A stretch of 64,000 nucleotides of DNA, from the NCBI GenBank assembly GCA_963808625.1, contig CAWEHK010000052.1, forward strand, positions 1 to 64,000, written 5' to 3'. Below the pieces are notes generated by a model. It saw only the letters and a list, made by a program, of their open reading frames with translations. It did not search any database and was not told the origin of the DNA. Shown in pieces: positions 1-64,000 of the stretch. Both the position numbers and the translations under genes were made by a program. How positions within the stretch are numbered: the stretch's first letter is position 1; each line of letters starts with the position of its first letter. This DNA comes from an uncultured delta proteobacterium. GTDB lineage: Bacteria; Desulfobacterota; Syntrophobacteria; Syntrophobacterales; Syntrophobacteraceae.

Positions 1-606
1 ATCCGCAGGGCGGGACGCTGGCCAGCGGGAGTCGTGACAACACGGTGAAGCTCTGGGAGGCGACAAGCGGCAAGCTGCTCCGCACGCTCGAAGGGCACCA
101 GGAGCTCGGTCTATGAGCGTGGCGTTTGATCCGCAGGGCGGGACGCTGGCCAGCGGGAGTGCGTGACAACACGGTGAAGCTCTGGGAGGCGCGAAGCGGC
201 AAGCTGCTCCGCACGCTCGAAGGGCACGAGGACGTAGTCTGTAGCGTGGCGTTTGATCCGCAGGGCGGGATGCTGGCCAGCGGGAGTGATGACAACACGG
301 TGAAGCTCTGGGAGGCGCGAAGCGGCAAGCTGCTCCGCACGCTCGAAGGGCACCAGGACGCGGTCTTGAGCGTGGCGTTTGATCCGCAGGGCGGGACGCT
401 GGCCAGCGGGAGTCGATGACCAGACGGTGAAGCTCTGGGAGGCGCGAAGCGGCAAGCTGCTCCGCACGCTCGAAGGGCACCGAAGCGGGTCTAGAGCGTG
501 GCGTTTGATCCGCAGGGCGGGACGCTGGCCAGCGGGAGTTCTGACAACACGGTGAAGCTCTGGGAGGCGCGAAGCGGCAAGCTGCTCCGCACGCTCGAAG
601 GGCACA
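1..606 (+). repeat. Tandem ~126-bp near-identical WD40-coding repeats (5 units visible)
   Basis: The marker gatccgcagggcggg recurs at ~1, 128, 255, 381 and 507. Confidence 0.95.
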
Positions 607-3039
607 CCGGCGCTGTCGATATCGTCGCCTTCTCCCCGGACGGGCGTCTGCTGGCCTCGAAGAGCGACGATCGACACGATCCGCCTGTGGAGCTGCGAGA
701 CGTGGGAGACGGTCGCGGTCATCCCGGAGCCAACACTGCACGGACTGGTGGATTCCCGCGCTCGCCTTTCATCCCACGCTGCCGCTGTTGGCCACCGCCG
801 GCTCGGAGCCAGGCACGCCGGACGACGAGCGATCCCGGCTGATCCACCTCTGGGAACTGGACTTCGACGTGCTGCTGGGCAAGCGCGCCGGGGTGGCGGC
901 GGCCGCGCGCGCGGTCCATCACACGACGGGTAAGATCGTGCTGGTGGGCGATCACAGCGTGGGCAAATCGGCGCTGGGCTATCGCCTGATCCACGGCGCG
1001 TTCAAGGAGCAGGCTTCGACGCACGGGCAGCAGTTCTGGGTGTTTCCCGCCTTGGGCCAGCGCCGCGCGGACGGGACGGACTGCGAGGCGATCCTCTGGG
1101 ACTTCGCGGGCCAGCCCGACTACCGGCTGGTCCACGCGCTGTTCGTGGATAACGCCGACCTGGCGCTGGTGTTGTTCGATGCCTCGGACCTCCGCGACCC
1201 GCTGCACGGCGTGGACTTCTGGCTGAAGCAACTCCAAACGGCGGCAAAGTCGCTGCCCCATCATCCTCGTGGCCGCTCAGACGGATCGCGGGAGCTGTAC
1301 GCTGACGCCGGAGGAGCTGAACGCGTTCTGCCGCAGGCACGGCATCGTGGGTCCGATCGCGACGAGCGCCTTGACGGGCCTGGGCATTGCGGAACTGGTC
1401 GAGCGCATGAAGTCCCTGATCCCCTGGGAGGACAAGCCCGCGACGGTCACGACCACGACCTTCAAGCGGATCAAGGACTACGTCCTCGGCCTCAAGGAAG
1501 CGGAAGCGGACGGCCAGACCATCGTCACGCCCGGGGAACTCCGCGGCCGTTTGGAGGCCACCGATGCCGACTGGCGTTTCACCGACGCCGAGATGCTGAC
1601 CGCCGTGGGCCACCTGGAAAACTACGGCTATGTGAAACGCCTGCGGACCTCCAACGGCGAGCAGCGCGTCCTGCTCCAACCGGAACGGCTCAACAACCTG
1701 GCGTCGTCGTTCGTGCTGGAGGCGCGGCGGAATCCGAAGGGGCTGGGGGCGCTGGAGGAGAAACGGCTGCTGGCCGGCGACTACGGCTTTCCGGAGCTGA
1801 CGGACTTGCACGAGGGCGAGCGCGACGTGCTCCTGGACTCGGCGGCCTTGCTGTTCCTGGAGCATAACGTCTGTTTCCGCGAGACCGACCCGCTGCGCAT
1901 GGAGCCGTATCTGGTCTTCCCGGAGCTGATCAATCTGAAGAAGCCGCCGGAGGAGGAGCAGGCGACCGAGGATGGCGTGGCCTATACGGTGAGCGGTCCG
2001 ACGGAGAACGTGTTTGCCTCGCTGGTGGTGCTGCTGGGCTATACGCACACCTTCACGCGCACCAGCCAATGGCAGAACAACGCCCGCTACGAGGTGGGCG
2101 ACGGCCTGGTGTGCGGATTCCGGCAGGAGGCCGAACGCGACGGCGAACTGGACTTCGTGCTTTGCTTCCGTCCCGATGTCGGCCCGCCGGTGCGGACGCT
2201 GTTCCAAGGGCTGTTCGAGAGCTTCCTGGCCCGGCGGAACCTGACGGTGATGCGCTACGAGCCGGTGCGTTGCAGCAATGCGGCGTGCGGCCACTTGCTG
2301 GACCGATCGGTCGTGCGCCAGCGGATGAAGGAGGGAAAGACGTTCGCCTTCTGCAACGAGTGCGGCGAGAAGCTGACGTTGCCGAAGATGGCGGAACCGA
2401 TCCAGTTGACGCGGGAAGTCGCAGGCCGAGGTCGAGATCGCAACGCCGCGCCGCCGAACAGCGGACGCGTTTCGAGCAGGCCGTCTTCCGGGTGCAAGCC
2501 TACGTGGCCGAGCAGAAGATCACGCCGCCGGAGTGCTTCATCAGCTATGCCTGGGGCGTGCCGGAGCACGAACGCTGGGTCGAGAAACGGCTGGCGACGG
2601 ACTTGCAGAAGGCGGGGATCGAGCGTGGTGTTGGACCGGTGGCACAACGCGCAGATCGGCGCGAGCGTGGCGCGGTTCGTCGAGCGGATCGAGAAGAGCG
2701 ACCGGATCGTCATGGTCGGCACACCGCTCTACCGCCGGAAGTACGAGAACAAGGACACCAGTACCGGCTACGTCGTGGCGGCAGAGGTCGATCTGATCGC
2801 CAACCGTCTTCTCGGCACCGAAACGCAGAAGGAAAGCGTGCTCCCACTGCTGCTGGACGGTGAGCAAAACGGCTTCGCTGCCACCGCTGCTGCACGGCCG
2901 CGTGTACGCCGATTTCCGCGACGAATCCGCGTACTTCACAACCGCCTTCGATCTCATCCTGAGCCTTTATCAGCTCCCGCCGAATCATCCCGCCGTGGCC
3001 GACCTGCGCGAGTCGCTGCGCCAGCCGGAGATGAGGTAG
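1..3039 (+). CDS. WD40-repeat / Roc GTPase / COR / Zn-ribbon / TIR-SEFIR-like protein; 5' end outside window, several frameshifts
   Basis: Joining frames gives WD40 units ([28 protein letters not shown]), a Roc P-loop [15 protein letters not shown] and G3 [10 protein letters not shown], a COR-like region, CSNAACG..CNECG, and a C-terminal CFISYAW...VVLDRW...[12 protein letters not shown]...AAEVDLI. Stop TAG at 3037-3039. Confidence 0.85.
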
Positions 3040-3082
3040 GGCGGAAACCCTTTGGGTATCGAGCCGCGCGGGCCTTGGGCCC

Positions 3083-3161
3083 GAGGTCAGTCCTGCAAAT
3101 AGCAGATGGCGAGCTGCCGATGTCCATTGTCCTGTCACTTTCCACTTGCAGGACCGACCCC
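3083..3161. repeat. Short element with 16-bp imperfect terminal inverted repeats (MITE/REPIN-like)
   Basis: GAGGTCAGTCCTGCAA ... TTGCAGGACCGACCCC, 2 mismatches. Confidence 0.6.
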
Positions 3162-3168
3162 TTTTTCG

Positions 3169-3310
3169 CTCGTTCCCAAGCTCCAGCTTGGGAACGCAGG
3201 TGCGGAAGCTCCAGCTTCCCGTGTCTCTTGAGTATCAGGTCGCATCCACATGTCCGACGAAGCTGGAGCTTCCAAGCAAGTGGGTTCCCAAGCCAGAGCT
3301 TGGGAACCAG
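3169..3310. repeat. REP-like palindrome doublet
   Basis: GTTCCCAAGCTCCAGCTTGGGAAC and GTTCCCAAGCCAGAGCTTGGGAAC at the ends, with inner AAGCTCCAGCTTC / GAAGCTGGAGCTT arms. Confidence 0.8.
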
Positions 3311-3543
3311 CTTTGAGGGGAATTGCCAGACACGCTCTAAGGTAAAGAGAGCACCCACGGATTGAGCTGAGCCAAAGATCACTGCTTACCAGGATATGCA
3401 TGGCATGTCTCTCTCCGCTGCTACAAGAGGGAGTCCCTGTGTCGATCGGGAGAGACCATCAGCGGTCTCTGCGATGGCTATATTTGAGGTTATCCCGAGA
3501 GCCATGTAACTCATTGCAGAAAGAACTTCTGAGGAACGCATTC

Positions 3544-3909
3544 ATGGGTCACTATTGTAGAATCTGCGGAAGAACCCGTCCAAACGAGAAGTTCTCCGGG
3601 AGGGGTCATCAGATCCATGTGTGTAAGGAATGTTCACAGATGCCGAAGGAAAAGCGGGAAAACATCGAGCAGGAAGACGAAATCTTCGGCTTTTTGAAGC
3701 AGTCTCATATCTCGGAAAAGAATGTCGCGCGACTCAAGACTCTTGCATCCTCCGAAAATCATAAAATTGGTGAACTTGCGACCATTGTTCTGGAAGTTGC
3801 TCAAGTCAAACCGCACAAGAAGAGACGCCTGAAGGTTTTGGCCAAGGAGAGACGAGACCTGCTGGAAAAACTCGAAGAAACAGGATTGATCCTGGCCCAT
3901 CATATCTGA
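3544..3909 (+). CDS. Hypothetical protein with N-terminal Zn-finger-like motif
   Basis: MGHYCRICG...HVCKEC; GAGG Shine-Dalgarno (SD) upstream of ATG 3544. Confidence 0.75.
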   Translation: MGHYCRICGRTRPNEKFSGRGHQIHVCKECSQMPKEKRENIEQEDEIFGFLKQSHISEKNVARLKTLASSENHKIGELATIVLEVAQVKPHKKRRLKVLAKERRDLLEKLEETGLILAHHI

Positions 3910-4014
3910 AAGCAGGCGTAGCATCGTCACGCAGATCGAGCGAAGACAACAGCCAGGCTAACGAGTTCCGATTGATGCGCCGACCAGGCACGGCTCATCC
4001 CTGACGTCAAGCAC

Positions 4015-4587
4015 ATGCAGAAAATTGTGACAGCGCAGTCTTTCCATTGCTTTCGCGAGACACCGTTCGGTCCGGTTGCGATCCTTTGGTCAGTCCATGG
4101 CGAGCAGCCGAAGATAGGGCGTGTCCTGCTCTCCAAGCCCGGACTTCCAGCCGGACAGACGGTCAAATCCTTATACTCCGATGCAATTTCTGCTTCGTGC
4201 AAAAAAGTCGATTTGGTTGCCGACCAGATCCTGGCATTCCTCACTGGAAGCGACATCCGCTTCTCCCTCGAGGTCGTCCGCCTCGATCTCTGTTCGGCTT
4301 TTCACCAGAAGGTCTTACGCGCAGAACATGGAATTCCTCGGGGGAGGGTAAGCACCTATCAGCGGATTGCCAGGTATCTTGGGAAGGCTCGGGGTGCCCG
4401 CGCCGTTGGTACAGCCCTTGCCCACAATCCTTTTCCAATCATAGTGCCCTGTCACCGAGCCATTCGGTCGGACGGAACCCTTGGTGGGTTCCAGGGTGGG
4501 GTTGAAATGAAGCGGGCCTTGCTGGAAATGGAAGGAGTCTTGTCTCCTGGTTCGGATCGTGTCGTTTACGGACAGATGTTCTACTGA
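4015..4587 (+). CDS. ogt: Methylated-DNA--protein-cysteine methyltransferase
   Basis: IPRGRVSTY, RAVGTAL, NPFPIIVPCHR active site, K..LL..E. Confidence 0.92.
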   Translation: MQKIVTAQSFHCFRETPFGPVAILWSVHGEQPKIGRVLLSKPGLPAGQTVKSLYSDAISASCKKVDLVADQILAFLTGSDIRFSLEVVRLDLCSAFHQKVLRAEHGIPRGRVSTYQRIARYLGKARGARAVGTALAHNPFPIIVPCHRAIRSDGTLGGFQGGVEMKRALLEMEGVLSPGSDRVVYGQMFY

Positions 4588-4865
4588 AAGACGAGAAGGC
4601 GTTCAGCCAATCGGTCCCGCCAATCGCCCCCAATAGCGGGCTCTCACAGAGGCTTCACAGCGCAGAACCGACGCCACACATAATGTTGGCAGCAAAATAC
4701 TGTTGTCTTTTATTGGAGGGTCTCTAAAAACCCTCAGCATGTGCCATTCTGCTGATTACCGCAAACCGCTTTAAGGCAGGCAAAAGTCCGGAATCGTCAT
4801 TCCCGCATGCTTCAATCGGCATCATGCCATTAAGGTATACTCATGAAGGTTTAAAAGCTTCATTT

Positions 4866-4939
4866 TCACGCGGAGACGCAGAGAACGCAGAGTCATATAC
4901 CAAGGGCTTTTCTCCGCGATCTCCGCGTCTCTGCGTGAG
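4866..4939. repeat. Intergenic palindrome built of 9-nt-like units (CGCAGAG/CACGAAG family)
   Basis: TCACGCGGAGACGCAGAGAACGCAGAG ... CTCCGCGATCTCCGCGTCTCTGCGTGA. Relatives at ~6311-6368, 10800-10872, 11981-12060, 27610-27692, 42638-42680, 44010-44230 and 55260-55302. Confidence 0.8.
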
Positions 4940-5223
4940 GCAAAATGGTAACTTCTCAAACTAAATCAGTACAAATACGAAAGCTCAAGGATCAAGCCAG
5001 CCCCCTCCGGACATATGGATGACCAGTAGAAATCGAAACCGAATGGTATCTTTCCTAAGAGGTCCGCCTGTGGTTGCGAGGCGGGCACCGGGCGGTAGAT
5101 CAGGGATAGTGGGGACGTTGAAAATCCATGCGGGAAATGTTACGAAACTATCAGTTTCATAGTTGGCAGGTAGGAATTCGGCGTCAGTCTCTGCCCGGGA
5201 AGAAAGGGATGGAGGACGATCCC

Positions 5224-6279
5224 ATGGGTAGCACCGATTATTTGACTCCATTTGTCGAGGTTGGGCGCGCCATGTGTGATGGGGCGGACAGCTACAGTGT
5301 GATGCACCTCATCGCCCGGCGCATCACCCAAACGCTTGGCCTCAAGGGCTGTTTTATCAAGCTCAAGCAGGAATCGGGTGACCGCCTCGAAATGCTTTCC
5401 AGCTACGGCTTGACGGAGCATTTCCTGTTCTCCGACCCCAAGAGCACTCCCCATGGCATGTGCTTTCGACTGCCCGACGCCCCGGTCTGTTTTCTGCGCC
5501 TCGAGGACGAGGAGACCACGGAGGAGGTTGAGGCGATGATGATCGAGGGCATCCGGGCGGGTGCCGTAGTTCCCATCGAGGTCGAGCGGGAGGTCATTGC
5601 CATGGCGGCGCTCTTTGCCCCGGCGCCCCGCGAGTTCACCAAGGCCGAATTGTCCTTTGCCCAAGCCCTGGCCGGCTGCGGCATCCTGGCCATCCTCAGC
5701 GATCGGCGCCTGCAGCGGAGCATCGAGCGCGAAAGCGAGTATCTCAAGAGCTTCCAGCAAATCAGCTACACCATCAACGCCACGCTCAACATCGGCCAGG
5801 TGCTCGATCTCGTCGTGACCAAGGTCACCCAGGTGCTGGGCGGGAAGGGTGCAACGGTGCGCCTGCTTGACCCGAAAACGCAGCACCTTTACCTGGCTCA
5901 ATCCCACGGTTTGAGCAAGGAATACCTCAACAAGGGGCCCGTGGACTCCCAGAAGAGCATCGCCGAAAACCTGGCGGGCCGCACCGTGGTCGTCGATGAT
6001 GTCTTTACCGATCCACGCCTCCAGTACCCCGCCGAGACCGCCGAAGAAGGCATTCGAAAGCTGCTCTCCATTCCGCTCTCGGTGCGCGGCAAGGTGATCG
6101 GGGTGTTGCGGGTCTACACGGGTGAGCGCAATCCGTTTACCGAGCGCGAGATCCATTTCGCCTCGGCGGTCGCTCAGCAGTGCGCCCTTGCCATCGAAAA
6201 CGCGCGGATCTACCAGCGGGTGAAGTATGAGTATCAGCAACTGCTGATCGAATTCGGGTACGACGGGAGCAGCCAGTAA
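5224..6279 (+). CDS. Tandem GAF-domain protein with no output domain
   Basis: Two GAF-like halves (LLSIPLSVRGKVIGVLRVY, AQQCALAIENARIY); GGAGGA SD before ATG 5224. Confidence 0.85.
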   Translation: MGSTDYLTPFVEVGRAMCDGADSYSVMHLIARRITQTLGLKGCFIKLKQESGDRLEMLSSYGLTEHFLFSDPKSTPHGMCFRLPDAPVCFLRLEDEETTEEVEAMMIEGIRAGAVVPIEVEREVIAMAALFAPAPREFTKAELSFAQALAGCGILAILSDRRLQRSIERESEYLKSFQQISYTINATLNIGQVLDLVVTKVTQVLGGKGATVRLLDPKTQHLYLAQSHGLSKEYLNKGPVDSQKSIAENLAGRTVVVDDVFTDPRLQYPAETAEEGIRKLLSIPLSVRGKVIGVLRVYTGERNPFTEREIHFASAVAQQCALAIENARIYQRVKYEYQQLLIEFGYDGSSQ

Positions 6280-6459
6280 GTGGGCGTCCAAAAATAAAAG
6301 GCCTTCTTTTACCACGAAGAACACGAAGAAGAAGTGATTTCTTCGTGCCCTTCGTGTTCTTCGTGGTTCAAAAAAGGGTTGAAATGGGTGCAAGTTATTT
6401 TTGGACAGTTTCTAACCCTCGCGAGATATGGGCTCCTCCGGAAGCCGCGGAAAGAGAAG

Positions 6460-7048
6460 ATGGAACGGATCCACATCCTGTCGCTTCAAAAAAATCGGCG
6501 ACGCGGATTTCATCCGCAAAGTGGAAGAAGCCAGCGGACAACAGGTCAGCAGGTGCTACCAGTGCGGCAACTGCAGTGCCAGTTGCGCCTACACTTACGT
6601 CTACGACTACCCGGTGAACCAGATCATGCGCCTCCTCCAGCTGGGGCAAAAGGAAATCATCCTCAAGGCCCGCTCGATCTGGCTTTGCGCCACGTGCCAG
6701 GCGTGCACCACCCGCTGCCCCTGTAACCTGGACGTGGCCCGGATCATGGAGAGTCTGCGTGTCATGTCGCGGCAGGAAGGCCTGGTCTCGCTTCCGGATA
6801 TCCAAACCTTCTACGATGAGTTTCTCCGGTCCGTCAGGGCCTTCGGCCGGGTTTTCGAGACGGGATTGCTGCCGCTATACAGCTTCCGGGTCATGAAACC
6901 TTTCACCGACCTCGACCTGGCGCCGCGGGTGCTGAAGAAGGGCAAGCTGGCCTTCCTGCCTCACCGCCTCGAAGGCCGCCGGGAAGTCGCGGAAATCTTC
7001 AGGCGCGTCGAAAGGCGCGAGGCCGCTGACAAAGCGGGAAGAGAATGA
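6460..7048 (+). CDS. hdrC: Heterodisulfide reductase subunit C-like (frameshift in an A-run near 6490)
   Basis: CYQCGNCSASC and WLCATCQACTTRCP. Confidence 0.9.
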
Positions 7049-7052
7049 GCTC

Positions 7053-8025
7053 ATGCCACACCTGGTGAAAAGCCACGAACAGCCTTCGGCAAAGGACCGC
7101 GGACCCGGGGCAGCGGGCAAACCAGGACGGAAGCGTGTGGCCTACTACCCGGGATGTTCCCTCGAAGGACTTGCCGTCGAATATGACCTCTCGACCCGGG
7201 CCGTGTGCGAGGCGCTTGGCATCGAACTGGTGGATATCCCCGACTGGAACTGCTGCGGCTCCACTCCCGCCCACTCCCGAGACCCGTATCTCTCAGCGGC
7301 GCTTGCCGGCCGCAATCTTGCCCTCGCGGCCGACCCTGGAGTGTGACCTCGTCATGACCCCCTGTCCGGGATGCTTGAAAGCCCTCAAGGGTGCTCTGGA
7401 AACGGTGCACCACCCGGAGATGGGTCCAACCCTGCGAGAAATCCTCGGCATGCCCTTTGACGGGCAGGTGCGGGCCATCTCCCTGCTGCAACTGCTGCTT
7501 GAAGACGTGGGCTGCGAAGCGCTGCAGCGAAGCATCCGGCGGCCCCTCGAGGGGCGGATCATCGTCCCCTACTATGGGTGCCTGCTGACCCGGCCCGCTG
7601 CCTTCGCCCAGTTCGATGATCCTGAAAACCCGACGAGCATGGATCGCTTGCTCGAGGCCGCAGGGGCAACGGTACCACCGTTTCCGTTTAAGACCGAATG
7701 CTGCGGTGCCACCTACGGCGTGACCCGCAATGACATTGTCGGCAAGCTCACCGGGCGGATTCTCGACATGGCCGTTCGCCTCGGGGCGCACGCCATCGCC
7801 GTGGCCTGTCCCCTGTGTCAGCAGAACCTGGATTTGCGGCAAAGTCAGGTGAACCGCTTCTGGAAACGCTCCTTCAACCTTCCCGTGGTCTATCTGCCGC
7901 AACTGCTGGGCCTGGCGCTGGGCCTCGAGGCGAAGGCCCTGGGCCTGGATCGGCTTTTTGTGAACGCCGACGGACTCGTGCCGGACCTGGTGGAAGGGGA
8001 AAAGGAAGCTGCCGGGGGGAAATGA
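7053..8025 (+). CDS. hdrB: Heterodisulfide reductase subunit B-like (frameshift near 7335)
   Basis: YYPGCSL, DWNCCG, TPCPGC, YYGCLL, ECCGA and ACPLCQ (CCG domains). Confidence 0.92.
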
Positions 8026-8181
8026 CGTGCGAGGTGCTGAGTGCTGGGTGCTGGGTGCTGGGTGCTGAGTGCTGAGAGAAGAAGGCTGTCGGTAGGAGCG
8101 GCTCTTAGCCGCGACCACTGCGGCCGAGCATCACTCCCGCAGCATGAGTCGGAACTTGGAAAGAGAACATAGGGAAAGACG

Positions 8182-10142
8182 ATGCGTCTTGGGGTCTTTG
8201 TCTGCCAGTGTGGAACCAACATTGCCGGCACCGTTGACACGGAAGCGGTGGCCCGGGAGGCCCTCGCCCTTCCCGATGTCGTCTACGCGACGAGCTACGT
8301 CTACACCTGTTCCGAACCGGGCCAGATCGAAATCCAGCGGGCCATCCGCGAGTACCATCTGCAAGGGGTGGTGGTCGCGGCATGCACCCCGCGCATGCAT
8401 GAACCGACCTTCCGGCGGGCCGTCGAAAAAGCGGGTCTGAACCGCTTTCTGTTCGAGATGGCCAACATTCGCGAACATGTCTCGTGGATCAGCCACGATC
8501 GCGAAGCCAACACCCGCAAGGCCCTGGAACTGGTGCGCATGGCTCTGGCCAAACTGCGCTTCAACCAACCCCTGTTCTCCACCAAAGTGCCCATCAACAA
8601 GCGGGTGCTGGTGATCGGCGGCGGTGTGGCCGGTATTCAGGCGGCCCTTGACTGTGCCGAGGGGGAGCTCGAGGTCGTCCTGGTCGAACGCCAGCCGACC
8701 ATTGGCGGCAAAATGGCCAAACTCGACAAAACCTTTCCCACCGTGGACTGCTCCTCCTGCATTCTGGGACCCAAGATGGTGGACACCGCCCAGAAGGAGA
8801 ACATCAAGCTCTACGCTGCCAGCGAGGTCGCCTCGGTGTCGGGGTATGTCGGCAACTTCAAGGTGGAAATCAGGAAGAAGGCCACTTATGTCAACTGGCA
8901 GGCCTGTACGGGCTGCGGCCAGTGCCTCGAGAAATGTCCCGCCCGGAAGGTCCCCGACAGCTTCAACGAAGGATTGGCTCAGAGCCGTGCCATCAACATC
9001 CCCTTCCCGCAGGCCATCCCCAAAAAGGCGACCATCAACCGGGCCTACTGCCTCCATTTTACGAAAGGGAAGTGCGGGGCCTGCAAAAAGATCTGCCCCG
9101 TCGGCGCCATTGACTATGAGATGCAGGATGAAGTGGTGACCGAGGAGGTCGGCGCGATCATCGTGGCCACGGGTTTTGATCTCTTCGATCACAGTCGCTA
9201 CGGGGAGTACGGCGGCGGTCGTTATCCGGACGTCATCTCCGGTCTCCAGTACGAACGCATCCTGAGCGCTTCGGGGCCGTTCGGCGGCCATATCCGAAGG
9301 CCGTCCGACGGGCGGGAGCCGAAGGACATCGTGTTTATCGCCTGTGTCGGTTCCCGCGATGCCTCGGTGGGACGCCCCTATTGCTCGGGAGTCTGCTGCA
9401 TGTGTCATCGCCAAGCAGGCCATCCTGACGCGGGACCATTTGCCGGAGTCAAACGCTTACGTGTTCTACATGGACATTCGCGCTCCCGGCGAAGAACTAC
9501 GACGAATTCGTGCGCAGGGCCCAGGAGGAATACGGCGTCCAGTACATCCGCGGCCGCGTCGGCATGATTTACCCCCGGGGAGACCGCCTGGTGGTCCAGG
9601 GGGCTGACACCCTGCTGGGGGTTCAGGTCGAGGTGGAGGCGGACCTGGTGGTGCTGGCGACCGGGATCGAGGCCGCCGCCGGCGCCAGGGAATTGGCTGA
9701 AAAATTGCGAATTTCCTACGACGAATACGGCTTTTTCATGGAGAGCCACCCGAAGCTGCGCCCGGTCGAGACCAATACCGCCGGCGTCTATCTCGCGGGG
9801 GTTTGCCAGGGTCCCAAGGACATCCCGGCGGCGGTCGCCCAGGGCAGTGCTGCCGCTTCCAAAGTGCAGGCGCTGTTTGTCAGGGATACCATCGAAACCA
9901 GCCCGCAGGTAGCCCTGGTGAGCGAGCGGGCCTGCATCGGCTGCGGCAAGTGCCTCGAGGTTTGTCCGTATGGGGCCATCGCCTGGAAAGAGCTGCGGGG
10001 CGGCATCAAAAAAGCGGATGTACTGCCCAGTGTCTGCCAGGGTTGCGGCTTGTGCAATGCGACCTGCCCGCCCAAAGCCATCCAGTTGCAGCACGCAACG
10101 GACGACCAGATTCTGGCCGAGGTGAATGAACTGTGCGGCTGA
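8182..10142 (+). CDS. hdrA: Heterodisulfide reductase subunit A-like (frameshifts ~9405-9490)
   Basis: VFVCQCGTNIAG, ACTPRMHE, MANIREH, GGGVAG FAD motif, LDKTFPTVDC, several 4Fe-4S motifs, GPKDIP. Confidence 0.95.
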
Positions 10143-10288
10143 CGGTGGTGCGGGATGGGGGGACGGGGAGACGCGGGAGAGACGGAGACACGGGGAGAAG
10201 GGAGACACGGGGAGAGGGAGACAGGGAGAAGCGGGGACGGGGGGATGGAGTGATGGGAAGAGGGGAGCGTTGATCGAGGAAGGAAGCA

Positions 10289-10816
10289 ATGGAGAACGTT
10301 AAAGCCGGTGTAGCAGCCACCGCGAACCAGGGCCTTCGCATTGTCGGCTTTCTGTGTAACTGGTGTTCTTACGGAGGTGCGGATACGGCGGGAGTCTGCC
10401 GTTTCAAACAGCCAACCGACCTGCGCATTATCCGGATTCCGTGCACCGGCCGCATGGACCCCTTATTCGTCGCCAAATCGCTCATCTACGGAGCCGATGG
10501 CGTGCTGGTTTCCGGCTGCCATCCCCGGGACTGTCACTATGCCGTAGGGAATTTTTACGCGCGGCGGCGGCTGGAAGTGCTCAAGCAATTTCTTCCTTTC
10601 ATGGGCATCGAGCCGCGCCGGTTTCGCTACACGTGGGTGTCGGCTTCTGAGGGTCAGCGCTGGCAGCAAGTGGTCACTGAATTCTCTGAGGAAATTCGAG
10701 AGCTCGGTCCCAATCCGGGAGTCCGTGGGGTGGGTGATGGGCAGGCGGCGGCGCGACTCGGACTTGCAGACCCTTCGCTTCGGCAAGCCTGGCAATCAGA
10801 CCGCAGAGTCCGCTGA
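10289..10816 (+). CDS. flxD: MvhD/FlxD-like [2Fe-2S] subunit
   Basis: FLCNWCSYGGAD, RIPCTGR, GADGVLVSGCHPRDCHY, WVSASEG. Confidence 0.9.
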   Translation: MENVKAGVAATANQGLRIVGFLCNWCSYGGADTAGVCRFKQPTDLRIIRIPCTGRMDPLFVAKSLIYGADGVLVSGCHPRDCHYAVGNFYARRRLEVLKQFLPFMGIEPRRFRYTWVSASEGQRWQQVVTEFSEEIRELGPNPGVRGVGDGQAAARLGLADPSLRQAWQSDRRVR

Positions 10817-10968
10817 GATCGCAGAGAAAGCCAATGATTCTCTCTGCGGACTCTGTCGCTGCTCGTGTGGTGGAAAAGTAAACATTTGAACCTTAAGGGG
10901 CTTGAAATGAGTGGCCCGCCAGCGCGGGGGCAAGGGCGGCAACGAGGGCGAAAGAACGGGAAGAAAGC

Positions 10969-11949
10969 GTGGCAAAAACCGAGAGAGAATCACAGAGCCG
11001 ACTATTAATCGAGCGCGTGCAGGCCGTGTTACCGGAGCTGGAGGTGGTGATCGGCTGGACCCAGGGGTTTGATCTCCTTCATACGGCCCCGGTCTTCGTG
11101 CGCGACGCCGCATCGGTGGAGAAGCTCATCTGGAGTCCGTTCTGCGCTCAGAACCTGACCGGCTATCTCGCCAAGACCCCGGCCATCCAAACCACCGACA
11201 AGACCAAGAAGATCGGCATCTGTGTCAAGGGCTGCGACAGCCGCTCGCTGATTGCGCTCGTCCAGGAGAAGTTTGTCCAACGGGATTCCCTCTACATCCT
11301 GGGGATTCCCTGTGAGGGCGTGGTGGACTGGCGTCGCGTAAGGCGGCAGTTCCCTCTTGCGCAATTCGGGTCAGCGAGAATAGCAGACGGACACTTGCTG
11401 CTCGAGGGCGGTAGCGAGTCTCACCGCCTCAAGCTCGAAGAGGTGCTTGCGCGCAGGTGCCTGCGGTGCGCCTATCCGAATCCGCTCGTCCACGATGTAC
11501 TGATAGGTGAGCCGGTAACGCCCCGGGTGACGGTCGCAGAGGCTTATCAGGAAGTAGCGGCGCTGGAGCAATTGCCCTTAGCGGAGAGGCTCGATTTCTG
11601 GCGCACCGAACTGGATCGATGCCTGCGCTGCTATGCCTGCCGCAATGCCTGTCCCCTGTGCGTCTGCCAGGATCGCTGCATTGCCGAAACCCGGGAGCCC
11701 AAATGGCTTAGCCAGTACGTGAATGTTTCCGAGAAATTCCTCTTTCATTTCATTCACGCGTTGCACCTGGCCGGCAGGTGCACGGAATGCGGCGAATGCG
11801 AGCGCGTCTGTCCCATGGAGATCCCCGTGACCCTCATGAAAGAAAAGCTGAGCCGGATTGTCACGGAACTCCTGGGCTATGAAGCGGGCATCGATCCGGA
11901 AGCGTCTCCCCCGCTGCTCACCTTTTCTCCGGAGGAGAAAGGAATCTAA
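10969..11949 (+). CDS. flxC: FlxC-like Fe-S subunit
   Basis: KGCDSRS, CLRCYACRNACPLCVC, HLAGRCTECGECERVCP; position in the hdr-flx gene order. Confidence 0.8.
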   Translation: MAKTERESQSRLLIERVQAVLPELEVVIGWTQGFDLLHTAPVFVRDAASVEKLIWSPFCAQNLTGYLAKTPAIQTTDKTKKIGICVKGCDSRSLIALVQEKFVQRDSLYILGIPCEGVVDWRRVRRQFPLAQFGSARIADGHLLLEGGSESHRLKLEEVLARRCLRCAYPNPLVHDVLIGEPVTPRVTVAEAYQEVAALEQLPLAERLDFWRTELDRCLRCYACRNACPLCVCQDRCIAETREPKWLSQYVNVSEKFLFHFIHALHLAGRCTECGECERVCPMEIPVTLMKEKLSRIVTELLGYEAGIDPEASPPLLTFSPEEKGI

Positions 11950-12124
11950 GGAGTTGTCCAAGAATGAGAGATCTTCTTTCACCACGGAAACACACGGAAC
12001 ACCCGGAAGAACAGGATTGATTCTTTGGTATTTTCCGTGTCTTCCGTGTGGTCCGTGGTTTGAAATAGAGGGTCCCAACGAGAACTGGAGTTTGCGGATT
12101 TGTGCTGAGATGAGGTAACCCGTA

Positions 12125-13209
12125 ATGCCTGGCAAAGTGTATATTGCCGACGAAAATCTGACAAAAGTACTGGCAAAGTGGTCGGAGAACCTGGATCTCT
12201 GGGTGCCGGCGGCATCCGGTACGGACCGGGGGCCAGTCGGAATTCGTGCGCTACCTCCTGGGTAGGCCTTGTCCTGAAACGCCAGAGCCTCATGCCCCCG
12301 AAGAAGATCCTTCTGCCCCAGGGAGAAGCACTCTTTACGTTTGCTTACCGGAAGGACCCGCAGGACCCCTCGAAGAGTGCGCGTGCACCTCGATGATCTC
12401 GTCTCCTCGACCCCTCCCGCCAGACCAGTGCTGGTGTTTGGCGCCTACCCGTGCGATGCTCGAGGGTTTCTCACCTTTGATCGGGTTTTCATCGCCGGCC
12501 CTACGTCGATGCCATCTACCGCAAGCGCCGTGAGAGTGCCTTTTTTGCCACCCAGCTTTGTGTCGAAGGCGACGAGGCCTGTTTCTGCTCATCCGTCGGC
12601 AGCGGCCCTGCGGATATGGAAGGGAGCGATCTGCGGCTGACGCCCATTGCCGGTGGTTACCTGCTGGAAGCATTGACCGAACGGTCCGCCTTGGTCATCG
12701 AAAGCGTGGCTTCGCTGGCTTCTCCGCCGTCGGCAGCCCAGGAGAAGGAAGCCGCAGAGGCTGTTGCCCAGGCCGCCCGGCAGCGCTGGGGGGAGCCTTT
12801 GCCGGAAGGGATTGCCCGGGATTTTATGGCCCGCTTCGAGGACCGGGGCTACTGGCAGGAGGTGGCGGAATCATGCCTCAGTTGCGGCATCTGTACTTAT
12901 GTCTGCCCAACCTGCTACTGTTTCACCATCACCGATGAAATCAAGGATCTGCAGGGAGAACGTCTGCGTTCTTGGGATTCGTGCATGTTTTACCAGTACA
13001 CGTCTGAGGCCAGCGGCCACAACCCGCGCCCCACCAAGTTTGAACGCTATCGCAACCGGGTCGGGCATAAGTTCAGTTATATCCCGGAAAAGTACGAAGG
13101 CTTGATCGGGTGTTGCGGCTGCGGGCGGTGCATTCGCTCCTGCCCCGTTTCCATCGACATCCGCAGGGCCGTGCTGGGGCTCAAGGAGGACGCCTGTGCT
13201 TGCGCTTAA
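12125..13209 (+). CDS. flxB: FlxB-like (AsrA-type) Fe-S subunit (multiple frameshifts in 5' half)
   Basis: PPKKILLPQGE, PCDARG, CLSCGICTYVCPTCYCF, RSWDSC, GCCGCGRCIRSCP. Confidence 0.8.
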
Positions 13210-14026
13210 CCCCTACTGCCCGGAACTGGCCACGGTCCGGGAGGTTATCCGGGAGACCGCAAACATCCATACGTTGCGCATAGCCCTGGACGATGAGGAA
13301 AAGATGCGGGCCTTTCAGTTCCGCCCGGGGCAGGTGGCGCAGCTATCCGTTTTCGGCGTCGGCGAGTCGACCTTCGTCATCAATTCCCCGCCCACGCGCA
13401 AGGACACTCTGCAGGTCAGCGTCATGCGCACCGGCGAAGTCACGAAACGCATCCATCAGCTGAATCCGGGTGACCAGATCGGGGTGCGGGCTCCTCTCGG
13501 CAACGGCTTTCCGTATGAAGCCATGGAGGGTCGTGACATCCTCTTCATCGGCGGCGGCATCGGCATGGCCCCTCTGCGCACACTGCTCCTCACCATGATT
13601 GACCGCCGCAAAGACTTCGGGGACATCACCGTGATCTATGGCGCGCGCACTCCCCAGGACCTCTGCTACACTTATGAATTCAGTGAATGGCGCGCGGGGA
13701 ACGTGAAGCTGGTCCTCACGGTCGACACCGAATCTCCCGGCTGGACCGAGCGGGTGGGCTTCGTGCCGACGGTCCTGGCCGAGGAATCCCCCACCCCCCG
13801 CAACCGCATCGCCATTGTCTGCGGTCCGCCGATCATGATCAAATTCGTGCTTTTCGGCCTGAAGGAACTGGAATACGAGGACCACCAGATTTTTACGACC
13901 CTCGAGAAACGCATGAAATGCGGCATCGGCATCTGCGGGCGGTGCAATATGGGGTCAAAGTACGTGTGCGTGGACGGGCCGGTATTCAGCATGGAAGAGC
14001 TGCGGGGGATGGCCCCGGAACTGTGA
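13196..14026 (+). CDS. flxA: FlxA-like FAD/NAD-binding oxidoreductase
   Basis: FRPGQ, RAPLGNGF, GGGIGMAPLR, CGPPIM, MKCGIGICGRC, CVDGPVF. Confidence 0.88.
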   Translation: MLALNPYCPELATVREVIRETANIHTLRIALDDEEKMRAFQFRPGQVAQLSVFGVGESTFVINSPPTRKDTLQVSVMRTGEVTKRIHQLNPGDQIGVRAPLGNGFPYEAMEGRDILFIGGGIGMAPLRTLLLTMIDRRKDFGDITVIYGARTPQDLCYTYEFSEWRAGNVKLVLTVDTESPGWTERVGFVPTVLAEESPTPRNRIAIVCGPPIMIKFVLFGLKELEYEDHQIFTTLEKRMKCGIGICGRCNMGSKYVCVDGPVFSMEELRGMAPEL

Positions 14027-14307
14027 CCTCAGAGCGTAGGATGATAAAAAAACGCCTTCGCATTCACAAACCCGCTCCGAATGATTATATTTGATGGTCG
14101 GGAAAGTCAATCTTTCCTCCTCCTGAGAGAGTCGGGGCACTCCCCTCCGCCCTGGCTCTCTTCAGGTTTAAAGGAGGCTTGTTCCAATCAAAGATCCTCG
14201 TTCCAAGGTCCTTCCCCCCATCGTCAAGGTGCGGGAAACAAAAGTCTCAGGGCCGCGTGGGAAATGAGAGTGATGGTAAAGAAGACTTCATGAAAAAGGA
14301 GGACACG

Positions 14308-14802
14308 ATGTCAAAGACCGAAAAGAACCTGAAAGAGGCATTTGCTGGAGAATCCCAAGCCAACCGGAGATATCTGGCTTTTGCCGAAAGGGCGGAGGAT
14401 GAATTTCTCCATGGCGTAGCCAAGCTTTTCCGAGCGGTTGCCGCGGCGGAGACCATCCACGCGCATAAGCACCTGCGTGTTGCCGACGGGGTCAAGAGTA
14501 CCAAAGAAAACCTTCAGGAAGCGCTGTCAGGGGAAATGCACGAGTTCAAGAAAATGTATCCTGAGATGATTGCCGATGCGCAGGAAGAAGGCCAAAAATC
14601 GGCAACGATCAGCTTTACCTACGCCAACGAAGTGGAAAAGGTCCATGCCCAGCTCTATGAAGAGGCCCTGAAGGACCCGGGCAAGTTTCCCGTCAAGGAT
14701 TACTATCTCTGCAAAATCTGCGGCTATACCGTGGCTGACGCGGCGCCTGACAAGTGTCCGGTTTGCGGAGCCAACAAAAAAGCATTTTTCAAGGCCGAGT
14801 AG
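14308..14802 (+). CDS. rbr: Rubrerythrin
   Basis: AFAGESQANRRY, ETIHA, EKVH, and C-terminal CKICGY...CPVCGA; AGGAGG SD. Confidence 0.92.
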   Translation: MSKTEKNLKEAFAGESQANRRYLAFAERAEDEFLHGVAKLFRAVAAAETIHAHKHLRVADGVKSTKENLQEALSGEMHEFKKMYPEMIADAQEEGQKSATISFTYANEVEKVHAQLYEEALKDPGKFPVKDYYLCKICGYTVADAAPDKCPVCGANKKAFFKAE

Positions 14803-14836
14803 CGAGGACTTTTTGGGCGGCAGGAAGGACGCGGGA

Positions 14837-15304
14837 TCAACCGCCGAGAGATAGCTGGCGCTCTCGAAACAGCTCAATGTGCTTGCGTTCCTCATTGATA
14901 AGTGCCGTCAGCTGTTCGAGGGTGTTCGAGTCCGTGACAAACGAGGCGATAATCTCGTAAAACATTACGGTATCTTGTTCGAGCCCGATCGCGATCCGGC
15001 AGAACATCTTAACATCCCGAATGGCATCGAGATCGACTTCATCCATGGAAAAGAGGTGGTCAGCGAGGCCACCTCTGAGCAACGCTCCGCTGAGCTGCTC
15101 TGCCCAACGTTCCTCAGCCCCGTGAGGCAGCGCGCGCTTCATTTTGATGAAGAACTCACGATGGCGCTTTTCCTGCTCAGCAAACCAGAACAGCATTTCC
15201 AGGAGCGCTGGATCAGAAAATTTCGGCATGGCGTTACGGTAAAAATGTTCCCCGTTTTCTTCAATCTGAATGGCAAGGTCAAGGATTTCACTTGCGGAAA
15301 ACAT
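14837..15304 (-). CDS. Ferritin-like (rubrerythrin-family) protein
   Basis: LAIQIEENG..FY, EQEKRH, GLEQDT..FY, NEERKH di-iron motifs. Confidence 0.85.
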   Translation of the reverse strand: MFSASEILDLAIQIEENGEHFYRNAMPKFSDPALLEMLFWFAEQEKRHREFFIKMKRALPHGAEERWAEQLSGALLRGGLADHLFSMDEVDLDAIRDVKMFCRIAIGLEQDTVMFYEIIASFVTDSNTLEQLTALINEERKHIELFRERQLSLGG

Positions 15305-15418
15305 GTTCTGCTCCTCATCCCTGATGTTGGGAAATGATCCTGCTCTCAATGTTTCCGTTTACTTGATGAATTCCTCGCCTGCAAGAGAGAACCGCAAGAG
15401 AGAACCGCAATAAAGATC

Positions 15419-15447
15419 TTGACAACATTCACCGCTTTGACTACAAG
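15419..15447 (+). promoter_or_regulatory. Putative sigma70 promoter of the tRNA
   Basis: TTGACA-17 nt-TACAAG, ending 15 nt before the tRNA 5' end. Confidence 0.55.
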
Positions 15448-15462
15448 GACGGCTTACCTTCT

Positions 15463-15540
15463 GTCCCCATCGTCTAGCCCGGTCCAGGACACCGGCCTTT
15501 CACGCCGGCAACACCGGTTCAAATCCGGTTGGGGACGCCA
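15463..15540 (+). tRNA. tRNA-Glu (TTC)
   Basis: Acceptor stem GTCCCCA/TGGGGAC, anticodon arm CCGGC-CT-TTC-AC-GCCGG, T-arm GGTTCAAATCC, encoded CCA. Confidence 0.97.
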
Positions 15541-15548
15541 GTGGAATC

Positions 15549-15584
15549 AAAGGGGTTGGCTCACCGCGAGCTGACCCCTTTTTT
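15549..15584 (+). terminator. Intrinsic terminator after tRNA-Glu
   Basis: AAAGGGGTTGGCTC-ACCGC-GAGCTGACCCCTTT followed by a T-tract. Confidence 0.8.
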
Positions 15585-15860
15585 GTTGGTGTGCCCGCAG
15601 GACGTGTTTACAATGAGTAAATTTTTCCAACTGCTACGACATTTATGTCATTGAGAGGTATGTCAAGAGTGTAGACGTGACCCCTCCAAGACTTCTTGAT
15701 GGGTATGAGCGCTGATTTAGGTGCAACACGTGTGAGAGCGTTGCCGAAGCGGCTGCGACCTTCTCGCGGCATAGACCCTTGCTGGACGCGAACATTATGA
15801 GCATAGTGACGGGAGAGAGTCTGGCCACATCTTCGAGAAATGGGGTGAACCACCAATTCT

Positions 15861-16400
15861 TCAGGGATGGTCGGTGCCATCGGCGGCGGTGTCGCCGCTG
15901 AGATAAGTCTGGCGAAATTCGGGTTCCTGGAGCAGCAGCAGAATGTGGCTGAGATGGCCAAAACACCCATCGCCATCGAGTGCTTGAATGGCCGCGATGG
16001 TTTCTTGAGCCATTTGCCATACCTGGCGGTGCACGGTGGGGCCGTTTTCACCGCAGCGCACCAACGAATACAGACGCCGGCAACTGAAGGGCCGCACCGG
16101 ATAGATGGCGCAGCTCAGATTGTCCTGTAGGAAGGCACAGCGCGTGTAAATGGACGCTTCTTTCTCCCGGGCGTTCTCTTCGATCAACTCCTGTAATTGG
16201 GAACGACGCCGAGGGTCCATGCCTTTAAAGTGTTCCAGAATGAGCCAGCCTTCGAGGGTGACGGCATCGACGTTGCCGACGTTGATACAGCAATCGGCGC
16301 AGCCAATGGCGCACACCGCCGTTTCGCGATAGACCCGGGCCTTCTCCTCAAAATCCTGGTAGAGTTCCAGAAGCTTCTTTGCCTTGGTCTCGATATTCAT
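15861..16400 (-). CDS. YkgJ/UPF0153 (CxxGCxxCC) cysteine-cluster protein; exact 3' end uncertain
   Basis: CAIGCADCC, CAFL, CAIYPVRPFSCR. Confidence 0.85.
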   Translation of the reverse strand: MNIETKAKKLLELYQDFEEKARVYRETAVCAIGCADCCINVGNVDAVTLEGWLILEHFKGMDPRRRSQLQELIEENAREKEASIYTRCAFLQDNLSCAIYPVRPFSCRRLYSLVRCGENGPTVHRQVWQMAQETIAAIQALDGDGCFGHLSHILLLLQEPEFRQTYLSGDTAADGTDHP

Positions 16401-16522
16401 TCTACTCCCCTCGCATTCAGTTGCGCCGAAGCAGCAGCGCAGGTGGTGGCACAGGAGATCGGTTCCGTACACCCGGCTGCCGGGAAGATTTCGATTGGAA
16501 AGACTCCTTTGATCGGGTCCAT
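16397..16522 (-). CDS. Putative 41-aa Cys-containing small protein
   Basis: MDPIKGVFPIEIFPAAGCTEPISCATTCAAASAQLNARGVE*; AAGGA SD; its stop overlaps the downstream start (ATGA). Confidence 0.4.
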   Translation of the reverse strand: MDPIKGVFPIEIFPAAGCTEPISCATTCAAASAQLNARGVE

Positions 16523-16762
16523 CGCGAGTTCCTTCTGTGATTCACCAGGCTGGTATCCGCTTTGCAGCTGTCTTTGACTTCACCTCACCTTTGTTGAGAC
16601 AATTTTCACCGCTTGGCGACCAACCCCGAGCCACCTTACCATAAGGACCGGGGTAGCCTCCAATTCCATACTATGATTCCTGCCCTTGAGGTGCTCACCC
16701 CAAGAGGCAGCTATCGCTGCTCTACCTTCCTCCGATTGCATCGGTCTTCAACGTCAAATCCT

Positions 16763-17146
16763 TCAGACACCACGCGTTGCACCGGAGCGTCTCCACCTTC
16801 GCCAGACCAGCGTGTAAACGATCACATTCGCAGCGACCACGCCGAGTCCAAGCAGTCGCTGAAATGCGCTGGTAAGCCCGAGTGGGTAAATCAGACGGGT
16901 CACATAGTGTTCGATGAACCCGCCCGCATACCCAGCCTCGCCCGCTTCCTGCAACCACTTGACCTCCAGCGCCGTAAGCGGGCATGTCCGGTCCGTGAAC
17001 TCGATCAACATGCCCCACACCGCTGCCGGAAGATGGAGCCACACCGTCCACCGCCAGCGCAATGCCAACAACCCTCCCAGCATGACAAAAAAGATGAAGG
17101 CGACGTGGGTGATCAAGACCAGATTGGCAAGGATCAGGCAGCACAC
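16763..17146 (-). CDS. DUF2784-family membrane protein
   Basis: LHLPAAVWG, CPLTALE, GY.GGFIEHY...LIYP. Confidence 0.85.
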   Translation of the reverse strand: MCCLILANLVLITHVAFIFFVMLGGLLALRWRWTVWLHLPAAVWGMLIEFTDRTCPLTALEVKWLQEAGEAGYAGGFIEHYVTRLIYPLGLTSAFQRLLGLGVVAANVIVYTLVWRRWRRSGATRGV

Positions 17147-17162
17147 GGTGGTTAGCTCCCTA

Positions 17163-18377
17163 TCAGCATGAGGTCCACGGGATCCGGTTCAGCGCCTGGT
17201 CCAGGTCTTCCCTGAGATCTTCAAAATCTTCGCATCCCACCGAGAGTCTCACCAGTTCATCCGGAATACCCGGCTTCGATCCGCTCCTGGCGTGGAATGG
17301 ACGTGTGCGTCATGGAGGCGGGGTGTTCGATGAGGGACTCCACTCCTCCCAGAGAAACGGCCAGGGTGATGAGCTTCACGTTGTTCATGACCGTGACGCC
17401 CCCCTCGAGACCGTTTTTGACGCCGAAACAGATCATGGCTCCGAACCCATCCATCTGCTTTTTCGCGATGGCGTACTGAGGGTGTTCGGGAAGGCCGGGG
17501 TATCTCACCCAACTGACTTTGGGGTGAGTGCTCAGAAACGCGGCGACTCGGCGGGCATTCTCCTGAGCCTTCTCCATGCGCAGGGGCAAGGTGCGGACAC
17601 CCCGCAGGATGAGCCACGCCTGGTGGGGGTCCATGGTGCCGCCGAAGAGGTTGAGCATCCTCCGGATTTTCTTGAAATTTTCTTCGTCTTTCGTGACGAT
17701 CATGCCTCCCACCACATCGCTGTGGCCATTGATGAATTTGGTGAGGCTGTGGACCACGACATCGGCTCCATGTTCGAGAGGCCGCTGCAGATAGGGGCTC
17801 GCAAAGGTGTTGTCCACCACGAGAACGGCCCCTTGTTGATGAGCGATTTGCGCTGCGGCTTCAAGGTCTGTCAGGATCATGGTGGGGTTGGTGGGGCGTT
17901 TCGACGAAAACCATAACGCGTTTCTGGGCCCAAGGCTTGTCGGATCTTCTCGGGATCGGAGCTGTCCACAAAGGTGGTCCGGACTCCGAAGCGGGGCAAT
18001 TCCATTTCCAGGAGCACCCGCGTCGCACCATACACGGAAGCCGTTGATACCACGTGAGCGTGCTGGTGGAGGTAAGTCATGAACACGGTGCCGATGGCCG
18101 CCATTCCCGTGGCGGTGGCCATTCCGCCGAAGCCCGCTTCGAGAGAGACGACATTAGCCTCGAGGGCATTGACCGTCGGGTTGTTCAGGCGGGTATAAAT
18201 GAATCCGGGACGTTTGCCGGAAAAACGAGCGGCGCCCTCTTCCGCATTGGGGAAGGCGAAAGTGGAGCTCTGAAAAATGGGAACGGAGACCTCTCCAAAC
18301 AGTGAATCCTTGAGTTTCCCCATGTGGATGGCCCGGGTGGATTTGCCCATGGAGCGAGGAAGCTCTTTTCTTTTCAT
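17163..18377 (-). CDS. Cys/Met metabolism PLP enzyme, methionine gamma-lyase-like (frameshifts ~17900 and ~17260)
   Basis: PIFQSSTF, YTRLNNPT, TGMAAI, DNTFASP, HSLTKFINGHSD (PLP lysine), AVSLGGVESLIEHPASMTH. Confidence 0.88.
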
Positions 18378-18688
18378 ATCTCGGCTCCCGATCGGTAAGG
18401 GAATGAAGTTTGCTAAATGTATTTCTTTTATAAGAACGCACGGGGGGGCTTTGCAATGGAAAACCGAAGGAAAACTGCCATGGCGGGAGAGGGTTTTCAT
18501 TGCCTCCGTCAGGCCTGTGATTCTTGAGAAACCGCTTTCCAGCAAACAAGTATTAAGGATTCATTGGATTGCAGGCATGTGCCATGGAGGCACTGGGACC
18601 AAGTTTTGCTGCGCAGGCGGATTATAGATTGTTTTTATTAAATAAATCGATATTATATGAACGTTGAGCAATTCATTATCACCTTCCA

Positions 18689-18718
18689 TTGACAAGACCT
18701 CGCCTTCCACTCTAAGAT
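18689..18718 (+). promoter_or_regulatory. Putative sigma70 promoter upstream of aor
   Basis: TTGACA-18 nt-TAAGAT after an AT-rich tract. Confidence 0.4.
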
Positions 18719-18766
18719 TCCGGTCAACAGGATAAAGCTTACCATTTCATTAATGAGGAGGAGAAC

Positions 18767-20619
18767 ATGAACGGGTATATGGGAAAAACCTTAATGGTTG
18801 ATCTATCAAAGGGGACCATCGAATCCCGGAACATCCCTCAATCCTGGTACGATGACTTCCTGGGCGGGGAGGGCCTGGCCGTCCGGCTTTTCCATGATTA
18901 TGCAGACCCGTCCCGGGAACCCTACGATCCGGAAACACCGGTCATCTTTGCCACCGGCCCTTTGAACGGGACGATGGCTCCGGAAGGCGGGAGGCTGGTT
19001 GTGGTCTTTCGTTCACCGGCCACTACCACTTTGGGCATCGCCAATGTGGGAGGGCATTTCGCCCCCGCGCTGAAAAAGGCCGGCTATGATCTGTTGTTGG
19101 TAAAAGGGAGATCGTCCAAACCGGTCTGGTTGAAAATCAAGGATGATCAGGTGAGTATCGAGGATGCCGCCGCCCTCTGGGGCCAAAAGATCAGCCTCAC
19201 CGAAGAGGCCATCCAGGGGGAAATGGGTAAAAACGCCCAGGTCATTTCCATCGGGCCGGCGGGAGAGAATCTCGTGCGTTTCTCCTCCCTCATGACGCAG
19301 AAGCATCGCGCCGCCGGCCGCGGGGGCGGCGGGGCCATTCTGGGTTCCAAGAATCTGAAAGCCATCGGAGTAGTGGGCACCAAGGAAGTTTCCGTGGCCG
19401 ACCCTGAAGCCCTGAAAGCGGCTTCCGAAAAGGCCAGGGAGCAGATCCAGGCCGAGGCGTTCACCGCGGGTCTCCTGAAACCTTTCGGGACCCCCGGTTT
19501 TTACAACGCCATCAGCGCCACCGGGACCCTGCCCACCAAGAACTGGCAGCGGACCACCTATCCCGAATCCCACGAGGTCCTCGGGCCACGAGGCCTACCA
19601 CAAGACCCTGGAAGTCAAACCCTACGCCTGTGCCCAGTGCCACATCGCCTGCGGACGCAAGACCACGATCAAGGAAGGCCCTTATGCCGGCGAGAGCGGA
19701 GGAGGACCGGAATACGAAACCCTGGGGGCCTTCGGCAGCAAGTGCCTGATCAATGACGTCAGCGCAGTGGCCAAGCTGGGGTATGACTGCAACGAACTGG
19801 GTCTCGACACCATCAGCGCCGGTCAGATCCTGGCTACCGCGATGGAGTGGTATGACGGGGGATCCTGACCAAAGAAAAAGCCGACGGGCTCGAAATCACC
19901 TGGGGCAATGTCCCGGTTGCTCTCGAACTAATCCGCAAGATGGCCTACGGGAGGGGATCGGAGACCTCCTGGCCGAAGGCTCAAGAAGGCCGCCGAGAAA
20001 CTCGGCGGGGAAGCCATGCGATTATGCCTTTCAAGTCAAAGGATTGGAAATGGCCTCCTGCGGCGTCCAGGCCAGCAAGGGAGAGGCGGTGGTCCATGCC
20101 GTCTCGCCGCGCGGCGCGGACCACCTGCGGCCTTACGCCTCGGTGGTCGATGCCTTCGGCTACCTCGACGAGGAACTGGGGATCACGGAGAAACCGAACC
20201 CCCTCGAAGACGGCCACAAGGCGTGGGTCAAGCCCCTGCAGGAACTCTCCATGGCCACCAACCTCCTGGGGGCCTGCCTGTTCGCCTCGATCTGTCTGGC
20301 GGTGAAAGGCAGCACCTGGGCCGCCCTCTTTACGGCAGTCACCGGCCGGGAACTGTCCCTCCGGGGCCTGCTGAAGGCCGCCGAGCGGGTCATCAACCTG
20401 GAGCGGATGATCAATGCCCGCTACGGCTTCGACCGCAAAGAAGACAAGCTGCCCAAGAGGCTTTTGCAGGAACCGGCAACCGACGGCGTCGGCCAGGGTC
20501 AGGTGGTGGATCTGGACAAGGTCCTGGACAGCTACTATGACGCCATGGGCTGGGATATCATCACCGGCCTGCCCAAACCGGAGAAATTGAAGGAACTAAA
20601 CCTTGGCTGGACGATTTGA
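18767..20619 (+). CDS. aor: Aldehyde:ferredoxin oxidoreductase family (W/Mo-pterin), frameshifted
   Basis: SIGPAGEN, RAAGRGGGGAILGSKNLKAI, CAQCHIACG, GPEYET, GLDTIS, RGADH, DKLPKR; GAGGAGG SD. Confidence 0.9.
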
Positions 20620-20709
20620 ATCGTGATCTGAGGACATTCTCGCGATTAACAATAAGCCCTTGCCGGCGTCGGAGGGTGAGCAGTGTCTTTGGCCTTGGTG
20701 ACCTCGACC

Positions 20710-21666
20710 CTACCTTGACATGCGCTTTCTCGCCAGAATCGCACGGGCGGCGACAAACGCCCGCACGCCGAGCAGCGCCAGGGCGCCGGCGATGGTCCCC
20801 GCGAGGACGTCGAGGAGGAGCGGCGTCAGCGTCTTGAGCAAGCCGCCGACAGCCGCGATTTCGCCAGTCAGTATGGCAGCGCGCTCGATCAGGTGGTGCA
20901 GCGGCGGGATGCCGTGCGTCAGGATGCCGCCGCCGACCATGAACATTGCCGCCGTCCCGATGACCGCCAGCGCCTTCATCATGCGCGGCGCCGCCAGCAG
21001 CAGGCCCTTGCCGATCGTTTGCGCCAGCGCGCCGGGTCGCTTGAGCAGGTGGAACCCCAGGTCGTCTATCTTGACGATGCCGGCGACGACGCCATAAACG
21101 CCAACCGTCATGATCAGGCCAATCCCGGAAAGCACCGCAACCTGGGTGGTGAACGGCTGCTCGGCGACGGTGCCGAGCGCAATGACGACGATTTCAGCCG
21201 AAAGCACGAAGTCGGTCCGAATGGCTCCCCTGATCTTGCCAGCCTCGAATGCCGCCAGGTTGACCTCTTGATCGGCCGGCCCGGTGATGTGCCCCGCTTG
21301 CGGCGCTTGCGCTTCATCATTGCCGGCCGGGTGCAACCACCGGTGTGCCAGTTTCTCGACCCCTTCGAGGCACAGGTAAAGGCCGCCAAGCATCAGCAGC
21401 GGCATCACCGCCCAAGGAATGAGGCTGCTGATCGCCAGTGCCGCTGGCACCAGGATCAGCTTGTTTTTCAGCGAACCGAGGGCGACCGCCCAGACCACCG
21501 GCAACTCGCGCTCGGCTCGCACCCCTGCCACCTGTTGCGCGTTCAGCGCCAGGTCATCACCAAGGACGCCGGCCGTCTTCTTAACGGCAACCTTGGTCAT
21601 CAAGGCGACGTCATCGAGAACGCTAGCAATGTCATCAATCAGGGCAAGCAGGCTGCCTCCGGCCAT
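20710..21666 (-). CDS. DUF808 / YedI-family inner membrane protein
   Basis: LLALIDDIA, GVLGDDLALNAQQV, AIRTDFVLSAEI, GTAAMFMVGGGIL. Confidence 0.92.
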   Translation of the reverse strand: MAGGSLLALIDDIASVLDDVALMTKVAVKKTAGVLGDDLALNAQQVAGVRAERELPVVWAVALGSLKNKLILVPAALAISSLIPWAVMPLLMLGGLYLCLEGVEKLAHRWLHPAGNDEAQAPQAGHITGPADQEVNLAAFEAGKIRGAIRTDFVLSAEIVVIALGTVAEQPFTTQVAVLSGIGLIMTVGVYGVVAGIVKIDDLGFHLLKRPGALAQTIGKGLLLAAPRMMKALAVIGTAAMFMVGGGILTHGIPPLHHLIERAAILTGEIAAVGGLLKTLTPLLLDVLAGTIAGALALLGVRAFVAARAILARKRMSR

Positions 21667-21933
21667 CGAGCTTTCCTCTTCCGTGGGTGGTTACGCCGTG
21701 GTCGCGCCGACCGGGTCAGGTGAGTCATGAACTCCAGGGCAAAACCAACGGCCCTTACTCGAAAACGCCAAAAAGTATTGGTGATCTCAGGTATTTTTTA
21801 CACGCCCTTGCACCCCGTTAAAGAATGTTTATTAGAAGTTTGTTAACTTTCCGTATTAATGTGCTCAATTCGTATAACCCGGCAAACCAGTGTCGATATG
21901 GCTCAATAATTATCTCACCTGAGGAGGGTAGCG

Positions 21934-23355
21934 ATGAAGAAAAATGTCGTGCTGTTTGTATTTTTGCTCCTTTTTTCCTCTGCCTTGATAGCCTGGAGCT
22001 TTGATGACGCGCGGGCCGGTGAAGAGGTAAGGGCCGTTGTCCTTGTGGACAGCAAGTTGTACAAGGAGATAAGGCCTTTGCTCAATACTTACCTCGACTT
22101 GGCAAAGCAGAGGAGGGGGTTCGACATCATCCTCAACAGCGTCAAGGGGATAGACAAGTGGGACCACACGGAAGTGAAGCAGCACCTGATTGCTTTGAAG
22201 CAGAAGTATCCCTCGATGGATGGCGCCCTGCTGGTGGGAAATATCGCTCTCCCGACTTTCTTCAAGCCACGATCAGACATATTTCAGGTCAGGTATTTCA
22301 CGCAGTACTACGAGGACCTCGACGGGGTATTCGAGAGACGACAGGCGCCGGGATCCATAGACCCTAAATGTGCGGGTCCCGAGGGCGGCTATTTCTGCAA
22401 CGTGTACGATAATTGGACTGTTCCTGAACATGACTTCGATTACATGGAAGACCGAGCCGGCAACGGTCCCGAGATCTGGGTTGCCCTCATGCCCGTGGGC
22501 CTCACCGATCGTCATGACAACAAATACAAGGATTGGGGACGTCAGCTTGAACCGTATCTCGAGAAGGTCATCGGGTTTTACCGGGGAGAGATTGTCCCTG
22601 ACCGGAAAATGTACCAGGTGAGCAACCAGCTCTGGGACCTTTCGGCACAGTGGCATCATTACGGCCCCGAGAACATCGATTTCTACGCGATGAATCCCGA
22701 CCCCAAGGGAACGGTGCCTCCCGGTATGCCTTCAGCTTACTATTGCATGAATGGAAGAACCGCGTCTGACTGTTACGTCAGGGCTCCCATGGAGGATTAC
22801 TCAAGTTTTGCGGCTTTCTGGGATTATTACCAGACGAGGGAATGGATGGGTGAGGAATGGCAGTCACCTCTGATTTTCAGGGACCATATGCAGGCGAACA
22901 ACTACCAGTTCGTCTGGGCCAACGTCCACTCCGCGTCCTTTGTTTCGGTGCTCTCCTCGGAATGGGCCAGGAATCTCGTCAACGGCGGCCTCGTCTATCT
23001 GGCCTCGGGATGCAACGTCGCCGAGTTCTATCAGCCCAAATCGTCATCTCCCGTCGAGGAATACACATCGGTCCAGGACAACGTTCTAATGTCCTACTTG
23101 TACGGAACTTCGAACTTCATCACCGCCTTCGGCGATCCCTTTTACCGCGGTCACGACGCCAATTTCCAGCACCTGATGGCCTTTGTTCACCAGGGAGACT
23201 ATCTCGGCAAGGCCCACCACGAGCGGATGAAGAAGTACCACTGGAAAGATCCGTGGACGGGCGAAGCACTGCGTCTCTACGATCTGAAGGAGAACACCAA
23301 AGAGATGCTGCTCGGAGACCCCTTCCTCGATCTTCAGGATGCGTCGGGGAATTAG
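21934..23355 (+). CDS. Secreted protein, probable peptidase C25 (gingipain/caspase-like) fold
   Basis: Signal peptide; LLVGN..P, YEDLDG, PEIWV, NVHS, SGCNV and terminal LLGDP. Confidence 0.6.
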   Translation: MKKNVVLFVFLLLFSSALIAWSFDDARAGEEVRAVVLVDSKLYKEIRPLLNTYLDLAKQRRGFDIILNSVKGIDKWDHTEVKQHLIALKQKYPSMDGALLVGNIALPTFFKPRSDIFQVRYFTQYYEDLDGVFERRQAPGSIDPKCAGPEGGYFCNVYDNWTVPEHDFDYMEDRAGNGPEIWVALMPVGLTDRHDNKYKDWGRQLEPYLEKVIGFYRGEIVPDRKMYQVSNQLWDLSAQWHHYGPENIDFYAMNPDPKGTVPPGMPSAYYCMNGRTASDCYVRAPMEDYSSFAAFWDYYQTREWMGEEWQSPLIFRDHMQANNYQFVWANVHSASFVSVLSSEWARNLVNGGLVYLASGCNVAEFYQPKSSSPVEEYTSVQDNVLMSYLYGTSNFITAFGDPFYRGHDANFQHLMAFVHQGDYLGKAHHERMKKYHWKDPWTGEALRLYDLKENTKEMLLGDPFLDLQDASGN

Positions 23356-23422
23356 TCGTTTGATTTAAGACGGGCGCGGGTTTTACCCCTCTGCCTGAGG
23401 TCGCTCAATGGAGGAAAGGAAC

Positions 23423-24565
23423 ATGAAAAAAGGCTTGTTTGTGATCATTTGTCTGTTTCTTTTTTTGGTCTTGGGTGCAACGGGTTCCCAATGCGAAGAA
23501 ACCAAACTGATCGTCAGGGATAAAGATGGACTGCGGGAGGCGGGCAGCGTCTTTTTTTTCTATGAATTGGTATGGCCCGGTTACGGGAACTTTGTGTACC
23601 CGTTTCTCAAGGTACACTACACAACTCACACCCATTACACCCCCGGAAGCATCCCTAAGGTCCCTGCTTGCTTGAAGGAAACGCACCTGGAGGTTACTGA
23701 TTCCCCGGCTGGCATTCCCCAGAAAGAGGGGAAACCAGCGATTAAGAACTTCACTTTTTCAGAGAAGCACGACTGTGTCACAGGATTTACCTACGCGATT
23801 CCCATGGACTTGAACGAGGGGCAGATACTCTATACTGCCGCCCATGCGAAGGTCAAAGTCCTTGATTATCTGCAGGACATTCAGACGGCATTGCCCGAAT
23901 CCATGTATATGGCGGCGGTCTCCCCGGGAGATTCCGGCAAACCAAGCTACTTTGACATACAGTTGTTCGGGGAAAACATCCTCGATGGCAGGTATGAGGG
24001 CTGGAGTGCGGACGGAAATGGCATCATTGACTCGCCTTGTTCGGCCCGGGTCTTCTCAAGCTATGAATACCCAAACATACCTGTAGAAGCCGTGTCAATC
24101 AGGTATAATCTCGATCTGGTCAACTGGGTCCTGAATCAGCACTTCGTTGGCCGCCAGTCAACGGGTAAATTCGGGATTAACACCTGGGCTGACGTCCAGT
24201 ACGCCATCTGGAAATTGATCGAGTTTCCAAACAATCAGTATGTGACACATCTCACCCAGGATGCCATTGATTCCCTCATGAACCTTTATAGCTCGGACAG
24301 GGTCCGGGAAATCGTAAATGCCGCTTTGACCCGGGGAGAGGGATTCGTTCCCATGTGCAACGACCAGATGGCAATTGTTGTCGCGCCTAAAAATGGCGCC
24401 CAAACCGCAATCTTGCAGGCACGTCCCAAAGACCTGGTTAAACCCTGCAGCACAAACGACGGCAACGCCTGGGCTTATGGCAACCAAACCAACTCGTTCC
24501 CATTTCCAGGAGACCCTGACGCTTCCTACTTTGTCTATCAGGTGGAGCCGCCAATCGGAGAGTAG
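23423..24565 (+). CDS. Secreted protein with a thioester-domain-like region
   Basis: Signal peptide; GWSAD, VNWVLN, DVQYAIW. Confidence 0.6.
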   Translation: MKKGLFVIICLFLFLVLGATGSQCEETKLIVRDKDGLREAGSVFFFYELVWPGYGNFVYPFLKVHYTTHTHYTPGSIPKVPACLKETHLEVTDSPAGIPQKEGKPAIKNFTFSEKHDCVTGFTYAIPMDLNEGQILYTAAHAKVKVLDYLQDIQTALPESMYMAAVSPGDSGKPSYFDIQLFGENILDGRYEGWSADGNGIIDSPCSARVFSSYEYPNIPVEAVSIRYNLDLVNWVLNQHFVGRQSTGKFGINTWADVQYAIWKLIEFPNNQYVTHLTQDAIDSLMNLYSSDRVREIVNAALTRGEGFVPMCNDQMAIVVAPKNGAQTAILQARPKDLVKPCSTNDGNAWAYGNQTNSFPFPGDPDASYFVYQVEPPIGE

Positions 24566-24752
24566 CAGAATTGAAGATGACCGGTGAGGAATCCGACCGT
24601 CCAATGAAAAAAGGGCTTGGCAACATTGGCCAACCCCCTTTCCTTTAATGCAATCTCAGGTGACTCGGAGGGATCAGTTCGTCTGACCATTAAATGAGGT
24701 AGAATAGCAGGGGTGTGCGCATTGGTACAAAATACACCTGAAATCTTGTCAG

Positions 24753-25349
24753 TCATGGAAGTCCCCCGATGGGTACGAGAGGAAAGTCAATCGTCGGCAT
24801 GGATGCGGATGAACTTCTCGGGCTGCTCAACAAGGCCTCTGCGAACGAGTGGCGTGCGATGCCTGACTTAGGAGGCATAGGAAAGGGGCTGAGACACCGA
24901 CTGGCAGGAGTGCCTTCGTAGTGGGCCATGACCATTTGCAACGCTACCAGAAAAAGGATGATGGAGCCCGCTATCTGCAAAGATACGATGGAGAGATGCC
25001 ACTTCCCGAGAAGGAATTGGCCCGCTGTAGCTGCAAGCACCAGGGCCATGGTGGAAATCCAGAAGGCCCGGAGCGCAATACTGCGGCGCAGACTGTCATC
25101 GGCGGGACCGGTCACCTTGACGAAAGGACCGATGATCTTGATGGGGCCCAGCATAATGAACAACCTCAGGGTGAACACCTGGTTGATGGGATGGATGAGA
25201 TGCTTTCCGGGCGCCACGGATTCAGTCTGTGCCAGGGCCAGCGAGGCGCACAAAACCACCGGTGCCAGCAGTGGGAGTCCTGCGATCACTTTCATTGTTT
25301 TTTCCATATCCTTATCCTTCTCTCGTCCTTCCACTTCAGGCATCTCCAC
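24753..25349 (-). pseudogene. MarC-family membrane protein, 3'-truncated
   Basis: FIMLGPIKIIGPF, GQFLL..W, LQIAGSIILFLVAL; the second half of MarC is not seen. Confidence 0.6.
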
Positions 25350-25616
25350 AGAATGATGGGTCCATAATGCCGGCCCGTCATTCCCGCATGCTCCCCGCCT
25401 AAATGTTCATGAAAGGATGTTTCACCCCCGATGATGAAAATTGATACCCCAAAAGTCCAATGATTTCATGGGGGTTATTTTCACGGTAAAGCCTGCGGGG
25501 ACAAGCTTCGACGGGAATCCAGGAGAAAAGGCTGGACGCCCGCCTTCGCACCTGGGCTTCAACTTAGGGCTATGTCGGCAGCCTTGGCTTAACTCAGGTG
25601 CTCATCCGGCTTAGAG

Positions 25617-25703
25617 TCCCCCTTTTCTAAAGGGGGATTTAGGGGTATTTTCGAATACTTAGACTAAAATCCCCCCCAACCCCCCTTTCAGAAAAGGGGG
25701 GAG
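25617..25703. repeat. CCCCCTTT...AAAGGGGG palindrome doublet
   Basis: TCCCCCTTTTCTAAAGGGGGA and CCCCCCTTTCAGAAAAGGGGGG in a nested inverted layout. Confidence 0.75.
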
Positions 25704-25785
25704 TCCTTCGTTAAGTTGACGCCCATGCGCCTTGGCCGGCATGACTTATGGGTATTCGACAGCCATCTTGCTGGGGTGCTCTGTC

Positions 25786-26146
25786 CTAAGGCGCAGGAAC
25801 AACCTGATACGTCAGCGTACTGCCCTGGTAGGCGGGCATGTAATAAGTGGAACCGCACTGCTGATAGGTCATACCCCCGACACAGACCGATGAGCATCCG
25901 GTGGGCTGGCTGGCCACATAAGATCCAACAGCGACTTCCGTGCCGACCACCGCGGCGGTCCTCACCGCAGCCCCCCAGTCCCAGCCGGGGCCGTGACCGA
26001 CATCGATGTCCACATCACGGTTGACGTTGACGTTTCCGCTCCGATTCACGTTGACGTTCCGGTTGCGGGCATCCACATTGCTGAGATCGACGTTCATATT
26101 GCTGCGGTTCGCATCCCGGTTGCCCCAATTGACATCAGCTCTCCGA
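25786..26146 (-). CDS. Asn/Val low-complexity protein with C-terminal Cys-Cys beta domain; probably 5'-truncated
   Basis: NRNVNVNRSGNVNVNRDVDIDV...PTGC...TYQQCGSTYY.P.Y.G....Y.VV.AP; no signal peptide before the aqpZ stop. Confidence 0.55.
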
Positions 26147-26842
26147 TTACGTGTCTTCTCCGAGCCAGCGATACACGATTCCCCCCAGGGCGGCACCCAC
26201 CAGCGGCGCCACCCAGAAGACCCAGAGCTGTGCCAACGCCCAGCCACCCACAAAGATCGCCGGGCCGGTACTCCGCGCAGGATTGACCGAGAGATTGGTA
26301 ATCGGTATGCCGATCAGATGAATCAAAGTCAGGCAAAGACCAATAGCGATAGGTGCGAACCCTTGGGGAGCGCGTTTATCAGTTGATCCCATAATAACGA
26401 ACAGGAACATGAAGGTCAGGACCACTTCCGCAAGCAGTGCAGACTGCATCGCGTATCCACCCGGAGAGTTGGGGCCGTAGCCGTTGGCGGCAAAGCCGGC
26501 ACTCAGAGAAAACCCTGCCTTCCCGGTGGCAATCAGATAAAGCACTGACGAAGCGACGACAGCGCCTGCAACCTGAGCAATGATGTATGGAATCAAATCA
26601 GATGTCGGGAAACGCTTGCCGACCCACAACCCGACCGATACAGCGGGATTGAGATGGCAGCCGGATATATGACCTATCGCGTAGGCCATGGTGAGCACCG
26701 TCAAACCAAAGGCGAGGGACACACCCAACAGGCCGATCCCGACATTCGGGAAGGCGGCGGCAAACACTGCGCTGCCACACCCGCCGAGAACCAGCCAAAA
26801 GGTTCCAAGAAACTCCGCGAACGAACGTTTTGCCAAGCTCAT
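26147..26842 (-). CDS. aqpZ: Aquaporin Z
   Basis: [35 protein letters not shown] (two NPA motifs). Confidence 0.96.
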
Positions 26843-26854
26843 AACATTCTCCTT

Positions 26855-27331
26855 CTAAGTGTTGGTTAAAGCACTTACTGCGAAGAGCACAGCCCGAGCA
26901 GAGACTTCCTCAGCGGGCGTATCGCTCGAGTTCTCGATCCGGTCAGCCTCGATCAGGTGCGCGCCCCTTGCGCCCTTGGTTTTTTCTGAATTGCCGTGAA
27001 TCATGTCGATCAGCGCCTGGTCATCAACCGGCTTCTTGAAGTAGCCTTTCGCGCCCATTTCCCGAACGCGCTCTCTGCTTTGTGCGTCATCCAGAGCGGA
27101 CAGCACGATCACCGGAACATAGGTCCCTCGGGCCGAGAGGATTTGCAAAAGGTCGAAGCCATCCATGCCGGGCATACAGAGATCCAGAATAAGGCAATCT
27201 TGACTCGATGGGGTGACCCTCTCCAGAAACTCAGTGGCTGATGAGAACTTCAGAGCGTCGAAACCGGCGACCCTCATGAGCACGTCCATTGCATCCAGTA
27301 ACGATTCATCGTCGTCTATGATGTAGACCAT
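26855..27331 (-). CDS. Single-domain response regulator (FixJ-like receiver)
   Basis: IIDDD, LILDLCMPGMDG, PVIVLSA, KP. Confidence 0.88.
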   Translation of the reverse strand: MVYIIDDDESLLDAMDVLMRVAGFDALKFSSATEFLERVTPSSQDCLILDLCMPGMDGFDLLQILSARGTYVPVIVLSALDDAQSRERVREMGAKGYFKKPVDDQALIDMIHGNSEKTKGARGAHLIEADRIENSSDTPAEEVSARAVLFAVSALTNT

Positions 27332-27388
27332 GCTGTTCCCCTCTGACTCAAGGCTTCGGCACCATCGCTTCAGCACGTGCAGTTGTGT

Positions 27389-27443
27389 ATAGTCATCGTG
27401 ACGTGCAGCCGTCTATAACACTTTAGTTCTACGAACCGGCCCC
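27389..27443 (-). promoter_or_regulatory. Duplicated promoter/operator module, copy 1
   Basis: Near-identical to 30042-30095; contains the imperfect palindrome TAACACT-TT-AGTTCTA. Confidence 0.65.
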
Positions 27444-27451
27444 TCTGCTGC

Positions 27452-27950
27452 TATAGATTTTCAGCAAAACAGCTTCAAGATCTGTGGGGCAGGCTTTCCA
27501 ACCTGCCTGAGCCTCTTGGCAGGCTGGAAAGCCTGCCCCACATGAGCACTGCCGTGAAATTAATTATCTGAAAATCTATACTCGTTAAGGATGAAAAGGT
27601 CCTCTTTTTACCGCGGAGAACGGCAGAGTACGCAGAGAGATTTCGCTATGAAATCATTAGGTTTCTCTGCGATCTCAGCGTGCTCTGCGGTGAATTCATA
27701 AGTCTGCCAAAACGAAGGTTCTCAGCCTAAACGATTATATATCCATCGACGAAGCGGTTGCACCGATGGGCGCGCCCGCCACCGCGCATGGTTATCCCAT
27801 GCAATTTGCGGCTCCAAGCGGGTGACTAAAAAGCCCTTCTCTCCCATCACCCCGGCGAAGGCCGGGGTCCAGAAGGTCTTAAAAAACCTGGATTCCGGCT
27901 TTCCCCGGAATGACGCAAGGTGATTCGGGAGACCTTTTTGGACACCCTCC
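27452..27950. repeat. Cluster of three different palindromic repeat families
   Basis: TGTGGGGCAGGCTTTCC doublet inside TATAGATTTTCAG inverted repeats (27452-27580); CGCAGAG family (27610-27692); CACCCCGGCGAAGGCCGGGGTCCAG / CTGGATTCCGGC doublet inside GGGTG.C.AAAAAG inverted repeats (27820-27947). Confidence 0.8.
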
Positions 27951-28054
27951 AAGAGGGAGTATTTTGGGTTGGTGCGATCAGTTTGGAGAGTATTTCAAGA
28001 AGGCTGGCACGGGGAGGGCTTGGGCATAGAAGCGTTCCCCAGTGCTAACGACTT

Positions 28055-28555
28055 TCAGTAGACCCACTTGCCTCCGGAGAACCGAAAAATTTCAGTGATT
28101 TCAGTCTTGGGCTCACAGGTAAAGGGACCCCGCCTGGCTTCCTCCGCAGTTTTTCCCTGGGCCGCGCAGGTCACTATTTCGTATAAGATCTTGCCGACAA
28201 AAGGAGTGACCTTCTGGTCGGTTTTCTTGATCTCGTACGATTTGGGTTCCTTCACGGCATCGTACGTGGCTATAAACGCCGCATCGCCGCCCGAAGCCTT
28301 GTCGACCCGCATACTTTTCTCGCCATAATTTCCTTCGGTATTCAGCTTCTTCATCCAGTCCTTCTGAAATTGGACGAAGCTTTTCTCTGCCTGCACCTCG
28401 TCCGCTGCCAGCCCAACGGAGGCGAGACTCGCGACAAGACCCAGAATGAGCAACCCAATTCCTATAAACCTTATCTTATTCACGGCAACCCTTGCCTTTC
28501 TCATGGTCATTTTCCAACTTTCCTGCTGAGGGGTGGTGGAGGCCTTTTGGGTCAC
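28055..28555 (-). CDS. Hypothetical exported protein (true start probably downstream of 28555)
   Basis: Hydrophobic signal-like stretch; ends TEIFRFSGGKWVY. Confidence 0.7.
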   Translation of the reverse strand: MTQKASTTPQQESWKMTMRKARVAVNKIRFIGIGLLILGLVASLASVGLAADEVQAEKSFVQFQKDWMKKLNTEGNYGEKSMRVDKASGGDAAFIATYDAVKEPKSYEIKKTDQKVTPFVGKILYEIVTCAAQGKTAEEARRGPFTCEPKTEITEIFRFSGGKWVY

Positions 28556-28596
28556 AGACAGGATGCCCGTGACCCAAAAGGATTCTCGTTTGCGCG

Positions 28597-29730
28597 TTAT
28601 GGCATGACTTTCAGCTCAACCCGGCGATTGAGGGCCCGACCTTCGGCAGTCGCGTTGGTCGCTATCGGATCGGTGAGACCATGACCGACGGTCTTCAACC
28701 GGCTTGCAGCAATGCCTTTTGCCACAAAGTAGTCATAAACGGCCTTGGCGCGCCGCTCGGACAGCCCCATATTGTATTGAGGCGTGCCGGTAGAGTCGGT
28801 GTGCCCATTGATCTCAACTTTGATGGTCGGCTTGGCTTTCAGCATCGCCACGGCTTCATCCAAAACGGGTTGAAATTCGGGCTTGATGTTGTACTTGTCG
28901 TGGTCAAAGTTGATGCCTCTCAGCTTGATCACCTCCGCCTTTGCGACCGGCGGAACTTCTTCCGTACAGAACACATCCGTCACGAATTTCTCCATGGCTC
29001 CCGGTTTTTCGAACAGATCCGACGCTTCCACCAGGATGCCCTTGCCCAACTGAGCTATCTGCTTGTTGTTGGACGCTCCCTGTTCTTCGTTTTTCGCAAC
29101 CATGCCCTGCCCCCCCATGGTCATATCCTTGACACCGGGTTGGGCAAAAGAAATGACATGGATGGTCAGATTCGGATACTTTTCAACGAGCCGCTTCGCT
29201 TCCATGACGGGGTCACCCCCAACGTTTGCCATGCCGTCGCTTAACATAATGATTGCCGTCTTTCCGCTCAGCTTGGCAAGCAGCGCCCCCTGCTCGAGCT
29301 CGACGAAGCCCGGGGCCGTGGGAGTCATCCGACCGAAGATATCCTGCCTGTCTTTGATCGCCTTGATCCCCGCGACAAGGGCAGTCCGATTGTACGCGAC
29401 CGGTTCTTGAAGCACCTGGTAAGGAGCGAAAAGTGCAAGGGCCCCCTTATAGCTCAATTCGGGGATCAAGCTGTTCATGTCCGTAAGAAGTTGCTTGGCG
29501 AGCACCTCCTTGACAAGCCTGTCGGTGTCGTCGGCCTTTCCCTTGATGGTCTTCACTTCTTTGCCGCTGAGCTTCCAGTAGGTCATGTACATGGAACCCG
29601 ACTGGTCGACGAAAAGAACGAAGTTGTCCACTTTTGGTCCACATTTGGCTTGGGCGGGAGCACTTCCCAGAAGCATCACCAATGCCAGGATAAGTCCAGA
29701 AATTTGCCACAGTTTTGCTTTGTTTCTCAT
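28597..29730 (-). CDS. vWA + OmpA C-terminal domain protein
   Basis: MIDAS-like VDQSGSM and LSDG; NFDHDK, GHTDSTG, LSERRA, NRRVE. Confidence 0.92.
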   Translation of the reverse strand: MRNKAKLWQISGLILALVMLLGSAPAQAKCGPKVDNFVLFVDQSGSMYMTYWKLSGKEVKTIKGKADDTDRLVKEVLAKQLLTDMNSLIPELSYKGALALFAPYQVLQEPVAYNRTALVAGIKAIKDRQDIFGRMTPTAPGFVELEQGALLAKLSGKTAIIMLSDGMANVGGDPVMEAKRLVEKYPNLTIHVISFAQPGVKDMTMGGQGMVAKNEEQGASNNKQIAQLGKGILVEASDLFEKPGAMEKFVTDVFCTEEVPPVAKAEVIKLRGINFDHDKYNIKPEFQPVLDEAVAMLKAKPTIKVEINGHTDSTGTPQYNMGLSERRAKAVYDYFVAKGIAASRLKTVGHGLTDPIATNATAEGRALNRRVELKVMP

Positions 29731-30041
29731 CTTTCTCTCCTTCATTTGATTGTAAGTTATGAAATGAAAGTACACCCCTCTCTCTGTTGCCCTCAGGTGG
29801 TCGTCGGGTCGGTGCTGACGCATCATCCTTCCCGCTTATCTTCCGCCGCTTTGCCTGCCGTCCTGGGAGACTTCCAAGGGCCTCAACCGGCACCTTCAAC
29901 TGGCGGATTTGCACAAACCAGAGTAATGACAGCCCGGTGGGAGGGGCAAGTCGCTCCGAAAGCTCCCTGGCCGATGCAAACCACGCTCTTCCCCTCGGAC
30001 CGTCTAAGCCAGCATCACCGCTTGAGCGCGTCAAAATCCAC

Positions 30042-30095
30042 ATAGTCATCTGACCTGCAGCCGTCTATAGCACTTTAGTTCTACGAAATGGCCCC
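30042..30095 (-). promoter_or_regulatory. Duplicated promoter/operator module, copy 2
   Basis: ATAGTCATCTGACCTGCAGCCGTCTATAGCACTTTAGTTCTACGAAATGGCCCC. Confidence 0.65.
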
Positions 30096-30277
30096 CACAT
30101 CCTCTCAATTGCCGGTTGCAGGCCAATTCATGCGCTTGACGGAGAAGCAGGGAGCTCTTGTAAGAGATATCCGTGGTCCGGCCGCTTGCCCGAAGCAGGC
30201 GTTCTTTATCGTTTGATTACGGTAGTTTTTTATCGCATCTCTTGTTTCCGATCAATGATAAAATACGGTAGATTGTA

Positions 30278-31068
30278 ATGAATGGTTCAAATCCATTGCG
30301 TCACGGTGCCTTTTTAAGGGGGGACCCACTTCAGGCAGGCTCGTTGCCACGGCATCGATATGTTTTTTCCTGGCATTATGGTTCTTTTGGAATGCCGCGG
30401 CATCCGCCGGAGGGGTGCCAAGAACCCAACATATCGTTCTGCTGTTCCCTTACGAACCCGGGCTGCCCGCTTACGATGCGATGAATGCAGTCATCACGGG
30501 AACGATCAGGAGGAATACGGCCAACCCGGTCAATATCTATACAGAGTATCTCGACATGGTGCGGTTTCCCGATGATTTGCATCAGAAGAAGCTGTTCGAC
30601 CTAATCCGCGAGAAGTATACCAATACCGGACCGGGGTACTCCATTTTCAGCACGCAACCGGGTGAGGGAGTGATTGGGGGCCGCATGCTCAGCATCGAGC
30701 ATCCGGGGGAGGAGGCCGGAGAACTCGCGGTGCGCATCCTCCGGGGAGAGGCAGCCGAGTCCATTGCCCCGATCAGGGACTCCTTTAGCAGCAACCTGTT
30801 TGACCGGCGCCAGCTCAAACGCCATGGGATACCGGAAAGCAGGCTTCCCGAGGGGAGCCTCGTCCTGTACAAGCAGATTGCCTATGAATTGACGATTGCG
30901 GAACAGACCGTAAAGATTCATCGCGGCCGTATCACGCAGAAGCTGGGCGCTTCCTCATCGCCGACCCGGTGCGCATGGCCCAAATGGCTGATATCTCCCC
31001 GGCCCAGGCGGGCTGATTTCTCAGTTGCAGCCTCTTCTCAGGGGCATTCCGGTTTGCCGGGAGCTTGA
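30278..31068 (+). pseudogene. Deletion chimera: periplasmic sensor-kinase N-terminus fused to a FixJ/LuxR HTH
   Basis: IYTEYLD..RF, G.GVIGG, FD.RQL.R.GI.ES.LP.GS, then directly KQIAYELTIAEQTVKIHRGRITQKLG. Confidence 0.7.
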
Positions 31069-31265
31069 ACTGCCTCTTACTCTCCGCATCGACAGTTCGT
31101 CTTCAGCATCCCGATCATAATGTGATAATGCACAACTGTGAAAAGTGAAGTTAGGTTAACAAATCCAGAACCCAGAGAGTGCTTGCCATCTGCTGGTGAT
31201 ATTCTATTGTAATCCTTAAGTTTTTGATCGCTGATTTTTGAGTGACGTAAGGCAGCTGTCTCCAC

Positions 31266-33414
31266 TTACATTGGCCAAAGCGCTCGCAGGGCCGTGCCCT
31301 TATCGCGGGCTGACTCAATGGAGAATATCCCCGCCGTTAGCTCTACTCTCTCCCTCATCCCGGCCAGTCCGAGACTTCTTCCTGAATTTTGTACAATGGT
31401 CGAGTCCAGATCAAATCCCTTCCCGTCATCTTGAACGACCAACTCGATGGAATCCCGGTTTTTCGCCAGCGAAAGAACCACCCTCTTTGCTCCACTGTGC
31501 TTGGCCACGTTGTTCAGAGCCTCCTGGATGATCCGAAAGATTGTGATCTTCAGGACATCTGGGATCTCCTCTTCCTCGATTCTTGCCGTGAGACCAAGGT
31601 GGGAGTTGGGATGCAAGCTCTGGAACTCCCGACAGAACCACTCCAAGGTTGCAAGAAGCCCTAAATTGTCGAGCATTGGTGGTCTAAGGCCCATATAAAT
31701 CGACCGTGTCTCTTCGATGGAATGCTGCAGAGTGGGGACAAAACGCTCCAGGAGCTTGAAGGCTCCAGCCAGGTCTCCTCTGCCTTTCTTGACCAATACC
31801 GTCTCTATTCCATATTTTAAGGCAGCAAGGGTCTGGCCAATGCTGTCGTGAAGCTCACCGGCAATCCTTCTCCTCTCGTCTTCCTGGGCCGCCATGAGCC
31901 GTGAGGGAATTGATCGCAGTTGACTATTAGCCCTCTCAAGATCCACTGTTCGCTCCTGAACACGGAGTTCCAGTTCGCTTCTGGACTTAAGAAGCTCCTC
32001 TTCGACCTGCTTGCGCTCGGTGATGTCGCTGTTGCTCCCGCGGCGGCCCAGGAACAAACCCTGGGCATCGAACACTGGTTGACAGAGGTGTCCGATCCAC
32101 CTCGTCGTGCCGTCCCGATGAATAATGCGAAACTCCAGTCTGCAGGGTCCGCTGCAATCTGATCCTGCTCTACATGGGCCTCAAACTGGGCCAGATCATC
32201 GGGGTGAACAATGTGGGAAAGCAGCCTGGGGTCGGTTTCAAACTCACTCGCCGCATAGCCGGTGATCCTTTGGCACGATGGCGAGGTGTAGAGAAAATCG
32301 TCCTTCGGGACTCTTCCAATACTCCCAGTCGTAGGTGTTGTCGGCGACAATCCTGTATTTGGTTTCGGATGCTCGCAGCGCCTCCTCTATTCGCTTGCTT
32401 TCCGTGATGTCTTCATAGGTGCCCAAAACCCCTTTGATCCTGCCTTCGGCGTCAAGCAGAGGAACCTTATTGGTACGCAGCCAAATCCTGTCGCCATCCG
32501 GCAGTTGTCTGGGGTTCTTCATAACCGAGTTTCGGGCTGCCGGTTTCCATCACTAAACGGTCATCTGAACGGTAGAGCTCTGCCTGTTCCGCCCAACCCA
32601 TCTCAAAGTCGTTTCTCCCGATGATCTCCTCCGGTGATTGCAAACCCGCATCGAGAGCAAACGGGCGGTTGCAGCCCAAGATAGTTGAATCGAGATCTTT
32701 CCAGAAGACTCTTACGGGGATGGTATCCAGGACTGACTGTAACATTTGCTGCGATTCCTGCAGCGCTTGCTCCGCCTTCTTCCGCTCCGCTATTTCCCGG
32801 GTGAGCTGTTCATTCACCTTTGCCAGGGTAACCGTGCGCTCTTTCACCAAATCCTCAAGGCGGTTACGATATCTATCCAATTCCTCTTCCGCCCGCTTGC
32901 GTTCGGTTATGTCCCGTATTGACTCAATGGCGCCAACGATATTTCCCTTTGAGTCGCGCAGGATGCTTGCCGTCCCGAATAGGTATGCAGCACCTCCTTT
33001 GAGTGCCGGCATGTATGCCTCACCTGCAAGCACAGACTCCTTTCTTTCGATACTCTCATACCTTGCTTCGAGTTCCTCTTGAGGTTGGAGGACGAGATCA
33101 ATGAGAATAGGCCTTCGCGCTCCGTGGAAAGGCAGAGCATATTCGTAATTGCCTTTGCCTAAAATGTCTTCCGACTTGATTCCTGTCATCTCCTCTATCG
33201 CCCTGTTCCAGGAAATGACTTTGCCTTCTCTATCGATAACAAAGGTTGCATCCGGCAAAAAGTTGATGATGTCTGCAAGTTGTTGCTGAGATTCCTTTAG
33301 TGCCTCCTCCGTCTGCTTAAGCTCGCTTTCTGCCTTTTCAGGTTCGGCAATGCGCTGGCGCAGGTGCATCAATTCGTTAATGAGTTGTTCTTTTGTTTTG
33401 TCTTCGTCTTTCAT
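31266..33414 (-). CDS. Multi-PAS sensor histidine kinase, HisKA_3 type (frameshifts ~32470 and ~32100-32300)
   Basis: PAS motifs (RDITERK, EDITESK, SDITERK); [43 protein letters not shown]. Confidence 0.9.
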
Positions 33415-33522
33415 TTCGAGCTTCCTCAAAACCCCTTCCTGCCAAATTGCCCTGTAACGCTGATGCCTTGACAATATGCTGTGGTCATCTGCCGGCGCCG
33501 GAAGAAAGTTGCCAGGGCCCGC

Positions 33523-34826
33523 TCAGCGTCCCATGGCGTAAGCGCAGTAGAGCGGCAGGAAGACCAGCTTCTGTTCGGGAAGCTCGGCATAGGGTGCGGA
33601 CGAGAAAACATACCCCGGCGAGCAGTTCGGTTGACTTTCCAGGAGCAGGTGCAGACTGCGCAGGCGTCCCGCGGCGCCGCTCTTGACTTCCACGGGGTGA
33701 ATTCTACCGCTCACGGTGATGAGAAAATCCACCTCGGCAGTGCTGCTTTTGGCTTCCCGTGACCAGTAATAGAGCTCTTCCTGCCCGGCCGCCACCAGCT
33801 CCTGCCCCACAAACTGTTCCGCCATCGCCCCCTGGTGGATCGCCAGCAGATCGATTCGCGCGTATTCCACATCCACCGGCATGCCTGACAGATGCTGCAT
33901 GAGACCCATGTCCACCATGATGGCTTTGAACTTCCGGGCGGAAGCGGAAGCCCCAAGGGGAACCTCGGGGGGCGAGGAAGAAGACACTTTTCGAATCACC
34001 CGAGCCAGAGAAAGAAGGTCGAAAGCCTTCTTGATTGTGGGGTTCGTGTAGCCTTCGGCGAGATGAGTATATTTCACCTGCCGCCCGACACTTCTTGCCA
34101 CCGAAGACAACACCGCATTGAGACATCGCTTGTCTGCATGGGGCGCGTATTTGGAAAAATCGTGACGAAAAGCGTTGACCAGTTCCGCCTGGACTTCAAG
34201 AGCATCCCGCATCCTTTCCGACCGGGAATAGGCAAGAACGCACTCCGGCATTCCTCCGATAAACATATAGCGGCGGACCTCCTCCAGCACCATCTGATGA
34301 ACGCTCTCCGGAAGTCGGGTGGGAGGAGAAAGGATCTTTTCTGCAGACAACATCCCTTCCCGTGGCCAGCAGGAATTCAGGGAAGGACATGGGACCCATG
34401 TCGAGGAACTGCACCCGCCCGACGGGAAAGGACAGGTCCTTCAGGGCGAATTCGAGGAGCGACCCGGCGGCAATGACATGCAGCTCCGGGCATTCCTCGA
34501 GAAAATATCGCAGGGCTATGATGGCGCGCGGGCAGGCCTGGATTTCATCCAGAAACAGGAGGTCCTTCCCGGGGACAATCCTGGCATTGATGAGGATCTC
34601 GAGCTCTGACAAAATCCTTGCCGCCGATAGGATTCGGCTCGAACACCCGATGCCAGTCCGGGTGCTGTTCGAGGTCGACCACATGCAATGAACCTTCGAA
34701 ATGGTGCCTGCCGAAATCGATCACCGACCAGGTTTTCCCCACCTGCCTGGCGCCGCGAATGATGAGCGGCTTTCGCCTCTCATGGTTCTTCCACGCCAGC
34801 AGTTTTTCGGTTACGAAGCGTTTCAT
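33523..34826 (-). CDS. AAA_14 ATPase with DUF4143 C-terminus (frameshifted)
   Basis: GARQVGKT, FLDEIQ, AAGSLL, GGMPE, EVDF...PVEVKSG. Confidence 0.9.
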
Positions 34827-35431
34827 AATGACTCTCGAATCTCGGGTGTGAGGTGATTAATAGGGAATTGAATCTCCGCGAGGCCGCGTCAGTTGTCACG
34901 AGTTTTCGATCCATGGTGAAGCGGGAGGAAAAACGGGAGGAGTCTATCAGTTTAAGCCCTGCTGGATGATGTCGCTTCAATTCTCCAGGGCGAGGCTGCA
35001 CTGCCAACCATCAGCCAGCGTTTGCCGGCGAAGATCTCCACTTGGGCGGGTTGACGGGCTAAAAAATCAAGCTTCGGTTGCAATAATCAGTTCATCAGGC
35101 CCAGGAGCCTGGGCACAAGTTTGGTAAGCGATTTTCGCTTCAAGCCAAAGCCTTTGGGCCGCCTTTGACGGGTTACGGTTGGACCCATTCTCGGCGGCCC
35201 TCGCGGCCGCGACGCCCACGGCGCAAACCATCAGCGCAACTGCAACAAAAACAATTGCTCTCTTTGCCGACCGCTAACTTTCCTGACTCCCTCTAATCAA
35301 AGCCTCCTTGCACGCTGTGAAACCGCCAAGATCTCTGTGACTCCTTCGCAGACTTTGCATAGCACGAGAAAAGTATTTTTCAGACACCAACATCTCTATT
35401 TACGTAATCAACTCCTTACCGAAATTGACCT

Positions 35432-35989
35432 CTAATAATAGGGATACTCCCAGAAATCAGTAAATCCGCCGTCAAAGTAGGTACCGCCCCCGCTTGCCCT
35501 TCCCGTGTAACTGAAAGCCATACCTGCGGTGTTTGCCGGCAGGGATAGTGTCTTGTAGAAATTGATGGGGCCGTCATAAAGGAGGTTAATTTCTGCTTCA
35601 CTGGTCAGGCCTATCATGTCCAGGACGGTTCCCTGCACGTCAACCGGGATGATGTCTAAATGGAAGTAATTGACGATCTCGTATTCGCCCCTGATCGGGC
35701 CGGTAAAATGAATGACTCCTGAAATACCAAGCTGGCTTTGATCTCTGTCATACTTATAGTCGAGGGTCAAGTCGTTGCTTTCCCACCTTCCGGACTGACC
35801 CTCATACTGGGACAGCAAAACCCATTTGCCTTCCGGCACCGTACGACCTGCCGGTTTAACGCTCGGGCTTTGGCACGCCAATAAGATGAAACTCGTCAAA
35901 ATCAGGCTCAAAAGCTTACCGCACCGAACCCAAAGCGCTTCCGCAGGTCCCCTCATCCCTCTCTCCATTCCAAAAACAGTTAACCGCAA
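35432..35989 (-). CDS. Hypothetical lipoprotein (start uncertain)
   Basis: Lipobox LLAC after a hydrophobic stretch. Confidence 0.65.
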   Translation of the reverse strand: MRLTVFGMERGMRGPAEALWVRCGKLLSLILTSFILLACQSPSVKPAGRTVPEGKWVLLSQYEGQSGRWESNDLTLDYKYDRDQSQLGISGVIHFTGPIRGEYEIVNYFHLDIIPVDVQGTVLDMIGLTSEAEINLLYDGPINFYKTLSLPANTAGMAFSYTGRASGGGTYFDGGFTDFWEYPYY

Positions 35990-36033
35990 GAGACTTCAGT
36001 CATAAAATTGTTTTGGCGTCATGTTGGGATCCG

Positions 36034-37345
36034 TCAAACCTCATTTTGCCGGCGAAGATCTTCAATGCGGCGGGAAGGTTTCAGCGCCTCGAAGGAGCCT
36101 TTCTCTTTCAAACGAATTTTTACGGGAACTCCCAGTTCCTGCGTCAGTTCCTTGCCCAGGCGCAGGCAGAGCTTTTCCATCTCTTTTACTTCGTCCGAGA
36201 AGAGGGCCTCATCCACGTTCAGCCAGACTTCCAGGAAGTCCCGGAGGTCCTCGCTGCGAATCAGAAAGCGGCAGGCATCGGGAAGGTACCCCAGCGTTCT
36301 CTCGAGGAGATAGAGAATCTGTTGATGGTGGATCTTGACGCCTCGGATGACCATCATCTCATCGGTACGGGAGGGAAGCCATGCGATGCGCGAGAGGCTG
36401 CGCCCGCACGGGCAGGTTCCGGGCAGGAGCCGGACCTGGTCTCCCGTGCGCAGGCGAACGAGGGGAAAAGCCCGGGTGGTGAGGGTTGTCAACACCAGCT
36501 CTCCCGCCGCCCCTTCCGGGACCCGTTGACCCGTTTCCGGATCGACCACCTCGGGAAAGAAGTGGTCCTCGCTGACGTGGAGTCCCTGGCGTGCTTCGCA
36601 TTCGAAGGCCAGAGCCGGTCCCGGTACTTCGCTCAGGCCGTAGTGCACCCAGGTTTTCACGTGAAGCTCCTCCCTGAGGCGCTCCTGGATGGCGGCATCA
36701 GGCGGCTCTCCCACGAGGATGACTGTTTTCAGGGCCAGTTCATTGGGATTCAGATTGGCTCGAAATACCAGGTGCATCATCTGCGTTGCCGCCGCATGAC
36801 TGGTAATCAGGACCGAAGTCTTGTAGTCGCGCAGCAGCATGAGCTGTTTTTCCGGGGTCAGGATCGTCTGCGGGATGACACTGCTCTCGATGGCTTCCGC
36901 CCCATCCTTGTAGGCTCGTCCCCAATTGATGAGACCGGCGTCCAGATCGATCTGCAGAATGTCGTTTTTCGAGACCCCGGCGGCAAAGAGACGCACGGGC
37001 CACCAGTTCTCGCGAGACCCCGAGGTCCTGCTTGGTGTAGCCGCTCACGGTCGGCTTCGAGGCGCTCCCCTGGGCGGTATGGATGCGCACCACATCGCGC
37101 AGGGGGACGGCAAAGAGGCCATAGGGATAGTTCTCACTGAAATGCTCGCGCGCGGTAAACGGAATGTGCTGCAGGTCGGAGAGAGCTTCCATGCGCGCGG
37201 GTTCCATCCCATTTGCCTGAAACAGGTTCCGGTAGAAAGGGACGTTCCGATACGCGCGGTTCAGCGTGCTCTGGAGTCTTTCCAGTTGCAGTTGGGCGCG
37301 CTCTTCCCCATCCAGGCATTCTTCCCTGGCATTCCAAATGGGCAT
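36034..37345 (-). CDS. Divergent phenylacetate-CoA ligase-like paralog (frameshift ~36995)
   Basis: LQLERLQSTL, PFT..YPYGLFAVP, YGLSE, EDHFFPEVVDP, RLRTGD, IRGV; P-loop altered to HTAQGSASKP. Confidence 0.85.
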
Positions 37346-37348
37346 GGC

Positions 37349-38092
37349 TCAGGCCCTCCCTTCATAGAATTCACGATAATCCTTGCCCAAATAGGCCCGC
37401 TTCACATCCTGGTCCGCCAGCAAATCTCCGGCCGCCCCATCGAGCACAATCTGACCGTTTTCCAAAACATAGCCGCGATCGGCGATTTGCAGGGCGGCTC
37501 GAGCATTCTGTTCGATCAGCAGAATGGTCATGCCCTGTTCTTTAAGCTGTAACAGGGTGTCCAGGATCAGGCGCACGAGGACCGGGGCCAGCCCCATCGA
37601 CGGTTCATCCAGGAGCATGAGGCGCGGACGCGCCATGAGCGCACGACCGATGGCGAGCATCTGCTGTTCGCCGCCGGACAGGGTCCCGGCGGGTTGTGCG
37701 GTGCGATCGCGAAGCACCGGAAACAGGTCCATAACGGTTTCCAGGTCCGCGGCGACGGCCTGATGGTCGCGCTTTCGATAGCGCAGGTAGGCGCCCAGCC
37801 GGAGGTTGTCGAGAACGCTCATGGGCGCGAACAGCAACCGTCCTTCCGGCACCATCGAAATCCCCCGCTGAACGATAGCGGGAGGCTTAAAGCCTCGAAG
37901 AGACGCTTTCTCAAAAAGAATCTCCCCTTCCCAGTGTGTGATGAGGCCGCAGATCGCCTGGAGCAGCGTGCTTTTCCCGGCGCCGTTCGCGCCGATGAGG
38001 GCGATGAGCTCGCCTTCCCGAACCGAGAGGCTGACGCCGTTGATCGCGCGGATCTTGCCATAGTAGCACTTCAGGTTACGAATGCGCAGCAT
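37349..38092 (-). CDS. LivF-type ABC ATPase
   Basis: GANGAGKST, LSGGEQQML, LLDEPSMGLAP, IEQN. Confidence 0.93.
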   Translation of the reverse strand: MLRIRNLKCYYGKIRAINGVSLSVREGELIALIGANGAGKSTLLQAICGLITHWEGEILFEKASLRGFKPPAIVQRGISMVPEGRLLFAPMSVLDNLRLGAYLRYRKRDHQAVAADLETVMDLFPVLRDRTAQPAGTLSGGEQQMLAIGRALMARPRLMLLDEPSMGLAPVLVRLILDTLLQLKEQGMTILLIEQNARAALQIADRGYVLENGQIVLDGAAGDLLADQDVKRAYLGKDYREFYEGRA

Positions 38093-38093
38093 C

Positions 38094-38906
38094 TCAACTC
38101 AGCCCTCTCATATCTTCCTCACTGCCCAGGTAGGCGCAAATGACCGAGTCATTGCACTGAATCTCCCGGGGCGTGCCTTCCGCAAGTTTTTGTCCCTGGT
38201 GCAGCACCACGATTTTGTCTGAAATGCCCATCGTCAGGTCCATATCATGTTCGACGAGAAGGAGCGTGATCCCGCGTGCCCGGACTTGCCGGAGCAGCTC
38301 TCCAAGACGCTGGGTTTCCACCGCATTGAGGCCGGAAGCGGGTTCATCCAGGAGCAGCAGGCGCGGTTGCGTGGCCAGGGCCCGGGCAATCTCAAGAAAT
38401 CGCTGCCAGCCGAAAGGCAGATCGGCGCTGCGGTGATCGGCCATCTTTTCCAGGCCGACAAACTGCAATAATTCCCAAGCGTAATCCCGAGCTTCCCGCT
38501 CCTCCCTCCGCACCCCGGGCCAGCGACCGATAGCTCCCCAGAACCCGCAGCGCATCCGCACATGCCGGCCAACCAGGACGTTTTCAAGGACCGTCATACT
38601 GCCGAAGAGTTCGACATTCTGAAAGGTGCGGGAGATCCCCTGCGCTACTATTTCGTGGACCTTGTTCCCTTGAATTTCTCTATTTTCATAGACGATCTGC
38701 CCATCTTCGGGTTCGTAGGCCCCGGTGATCACATTGAAGAGCGTCGTCTTCCCCGCGCCATTTGGGCCAATCAGCGCGTGGATAGACCCGGGCGCAACCT
38801 CGAAGGTGACATTGTAAAGTGCCTGGATGCCGCCAAAGGATTTGCCGATGGCTTTAACCTCGAGGAGTGGTTGGGAAGTTTCGGTAGTCGGATCACGGTC
38901 GTTCAT
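38094..38906 (-). CDS. LivG-type ABC ATPase (alternative start 39011)
   Basis: GPNGAGKTT, RTFQN, LLDEPASG, VEHDM. Confidence 0.92.
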   Translation of the reverse strand: MNDRDPTTETSQPLLEVKAIGKSFGGIQALYNVTFEVAPGSIHALIGPNGAGKTTLFNVITGAYEPEDGQIVYENREIQGNKVHEIVAQGISRTFQNVELFGSMTVLENVLVGRHVRMRCGFWGAIGRWPGVRREEREARDYAWELLQFVGLEKMADHRSADLPFGWQRFLEIARALATQPRLLLLDEPASGLNAVETQRLGELLRQVRARGITLLLVEHDMDLTMGISDKIVVLHQGQKLAEGTPREIQCNDSVICAYLGSEEDMRGLS

Positions 38907-38925
38907 GAGGCATAGCTCTTGGCTC

Positions 38926-39922
38926 TTAGCTCTTGGCGGTTGGGGGTTGGTGGTTGGCGGTTGGCTCTCGGGAGGCCGCAGGTTGCCGATAGAGGGTCCC
39001 CGATCGTTCATAAAGATCCAGCAGGCCGCGCGTTAAACCCTGGGGAAGAAAAATCATGATGGTCATGAGAATGAGTCCGTAGACGACCATTTCGTAATCC
39101 GTGAAGACATGGAGCCACTCCGGAAGCATGGTCAAGAGCGATGCGCCCAGCAGTGATCCCCAGATACTGGCCATTCCGCCAATAACGACCATGGTCACAA
39201 GCCGGACTGACACTAAAAAATCAAAAGAATTCGGACTGATAAAGCTGACGAGATGGGCGTATAAAAAACCTGCGAGAGCGGCAAACAGGGCGCTTAACAC
39301 AAAGACCCCAATCTTCAAGCGGCTGGTGTCAATGCCCATTGCCGCAGCCACGTGCTCACCGTCATGAATGGCCCGCAGGCGCCCTTCCCACGCGGGAATC
39401 AACGAGGCGCTCACACACCACGAAGCAGATCAGGACCACCGCCCAAACCAGGAAGAAATAAGCCCTTCCCGAGGTGAGAGGGAGCGGTCCGAGAGTCAGT
39501 GAAGGAATTCCCACCAGCCCGGAATCGCCACCGGTTACGGTGCTCCATTGGCGAATGAGAATGAAGGTGATCATGCCAAACCCTAAGGTGCCCATGCCGA
39601 GATAGTAACCGGAAAGCTTCAGCATCGGCACGGCCACCAGAAAAGCGACCAGCGTGGTCAGAAGAATGGCTGCCGGAAGCGCCAGCCACGGTGACCAGTT
39701 CATCGTGGCAGTGAGAACCGCAGTGGTGTAAGCCCCCAGTCCATAAAAAGCGGCATGACCAAGAGAGATTTGCCCGGCATACCCCATCAGCATATTAAGT
39801 CCCAAGGCAAGCAGGGTATTGATGCCAATAAAGGTCAGGAGCTGCAGATGATAGGAGTTGGTAATCGCCACACCGGCCAGCACAATGGCCAGCAGGAAGA
39901 GCCCATGTCTCAGCTTGCTCAT
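38926..39922 (-). CDS. LivM-type ABC permease (frameshift ~39390)
   Basis: GYAGQISLGHAAF, TGGDSG, MVVIGG, PQG. Confidence 0.9.
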
Positions 39923-40016
39923 AGGACTGAATCACCTTGAAGGAGTGGTTAGTGGGAGTCACTAGCCACCATCTACCAGCCACTAGCCACTAATCACCAG
40001 CCACTAGCCACTATCT

Positions 40017-40893
40017 CTAAAACCGATGCACGGCCTTGACTCCGAGCAGGCCACTCGGACGGGCATAAAGAATGAGGAGCAGCAGGAAAAAGGCAATGGC
40101 ATCCTTGAGGCTTGAAGAAAAGAAGCCTACCCCCAGGGCCTCCAGAATTCCCAGGAGGTTCCCCCGAGCACCGCCCCCCAGGAACTTCCCAGTCCTCCCA
40201 GCATCGCCGCGCAGAAACCCTTCAGGCCCAGCATCATCCCCATATCGTAACTGCTCATGGTGATCGGAGCAATGAGGACCCCTCCGATGCTCCCCATCCC
40301 TGCGCTCATGGCAAAGGCCAGAAGGACCATGCGCTCGCTGGGGATACCCAGGAGTGACGCCGCTCGTCTTGTTGATGGCACAAGCCTCCATGGCCTTTCC
40401 GGTCAGGGTCTTTCGATAAAATAGTTGCAGGCCAGTCACAATGATGAGAACGACTGCCAGAATCCACAGGCTCTGGGGCAGCAAGGTCGCTCCGGCAATT
40501 TCGATAGGCGCATGGTGGGTAAAAGACGGGGCACTGTGAGCATCCTTTCCCCAGAAGAGCATGGCCAGGCCTCGCAGCAAAATCGAGGCGCCGATGGTAA
40601 TGATTACCAGGACAATCGGATGGGGTTTACGGACCGTGCGAATGGCCAGACGCTCGAGCAGCAGCCCCACCACGCGAGACCCCGACCACCGAAAGGAAAA
40701 ACGCCGCAAGCAGCGGCAGACGACAACCCTTCCAGAAGGTTATCATACTGAGCGCCCCCAGCATCACAAATTCACCCTGGGCGAAATTGATCAGCCCGGT
40801 GGCGTTGTAAAGCATGGTAAAACCCAGGGCGATGACGGCGTAGATCGCGCCATTCGTCAGGCCTGAAAACAGGTATTGAAGAAATTCCTGCAT
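40017..40893 (-). CDS. LivH-type ABC permease (frameshifted)
   Basis: YAVIALG, INFAQGEF, KGF.AAMLGG, RPSGL. Confidence 0.9.
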
Positions 40894-42122
40894 CAGACAA
40901 GCCGCATTCTAAAACCTAAAGGCCGAGAGTTAAAGCCAAAGCCAAGAGCCAACTCATTGCCGAGCAGTTTCCAGGTTCCTTTTTGAATTTGCACCATCAC
41001 AAAGGCATCCGCGCCCAGACCATTGTGGTCCTGCGGTGAGAAGTTAAAGGTGCCGGTGACTCCCACATGTCCCTTAAGTTTTTCCAGGGCGTCACGGAGT
41101 TTTTCCTTATTGCCCTCGGTGCCCGGCAGGGCCTCCGCCAGCAGGTGCATGGCGTCATAGGCGTAGCCTCCAAAGCCGGAGACGGGCATTTGAAAACGCT
41201 TCTCAAATTGTTCGATATACTTGAGCAGCACGGCTCTTTTGCGGGTCGGTGTCGGGCAGTTGCTGGGCGACCAGGATCTTTCCGGTGGGAAGGAAAATCC
41301 CTTCCGCGGCATCCCCGGCCAGTTCCAGGAATTTGGGAGAAGCCACGCCGTGGCTTTGATAGAGCGGGATTTTGATATTCATCTGCTGAATATTCTTGGC
41401 AATGACCGCCGGACCGGGATTGGTTCCCCAGCAGATGATGGCCTGAGGTTGGGCCGAGCGGATTTTGGTCAACTGTGCCGTCATGTCCGTGTCTTTGGCG
41501 CCGAAGCTTTCCGCCTGAACGATCTCGATGCCATACTTGCGCGGCCTGCGCCTGGAGTTGTTCCTTGCCGCTTTCACCGAAGGCATTCTCGACCGTTAGA
41601 ATCCCTATCTTCTTGATATTCTGCTTTTGCATGTGCTGGTAAATGGCGGCCACGGCCAGGACGTCGTTCTGGGCCGTCTTGAACACCCAGGGTTTGATCG
41701 GTTCGGTGATCTTGATCCCGGCAGCACAACTGATCAGGGGGATCTTCTCTTTTTCCACAATCGGCACAATGGCCAGGGTCGTCGGGCGTGAGACTGGGAC
41801 CGACGATAGCGAGAACATTGTCCTTGCTGATGAGTTTGTTGGTGGCGAGCACGGTCTTCGTGGGGTCCCCTTCGGTGTCATAGATCACCGCTTCCAGGGG
41901 ATGGCCGTCGATACCTCCCTGGGCGTTGATCTCATCAACCACCATCTCCATGCTTTTCTTTTCCGGATCTCCCAGAAAAGAACTGGGACCCGTAATGGCA
42001 AAAATCCCCCCGATCTTATAGGCCTCTTTGGACCAGCTCACCGATGGCGTTCCGCGCGATTGACAGGGCCAGCACCAAGGCCATCAAGACACTTCCTTCA
42101 ACATGGCTCCGTTCGGTTTCAT
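40893..42122 (-). CDS. LivJ/K-type periplasmic substrate-binding protein (frameshifted)
   Basis: KIGGIFAITGP, INAQGGIDG, DMTAQLTKIR, GVTGTFNFS..DHNG; TGATG overlap with the next gene. Confidence 0.88.
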
Positions 42123-42143
42123 GACGGTCTCCTCAGCGCCATT

Positions 42144-42575
42144 TTACATGGCATAAAGTCGCTCTCCGTCAATCACTTTTACCCCATTTTCCAACAAGAC
42201 CTTTACCGCTTCGTCCAGATTATCGAAGCGGAAGATAATGACCGCATTGTTGCCGCTCTGCTGAACAAACGCATACATGTACTCGACATTGACATTGGCT
42301 TTGAAAAGAATCTGCAGGATGTGGTGAAGACCACCCGGGCGATCATCCACCTCGACCGCCACCACATCGGTCTTCCCCACCGTAAATCCGTGTTTCTTCA
42401 GGGCTTCAACCGCTTTGACATGGTCGTTTACGATCAGCCGCAGGATGCCGAAATCGGAGGTATCAGCAAGCGACAGGGCCCGGATGTTGATTGCTGCCTC
42501 GGTGAGGATACCGGTGACTTCCGAAAGGCGACCCGCCTTGTTCTCCAGAAAGACTGAAATCTGTTCTACTCGCAT
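42144..42575 (-). CDS. Tandem ACT-domain protein
   Basis: [42 protein letters not shown]. Confidence 0.93.
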
Positions 42576-42685
42576 TGGTAATTCTCCTTTCCTTTTAATG
42601 CCATGGCTGGATGCCGTACGATCCAGTTAACCCCATCATCCACGAAGTCACACGAAGAGAAAACCCGAAGAAACACTAAGAACTT

Positions 42686-43987
42686 TTAGAATTTGCGATT
42701 ATCAATAACTCGCTGCGCCTTCCCTTCACTTCTCGGGATGCTCTTCGGCTCGACCAGTTTTACCCTGGCGGAAACTCCCAGGTATTCTTTGATATTCTTG
42801 GAGATCTTCTTCTCAAGATCCTGCAGTTTTCGGACTTCATCCGAAAAGGTCTGCTCTCCCACTTCAACCATGACGGTGAGAATATCCAGGGTACCTTCTC
42901 TGTCCACGACCAGTTGGTAATGAGGCTCAACCCACCGCATCTCCATCAGGACACTCTCGATTTGCGATGGAAACACGTTGACTCCGCGAATGATGAGCAT
43001 GTCGTCGGTCCTTCCCGTCACCCGATTCATGCGCACGTGGGTCCGCCCGCAGATGCACGGGTCGGCATTGAGGGAAGTGACGTCGCGGGTCCGATAACGG
43101 ATGATCGGGAACGCTTCTTTGGTAATCGAGGTGAACACCAATTCCCCCTGCGTACCGTAGGGCAGAACTTCGCCGCTTTGAGGGTCGATCACTTCCGGGA
43201 TGAAATGGTCCTCAAAGATGTGGAGCCCGCTCTTCGCCTGCAGGCATTCGATGGAAACCCCCGGCCCCATCACCTCGCTTAATCCGTAAATGTCGATAGC
43301 ATTCAAATGGAGTTTTCGCTCAATCTCATTGCGCATGTTCTGCGACCACGGTTCGGCGCCAAAAATGCCGGATTTGAACTTCAGGTCTTCGAACCCGATG
43401 CCGTTTTCCGCCGCGACTTCCGCCAGGTGAAGGGCATAAGATGGCGTGCAGGTGAGGATCGTCGGGCCGAAGTCCTTCATGATGAGGATCTGACGTTTGG
43501 TGTTCCCGCCGGAGATCGGGATAACCGATGCTCCCAGACGTTCTGCCCCGTAGTGGATGCCGAGACCGCCGGTGAAGAGCCCATAGCCATAAGCATTGTG
43601 AATGATGTCCCCGCGGGAAGCGCCCCCGGCGACCAGGGCGCGGGCCATGAGTTCCGCCCAGGTATCGATATCCCGCGCGGTATAGCCAACCACCGTGGGC
43701 TTGCCGGTCGTTCCGGATGATGCATGGATGCGCACCACGTTATCCATCGGTACGGCGAACATGCCGAAGGGGTAATTGTCTCGCAAATCCTGCTTGGTGG
43801 TGAACGGGAGGCGCTGCAGGTCGTTCAGAGTCTTGATATCAGCAGGACGGATGCCGACCTCGTCAAATTTCTTCCGATAGAATGGCACCGTCGCGTAAAC
43901 CCGCTGGGCAGTGGCTTGCAGCCGGCGCAATTGAATGGCTTCGAGTGCCTCCCGGGGCAGGGTTTCGAATTCGATGTTATAGATCAT
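42686..43987 (-). CDS. paaK: Phenylacetate--CoA ligase
   Basis: [57 protein letters not shown]. Confidence 0.95.
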
Positions 43988-44236
43988 GCGGTTTCGTCCT
44001 CCTTTCTTTTATCCACGAAGTCACACGAAGATCACGAAAACACACTAAGAACAAACCTCTGTTTCTGCCTTCGTGTTGCTTCGTGAGCATTCGTGGATCG
44101 TTTTTCCTTTATCCACGAAGACACACGAAGATGAACGAAGAGCCACGAAGGTCAACGAAGACAAACCAATGGAAGTGAAGGAACAATTCGTGTCACTTCG
44201 TTCTCTTTTCTTCGTGTGCATTCGTGGATCGCTTTC

Positions 44237-44272
44237 AAAAAAAAAGCCGTGGAATCTGGGAATCCACGGCTT
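44237..44272 (-). terminator. Attenuator terminator T2
   Basis: Minus strand AAGCCGTGGA-loop-TCCACGGC followed by T9. Confidence 0.85.
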
Positions 44273-44281
44273 CACAAAAGC

Positions 44282-44321
44282 AAAAAAACCATGGGTTCCG
44301 CAGTGTGCCTACCCATGGTTT
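44282..44321 (-). terminator. Attenuator terminator T1
   Basis: Minus strand AAACCATGGGT-loop-ACCCATGG followed by T7. Confidence 0.85.
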
Positions 44322-44346
44322 CAGTCGGTGTCCGGTCCGGTTCAGC

Positions 44347-44430
44347 CTACTTCGCCCCACAGGCAGGCTTACTGAAATAAAAGCCTCCCCCAAAACAAAA
44401 ACGGTACAAGTAATAGAACCGGTTAATCAT
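44347..44430 (-). CDS. Phe/Tyr-rich leader peptide (27 aa)
   Basis: MINRFYYLYRFCFGGGFYFSKPACGAK* with 5 Phe and 4 Tyr; GAGGG SD; lies directly before two terminators and paaK. Confidence 0.85.
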   Translation of the reverse strand: MINRFYYLYRFCFGGGFYFSKPACGAK

Positions 44431-44469
44431 GCTGCCCTCGCAACAAAATATTTCCTCACCTTACCGGCA

Positions 44470-44499
44470 ATGATTACCGAGTTTGCAGACCTCTGTCAA
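44470..44499 (-). promoter_or_regulatory. Putative sigma70 promoter of the leader/paaK operon
   Basis: Minus strand TTGACA-17 nt-TAATCA(T); the -10 element is imperfect. Confidence 0.5.
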
Positions 44500-44571
44500 T
44501 ACCAAAAGAACCGCGCCACAAGATGGGCGCTCAAGATGGCAGGTAAGAAACTATATCAAAGCTCGCTCACC

Positions 44572-44643
44572 CCGTCACCCCGGCGGAAGCCTGGGTCCAG
44601 AATCCCTGGAAAAACTTGGATTCCGGCTTTCGCCGGAATGACG
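44572..44643. repeat. REP-like doublet
   Basis: CGTCACCCCGGCGGAAGCCTGGGTCCAG ... TGGATTCCGGCTTTCGCCGGAATGACG; same family as 27846-27915. Confidence 0.8.
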
Positions 44644-44694
44644 ACCAGTGGCGTTTCGAGCACTTTGAGATAATTCCCAAGCGGTCGCCCGCAA

Positions 44695-44818
44695 CTGCCT
44701 CCAGCCACTGACCACTGTTCACTGCCTACTCCTTACTCCTTACTCCCTACTCCCTACTGCTTACTGCTTACTGCTTACTCCATACTGCCTACTCCTTACT
44801 GCCTACTCCCTACTCCCT
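44695..44818. repeat. Heptamer tandem repeat tract (TACTCCY/TACTGCY)
   Basis: About 15 imperfect 7-mers just past a stop codon. Similar tracts at ~8033-8075, 38910-38965, 39960-40012, 50549-50605 and 62602-62655. Confidence 0.85.
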
Positions 44819-45557
44819 ACTGCTCACTGCCCTTCTGAGCGGTCGGTGCCTTCATCTTGGAGTTCAGGGATGCGCGCTCATCCTGAAGAAGGGCGGGACT
44901 GGGGTAGTTGCCTGGAGCTTTGAGCAATATTTCATACTGTTCGGCAGCTTTTGCGTATTCGCCTTTTTGGGCGTACAGCCTCGCGAGGTTCCAGTCCGCT
45001 TCTTTCTTGAGCTCTGAGGACTCGGTCCCTTTCAGATTGTTCCAGAGGGCTATCGCCTCATCCGTTTTGCCAAGAGCTTCGTAAGTGAATGCCTGTTGAT
45101 ACTGGGCCAGGATCTTGAGACCCTGGTCGCCCGCGGCCTGATCGAGCACTTTCTTGTTCCAGTTTAGAGCGTTTTCGTATTGCTGGATTTGAAAATAAGC
45201 ACGCGCCAAGTCAAGTTGTGCATCCTTGACCGGTGCGGTTCCGGAATGGTCCGCAAGAAACTTTTCCAGTTCCGGGATGAGCTTTTCCCATGCCTGGCGG
45301 GTACTATTGTCGTCCCCGGGCCATCTTTGCAGCACTTTTGCGTAGTCAACCTGTGCCCGCCGCTCCTTGGACTGGCCATAGGCATTGAATCCCCAAAAGC
45401 CGCCCAGAACCAAACAGAGGGCCACCAGCCCGGCAAGGATCCGGTTAAAGTGCTGCTCGATCCATTCTTTCGAAAAGGCGGGGGTGGCCGCAAGCTCCAG
45501 GGCCTTTTGTGCCTTCAGGGCTTCCTTTTTCGGAATTTTGATCTTCTTTATTCCCAA
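44817..45557 (-). CDS. Membrane-anchored TPR protein (YfgM-like)
   Basis: A single TM segment followed by TPR-like helices. Confidence 0.75.
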
Positions 45558-45610
45558 ATCCTTCTCTCCCTAAGAGTCCGGTTTCCGTCTTCGCATCTTT
45601 GTGTCAAACG

Positions 45611-46123
45611 TCAGAAACAGAACGTTGTTTCGTCCTTTTCCTCAAATCGGTCAAGTATTCTTTCAATTATTTTCGTGGTGGAAGCATCGGGCACAAGCTC
45701 CACATGCACCACTCTTCCACCGGTCTTCTGCACTTCCGCCGCGCCGATGGTCTTGTCCAAGGGCCAGTCGGCGCCTTTCACCAGGATGTTCGGTTGCAGC
45801 AGCTCAATCAGCGGGAGGGGGTCGGGGGTGTCGAAAACACAGACGTAGTCGACGCAGTGGAGGGCGGCCACGAGCTCGCATCGTTCCGCTTCCGGGACAA
45901 TCGGCCGAAGCGGCCCCTTGATCTGGGTCACGGAACGGTTGCTGTTTACCGCGACAATCAGCAGATCTCCATGACTGCGGGCGGCTTCCAGGTAGCGGAC
46001 ATGACCAACATGGAGCAAATCGAAACAGCCATTGGTGAACACCACGCAACGTCGGCGTTCACGAGCTGCGCTGCAAATTTGTTCCAGTTCTTCAATGGTC
46101 TTGACTTTATCTCTGGCCTTCAT
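45611..46123 (-). CDS. rfaE2: D-glycero-beta-D-manno-heptose 1-phosphate adenylyltransferase
   Basis: VFTNGCFDLLHVGH, KGPLRP, LVKGADW, STTKII. Confidence 0.93.
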   Translation of the reverse strand: MKARDKVKTIEELEQICSAARERRRCVVFTNGCFDLLHVGHVRYLEAARSHGDLLIVAVNSNRSVTQIKGPLRPIVPEAERCELVAALHCVDYVCVFDTPDPLPLIELLQPNILVKGADWPLDKTIGAAEVQKTGGRVVHVELVPDASTTKIIERILDRFEEKDETTFCF

Positions 46124-46135
46124 TCCTCCCAGACG

Positions 46136-46603
46136 CTATCTTGTCGTGTTTGGAATGTTACGTATCTGTTCCTCGATTTTGCTGAGCTCCGTCTCGTCCA
46201 TCTCGGGGTACAAGCAAAACATGCCACATTCCAGGCCGTCGATAAGGCCTTCACGGTACATCTTCACCCAGAAGGGAAGACTTCCTCGCGAGGATTCCTG
46301 CTCGGGGGAGAGATCGGGGTATTCTACGTAAATCTCCCCTTTAAAAATATCTCTCAACCCCTGGAGCGCTGCCCGACCGTGCCCCGTTCGCTTTCTACCC
46401 TGAGTTTCGAATTGATGAATGGTTATCTCTCTGGTCCCATCCGGAGAAAGGCAAAGGCTGATCTGGCCCCGGCAAGTCGCGGGCTGCTCGAATTCCAGGA
46501 TTTCCATCGGGCCGAAGCCCTTGAGGACCGTGAGCAAGTCCTTTACGGACAGATCACCATAGGCGGCCTTCCACAGGATGCCTTTCCACTCGATTTCGGC
46601 CAC
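46136..46603 (-). CDS. Hypothetical protein with GNAT-like motif A
   Basis: RKRTGHGRAAL and SLPFWVKM; GGAGG SD before GTG. Confidence 0.6.
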   Translation of the reverse strand: MAEIEWKGILWKAAYGDLSVKDLLTVLKGFGPMEILEFEQPATCRGQISLCLSPDGTREITIHQFETQGRKRTGHGRAALQGLRDIFKGEIYVEYPDLSPEQESSRGSLPFWVKMYREGLIDGLECGMFCLYPEMDETELSKIEEQIRNIPNTTR

Positions 46604-46979
46604 GTGAAGAGCCTCCGCTTCTCTGCAAGGAAGGTTTGCGCGTTGTCGGTTTCAACTTGAGGTCGAAGTCCAGGTTTTTCATGGCCTCTTGCACCGCATG
46701 GCGCAGATCCAGCTCCCAGAGCGGCACCGTCGCGGAAAAGTCTCTCTCTGTGGCATTCTTGCCAATTCGGCAGGAACTCAGGGGGGGGCTATTCTTCGAG
46801 CCATCCCGGCTCGCAAAAAGGACCACTCAATAGCGATTGCCTTTGTTCACAACAAAGGGTTGGATGCCGAGCTGTTTGATTTCGGGACAGAGTTCATGGA
46901 GTTTGGACAGGATGACTTCCGTATTGAGTGCTTGCATGGGATATTCCGTACTCTGGTGAGGGTGGATGCCAATACGCAT
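46554..46979 (-). CDS. Candidate selenoprotein (141 aa; UGA at codon 51)
   Basis: Frame open on both sides of TGA 46827-46829; hairpin CGAGCC-GGGAT-GGCTCG starts 13 nt downstream of it. Confidence 0.6.
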
Positions 46980-47019
46980 TAGAGTATGCTCTGCAGGTTC
47001 AACAAGTCACGATCCAAAT

Positions 47020-47577
47020 CTAGCTGGAATTCAAACTCGGGGACCACCCGTTAGCTTCAGATTGGTCTCCAAGTCCAGACGAACATGCGAAAACCGCTAC
47101 TTCGTGGTAGCAGGCCAACTGGCGCAAGGCTTCGAACAGGGCGGCCCCTACACTCGTCGCCAAGTTTAGACTCCTTACCCGTGATCTGTCAATGGGGATT
47201 TGCAGGATTCGGTCAGTTTCTGAATCAAGGATATCCGCCGGCAGTCCTCTCGTCTCTGAGCCAAAAACCAGACAGTCTCCCGGCAGAAAATGGAATTCGT
47301 AATAGCGGCGCGAAGCGTGAGCGGAAAAATAAACCATGCGCGGAAAACTCAGCTCTTTGCGGAGTGCTTCCATGCTGGCATGGACCTTAAGCTGCACGTG
47401 CGGCCAATAATCCAGGCCAGCTCGCTTCAGATAGCGGTCCGAGAGTCGAAAGCCCAGAGGTCCTATGAGGTGGAGCGGCGTGTGGGTGGCCGCGCAGGTT
47501 CTGGCAACATTTCCCGTATTCTGAGGGATCTCAGGCTGGTAGAGAGCGACATGCAAAGCGGGCTCGGGTTCCGAAAT
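47020..47577 (-). CDS. trmL: tRNA (cytidine/uridine-34 2'-O)-methyltransferase
   Basis: PEIPQNTGN, RAGLDYW, FGSETRGLP, RSLNLA. Start is either ATT 47577 (GAGGTG SD) or TTG 47556. Confidence 0.92.
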   Translation of the reverse strand: MSEPEPALHVALYQPEIPQNTGNVARTCAATHTPLHLIGPLGFRLSDRYLKRAGLDYWPHVQLKVHASMEALRKELSFPRMVYFSAHASRRYYEFHFLPGDCLVFGSETRGLPADILDSETDRILQIPIDRSRVRSLNLATSVGAALFEALRQLACYHEVAVFACSSGLGDQSEANGWSPSLNSS

Positions 47578-47620
47578 GTGACTCCCACCTCGGCTCTCCG
47601 GAGACCACAACTCCTCTGCC

Positions 47621-48010
47621 TTATTCCTGCCCGGTGCGGACCGCCCGAACGAAATGATTGGCATAGTTTCCTTCGATCACATAAAGATCGCCGTAATAGA
47701 AATCGACATAGCAGGCCCGATGATGGTCCCTTTCGGTAGCCGTCCAGCAGCACCTCTGGTTCCCGAAGACGGGGTCCAGATAGAGTCCGCTGCGACGGTC
47801 TTCCTCACGAACAATCAGCGTGGCGAGTTCCTCCTGGGCAGGATAACGCCAGTCGCTGTATCCTCCGTAATGAGCCTCATTCAGACGGTCAATGTAGGCG
47901 AAGCCATCCTGCCAGACCATGCGGTCGGCAGACGCCCCACGCTGCCACATCAGTTTCGTTTCCAAGTCCTCTACGGCCAATTCTCCCCTTACCACAAAGC
48001 GATCGCTCAC
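47621..48010 (-). CDS. DUF1566 (Lcl-like) domain protein
   Basis: D.ETKLMWQ, GYSDWR.P...EL, terminal VRAVR; AAGGAG SD before GTG. Confidence 0.85.
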   Translation of the reverse strand: MSDRFVVRGELAVEDLETKLMWQRGASADRMVWQDGFAYIDRLNEAHYGGYSDWRYPAQEELATLIVREEDRRSGLYLDPVFGNQRCCWTATERDHHRACYVDFYYGDLYVIEGNYANHFVRAVRTGQE

Positions 48011-48288
48011 TGCCTCTCCTTTAAACAAGTTCCGGGAGTACCCAAAAAGCCATGAAGCTGCTATAAACTCCGTGCTTTCACGGTCCGCCAACTTCTTCAG
48101 GGGGCCGAGACAGAAGGACATCAAGGGGATGAGCGGACCAAAGAGCCACTCATCGTATCCAGGAAGTCCTATAGCAGCCGATGCCCAGCAGCTTCAGAAC
48201 ACGATAAAAGTACCAGAGTTTGCCGTTGACGGACATCAAAAAGAGCACAGGATTCGGAAGTCAGAGTCAGAAGGGAGGAGCCAGACAG

Positions 48289-49151
48289 GTGAAAGACGAC
48301 ATCCAAAAAGGGGGTACTTGTGCCATCATTGTCAGTGCGGAGACGTTGAACTCTACTACGAGGTCCAGGGCGAGGGGTTGCCTTTGCTGCTCATATCCGG
48401 GCTCGGCGGCGGCACCTGGTCCTGGTATGGCCAGGTGCCGCACTTTCGCGACCTCTACCGGACGATCACCTTTGACAACCGTGGTGCGGGACGCTCCAGC
48501 ATGCCCCAAGGTCCTTACCGGATGAAACAGCTTGCCGAGGATGCCCGCTGCCTCCTCGATCATCTCGGGATCGCAGGAGCCTTTGTCCTGGGTCTTTCCA
48601 TGGGGGGCATGATCGCTCAGGAACTCGCACTCCTGGCGCCGCATCGCATCCGGGCCCTGTTTTTGGGGTGTACGCACGGCGGAGGACCGTCGCGAGTCTC
48701 CCCAGCACCGAAGGTCATTGAAATTCTGCTGAACAATACCGGCCTCAGCCAGAAAGAGATCATCGAGAAAAACCTGCCCATCTTTCTCAGTGAAGCGTGC
48801 CGCAGAGAGAAACCCGAGGTGGTTGCTGCTTATTGCGAAGCGCAGCTCGCCGCCCCCCAACAGCCTGAATACGCCTTTAACGCCCAGCTGGCGGCCATTA
48901 ACACCTTTGATCCTGGTGACCGGCTGGGGTTGATCAAGGTTCCTGCCATGATCGTCGCGGGCAGTGAGGATGTGCTGATCCCTCCCGAAAATGCTCAGGT
49001 GCTGGCGAAACGGCTTCCCCATGCGGAACTGGTCGTCATCCCCGGAGTCGGCCATGCCCTCCATGCCGAATGCCGCGATACGCTGAATTCGCTGGCGGAC
49101 GAATTCTTCAGACGGTCTTTGACCAGTGGTCTCCCTCAAGAAAACGCGTGA
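48289..49151 (+). CDS. Alpha/beta hydrolase (enol-lactonase-like); probable frameshift near the start
   Basis: LYYEVQGEG.P, FDNRGAGRS, GLSMGG nucleophile elbow, GSED, GH. Confidence 0.88.
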
Positions 49152-49749
49152 CTTTTTCGCGAAGCAGTTTCTCGCGCCCCTCATAGAAGTGGTCGCAGTG
49201 GGGCAGAACTTCAACAAGAGTCGGCATCCGGCCCTCGGGTGCGCCGACGATCCACTTTTTGAGCGATGCCACCGCGCAGAAGTCGTCCTGATTTCCAACC
49301 ATAATCAGGCAAGGGCACGACGGGGGTGCCAAGCCTCTGAAATCCAAGAAGTCCAATGGTGGCGAAACAAGGATGGCAGTATTGGGCTGAATGCCCAATG
49401 CCATTGCTTTCAAGCCAATCCACGCCCCATAGGAATACCCTGCGAGATGGAGGTTGTTCTTGCCGTGTTGCTGAATGTATTGGTAGACTGCCAACAAATC
49501 CTCCGCATCCGACTGCGCTCCGCGATGATGGCCGGTGCTCCCTCCGACACCGCGAAAATTGAAGCGCAAGCTCCCCCAGCCGCGATCATGAAAAGCCTTC
49601 CGAAGCGCCGTCACGACATTGTTGTCCATACTGCCGCCGTAAAGCGGGTGAGGGTGACAGACCACGGCAATATCAATCCCATTGCCCTCGTCATAGAGCG
49701 CTTCGAGGAGAAGGTTTCCAGAGGGAATCATCAAAGGTTTTTCTGACAT
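49108..49749 (-). CDS. Alpha/beta hydrolase (HPHP..GG family)
   Basis: CHPHPLYGGSMDNNVV, RFNFRGVG, GYSYGA, DHF. Confidence 0.9.
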   Translation of the reverse strand: MSEKPLMIPSGNLLLEALYDEGNGIDIAVVCHPHPLYGGSMDNNVVTALRKAFHDRGWGSLRFNFRGVGGSTGHHRGAQSDAEDLLAVYQYIQQHGKNNLHLAGYSYGAWIGLKAMALGIQPNTAILVSPPLDFLDFRGLAPPSCPCLIMVGNQDDFCAVASLKKWIVGAPEGRMPTLVEVLPHCDHFYEGREKLLREKVTRFLEGDHWSKTV

Positions 49750-49931
49750 GGTTTCCTCCGCATGGGACCTCTTGATGCCTAAAAGAGATCCCCTGTTTTC
49801 GAGATGAAGCACACTTTTTAGAGCACCCCGCGAGTCCCTGATGACCCTAAAATCTTCTTACTGATTGGAGATGAAAGGCGTTACAATAACAAAAAATATC
49901 ACAGGAACCTCAACTTGATGAGGAGAAACCG

Positions 49932-50550
49932 ATGGCAGAAAATCCGGACGACAGCGTTGCCCTGGAGGCGCTAAGAATCGGGAATAAGCTCAGGGAGCTT
50001 GCGGGAAAAGAAGCGCTTCACCCTCCATGATATGACCGCCAAGACCGGCTTTTCCAAGGACCTCCTGGCCCAGATCGAAAGTGGCGAATTCATCCCGCCG
50101 ATAGCCACCCTCATGAAACTGGCCAATGCTTTTGGGGTGAGCATGACCTATTTCTTTAAGGATGAGGCGGGAAGTGAAAAAATCGCCGTCACCCGCGCTC
50201 ACGAGCATATCCGGATCAAGCGCCGGCCTCACCATCATGAAGGAGAGGTCAACTACATTTATGAAGCGCTTGAAATCAGGAAGGCCAACAAACACATGGA
50301 GCCCTTTCTGGTGGAATTCCCGGTGCAGGATACCAGCGAAATGGTCTTTGTCAGCCACCAGGGGGAAGAATTCCTCCATCTGCTCGAAGGGCAGCTCGAG
50401 TTTCGCTCCATCGATCACGTCGAAGTGCTCAATCCCGGGGACAGCATCTATTTCGAGTCGGATATCAGCCATAGCTTTCGCTGCCTGGGAGAAAAATCGG
50501 CGAAGGCGATCGTGGTCGTCTGGAGCAAGAAGATAGTGCTGGGTGCATGA
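49932..50550 (+). CDS. XRE-HTH + cupin transcriptional regulator (frameshift ~49998)
   Basis: IG.KLRE.R, QIESG...P.IATL, MEPF, H.GEEF, GDSIYF.S...H. Confidence 0.9.
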
Positions 50551-50739
50551 GTAATGAGTGATGAGTGATGAGTGATGAGGGGTGAGTGATTGAGGGGTGA
50601 GGGGTAATTGGTGAGCAGTGGGTGCCTGGGTGAGGTGTTGAGCAACAGTGTGGGGCAGGCTTTCCAGCCTGCCAATCCGGGGCTGCCTCCTGGCTGCGTG
50701 AATAAAGACTTTGAGGCACCGGTGAGAGGGAATCGAGTC

Positions 50740-51325
50740 ATGCTGGAAATCCGCTTTCATGGCCGTGGTGGGCAGGGCACGGTCGTCGCCACCATCTTGC
50801 TGGCGAAAGCTTTCTTTGATGCCGGCTACTTCGTCCAAAGCTTCCCCCTGTTTGGTGTGGAGCGGCGCGGGGCGCCGGTAGAAGCGTACCTGCGGATCGC
50901 TTCCAGAGAAATCCGGGTCCGCACCAACGTCTACACACCCGACCATGTGGTGGTCCTCGACCAGACCCTCTGGCAGGGCATCGATGTGACGCATGGGCTG
51001 AAACCTGAGGGTTGGATTCTCCTCAATGCCCCCGGAAACCCGACGCGACTGGAGCGCTTTTCAGGTTATCGGCTGGCTTTTGTAGATGCCACCCGGATTG
51101 CGCTGAAGCATCAACTGGGTACGCGCACTCATCCCATTGTCAACACGGCCATCATGGGTGCCCTTGCGCGCGTGCTCGGGCATGCCCCCGATGGATGCAA
51201 TCGCTATGGCCATCGAGGAGGAGATTAAGGACCGGTGTGAGGATAATATCAATGCCGCCCGCGACGCCTATGACGAGGTTCGGCTCGTGGGAATTGTCGA
51301 TGCCGCAGCGGGCGCAGAGGTTTGA
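50740..51325 (+). CDS. 2-oxoacid:acceptor oxidoreductase gamma subunit (frameshift ~51180)
   Basis: EIRFHGRGGQG, FP.FGVERRGAPV, IVNT...GA. Confidence 0.92.
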
Positions 51326-51415
51326 GGATGGTATAATTTCCCTGCATACGGGGTGCATGCTTGGAGTGCGATTCTCGAGTTCATTGGAGAATTGCCGGTC
51401 AGGATAGGGATGTCC

Positions 51416-53186
51416 ATGGCACAGAAAGAAACGAAACCGGTCCCTCTGTTTATTTCGAAATCCTACCTTACCACCGAGAGCAATAAAACCGGGAACTGGC
51501 GGTTTCTCGACCGCGCTACCATGAGAAGACGGCCCCGTGCAGCGTCGCCTGCCCGGCGGGGGAAGACATCAGCCGCATCCAATTGCTGACGACGCGAGGG
51601 CTTTTCAAGGACGCCTGGGAGACCATCCTTCTCGAAAACCCTTTTCCTGCTGTCTGTGGCCGCGTCTGCCATCATCCCTGTGAAAAGGTCTGTAACCGGC
51701 GGGAGTTCGATGAGGCGATCGCCATTCACACCATCGAGCGTTTCCTGGCAGAAACGGCCGTTCGCATGGGTTGAAACCCGCACTGGAAAGGCTCCCTGCC
51801 CGCAAAGCAGAAGGTTGCTGTCGTTGGGGCCGGCCCCGGCGGCCTTGCTGCGGCCTATTTTCTGGCCCGGCTGGGTTACGCCTGCGATGTCTACGAAGCG
51901 ATGCCGGAGCCCGGAGGCGCCCTCGGCTGGGGAATTCCCCCGTATCGTCTTGCGGTTGCGGCAATCCAACACGAAATAGCCCGCATCACCGAACTGGGGG
52001 TGCGCATTCACTGTGGCAAACCGCTTTCGGCGGAGTTCCTGGCACAAGCCGGGGACTCCTACGATGCCGTTTTCGTGAGTGGCGGTCAGGGGCCTGGCGG
52101 TCGTTTGCACATCCCGGGAGAGAGTCCAAACAGTGTCAAGGACGGACTGGCTTTCCTGCAGCGGGTGAAAAGAGGGGATACGCCGGCGCTCCAGGGAATG
52201 GTTGCGGTCGTCGGCGGCGGACAATACGGCGGTCGATGTGGCGCGCTGTGCGGTGCGCCTGGGCGCGAAGGCCGTGATCGTCTGGAGGGGCCGCCGCGAG
52301 GATATGCCCGCTTTTGAACATGAAATCAAAATGGCCCTCGAGGAGGGCGTGGAAATTCTGGATCTGCGAACACCGGTCCGCATCGAGGCCGGGAATGGAG
52401 ATTGGTTCCTTGCCCTGCAGCAGATGAAGGCGGTCCAAACCGATCATAAAGAAGGCTTGGGCGTAGCATCTGATCCGGATAAAATGGAGACCATTCGTGT
52501 CAGCCGGGTCTTCAAGGCCGTGCACGAAGGGCCCGCCGAGCCATGGATGAACCCACCCGATAGTGACGAAGGGCTCCTGGCCTTGGCCAATACCCGGGTG
52601 TTCCGAACGGCTCGGGGACTTCCGGTCATCTTGGGCGGTGACCTGGCAACCCCGGTGAAAGGGGTCTCTCATGCGGTTGCTTCCGGAAAAGAAGCGGCCC
52701 TCGCCCTGGATGTCCTCTTCCGTGATGGCTTCGAGGCCATCCTGCCGCGCCTTACGGCCTGTGCGATCGGTGATGGCCGGTCGCTTTCCATGGAAATCTA
52801 CCTGGGTGGGGCCCGTTCGCAGCGAAGCTCCCATGTGGTCCGCTATCAACGAAATCAACATCGATTACTTCCAGTTTACGCCGCGCGTTGCCCAGCCCCG
52901 GCTCCTTAAAGAAGAACGCGTCCGCACCTTTGCGGAAGTCGACCTCCGCATCTCTGCTAATCTGGCCATGCAGGAAGCCGGACGCTGTTTCAACTGCGGC
53001 ATCTGCAACCAATGCGACAACTGCCGCCTGTTTTGTCCGGACCTCGCGGTAGTGCGCGACCAGGGCCCAAGAGGGCGGAGCATTGATTATGACTATTGCA
53101 AAGGGTGCGGCATATGCGTCGTGGAATGTCCCCGCAATGCCATGTCTCTCGAAGAGGAACAGGGACTGGGCGGGGACCCGGCATAA
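51416..53186 (+). CDS. Delta-subunit / GltD-like FAD-NAD(P) oxidoreductase fusion (several frameshifts)
   Basis: Delta-like NKTGNWRF; PC...CP, NPFPAVCGRVCHHPCE..C, GAGPGG, GIPPYRL, GGGN.AVD; C-terminal CFNCGICNQCDNC...CP and IDYDYCKGCGICVVECP. Confidence 0.85.
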
Positions 53187-53204
53187 CAAGGACGGGGGAG
53201 ACTC

Positions 53205-54385
53205 ATGAAACGGGTGCTGGAAGGAAGTGATGCGGTCGCTGAGGCGGTGAGATTGGCCAAAGTCGAGGTCATTTCCGCCTATCCGATTACGCCGCAGACC
53301 CATATCGTCGAGCGCCTTGCTGAGTTTTGCGCGGACCGGAAGCTCGCGGCCCGGTTCCTGCGGGTAGAAAGCGAGCACTCCGCCCTGGCGGCGTTGATCG
53401 GGGCCTCCAGCATGGGAGTGCGCACCTTTACCGCCACTTCTTCGCAGGGCCTGGCCCTGATGCACGAGCTCCTGCACTGGGCGTCGGCGGCCCGGCTGCC
53501 GATTGTCATGGCCAATGTCAACCGGGCCCTCGCTCCCGGGTTGGAATATTTGGGCCGATCAGACCGACAGTCTCGCCCAGCGCGACACCGGGTGGATCCA
53601 GTTTTACTGTGAAACGGGTCAGGAAACCCTGGACACCACGCTCCAGGCGTTCCGCCTGGCGGAACGGGTGAATTTGCCGGTCATGGTGGTGCTGGATGCC
53701 TTCTTCCTCTCGCACACCTTTGAACCGGTTGACGTTCCCGACCAGGATGCTGCCGACCGCTTCCTGCCGGCTTTCCGCCCCCGGCTCGGCGCTGACCACC
53801 GAAAATCCCTGTTCCTTCAGCCAGTTGGCTCCTCCGAATGTTTATATGGAAATGCGCCACAGCATTCACGAAGCCATGCAGCAGACGCTCGATGAATTTC
53901 CAGCGCTTGAAGAGGACTTCGAAGCGATCTTTGGACGACGCTACGGCCCGGTGGAAACGATCGCGTGCGAGGATGCGGAAATCATCCTGGTGACTTCCGG
54001 AACCATTACCAGCACCGCCCGCGAGGTCGTCGATGAACTGCGCTCCCGGGGGGAGCAGGTCGGTCTTCTCAAGGTGAAGCTCTTTCGGCCTTTCCCGGTC
54101 GCTTCCATCCGGCAGGCCCTCGGGAGCGCTAAGAAAGTCGCGGTCATCGACCGTAATTTTTCCTTTGGGGCAAGCGGCATTTTTGCTCAGGAGGTGAGGG
54201 CGGCGCTTTACGGCGCGCCGGAACGCCCGCCGGTCTTCGGCTACATTGCCGGACTGGGTGGGCGCGACGTCACCACCGGCACGATCGAAGAGATTTATTG
54301 GCGTACCAAAAACCATGCCTTCCCCGAAGAAGAAAGCCTCTGGGTGGGACTTCACGAGGTGGCTCATGAAGCTGGAAATCGTTGA
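53205..54385 (+). CDS. 2-oxoacid:acceptor oxidoreductase alpha subunit (frameshifted)
   Basis: [31 protein letters not shown]..., FRPFP, GLGGRD. Confidence 0.92.
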
Positions 54386-55250
54386 CCATGACTACATGTA
54401 CCCGGGACATGTGGGGTGCCCCGGATGTGGGGCGGCCATTGCCATGCGCTTTGTCCTGAAGGCCCTGGAAGAAAAAACCGTGATGGTGATTCCGGCGTGC
54501 TGCTGGTCGATCATCGCCGGTCCTTACCCGCAATCAAGCCTGCAGATCCCGGTCATCCACACCGCTTTTGAGACCGGCGGGGCGGTGGCAAGCGGCGTGA
54601 GGGCCGCCCTGGATATGAAAGGAGACACGGAAACCACGGTCGTCACCTGGGCCGGCGATGGCGGGACCTTCGATATCGGCTTTCAGGCCCTCAGCGGTGC
54701 GGTCGAACGCAATGAAGATTTCATGTACGTCTGTTACGACAACGAAGCCTACATGAACACGGGGGTGCAGCGCAGCTCGTCGACGCCCTATGGCGCCTGG
54801 ACGACCACCACGCCGAACCGGGAATGGAAGCGGATGCGCAAGAAGAACATCGTCGAAGCCCTCGTCGCGCATCGCATTCCCTATGCGGCAACGGCCAGCA
54901 TCGCCTATCCCGAGGACCTCGTGCGCAAGGTCAAAAAAGCAAAGGCCATGAAAGGCTCCCGGTTCCTTCACATCTATGCGAGCTGTCCGACGGGCTGGCG
55001 TATGCCCTCCGAAATGGCGATCAAAATCGCGCGCATGGCGGTCCAGACCAACATCTTTCCGCTCTATGAAGTCGAGGACGGCCTGCACTACACCCTCAAC
55101 TTCACCCCCAAAGGCTACCTGGTTAAGGAGTACTTCCACCTCCAGGGCCGCTTCAAGCATTTGACCGAAGGCGATCTCGACCAGATCCAGCAGATGGTCG
55201 ACGAAGACTGGGGGCTATTGCAGAGGAAGGCGGGGATTTTCGCGGTTTAG
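54366..55250 (+). CDS. 2-oxoacid:acceptor oxidoreductase beta subunit (TPP-binding)
   Basis: GH.GCPGCG, AGDGGTFDIG, DNEAYMNTG.Q.S, CPTGW. Confidence 0.93.
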   Translation: MKLEIVDHDYMYPGHVGCPGCGAAIAMRFVLKALEEKTVMVIPACCWSIIAGPYPQSSLQIPVIHTAFETGGAVASGVRAALDMKGDTETTVVTWAGDGGTFDIGFQALSGAVERNEDFMYVCYDNEAYMNTGVQRSSSTPYGAWTTTTPNREWKRMRKKNIVEALVAHRIPYAATASIAYPEDLVRKVKKAKAMKGSRFLHIYASCPTGWRMPSEMAIKIARMAVQTNIFPLYEVEDGLHYTLNFTPKGYLVKEYFHLQGRFKHLTEGDLDQIQQMVDEDWGLLQRKAGIFAV

Positions 55251-55378
55251 GTGAAAGCCTATCCACGAAGACACACGAAGAAAGAGCATGAAAACACACG
55301 AATAAGGTCCGTTGGCGGAAGACGCGCGAATAAATGACGTAACTGGTCCGGCCCATTAAGCGGCACCCATCTTTATCA

Positions 55379-57587
55379 ATGGAACACCTCGACGGGCCGC
55401 AGGGCAGCAATTTCTGGGGCATTCCGACCGAAGTGCAGGATGTCAATTCCGTTGAGCGCCATCGCCAGTTTCGACTCAAATGGCGGTGGGAGCGCCCCAG
55501 GTCGAACGCTACTACTTCACTTACGGTCGTCGTTTGGGAGCCAATAAACACTTCGCAGCAGGAAGCGCTAACACCCGGCTTGCGTTTTGCCGTTTGGGCG
55601 CCCAACGCGCGAAGCGTGGAAGTGGTCTTCGGAAATCCGGCCAGCGGCTACATTGCCAATGACGGCGCCGGGATTGACCCGGCGCAGCCCGTGGTTGCTC
55701 TTTCCCGCCTCGGCTGACGGCATTTGGGAAGGCGGGCCGCAGGGGGATTTTGAAACTTTCAAAAGCCTGCCTTACATGTATCGCATCGTGAACACGCAAG
55801 GGCAGACCGGTCTATCGCACCGATATTTTCTCCCGCAGCCAGATCGGCAAAGGCGACATCAATCCTGCTAAGACGCCTGGCCGGGAACGGTGGACACCTT
55901 GGACGGCACCGTAGAGTTGCAGCGTGGTAATTGATCCCGATGTGGTGCGCCGCGATTTCGAATCCACGCCTCCCGGAGAAGAGCCGGATCTCATTCCGGC
56001 TGAGGAATTCTGGGCAACGGAATTCACTTCCGGTCTGCCGGTGCCCACCCGCCTCGAAGACCTCGTCATTTACGAGTTGCACGTCGGTTCATTGGGATTT
56101 GGCAAAGCCGGGCCCGGCGATTTGAGTGATGCGCTGCAATTCCTGGATCACCTCGTTGACTCGGTGTGAACGCCGTCGAACTGCTGCCCATGGCGGAGTT
56201 TTCGGGACAATGTCGGGTGGGGCTATGGCGACAGCCACCATTTCTGTATCGAATCCAGTGCCGGGGGACGCGACAAATACCGCCATTTCGTGCGGGAGTG
56301 CCATCGGCGAGGCATCGCGGTCATCCAGGACGTGGTCTACAATCACTACGATCCTGAGGCGGAGCGCGCCCAGTGGCAATACGACTCGACCGCTCCCGAA
56401 GAGAATATCTATTACTGGTATGAGGGGCGCTCTTCCGATTACTCGTTCTCCGGAAGGCGGCTATCTCGACAATGGCTCTACCGGCTACACGCCGCGGTTC
56501 TGGGAAGAGATCGTGCGCCAGCAGTTCATCAGCAGCGCCGCCTTCCTCATCGAGGAAATGCACGTGGATGGGCTGCGCGTGGACCTGACGCAGGCGATTC
56601 ACCGCGATAACGCGCTCCACGCAGATCGGACGTTCGATCGGCAGCCGCCAACATCTTCGGGCAGAAATTGCTGCGGGAGTGGAGCCGTACGCTGCACATG
56701 ATCCGGCCCACGGTCATGCTGATCGCGGAGGACCACACCGGATGGGACGCCGTGACCAAACCGCCGGCTCAAGGTGGGTTGGGCTTCAATGCCACATGGG
56801 AGGTGGCATTCTACCACAATTTGATCGGCGACTCCGACATGGCAGGAGACAAAGCGCGTCTATTGAAGCAAGCGGGATTCGGCGGGAATGAACCGCTCCC
56901 GATGGACGGGTTTGCTGGCGCCCTCTACGGCAGTCAATACGACCAGGTTGTCTTCCACGAATCTCACGACGAAGCCGGCAATGCCGGTGGCACGGCGCGG
57001 ACGATCGTGACAGCCGTCAATGATGCGCCCCTCGTTGGGCGCCACGCGCATCGTGGGCGGAGGCACGCTCTCGCGTGTGCTTCGGCCTGTCCTTGCTCTC
57101 GGCGGGCACGCCCATGTTCTTCATGGGTGAAGAGATCGGAGCGCAGAAGCGTTATACGTTCGACAACTTCCTGGCAAACCGCGAAGACATTCTCGGCGAG
57201 CGGGCCGGGAACGGCAAGGTGCTCTTTCGCTTTTACCAGGATCTCATCACGTCTCAGCCGCCGACTTGCGCTCGATCCGCAGCCACAACATCGACATCCT
57301 CCACCAGTCGAACCCCAATCGCGTCATTGCCTTCAAGCGGTGGAACGGAGACGAGGAAGTCATTATCGTCGCGAGTCTCAACAACACCTCTTTCGCTAAT
57401 GGCTACGTGATTGAGAAGGATTTGCTGGCTATTCCCAACGCCGGGTGGAAGGAGATCTTCAACAGCGATGCTGCCATCTATGGTGGCCAGAATATGGGTA
57501 ATCGGCGGTGCCATTATCCCCTCCAACCAGGGCCGTCTCAACGTGGTGATCCCCGCCAATGGTTTTGTGGTGTTCGTGAAGCAATGA
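55379..57587 (+). CDS. GH13 (GlgB/TreZ-like) alpha-glucan enzyme; heavily frameshifted, possibly 5'-truncated
   Basis: FAVWAPNA (CBM48), IYELHVGS, VELLP..EF..WGY, DVVYNH, DGLRVD, IAED, SHDE, PMFFMGEE, W.EIFNSD. Confidence 0.8.
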
Positions 57588-57729
57588 CGTCGAAAAGCGG
57601 AGAAAACCGGGCCGCGTGGCACTGACAATGGTTTAGGGGCCAGCCCCCGACAAAGAACATGAAAGAAAAGGGGATTGAAGGCTTTGCAACTCTCCTGCAT
57701 GCCTCTCAGGAGGCAGAAGGACCTCGAGG

Positions 57730-58172
57730 ATGAAGTATTCCGAAGCTAAACCGGGGCGCATCTTCATTTTACGCTTGGAGGATGGGGATATCCTGCATGA
57801 GGCCGTCGAAAGGTTTGCCTCTGCTCATGGGATACAGGCAGCGGCACTGATCGTTCTGGGCGGAGCGGATGAGGGCAGCAAACTGGTTGTGGGGCCGGAG
57901 CAAAGTCGCAGCCAACCCATCATTCCAATGGAACATGTGTTCACCGGCGTTCACGAGGTAACGGGTGTGGGCACGCTCTTTCCCAATGCCAGTGGGCAGC
58001 CGGTCCTGCACATGCATGTCGCCGGCGGACGCAAAGAAAAACGGTCACCGGCTGTGTTCGCCGGGGGGTGAAGGTCTGGCACGTGATGGAAGTAGTGCTC
58101 TGGGAACTGACCGAAACACTGCGCAACGTCTGCCCGACCCCGTGACGGGCTCTGGAGTTCTTGCAGCCATGA
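57730..58172 (+). CDS. PPC/DUF296 domain protein (frameshifted 3' half)
   Basis: RIFILRLEDGD, E..G.GTLF, LHMH. Confidence 0.85.
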
Positions 58173-58429
58173 AGGCTTGAGAAGCGCGACCTCCTCCTGA
58201 AACGGTTTCTCGTGATCTGTCACCAAAAAGCCACCCGAAAACTCCGGCTTTGAGGAATGACCGTGAAAAGTGGGAATCAACTCCTGGGAAATTGGCCAGA
58301 ATTGACCATCCCTTCAAAGGAAGTTTGACGGAGAGATTTTGGTCGAATACATTAACACGTAATTACCTAGTATGCAACCATATGGAAAACTTAAGAGATA
58401 GAACTAAGGAGAGGACAAAGGAAAAAGCT

Positions 58430-58699
58430 ATGCCACTGGTCGGAGTGATTCGCCATGGTCAAATCACCATCCCGAAAGAAGTCCGGGCCGGGCTGGGAAT
58501 ATGCGGAGGGAGACTGCTGGAAGTTAAGTTCAGAAGAAGACGGAAATGCCGATCAAGCCAAGGTGGCAATCGAAGGATCTCGCGCAAGAAAAGATTTTGC
58601 GTCTATCAAGAAGCTCCAGTCAAGGGTAGGATGTTGATCCGGCCGAACTGGATGCGGCGATCGAGGCAAGCGATGCGGCCGCCAGGAAAGAGGATCTGA
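58430..58699 (+). CDS. AbrB/MazE-family antitoxin (frameshifted or degraded)
   Basis: HGQITIPKEVR..LGI..G..L. Confidence 0.75.
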   Translation: MPLVGVIRHGQITIPKEVRAGLGICGGRLLEVKFRRRRKCRSSQGGNRRISRKKRFCVYQEAPVKGRMLIRPNWMRRSRQAMRPPGKRI

Positions 58700-58727
58700 A
58701 AAAGATGCCGGCCAGCGCCAGCCACTC

Positions 58728-59173
58728 ATGAAAGTTGTCCTTGATGCCAATCAATATGTGAGCGCCGTCCTGAAGCCTGAGTCAAAACCGGCCAAGTGGT
58801 TCACCTGGCGCTGAAAAAGAAAGTGACGATTCTGGCCTCCGAACCAATCCTTGAAGAAATTGAACGGGTTCTTTCTTATCCAAAGTTACAAAAGGTCCAT
58901 GACTTCGCCCCGGAAGAAATCAGCCAATACGTTCATGACATCCGAGAAGCTGCTGTGATTACTCCTGCCAAGCTGAAACTGCAGGCAGTGAAAAAGGATC
59001 CAGCAGACGACAAATATCTTGTCTGCGCCGTCGAAGGCAAAGCGGATTACATTGTGTCAGGGGATCAGCACCTGAAAGATCTTGAAGAATATCGGGGAAT
59101 CCCGATAGTGGATCCGGCCAAATTTTTATGGCTACTTTCTCGGAGTGATCGAGGTGCATCGGGTTTGGAGTGA
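58728..59173 (+). CDS. PIN-domain putative toxin (frameshift ~58795)
   Basis: MKVVLDAN...SA, IL.EI.RVL.YPK, DP.DDK.L.CA..G.ADYIVSGD.HL. Confidence 0.88.
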
Positions 59174-59304
59174 TCGATGAGCGACAGCAGGAAGATTCTT
59201 GAGGCAAGTCGGCGGAGAAGAAACTGGTAACCGAGGTTTTTCCCCAATGGCCGTTATACACCTTGGTATCAATCGAGGGTCTTTGTGCGTCAGCAGCTTT
59301 CGGG

Positions 59305-60678
59305 TCAATTGCCAAAGCTTTGCACCGGGGCCGGGATGCGGCCGCCGAGGCGAATGAAGGCGTCGGCTCCGCCTTGGGTGGAAACGGGGATAATCGTGGC
59401 CTCGCCGAGGAGGCCGCCAAAGAAGGCTTTGTCTCCTGCCTTCTTGCCCGGGACCGGAATGAGCCGAGCGGCGGTGGCTTTGCCGTTGATCATCCCGATG
59501 GCCATCTCATCGGCGATGATGGCGGCCAGGGTTTCGGCGGAGGTCTCGCCAGGGAGCACGACCATATCCAGGCCGACCGAACAGACGCTCGTCAGGGCTT
59601 CCAGTTTTTCCAGCGACAGATACCCCTTGCGGGCTGCTTCCCCGATGTTGAGGTCTTCGCTCACGGGAATGAAGGCCCCGCTCAAGCCGCCGACGTAGGA
59701 ACTGGCGAAGATCCCGCCCTTCTTGACGGCATCATTGAGGAGCGCCAGCACGGCGGTGGACCCGGGAACGCCAATGGCTTTCAAGCCCAGACTCTGAAAG
59801 ATCTCGCCGACACTGTCGCCAACATTGGGGGTCGGCGCCAGGGAAAGATCGACCACGCCAAAAGGGACGCCGAGTTTCCCGGCCACCTGCCGGCCAATGA
59901 GTTCGCCAACCCGCGTGACTTTGAAGGCCGTGCGTTTGATGATCTCGGAGAGCTGCCCCAGGTCGGCGTCGGGATTCGCCCGGCGAGCGCGGTCGATGGC
60001 TTTTTTCACCACCCCCGGGCCGCTGACGCCCACATTGATGACGGCATCAGGTTCGCCCACGCCGAGATAAGCCCCGGCCATGAACGGAATGTCCGGCGGG
60101 ATATTGGCAAAGATACAGAGCTTGGTGCAGGCAAGACCGTCCGCCGCGGCGGTGAGCTCCGCCGCGCGCTTGATCGTTTTGCCCATGAGATAGACGGCGT
60201 CCATGTTGATGCCGGCATTGGTCGAGGCAACATTGACCGAGGAGCAGACCCGCTCGGTTGCGGCAAGGGCTTCCGGAATGGCTTCGATCAGGGCCCGATC
60301 GCCCCCGGTCATGCCCTTTTCGACCAGGGCCCCGAACCCGCCGATGAAGTCCACGCCCGTTGTCTTCGCCGCCTCATCCATGGCAGTGGCGACGGCGACC
60401 ATCTGGGGAGCGGAAAAAGCGCAGGCCGCCACGGCGATGGGGCTTACGGCGATGCGCTTGTTCACGACCGGGATGCCGTATTGGAGGCCGACTTCGTCGC
60501 ACACCCTGACCAGGTCCTGAGCCGTGCGGCAGATCTTGTCGCGGATGCGCTGATTAAAGCGATGGTGATCCTGACCCGCGCAGTCCAAGAGGCTGATTCC
60601 GAGGGTAACGGTGCGCACATCCAGGTGTTCATTCTTAAGCATTTCGAGCGTCGAGAGGATCTCGCGGTCGGTCGGCAT
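59305..60678 (-). CDS. UPF0210 / DUF711 (PFL-like) protein
   Basis: LDVRTVTLGISL, NKRIAVSPI, PFMAGA, DLSLAPTP, VGGLSGAFIPVSED, VCSVGLDM. Confidence 0.93.
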   Translation of the reverse strand: MPTDREILSTLEMLKNEHLDVRTVTLGISLLDCAGQDHHRFNQRIRDKICRTAQDLVRVCDEVGLQYGIPVVNKRIAVSPIAVAACAFSAPQMVAVATAMDEAAKTTGVDFIGGFGALVEKGMTGGDRALIEAIPEALAATERVCSSVNVASTNAGINMDAVYLMGKTIKRAAELTAAADGLACTKLCIFANIPPDIPFMAGAYLGVGEPDAVINVGVSGPGVVKKAIDRARRANPDADLGQLSEIIKRTAFKVTRVGELIGRQVAGKLGVPFGVVDLSLAPTPNVGDSVGEIFQSLGLKAIGVPGSTAVLALLNDAVKKGGIFASSYVGGLSGAFIPVSEDLNIGEAARKGYLSLEKLEALTSVCSVGLDMVVLPGETSAETLAAIIADEMAIGMINGKATAARLIPVPGKKAGDKAFFGGLLGEATIIPVSTQGGADAFIRLGGRIPAPVQSFGN

Positions 60679-60686
60679 CGTTCCAC

Positions 60687-61238
60687 CTAAACCCGGTGAA
60701 TGGTTTCGAAAATGTCCCGGTGCTGGAGACTTATATCCAGCCCCAAATCCTCCGCACGCTGGTAGAGTGCGGCCCGGAACGCGCTGCGATCGATGGCGGC
60801 CGGGATGTCCACCTCGTAGATCATGACATTGCGCAGCGGATCGTTGCCGCCCCTGAAGATCGCCCTGAGGTCGGTAATGTTAATCCCGAAGCCCGCCAGG
60901 ACCTCGGTAATGCCGGCAACGAGGCCAAGACGATCGGGACCGAGCGTCGTAATGACAAAGGGTTCACTGGGCGGCGCTTGCCATTCGCCGCTTTCCTGCA
61001 ACGGTTTCACCAGCACGGAAAGTCCCATGGGAATAAGCCGTTCCTCGAGCCTGGCCAGCAAATCTTTCTCGCCGAGCTGCTCCGGTTTGGTGGCAATAAA
61101 AATGCCTACGAATTCGGTTTGCAGGGTGGTTTGGCTTACGTCCTCGATGTTGCACCGGCTTTCGAAGAGGGCTTTGGCTACCGCGGCGATGATCCCCGGC
61201 CGATCACACCCCAGCACTGAAATCACCATCTTTTTCAT
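60687..61238 (-). CDS. Tandem ACT-domain protein (GcvR-like)
   Basis: VISVLG.DRPGI, NIEDVSQT, GPDRLGLV, QH.DIF...HR. Confidence 0.88.
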   Translation of the reverse strand: MKKMVISVLGCDRPGIIAAVAKALFESRCNIEDVSQTTLQTEFVGIFIATKPEQLGEKDLLARLEERLIPMGLSVLVKPLQESGEWQAPPSEPFVITTLGPDRLGLVAGITEVLAGFGINITDLRAIFRGGNDPLRNVMIYEVDIPAAIDRSAFRAALYQRAEDLGLDISLQHRDIFETIHRV

Positions 61239-61241
61239 CGA

Positions 61242-61904
61242 TCATTCAGCCCCTGTCGCTTCGGGGAGGTGAGTAAGGTGAAATCCGGCCTCCCTCAAAA
61301 AGTCTTCCACGCCAAATCCGGCCTTGCGGTGTTTGTAATAGCTGATGGTCACATGGGCAAGTTCTTTGTACTGGTGTTCGCGGCTTGCCAGAAGCTTCGG
61401 GTAGCAGCGAGCGAGAGCCTGTTCATTGCTTTCATCGGGCCTTTTCGAGAACAGCTCGCGCCACAATACCGGCCGGGGTTTCTTCATGTAGGTTTCCAGT
61501 TTCATCTTCTGAATTTCCAGCGGGGTCGAAAGATGCACGACGATTGTGCATTCCCGAAGCCTCGATAACATCCTCTCACCCGTGTAGATGACGCTGCCCG
61601 TAGTGTCAACAACGATGGCTTTGTCCGGATTATCGGCAACTTTCTCCAACTTCTCGAGGATCTTGGCCATGACTTCCATTTCACAGCTCAGGTAGGCGGC
61701 TTCGCGTTCTTTATAGTGGGGCTCGAAAGGAAACCCCATCCACCTGCCGACGACGTCAATGCTGCTGCCCCCTGGCCCCAGTTCGTCACCCAGCCGTGCC
61801 GCAATCAACTCGTCACAGCAGAAACGACGAAAGCCGGCCCGGGAGAGCTTCCCCGACCAAAATGACTTGCCTGAGCCCGACATGCCCACTAATGAGAGGC
61901 GCAT
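61242..61904 (-). CDS. Shikimate-kinase-like P-loop protein
   Basis: LVGMSGSGKS, VDTTGSVIY, R...Y..LA. Confidence 0.75.
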   Translation of the reverse strand: MRLSLVGMSGSGKSFWSGKLSRAGFRRFCCDELIAARLGDELGPGGSSIDVVGRWMGFPFEPHYKEREAAYLSCEMEVMAKILEKLEKVADNPDKAIVVDTTGSVIYTGERMLSRLRECTIVVHLSTPLEIQKMKLETYMKKPRPVLWRELFSKRPDESNEQALARCYPKLLASREHQYKELAHVTISYYKHRKAGFGVEDFLREAGFHLTHLPEATGAE

Positions 61905-61968
61905 GGTCCTTCCACATGGATGGGTATCAAAGGAAAAAAGCCTTGCGGCGACAGCGCCCGGGAAAGTT

Positions 61969-62574
61969 TCACTTACTAAACACTCGCCTGATAGCGCTCC
62001 ACACCTTTTTAATGCCCTGCCATATCTTGGGAAGCAGCCAGATTGCGAGCAGAATAAACGCCGTCAGGAGCACCAGAAAAAGCCATGGGTGGTGCAGAGC
62101 AGCCCAAATCCCCCCGATGACCATCACGTCTTCCGTGATGGATGCCGTCCAGTTGGTAAAGGGTTCCGGCGAGGTATTGATGAGGACCCTGGTGCCGGCC
62201 TTGGTGGCATGGGACAGGGCTGCCATGCCGCCGCCAAGCAGAGCCGCAGCAACTGCGAGAGCGGGATTGACGGGGCCGACCGCGCCTGCGGCCAGGAGCG
62301 CCCCGGCGGGGATGCGGATAAAGGTGTGAATCGTATCCCAGCCCGTATCCACGCCTGGCACCTTGTCGGCAAAAAACTCCACGAGATACATAATGATTGC
62401 CGCTACGATGACGAGCGGACTGGTCAGGACCTGGAGCTCAGGAGGAAGGACGACGTTGCCGGAAGCGCCGAGGATGCCGAGCATGAGGATGGCGGCATAG
62501 AGGTTGAGCCCGCTGGCCCAACCTACGCCCATCATCAGGGCGATGGTCCTGGTGATCTGATCGAGTTGCTCCAT
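61969..62574 (-). CDS. DUF4126 membrane protein
   Basis: WASGLNLYA, EFFADKVPGVD..WD..HTFIRIPAG, NTSPEPF.N...S..ED. Confidence 0.9.
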   Translation of the reverse strand: MEQLDQITRTIALMMGVGWASGLNLYAAILMLGILGASGNVVLPPELQVLTSPLVIVAAIIMYLVEFFADKVPGVDTGWDTIHTFIRIPAGALLAAGAVGPVNPALAVAAALLGGGMAALSHATKAGTRVLINTSPEPFTNWTASITEDVMVIGGIWAALHHPWLFLVLLTAFILLAIWLLPKIWQGIKKVWSAIRRVFSK

Positions 62575-63104
62575 GGTGTTTCGAGACTCCTTCTGAGGAA
62601 ACAGTGGTCAGTGACCAGTGGTCAGTGGCCGGTGATCAGTGGTCAGTGATCAGCGATCAACGGTTCAGCTGGGTGAGTGGCAGGAATATCAGATCCTGCC
62701 GATCTTTTGGTCTTGTGTTCAGGCGTTGGTGTACCGTCCCGGGAATTACCGTTAGCGCACGGCGTCTTACGCAAGCCCTTCAGAATATATCATGTTGTTT
62801 GCTAAGATTGTATGAGAAGTTGAAGGGATCGGGTGAAGCTCCGATAGCCGGATCAAAACCGCCCCGCCCTGCCCCTTCCCTTTGCTTTATCGGCGGAGTT
62901 CAGTTATAAGGGAGCCGAGAAGACACATCCCCTCTCCTGGTTCAGCTTCGTCGCGTCTTTCCTCCCTGCTGCCACTGATTGATCAAGAACGCGTTCAGGG
63001 ACCTTCTGAGCCTCTTGCGCTGCTTGTCGATTTCGTGGAATGGTCGAAAATCCGAGTTCATGGGGGTGCGTGGTCCCCAGGCCTTGAAAGGAGTTGCTCC
63101 CGTC

Positions 63105-63757
63105 GTGATTGAAGTCCCTGCTCTCTTTGCCGGTTCCTTCATGCTGGCGCTCTCGGGTGCGGTCGTCCCCGGCCCATTGTTTACCTTCACCATCTCGGAA
63201 TCAGCCCGGCGCGGCTTTCGGGCCGGACCGCTGCTCATTACCGGTCATGCGCTCCTGGAGCTTCTCCTGGTAATCGTCGTGATTCAGGGCCTGGGGGCGT
63301 ATCTGAAAATGCCGCTGGTGACCGGCATCATTGCCTTGCTCGGGGGATTGATCCTGATCTTATTCGGTATCGATATGGTCCGGACGGCTGGTAAGATGTC
63401 GCTCGTAATGAAGGTTGAGGGAACCCCCGGGCCGGCTGCCCCCATCCGATTCTGATGGGAATGATCACCAGTCTGGTCAATCCTTATTGGATTCTCTGGT
63501 GGGCGACAGTTGGGCTGGGTTACCTGGTCGCCGCAATGAAGTTTGGCGCCCTGGGGGTCGCGGTCTTCTTTCTGGGACATATTGCCGGCGATTATGCCTG
63601 GTATAGCCTGGTGTCTCTTGGTGTGAGCAAGGGCCGGAGTTACCTGAAAGATAGCGGATATCGCGTTCTCATCAGGGTTTGTGGAGTTTTTCTGTGCAGT
63701 TTTGGGGCGTGGTTTTTGTTTTCTGCAAGGACCCATTTGATGGATACATCCTTTTGA
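63105..63757 (+). CDS. LysE-family translocator (frameshift ~63450)
   Basis: LSGAVVPGPL, GH..LE, S..NPYW..WW..G; AAGGAG SD before GTG. Confidence 0.88.
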
Positions 63758-63803
63758 GAGGGTGAGACCGATGGCACTTGAGAAGGGGGAGAGGGCTCCA
63801 TCC

Positions 63804-64000
63804 ATGGATGAGAAGATACGGCAGGCCATGTTCCGGCAGGTTGCAAAGGAGCCTTTTGCGCAAAAATTCGGTCTAAGGCTTATGGCTCTTGGAGAAGGGT
63901 ATTCACTGGTCGAAATGATCGTCACCCAGGACATGGAAAACATGTTTGGGATCGCTCATGGCGGCGCCCTGTTCGCCCTCATTGACGAAGCTTTTGAAAC
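63804..64000 (+). CDS. PaaI-family hotdog thioesterase (runs off the window)
   Basis: EPFA...G, N.FGIAHGGALFALIDEAF. Confidence 0.88.
   Translation, partial: MDEKIRQAMFRQVAKEPFAQKFGLRLMALGEGYSLVEMIVTQDMENMFGIAHGGALFALIDEAFE

Follow-up and report, generated by a model that had tools for sequence, protein, structure and literature searches.

A candidate phenylalanine-sensing leader-peptide attenuator with two serial terminators upstream of paaK in a member of the Syntrophobacteraceae

What governs transcription of the paaK operon on the minus strand of the window (the whole 64,000-nt stretch of contig CAWEHK010000052.1 that we analysed)? A preliminary description, made from the letters of the DNA, had placed upstream of paaK an unannotated ORF of 27 aa followed by two intrinsic terminators, and had named several alternative pairings among them; each element lies where it had been placed, and all of those pairings are present there. 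We assign a probability of roughly 0.7 to the reading that these elements form a ribosome-mediated leader-peptide transcription attenuator that senses charged tRNA-Phe, is built as a chain of six RNA segments, and controls the operon paaK-ACT-livKHMGF-paaK2, which would probably be switched on upon Phe shortage. That the locus carries an attenuator at all is very likely. The elements are as follows.

44471..44499, minus strand: promoter, sigma-70-like; -35 TTGACA at 44499-44494, 17-nt spacer, -10 TAATCA at 44476-44471
44347..44439, minus strand: leader gene; Shine-Dalgarno GAGGG at 44439-44435, ATG at 44430, 27 codons, stop TAG at 44349-44347
44430-44347, minus strand: ORF of the leader peptide MINRFYYLYRFCFGGGFYFSKPACGAK, 27 aa, with 5 Phe and 4 Tyr codons
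44337..44422, minus strand: outer helix P0, CCGGTTC (44422-44416) paired with GAACCGG (44343-44337); encloses 1:2 in untranslated RNA and is part of the minimum-energy fold
44381..44390, minus strand: segment 1, GGGGAGGCUU, spanning codons 14-17, with the core AGGCTT at 44386-44381
44357..44370, minus strand: segment 2, AAGCCUGCCUGUGG (AAGCCT / GCCTGCCTGTGG), whose partner is segment 1 or, as antiterminator, segment 3
44282..44320, minus strand: terminator T1, consisting of segment 3, loop and segment 4, then U7 at 44288-44282
44320-44307, minus strand: segment 3, the 5' arm of T1, AACCAUGGGU, plus AGGC
44318-44307, minus strand: 12-nt part of the T1 5' arm plus AGGC that enters 2:3, CCATGGGTAGGC
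44296-44287, minus strand: segment 4, the 3' arm of T1, ACCCAUGGUU
44294-44286, minus strand: part of the T1 3' arm, CCATGGTTT, followed by U7
44256..44303, minus strand: 4:5 anti-T2 hairpin, CUG.GGAA.CCAUGGUUUU (44303-44285) with GAAGCCGUGG.UUCC.CAG (44273-44256)
44237..44273, minus strand: terminator T2, consisting of segment 5, loop and segment 6, then U9 at 44245-44237
44272-44263, minus strand: segment 5, the 5' arm of T2, AAGCCGUGGA
44272-44264, minus strand: part of the T2 5' arm, AAGCCGTGG
44253-44244, minus strand: segment 6, the 3' arm of T2, UCCACGGCUU
44011..44231, minus strand: genus-specific spacer from T2 to the paaK ribosome-binding site, with two long imperfect hairpins of CACGAAG/CTTCGTG repeats
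42686..43987, minus strand: paaK, phenylacetate-CoA ligase family (Pfam), 433 aa, ATG at 43987, the first gene controlled
36034..42575, minus strand: rest of the operon, namely an ACT-pair protein (42575-42144), a LivK-like binding protein, LivH, LivM, LivG, LivF and a second PaaK-like ligase (37345-36049)

The promoter lies 40 nt 5' of the leader ATG, and transcription would start ~30 nt 5' of that codon. A promoter scan read the site as TTGACA-18-AATCAT, with 10/12 matches, and in 30/30 orthologs examined a perfect TTGACA, a spacer of 17-18 nt and a TAnnnn -10 element occur in the same place. T1 and T2 were missed by a simple terminator scan, which allows loops of 3-8 nt; theirs measure 14 and 9 nt. 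(The scan gave two other weak sites upstream instead.) Against TIGR02155 (cut-off 646.3) the paaK ortholog reaches 634.5 bits, just short of the threshold. Note that the assembly shows a change of frame in LivH, LivM and paaK2 and an interruption in the binding-protein gene; given frameshifts in several operon genes, single-base details such as the lengths of U-runs may be imperfect. A search for RNA runs gave four runs, of which only one, stored as contigs, contained any of the stretch (0.04 of the sampled words).

We compared the leader in an alignment of 51 orthologs, 50 of them distinct and used for the pairing statistics. The ORF was picked automatically in 47 (F>=5, that is, at least five Phe) and read directly in the remaining four (L204, L205, L212 and L217); the automatic picker took a wrong frame or start in L027, and in L043, L047, L204, L205, L212 and L217. 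A Phe-rich leader ORF is found in all 51 orthologs, with Phe making up 24.5% of residues and the length of the peptide ranging from 17 to 39 residues. The open frame, the Shine-Dalgarno sequence and the start codon are likewise kept in 51/51, and the stop falls at or just after segment 2. The attenuator outlined in the preliminary description is thus borne out by conservation, since its ORF, Shine-Dalgarno sequence and helices are all retained in the 51 orthologs and its promoter in the 30 examined.

In the window the Phe codons are numbers 5, 11, 13, 17 and 19 and the Tyr codons numbers 6, 7, 9 and 18. It had been suggested that the leader reads both amino acids; the Phe half of this holds, whereas the Tyr half does not, because 25 of the 51 leaders lack any Tyr codon, and on this ground we take Phe to be the signal. 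It counts against the attenuator reading that most of the Tyr codons and two of the Phe codons of the window's leader are too far upstream for classical masking geometry. In its layout the locus matches the leader-peptide class: a short ORF with a Shine-Dalgarno sequence lies between promoter and regulated genes, regulatory codons are enriched and placed so as to mask segment 1 and not segment 2, and an intrinsic terminator with a mutually exclusive antiterminator precedes the structural gene.

Paralogous leaders extend this picture. They are Tyr-, Trp- or Phe/Tyr-rich and precede genes for a LivK-like binding protein, DAHP synthases and TrpB2, as well as an ABC-PaaK-IorAB operon; because their codon bias matches the downstream pathway, they support sensing by the ribosome. 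The same double terminator and 4:5 hairpin were found in all 23 related leaders, with a z score of -2.0 or lower in 18 of them. A crude genome-wide scan for leaders rich in a single residue turned up no convincing non-aromatic leader, although the scan is noisy and the evidence weak.

Instead of the ribosome, a protein, a small ligand or (as in T-boxes) a tRNA might drive antitermination, the Phe-rich ORF then being a by-product of U-rich sequence. A U-rich region would by itself favour Phe, Tyr, Cys and Leu codons, the operon encodes an ACT-domain (amino-acid-binding) protein, and the sequence of the helix arms is conserved beyond what pairing alone needs. However, Trp-rich leaders, whose UGG codons are not U-rich, stand before Trp-pathway genes, and a frame, Shine-Dalgarno sequence and start codon are kept in every ortholog, with the stop at or just past segment 2. 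At an E limit of 10, a cmscan of positions 43500-45200 yielded 11 matches, all chance-like and far below the gathering scores; neither Phe_leader (RF01859) nor any other leader family was among them, and no T-box or riboswitch core was matched even at this E. (One of these matches, TEG147 on the T1 hairpin, was rejected at 25.9 bits against a gathering score of 56.1.) We therefore regard a factor of this kind as highly improbable.

It is also conceivable that the element, promoter and terminators included, is a gene in its own right for a small RNA or a small hydrophobic peptide, and that its proximity to paaK is incidental or serves some other purpose. Such a gene would fit the conserved promoter, the two terminators (which predict an OFF transcript of roughly 180-225 nt) and the conserved C-terminal KPACG of the peptide. 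But the KPACG codons coincide with segment 2 and show conservation at first, second and third positions alike, which argues for a constraint at the level of the RNA, and the remainder of the peptide retains its Phe richness but not its sequence; the length of the whole peptide varies too. Synteny is also strict, the leader adjoining paaK (80-95% identical in relatives) in 19 of 20 loci, and the paralogs exchange Phe for Tyr or Trp to match the downstream pathway. An independent gene thus seems very unlikely to us.

Among the 50 distinct orthologs the 12-bp 2:3 antiterminator is 98.7% paired. Two of its pairs show compensatory changes (CG to UA in 12 sequences, UA to CG in 4), its covariation score lies above that of 500/500 shuffles and of all slid controls, and the RNAalifold consensus selects it. 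The competing 1:2 helix, at -13.2 kcal/mol in the window, is 76.9-83.9% paired in relatives, and in a 19-sequence alignment P0 is 86.5% paired with five of its seven pairs changed on both sides. The T1 stem is 97.3% paired, with two of eight pairs covarying (UA to CG in 3 sequences), and T2 is 96.6% paired, with seven of ten pairs covarying. The T2 tail is U-rich in 51/51 orthologs (5-9 U among the nine bases counted). In the 8 nt that follow the T1 stem, at least 6 U are found in 29 of the 51 and at most 4 in 13.

The 231-nt leader folds at -84.7 kcal/mol (z -3.98), better than 200/200 dinucleotide shuffles. In the window the energies are -18.0 kcal/mol for T1, -19.2 kcal/mol for T2, and -18.8 kcal/mol for bare 2:3 or -27.4 kcal/mol with its inner structure. 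We folded the RNA with an assumed ribosome footprint of -15 to +12 nt masked. With no ribosome, 1:2 and P0 form; with the A-site at codons 2-18, 2:3 forms in RNA that had emerged before segment 4; and with the A-site anywhere from codon 19 to the stop, segment 2 is covered. At codons 11-18 in particular the footprint lies over segment 1, and as long as segment 4 has yet to emerge the lowest energy belongs to 2:3. For a ribosome placed on Phe17 of the window's leader, 2:3 with 4:5 (-69.8 kcal/mol) is more stable than 2:3 with T2 (-66.8) or T1 with T2 (-55.9). Summed over hairpins, the OFF state (1:2 of the window plus ortholog-mean T1 and T2) comes to ~-50 kcal/mol and the ON state (2:3 plus 4:5) to ~-48 kcal/mol, which is a balanced pair. 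When RNA ending with the T1 stem was folded at equilibrium, every stall position tested had T1 as its minimum-energy structure; in RNA extended to T2, T1 with T2 was the minimum at all stalls except codons 16-17. Because these equilibrium folds mostly favour the terminators, they do not on their own display the proposed switch, which rests on assumed co-transcriptional kinetics.

From the sequence we infer the following course of events, from the stalling of the ribosome and the order of folding to the halting of polymerase at both terminators and the response of the cell. When Phe is plentiful, the ribosome would reach the UAG, 7 nt beyond segment 2, and would cover segment 2; were the leader not translated at all, segment 2 would be locked by P0 and 1:2. 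By either route 3:4 (T1) and 5:6 (T2) would form, polymerase would halt at T1, and polymerases that pass T1 would be halted at T2. When tRNA-Phe is scarce, the ribosome would stall at the Phe codons near segment 1 (11, 13 and 17, with Tyr 18 adjacent), masking segment 1 and leaving segment 2 free to take segment 3 as it emerges, in the 12-bp 2:3 helix. Segment 4, left unpaired, would then take segment 5 before segment 6 is made, in a 4:5 helix of 9 to 17 bp, so that no terminator forms and transcription reads through into paaK. The chain is possible in that segment 3 is common to 2:3 and T1, and segment 5 to 4:5 and T2.

The step that passes the decision from T1 to T2 would depend on 4:5. The coupling of the two terminators through this helix, which the preliminary description had proposed with 9 bp, is conserved in the orthologs: its 6-bp core is 96-100% paired, and its stability is like that of T2. 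In the window the helix reaches 17 bp and -21.8 kcal/mol, and over the orthologs its mean energy is -19.1 kcal/mol, as compared to -19.8 for T2 and -12.3 for shuffles, with z < -2 in 39/51. Compensatory changes, which had been proposed as a check on all helices, fail to appear in the 4:5 core, where the 50 distinct orthologs contain one-sided, wobble-preserving changes and no double-sided one. In addition, the extended helix does not exceed shuffles, either in percentage paired (59/500 shuffles reach it) or in covariation score (172/500). (The outer CUG:CAG part of the extended helix, at 35.8% paired, was ruled out as a conserved helix.) The invariance of the core is compatible with a relay and is no proof of it.

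These observations bear on whether the attenuator acts through T1 only, with T2 an independent terminator (uncontrolled, or a leaky back-up) and 4:5 a by-product of hairpin duplication. The T1 and T2 stems are alike, and nearly identical in paralogs, so the 4:5 complementarity could have arisen as such a by-product; the lack of any double compensatory change in the core and the failure of the extended helix in the shuffle control for percentage paired fit this as well. Yet T2 is strong in all 51 orthologs and lies between leader and paaK, where an uncontrolled terminator would block expression, and in other genera the distance from T2 to the paaK ATG is roughly 20-50 nt, which leaves no room for a promoter. 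Furthermore, 4:5 is as stable as T2 across the orthologs and is extended by GGAA:UUCC, which lies outside the stem core common to T1 and T2, and segment 5 is less free to vary than segment 6. Finally, in the 13 orthologs without a T1 U-run, T2 is the sole terminator and can be reached only via 4:5, so that in these a relay would be mechanistically needed. We consider it unlikely that control stops at T1, and favour a functional relay from T1 to T2 as the likelier arrangement. Since T2 is always U-rich and T1 lacks a U-run in those 13, a relay from segment 2 to T2 would be the general mechanism, and T1 as a predicted second terminator is a feature of the lineage.

The preliminary description knew of no described example of a double-terminator cascade. 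The relay itself has a precedent, in that the his leader (hisL) of Salmonella and E. coli hands a single decision from hairpin to hairpin: in the OFF state it has A:B, C:D and E:F, and in the ON state B:C and D:E, so that one leader peptide governs a distant terminator via six segments, of which the last hairpin alone terminates. The logic is the same as that of 1:2, 3:4 and 5:6 versus 2:3 and 4:5 here, where three OFF hairpins and two ON hairpins are likewise formed from neighbouring arms. The two differ in that the middle hairpin is also U-tailed here (U7 in the window, at least 6 U in 29/51 orthologs), so that one decision would govern two terminators; the 13 orthologs with at most 4 U after T1 are his-like in this respect. 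They differ also in the sensed amino acid, lineage and regulated genes, and have no sequence relationship.

Closer in the amino acid sensed are pheL-pheA and pheM-pheST of E. coli, in which, according to the accessible part of PMC11802643, a ribosome stalls on a Phe-rich leader peptide when tRNA-Phe is scarce and a terminator competes with an antiterminator. The Phe-codon leader and this competition are the same here; however, the E. coli attenuators have four segments and a single terminator, as opposed to two terminators here, and control pheA and pheST rather than a phenylacetate-CoA ligase and ABC transporter operon. In Corynebacterium glutamicum, the aroR-aroF leader contains a Phe-Tyr-Phe motif and is reported to respond to limitation for Phe and not for Tyr (Neshat et al. 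2014, as covered in the accessible part of PMC11802643). Codons 17-19 of the window's leader are also Phe-Tyr-Phe, a Phe-only response would fit the conserved Phe signal, and paralogous leaders in the window's lineage likewise precede DAHP synthases; the two differ in phylum and downstream gene, and the accessible account of aroR-aroF reports no double terminator. Our literature search, from which subscription journals were largely absent, found no published account of the window's leader element and no report of leader-peptide attenuation in its phylum, and the accessible portion of PMC545781 contains neither "leader peptide" nor "aromatic". If our reading is correct, leader-peptide attenuation extends to a phylum for which that search found no report, and a classical attenuator has been wired so that a single decision disables two serial terminators, which would multiply repression while retaining inducibility. 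Such a design, conserved from genus to phylum level, would be relevant to RNA regulation and to synthetic switches.

Why would a Phe-sensing attenuator control a phenylacetate-CoA ligase? The operon had been seen as a departure from the rule that such attenuators control biosynthetic operons; it is probably no exception, for the paralogs tie PaaK, IorAB and an ABC transporter to aromatic supply. Gene content and predicted regulation suggest that the role of the paaK operon is the salvage of aromatic amino acids, with aryl acids as the source. A rationale is provided by Methanococcus maripaludis, which makes aromatic amino acids from aryl acids by way of indolepyruvate oxidoreductase (Porat et al., in the accessible part of PMC4162585). 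By analogy, the PaaK-like ligases, IorAB and ABC transporter of the present lineage, all under putative Phe- or Tyr-starvation attenuators, may serve a similar route, with the difference that the M. maripaludis route is archaeal and that the function here is judged from regulation and gene content alone. We know of no attenuator for the archaeal route.

Because leader-peptide attenuators induce during starvation for the cognate amino acid, the paaK-ACT-liv and paaK-iorAB clusters of anaerobes may be anabolic. We put forward tentatively, at somewhat less than even odds, a phylum-wide family of aromatic attenuators, the window's leader among them, in which one stall is relayed to two serial terminators, and an "aromatic attenuon" that would include DAHP synthase isozymes, ADH synthase, chorismate mutase/prephenate dehydratase, TrpB2 and two ABC-transporter/PaaK (+IorAB) operons, with both kinds of paaK cluster anabolic. 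Anaerobes commonly have clusters of the paaK-ACT-ABC and ABC-paaK-iorAB types, for which the usual annotation is branched-chain amino-acid transport and phenylacetate degradation. On this proposal they would be induced by lack of Phe or Tyr alongside DAHP synthases, their regulation would point to uptake of aromatic amino acids or their synthesis from aryl acids, and those labelled "phenylacetate degradation" would import aryl acids, from which reductive carboxylation would yield Phe and Tyr.

The element is widespread among relatives. Of 96 genomes belonging to the order, 73 have a best match to a covariance model at E 1e-12 or better, and the model also found a paaK-linked copy outside the order; blastn matches occurred in 22 of 41 genomes including the window's own (21 of 40 relatives), and in 7/7 within the genus. 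(A scan of contigs with a loose degenerate DNA pattern returned at least 120 stretches, of which one of the 80 examined, L094, matched the covariance model.) The spacer hairpins between T2 and paaK span ~220 nt and fold at -92.7 kcal/mol (z -4.97), and clusters of the CACGAAG/CTTCGTG type occur 31 times in the genome.

The leader region lies on the minus strand. All of the helix arms named in the preliminary description, which had proposed a Phe/Tyr-sensing attenuator with two cross-coupled intrinsic terminators (T1 and T2) upstream of paaK, were found there at their stated coordinates.

Features of the leader region, in minus-strand order
45557-44817, minus: TPR-repeat gene, upstream of the leader region
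44833-44721, minus-strand reading: 7-nt tandem repeat array, between the TPR gene and the leader promoter
44499-44494 and 44476-44471, minus: TTGACA and TAATCA of a sigma-70-like promoter, 17-nt spacer
44439-44435, minus: Shine-Dalgarno GAGGG of the leader ORF
44430-44347, minus: leader ORF, 27 codons, MINRFYYLYRFCFGGGFYFSKPACGAK
44320-44287, minus: hairpin T1, followed by U7
44272-44244, minus: hairpin T2, followed by U9
between T2 and paaK, minus: repeat hairpins (about 220 nt), then the paaK ribosome-binding site
43987-42686, minus: paaK (Pfam AMP-binding and AMP-binding_C_2)

The arms of the leader RNA are numbered as segments 1-6: 1:2, 3:4 (T1) and 5:6 (T2) are the predicted OFF hairpins, and the antiterminator 2:3 together with 4:5 makes up the predicted ON state. 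The leader RNA fold was more stable than 200/200 dinucleotide shuffles (z -3.98). T1 and T2 were absent from the output of a simple terminator scan, whose 8-nt limit both loops exceed, and an Rfam scan of the region at E up to 10 gave 11 matches, all far under gathering scores and none to a leader family. Note that the promoter scan reads the leader promoter with an 18-nt spacer and AATCAT (10/12 matches). The array at 44721-44833, just downstream of the TPR gene, repeats a 7-nt unit (minus-strand AGTAAGG/AGTAGGG) about 14 times; the genome has 42 occurrences of the 11-mer AGTAAGGAGTA, where about 2 would be expected.

Matches to the leader DNA were found in 22 of 41 genomes including its own (21/40 relatives; genus 7/7, family 19/24), which is unusual for intergenic DNA. 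The leader is directly followed by paaK in 19/20 loci (protein identity 80-95%) and preceded by the TPR gene in 18/20. A covariance model spanning segment 1 to T2 (R1) matched 90/96 genomes of the order at E up to 1e-3, with a best match of 1e-12 or better in 73. Outside the order, 25/147 evenly sampled genomes of the phylum matched at E up to 1e-6; of nine such matches inspected, one was a Phe-rich leader next to paaK, seven lie before other genes of aromatic pathways or for binding proteins, and one lies before a further ORF. The promoter (perfect TTGACA, 17-18 nt spacer, TAnnnn) is in the same place in 30/30 orthologs examined, and in an alignment of 51 orthologous leaders (A3) a Phe-rich ORF follows a purine-rich stretch in all 51. 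Its stop lies 4-25 nt downstream of segment 2, except in one large genus, where it falls between segments 1 and 2.

Compensatory changes were sought in 50 distinct orthologs (P0, an outer helix enclosing 1:2, in a 19-sequence alignment). The antiterminator 2:3 is 98.7% paired. Two of its pairs show compensation (UA for CG in 12 sequences, CG for UA in 4), and wobble-mediated changes are numerous; its covariation score exceeded those of 500/500 shuffles and all slid controls, and the RNAalifold consensus was 2:3 over T1. Covariation was also seen at 7/10 pairs of T2, 2/8 pairs of T1 and 5/7 pairs of P0 (CCGGTTC:GAACCGG); 1:2 is weaker, at 76.9% paired. In the 4:5 core (CCAUGG:CCGUGG) pairing is 96-100%, yet all changes are one-sided, each keeping a wobble or Watson-Crick pair. 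In the window, GGAA:UUCC (paired at 66-92% in relatives) and CUG:CAG (35.8%, not conserved) lengthen the helix. Neither percentage paired nor covariation score of the extended helix exceeded the shuffle control; 4:5 is therefore unproven by covariation alone. We regard the element as a real, strongly conserved Phe-sensing leader-peptide attenuator, with a probability of roughly 0.85 for attenuation.

At least five Phe were counted in 47/51 leaders by automatic ORF picking, and a Phe-rich frame was read directly in the remaining four. Phe accounts for 24.5% of residues across the leaders, and Tyr is absent from 25/51 leaders and present twice or more in only 13/51, which argues that the conserved signal is Phe and that the four Tyr codons of the window's leader are local to it. 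Of these, Tyr18 alone is placed so that stalling there would leave segment 2 free. The data thus favour Phe sensing; the proposed Tyr sensing is not conserved, although this species may also sense Tyr. In C. glutamicum, the aroR leader, which like the window's carries a Phe-Tyr-Phe motif, is reported to respond to Phe and not Tyr (PMC11802643). The C-terminal KPACG of the peptide coincides with segment 2 and shows conservation at every codon position, which suggests a constraint on the RNA rather than the peptide.

The predicted energies in the window were -13.2 kcal/mol for 1:2, -18.8 for bare 2:3 (-27.4 with inner structure included), -18.0 for T1, -19.2 for T2 and -21.8 for 4:5 with segments 3 and 6 unavailable. 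With a ribosome footprint at Phe17, the state 2:3 + 4:5 came to -69.8 kcal/mol, 2:3 + T2 to -66.8 and T1 + T2 to -55.9. Means over the 51 orthologs were -28.9 kcal/mol (2:3), -16.9 (T1), -19.8 (T2) and -19.1 (4:5, against -12.3 for the shuffled region; z below -2 in 39/51). These values suggest that ON and OFF states are roughly balanced. Folding of the RNA emerged before segment 4 gave P0 + 1:2 without a ribosome, so termination would be expected; it gave 2:3 with the A-site at codons 2-18, and segment 2 was masked from codon 19 to the stop. At equilibrium, T1 was the minimum-energy fold at every stall position for RNA ending at the T1 stem, and T1 + T2 was so for RNA up to T2 at all positions but codons 16-17. 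These equilibrium folds argue that the switch would depend on folding order, as in classical systems.

A U-rich tail follows T2 in 51/51 orthologs. The 8 nt after T1 hold six or more U in 29/51, five in 9 and four or fewer in 13 (for example TGAGTTGC, AATTTCAA and TCGGATGT). In these 13, T1 is predicted to be unable to terminate. T2, over 60 nt downstream of segment 2, would then be the sole terminator, reachable by the leader peptide only via a relay: 2:3 would free segment 4, and 4:5 would then block 5:6. The his leader follows the same logic, passing one decision along a chain of hairpins, and together with the U-poor T1 tails this suggests that such a relay is probably the family's general mechanism. 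In the window's genus, T1 also has a full U-run, and one decision would govern two terminators. The attenuator most likely acts through a his-like relay ending here in two coupled terminators, and we have fair confidence that the predicted relay is functional. In other genera T2 lies roughly 20-50 nt from the paaK start, which leaves no room for a separate promoter, and the promoter scan found no promoter-like site in the window's longer spacer. That spacer holds, at 44011-44231, two long imperfect hairpins of 10-nt-periodic CACGAAG/CTTCGTG repeats (-92.7 kcal/mol, z -4.97), found at this site in this genus only; because 31 similar clusters are scattered across the genome, we take the insert to be a REP/MITE-like dispersed element.

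Leader-peptide attenuation is a textbook mechanism class. The nearest counterparts by logic are hisL for the relay, pheL and pheM for Phe sensing and aroR for its Phe-Tyr-Phe leader; the present element differs from them in that the middle hairpin is also a terminator, in the shared arm sequences that interlock T1 and T2, in lineage and in the operon regulated. A full-text literature search, with subscription journals largely outside it and an older report thus possible, found no description of a paaK double-terminator attenuator. Neither 'leader peptide' nor 'aromatic' appears in the accessible part of a delta-proteobacterial regulon reconstruction (PMC545781).

The weaker covariance-model matches were relatives of this attenuator that share its double terminator and have both stems near GCCGUGGG/CCCACGGC. 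A 4:5 hairpin of roughly 7-16 bp was present in 23/23 paralogous leaders examined (z -2.0 or lower in 18/23). Tyr-rich or Phe/Tyr-rich leaders precede a LivK-like binding protein, Trp-rich leaders precede DAHP synthase or TrpB2, and Tyr/Phe-rich leaders precede AroFGH-type DAHP synthase; downstream genes were named by their N-termini, with one TrpB2-like enzyme and one AroFGH-type synthase confirmed by NCBIfam. A tandem-terminator scan of the window's own genome gave 106 pairs among 4668 hairpins. The last leader listed came from a separate own-genome scan for aromatic-rich leaders.

Aromatic-rich leaders elsewhere in the genome (contigs C21 to C42)
C37:21673-21769, minus: YYRYYY (Tyr-rich), tandem terminators, before DAHP synthase (NCBIfam-confirmed)
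C33:50714-50805, plus: YYRYYY (Tyr-rich), tandem terminators, before an ORF beginning like the C37 DAHP synthase (N-terminus only)
C33:186151-186242, minus: YYRYYY (Tyr-rich), tandem terminators, before an ORF beginning like the C37 DAHP synthase (N-terminus only)
C21:130844-130917, minus: WCWWW (Trp-rich), tandem terminators, before DAHP synthase
C42:17775-17810, minus: YFRYYYF (Tyr/Phe-rich), apparently one terminator, before chorismate mutase/prephenate dehydratase

At C10:70121-79911 (loci L002 and L228) of the same genome, a Tyr-rich leader, MNCALSEEILYYYGYFGRSVPAALRL (…EEILYYYGYFG…), with two interlocking terminators precedes genes for a binding protein, LivH, LivM, LivG, LivF, a PaaK-like ligase, IorA and IorB, and ties indolepyruvate:ferredoxin oxidoreductase (IorAB) to putative Tyr-starvation control. 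In other families of the phylum, four loci (L237, L239, L240, L243) have …GGYYFGWFYYAGV… leaders with the same double terminator before a 264-aa protein starting MVGKRIRLERIMDR…, which we take to resemble AroA', the ADH synthase of the alternative entry into the shikimate pathway.

The window's operon, as read in complete relatives, comprises paaK, an ACT-pair protein, a LivK-like binding protein, LivH, LivM, LivG, LivF and a second PaaK-like ligase. Leader-peptide attenuators increase expression when their amino acid is short. Given this, and the control shared with entry enzymes of aromatic biosynthesis, we infer that the paaK/liv operons putatively provide Phe and Tyr, both through uptake and through aryl-acid activation and subsequent reductive carboxylation by the oxidoreductase. 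Methanococcus maripaludis reportedly has such a route from aryl acids (Porat et al., cited in PMC4162585). Within 36049-42047, frame changes occur in LivH (near 40680), LivM (near 39384) and the second ligase (near 36991); the binding-protein gene also has frame interruptions, and IorA copies elsewhere in the genome look split. These interruptions may be assembly indels in this MAG (84.6% complete) rather than true pseudogenes. The gene always directly after paaK (42144-42575 in the window) encodes a 143-aa protein with two ACT domains (Pfam ACT_8), which might sense amino acids as a partner of either the ligase or the transporter.

Follow-up and report, generated by a model that had tools for sequence, protein, structure and literature searches.

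A predicted small selenoprotein of a previously undescribed family, encoded beside an acetyltransferase-like gene in Syntrophobacteraceae

Introduction

The window analysed here is a stretch of 64,000 nucleotides from contig CAWEHK010000052.1 of an uncultured delta proteobacterium (family Syntrophobacteraceae), and just downstream of its trmL gene lies a small frame, ORF1, that is crossed by one TGA and then stays open. The question that this locus raises is whether the TGA ends a peptide, marks an error or a dead gene, or is read as an amino acid and, if so, as which one. Comparison of the locus across related genomes led us to consider it highly probable that ORF1 is a small selenoprotein of an undescribed family, that its UGA is read as selenocysteine (Sec), and that its product most likely works with the protein encoded by the next gene, ORF2.

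Layout of the locus

Read on the minus strand from the ATG at 46979, ORF1 consists of 50 open codons, the TGA (46829-46827), a further 90 open codons and a stop at 46556-46554. A single TGA followed by an open frame is what a sequence-only reading of the window had described, and the residues it quoted match. That reading had also placed Sec at residue 51, which would be correct if the ATG at 46979, adding 14 residues, were used. In three genomes of the same genus, though, there is a stop just ahead of this upstream section, and hence the second ATG (46937, 'MQALN...') is the likely start, making Sec residue 37 of a protein of 127 amino acids (Table 1). The conserved core extends over approximately residues 6-97 and is followed by a variable tail, which is cut short in several genomes (G015, G003, G096 and G013), while its 'SGG...RVE' stretch is conserved across genomes. 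ORF1 had been thought to fill exactly the gap after trmL; instead, its last ~50 nt (46554-46603) are shared with ORF2, whose GTG start at 46603 is in the +1 frame. Inspection of all three frames ruled out a frameshift or indel artefact within ORF1, no shift being required, and a run of eight C residues at ~46783-46790 corresponds to the codons of an invariant Pro-Pro-Leu. A scan of the locus for promoters and terminators returned nothing useful.

Table 1. Features of the ORF1 locus, with positions in the window
Feature	Position	Strand	Basis or remark
RfaE domain II-like heptose-1-phosphate adenylyltransferase	45611..46123	-	TIGR02199, 1.2e-53
ORF2, 155 aa, unknown family, GNAT-like fold	46136..46603	-	GTG 46603 inside ORF1 3' end, +1 frame
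ORF1, predicted selenoprotein, 127 aa, Sec = residue 37	46554..46937	-	TGA stop 46554-46556
GGAGG, Shine-Dalgarno-like	46612..46616	-	8 nt before ORF2 GTG, in ORF1 tail codons 'SGG'
SECIS-like hairpin	46792..46819	-	Fold, covariation, likeness to same-genome selenoprotein hairpins
Upper stem; apical loop GGGAU	46797-46813; 46803-46807	-	Fold
Lower stem; bulged G	46815-46819 paired with 46792-46796; 46814	-	Fold
Outer 3-bp extension of hairpin	reaching 46787-46824	-	Fold
In-frame TGA, predicted Sec codon	46827..46829	-	Same column in 50/50 loci examined
trmL, SpoU-type tRNA methyltransferase	47020..47664	-	Pfam PF00588, 1.5e-27

Conservation of the TGA and of coding on both sides

A profile of the ORF1 core hit 96 of the 122 class genomes, and 93 of these had exactly one TGA in the core; of the other three, G084 and G048 had extra stops and G061 was cut by a contig end. 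Within the order, a protein query (P0001) matched 93 of 96 genomes, no core match was obtained among 388 genomes of the phylum from outside it, and in the genomes searched ORF1 is limited to one order and a sister family. The TGA column was identical in all 50 loci that were read out, and a sense codon (TGG or TGC) occupied the site in none of the 95 class genomes that cover it. The original proposal had looked to homologues that span the site with TGA or Cys, and had named Trp or another residue at the position, or homology on one side of the TGA only, as grounds against itself. TGA-bearing homologues are what the class genomes supplied, with none carrying Cys; no Trp or other residue was found at the Sec column among the 96 matching genomes, and homology runs on both sides.

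The pattern of substitution is that of a coding sequence throughout. Within the genus, pairwise differences at first, second and third codon positions were 0.173/0.113/0.379 upstream of the TGA and 0.087/0.100/0.355 downstream of it, in the same frame, i.e., to either side of the TGA the third position is two to four times as variable as the other two, and this synonymous excess is lost in shifted frames. The two halves are always in one frame with constant spacing. Such comparisons show that translation proceeds in one frame on both sides of the UGA, and that the selection acting there is purifying.

In two studies, RNA libraries yielded contigs that run across the TGA and leave it unaltered, and these may stem from contaminating DNA. 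The sequencing-run data consisted of contigs only, with word shares of ≤0.20, and therefore no habitat or expression level is named; parts of the stretch left uncovered carry no meaning.

A hairpin after the UGA

In the model bacterial case, fdhF of E. coli, a SECIS hairpin lies just 3' of the UGA, and the search model for such elements, bSECISearch, looks for a hairpin in that position with a small apical loop that starts with G at ~16-37 nt from the UGA. The RNA downstream of the ORF1 UGA folds into a hairpin that begins ~8 nt after it, with a 6-bp stem (CGAGCC/GGCUCG), a GGGAU loop, a bulged G and a 5-bp lower stem; the apical loop lies 19 nt after the UGA, at nt 23-27 when the U of the UGA is counted as 1. 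Considered as a single sequence, its stability is within chance (z = -1.65; 14 of 200 shuffles fold equally well), and it was comparison across genomes, not the single sequence, that put it beyond chance. The apical G24 and G25 are invariant (n = 50 loci), and the 5-bp core stem includes two covarying pairs: pair 22-28 is AU in 37 loci, CG in eight, GC in three and unpaired in two, and pair 18-32 is GC in 35, AU in 10, GU in four and unpaired in one. In the alignment, 80% of the hairpin cells are paired, versus 37-49% with the partner slid, and the covariation score is 0.230 versus 0.152 in shuffles (none of 500 as high), tests that overstate the support, since the sequences are related and perhaps five independent compensatory events are represented. 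Several of the stem compensations change the amino acid (Cys to Gly or Arg) and are matched by a change in the opposite Arg/Gly codon. Among third codon positions within the hairpin, columns 21, 24 and 30 are invariant and loop column 27 is variable. The lower stem is poorly kept, with pairs 12-37, 15-34 and 17-33 unpaired in 30-33 of the 50 loci. By this comparison, the RNA stem is itself under selection; the hairpin that had been proposed from the sequence, with a G-starting loop 19 nt from the UGA, was thus borne out by the fold and by compensatory changes.

The same genome offers a yardstick in its known selenoprotein genes, as selD, three FdhA and four FlpD genes with an in-frame TGA all form a hairpin whose loop, at about nt 22-28, includes GG; one of these hairpins reads GCC-GGGCU-GGC versus GCC-GGGAU-GGC in ORF1. 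An Rfam search of 46400-47100 gave no family at E <= 1. In its loop position, the invariant G24 and G25, and the covarying stem, the ORF1 hairpin agrees with the bSECISearch pattern, and ORF1 resembles bacterial SECIS genes in having an in-frame UGA, then a hairpin in the coding sequence with a small G-starting loop some 20 nt on, and selA, selB and selD in its genome.

Selenocysteine machinery

A check of the genome for selA, selB, selC and selD, suggested with the original proposal, succeeded for the protein-coding genes: selA (621 bits), selB (384 bits) and selD (372 bits) are all present with scores over their cut-offs, selD has its own in-frame TGA (i.e., is Sec-containing), and selA occurs in 116 of 122 class genomes. 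No tRNA-Sec turned up in this assembly (G000), which is 84.6% complete, in 54 contigs, and in which only 39 tRNAs were found. The best Rfam candidate was called tRNA-Trp by ARAGORN, low-stringency ARAGORN gave ~60 unconvincing 'SeC' calls, and blastn with a tRNA-Sec of the same genus had no match in G000. All five relatives checked, two of them of the same genus, have the tRNA. We infer insertion of Sec at the site and recognition of the hairpin by SelB: the UGA at codon 37 would be read as Sec, with the hairpin acting as a bacterial SECIS to which SelB with Sec-tRNA(Sec) would bind so that Sec is delivered to the ribosome.

Family identity and fold

No Cys homologue of ORF1 was found by a profile search of 1.84 billion protein representatives, and thus the usual criterion of Sec/Cys pairs is inapplicable. 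The search gave 31 matches, of which the true ones begin just after or finish just before the Sec column, and two that span it were low-complexity repeats. There was no ORF1 match at E <= 1 in Pfam-A or NCBIfam, and a sequence search of the PDB gave chance rows only (E >= 0.02). Around the Sec, the family reads (N/S)R(Y/F)-U-V(V/I). There is no CxxU, UxxC or TxxU motif in ORF1, and no Cys, Thr or Ser at positions +/-3 of the Sec in the alignment consensus; the cysteines nearest to it (-20 and +9) are each replaced in some genomes, the window having Gly at +9, and no cysteine is invariant in the family. The suggestion of a Sec protein of an unrecognised family with neither CxxU nor UxxC has therefore gained support from the empty Pfam and NCBIfam searches, the missing motif and the conserved UGA, with Sec itself a prediction. 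The passages and tables covered in the selenoprotein literature describe no family like it. Very probably, ORF1 is a genuine selenoprotein gene whose small product represents an undescribed family; in this family, which occurs in one group of syntrophic and sulfate-reducing bacteria, Cys never takes the place of Sec, and the gene always stands beside an acetyltransferase-like gene.

The AlphaFold model of the read-through protein (pLDDT 82.9) is a single domain in which strands 1 and 2, forming a hairpin, straddle the TGA. A small helix, a three-stranded sheet and another helix make up the predicted fold, in which Sec sits where the second strand begins and which would not be that of thioredoxin; none of the rows listed by Foldseek or VIA-align was a thioredoxin-like chain. 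Foldseek gave nothing at E <= 1e-3, its numerous weak rows including dsRBD, RNase III and HPF chains, and the best VIA-align score was Z 6.6 (FP domain of Fbxo7), under the noise level stated for that tool. As all fold matches lie below noise, no fold is named. A dsRBD-like topology of helix, three strands and helix next to trmL is a lead only.

The neighbours and the ORF2 partner

The order trmL-ORF1-ORF2 was found in all 50 loci, and in 38 of them the RfaE-like gene adjoins downstream. In the window, the latter matches TIGR02199 with 180.8 bits versus a cut-off of 181.5, and the true start of trmL is probably downstream of its first ATG. ORF1 and ORF2 are fused in frame in at least five genomes, as one frame of 272-306 codons at five loci of another genus, and in the fused proteins a Met stands in the column of the ORF2 GTG; the two genes are offset by +1 in 8/8 genomes of the window's genus. 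Open frames of 334-336 amino acids in G025 and G039 proved to be upstream extensions (L058) rather than fusions. Two sister-order genomes have ORF2 homologues but no ORF1.

ORF2 itself had no Pfam or NCBIfam match at E <= 1. Its G74, G76 and R77 are invariant. The rows at the top of its fold searches were mostly GNATs, and were weak (best Foldseek E 1.8e-3, TM ~0.3, Z <=6.2); by title, ~35 of the best 50 VIA-align rows were acetyl- or acyl-transferases, and the nearest named Atlas clusters were GNAT (score 0.94). Background on the GNATs is that an R/Q-x-x-G-x-G/A motif before a helix binds the CoA pyrophosphate. Like these acyl-CoA N-acyltransferases, ORF2 is predicted to have a GNAT-like order of strands and helices, with an R-x-x-G-x-G-R stretch before a long helix; unlike them, it is without Pfam or NCBIfam assignment at that threshold and has weak fold scores. 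On the predicted structure, ORF2 is a probable GNAT-like, acyl-CoA-binding protein.

Since the two genes are always adjacent, overlap at the ORF2 start and are fused in frame in some genomes, ORF1 most likely works with the ORF2 product, a proposal grounded in adjacency and fusion. Its Sec domain might, and we say so with low confidence, be a reactive partner or acceptor of the ORF2 enzyme, its selenol serving as a nucleophile or redox centre for which Cys would be no substitute. A bolder version, which we consider unlikely, is that a Sec-obligate add-on module of non-redox fold evolved in one order for a GNAT-like enzyme, with the selenol taking a direct part in acyl transfer (for example through an acyl-selenoester intermediate, or by carrying acyl groups or selenium). 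No selenoprotein is known to use such chemistry; if true, it would account for the missing Cys version. Moreover, the ribosome-binding site and start of ORF2 fall within the 3' end of ORF1, and the synthesis of ORF2 could thereby be coupled, by way of Sec read-through, to the selenium supply.

Alternative explanations

That the TGA is a sequencing error, or the mark of a pseudogene broken by a nonsense mutation, is a notion that the draft state of the assembly might invite, but it has next to no probability: a TGA in the same column of 50 loci and its presence in contigs of independent samples speak against it, and it is in effect refuted by one core TGA in 93 of 96 class genomes and by purifying selection on both sides. 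Two small genes, i.e., a peptide of 36-50 amino acids ending at the TGA and a protein starting at the next GTG, would agree with the public gene calls, which are exactly these halves, and with the GTG that follows the TGA at 36 of 50 loci; the remaining 14, however, have GTC, GTT, GTA, ATT, ATC, ATA or CTC there. The fixed frame and spacing of the halves, the one confident AlphaFold domain that they form jointly, with its first two strands on either side of the TGA, and an RNA stem that covaries despite the amino-acid cost also make this reading highly improbable.

Closer to the preferred explanation is recoding of the UGA by something other than Sec, where the hairpin would stimulate read-through by a near-cognate tRNA (Trp, Cys or Arg). 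The comparative data establish that the UGA is translated through and that the hairpin is selected, rather than the residue inserted, and the assembly yielded no tRNA-Sec, both of which leave this reading some room; we nevertheless think it quite unlikely, as the hairpin matches, in position and in its G-rich apical loop, the SECIS that this genome's known selenoprotein genes carry, Sec machinery is found throughout the class, and, were Trp or Cys acceptable, drift to TGG or TGC would be expected, of which there are no cases in 95 genomes and none in the 1.84 billion representatives. A programmed +1 frameshift within the 50-nt overlap could be added to the Sec reading: it would join ORF1 to ORF2 in the window's genus and give the same product that the other genus makes by fusing the two in frame. 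The fusions, verified at five loci, and the constant +1 offset of 8/8 genus genomes favour it, but ORF2 has its own GTG, aligned with the Met of the fusions, and a GGAGG 8 nt upstream, and the ORF1 tail stops early in the four genomes named above, so that such a shift is very unlikely. Reading of the UGA as Sec, for which comparison shows translation through the UGA, its retention in 93 of 96 genomes and a selected stem, is the explanation that we carry forward.

Relation to known selenoproteins

Each of the 119 families and subfamilies in Table 1 of a 2026 review (PMC13188914) has an identifier from Pfam, TIGR, NF, cd or PTHR; by the Pfam-A and NCBIfam searches, ORF1 falls outside them. GrdA is a precedent in one respect: it is described as a small selenoprotein that lacks any known homologue with Cys (PMC1794560) and as a reactive partner of other subunits, not a stand-alone enzyme (PMC13188914). 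ORF1 is like GrdA in being a small predicted selenoprotein with no Cys homologue found, and unlike it in having no PF04723 match at E <= 1, no CxxU, trmL and a GNAT-like gene, rather than grdB or grdC, as neighbours, and a distribution confined to one order and a sister family. With redox selenoproteins of the thioredoxin fold (Prx, Trx, Grx, DsbA-like and SelW-like, among others) it shares small size and a single Sec, but not the CxxU, UxxC or TxxU motif, the Cys homologues or, judging from its predicted helix, three strands and helix, the fold.

Of the known bacterial selenoproteins, nearly all were found or confirmed via Cys homologues. The authors of deep-Sep noted that families without such homologues may be filtered out by predictors (PMC12013277). 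ORF1 would be a concrete case from that blind spot, kept in nearly all sampled genomes of its order and apparently intolerant of Cys at the Sec position. It could also serve to test why Sec can in some cases not be replaced. Presumably, it adds a selenoprotein to the lineage of Syntrophobacter fumaroxidans, for which a list of 39 selenoprotein genes reportedly comes from Zhang and Gladyshev in 2010. This species is cited in selenoprotein papers for a very large selenoproteome. The public gene calls always split ORF1 into two 'hypothetical' halves. The locus also points to a Sec domain paired with a GNAT-like protein beside trmL.

Layout of the Locus

There is strong evidence that ORF1, the predicted selenoprotein gene, contains a UGA and is translated, with a SECIS-like hairpin under selection, in a lineage that uses Sec; the residue inserted at the UGA and the biochemical role of the protein are inferred. 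The gene order trmL-ORF1-ORF2 was found in all 50 loci compared, and in 38 of them an RfaE-II gene comes next. The ORF1 residues and hairpin sequence quoted in the sequence-only reading proved correct when the minus strand was read again.

Features of the ORF1 locus in the window
Feature	Position	Strand	Remarks
trmL	47664..47020	(-)	PF00588, 1.5e-27 (Pfam)
ORF1 frame	ATG 46979 or ATG 46937 to stop 46556-46554	(-)	single TGA break, 46829-46827
ORF2, 155 aa	46603..46136	(-)	GTG start 46603, +1 frame relative to ORF1
RfaE domain II-like adenylyltransferase	46123..45611	(-)	TIGR02199, 1.2e-53 (NCBIfam)

In three genomes of the same genus a stop stands directly ahead of the equivalent of 'IGIHPH', and the conserved start of ORF1 is therefore the second ATG (46937), from which the protein (P0001) has 127 residues, with the TGA as codon 37. 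A weak hint in favor of this start comes from three RNA-library contigs (two studies) that share an end at 46948-46950, 11-13 nt ahead of it, which may be the 5' end of a transcript; no sigma-70-like promoter was seen upstream of that point. The 3' end of ORF1 overlaps the start of ORF2 by ~50 nt (46554-46603, (-)), and the GGAGG (46612-46616) and GTG of ORF2 both lie within ORF1, a layout that suggests translational coupling and, given which, the output of ORF2 might hinge on Sec read-through of ORF1. TrmL itself extends ~38 residues past its SpoU domain (47020-47120 of the window, (-); the Pfam match stops at residue 176 of 214), and this C-terminal extension is common to the genus relatives.

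A Conserved TGA within One Reading Frame

When 41 genomes, that of the window and 40 relatives, were searched at the DNA level, the ORF1 stretch turned up in 7/7 of the remaining genus members at 72-82% identity, and in all eight genus genomes the TGA is in frame and flanked by open frames. P0001 had a match in 93/96 genomes of the order; of the three that lacked one, G041 has its locus truncated where a contig stops, and ORF2 too is absent from G064 and G033. A profile of the 94-residue core (alignment A1, 39 sequences) matched 96/122 genomes of the class, distributed by family as f1 78/80 (the window's own genome left out), f2 8/9, f3 6/6, the sister family f113 3/3, f5 0/22 and f4 0/1. Among sampled genomes of the phylum outside the order, 0/388 matched. 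The homologues spanning the site with an aligned TGA that the sequence-only reading proposed to look for do exist, since the core contains exactly one TGA in 93 of the 96 matching class genomes, the exceptions being G084 and G048, with extra stops, and G061, cut by a contig end. The G048 copy (G048:C16:188616-188905) is in two pieces with two TGA, which either gene decay or misassembly may explain.

Nor is the homology confined to one side of the TGA. Differences at the three codon positions within the genus were 0.173/0.113/0.379 upstream and 0.087/0.100/0.355 downstream, and over all 50 loci 0.379/0.185/0.655 and 0.261/0.173/0.507, respectively; in shifted frames the synonymous differences collapse. 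As far as sequence comparison can speak, these codon-position statistics show ORF1 to be translated on either side of the TGA, in one frame. Contigs from two RNA libraries, in which DNA carry-over is possible, and their strain variants had no difference at 46827-46829.

It might be argued that there are two separate genes here, split at the TGA, and the codon that follows it is indeed GTG in 36/50 loci. However, the other 14 loci have GTC (2), GTT (3), GTA (1), ATT (3), ATC (3), ATA (1) or CTC (1), the register between the halves is constant across loci, and AlphaFold joins the halves into one domain (pLDDT 82.9, pTM 0.74), where the TGA position opens the second strand of a beta hairpin. Two genes are thus not what the locus contains, and ORF1 is best read as a single gene interrupted by a UGA.

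The SECIS-like Hairpin

The RNA after the UGA folds as had been described, into a 6-bp stem with a GGGAU loop and, past a bulged G, a lower stem of 5 bp. As a single sequence this fold is not beyond chance (z = -1.65; 14/200 shuffles fold equally well), and it is the alignment of TGA + 45 nt across 50 loci (A2) that bears out the proposal. Counting the U of UGA as nt 1, pairs 20-30 and 21-29 are invariant, pair 19-31 is AU in 47 loci and GU in 3, pair 18-32 is GC in 35, AU in 10, GU in 4 and other in 1, and pair 22-28 is AU in 37, CG in 8, GC in 3 and other in 2. Paired cells make up 80% overall versus 37-49% when the 3' partner is slid by 1-3 columns, and the covariation score of 0.230 compares with 0.152 +/- 0.009 in shuffles, 0/500 of which reach it, a test that overstates the support because the genomes are related; we estimate about five independent compensatory events. 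In the window's genus a Cys UGC has become GGC (Gly) and the AGG opposite has changed synonymously to CGG, in two other genera UGC has become CGC (Arg) with AGG to GGG opposite, and elsewhere a Ser UCx has become UUx (Leu or Phe) with a synonymous GAG to GAA, so the protein tolerates the changes that the stem requires. G24 and G25 of the loop are invariant. No variation is seen at the third-codon positions of columns 21, 24 and 30, which belong to the stem and to loop G24; that of column 27, in the loop, does vary. The lower stem is irregular, with three of its pairs unpaired in 30-33 of the 50 loci. On this comparative evidence, the hairpin is under selection as RNA. The positive controls from the same genome, selD, three FdhA genes and four FlpD genes, all with an in-frame TGA, have hairpins with GG-bearing apical loops at ~nt 22-28, and one FdhA has GCC-GGGCU-GGC where ORF1 has GCC-GGGAU-GGC.

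Selenocysteine Machinery

Of the machinery whose presence had been in question, selA (621.5 bits), selB (384 bits) and selD (372.4 bits) are present in the window's own genome, and selA was found in 116/122 class genomes, including 67/67 of those of good quality. The SelD (G000:C44:20727-21647, L018) is itself Sec-containing: codon 10 of the region that matched is an in-frame TGA (…TCG-U-AAK…). The gene for tRNA-Sec was not found in this 84.6% complete genome (the best Rfam match is a tRNA-Trp, none of the 39 tRNAs from ARAGORN is Sec, and blastn with a same-genus tRNA-Sec gene gave nothing), but a 95-nt tRNA-Sec scoring 73-77 bits is present in 5/5 relatives, including two from the genus of the window. 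With only 39 tRNA genes found, and types such as Sec, Ile and Tyr lacking, some tRNA loci are evidently absent from the assembly. A gene of the FlpD/MvhD family (PF02662) in the window (10340-10708, (+)) has no in-frame stop, and four of its paralogues elsewhere in the genome do have a TGA.

A Family without Cysteine Forms

The residues invariant in 39 sequences are Sec, Pro13, Pro47-Leu48, Ser50, Trp69, Ala76 and Ala80, and the consensus around the site is ELCPE-x15-(R/G)(Y/F)-U-V(V/I)xFESRDCSKKxPPLSSF. No cysteine is invariant, the first being Tyr or Arg in several genomes and the second replaced by Gly in the genus of the window. Sequence varies in the C-terminal third, which in some genomes stops early, and what looks like conservation there ('SGG..RVE..') falls on the GGAGG and first ORF2 codons in the other frame.

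The expectation that a Cys homologue might align at the Sec site was not borne out: the core profile found no Cys form among 1.84 billion protein cluster representatives. Of its 31 hits, the true ones begin at profile position 33/34 or end at 30/31, flanking Sec, and two that span position 32 were rejected as low-complexity repeat proteins. Publicly, the halves of ORF1 are unnamed or 'hypothetical protein'. ORF1 had no hit at E <= 1 in NCBIfam r20 and only two chance rows in Pfam-A (E 0.076-0.2, far under cut-offs), and fold searches gave nothing that rose above the noise level of the tools. Table 1 of a 2026 review (PMC13188914) lists 119 selenoprotein families and subfamilies, all of them with identifiers from Pfam, TIGR, NF, cd or PTHR, and ORF1 matches none that is searchable in Pfam-A or NCBIfam; the available portions of earlier lists (PMC1794560, PMC5029168 Table S3, PMC9312934) have nothing like it. 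Selenoproteins without Cys homologues may get filtered out, according to the deep-Sep paper (PMC12013277), and GrdA is a precedent for such a family (PMC1794560), although ORF1 has neither the Pfam signature of GrdA nor its CxxU motif. In our view ORF1 very probably does encode a selenoprotein, one whose family is new and Sec-only.

The GNAT-like Partner

In a set of 5.8 billion proteins, ORF2 has 138 relatives, every one unnamed or hypothetical; those with a named source are from Syntrophobacteraceae, Desulfosoma and Desulfacinum. Its structure model (pLDDT 82.7) resembles, weakly but consistently, GNAT acyltransferases: the best Foldseek hits are SSAT and AAC(3) (E 1.8e-3 and above), acetyl- or acyl-transferases account for ~35 of 50 VIA-align rows (Z at most 6.2), GNAT clusters of the Atlas score 0.94, and a G-x-G-R stretch is kept ahead of a long helix. 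In five verified loci of another genus (L070-L074, in G081, G091, G067, G065 and G062) ORF1 and ORF2 are fused in frame, the 272-306 codons encoding a Sec domain and a GNAT-like domain with the Met kept at the old ORF2 start; four more genomes have open frames of comparable length. A bolder reading, in which the ORF1 selenol would join this partner in acyl transfer, strikes us as improbable. Two genomes of a sister order (family f5; L112, G505:C1, and L113, G489:C1) have ORF2 alone, without an adjoining ORF1 or trmL and at E about 1e-50 to the profile, and ORF1 thus seems to have been added to ORF2 in a particular lineage.
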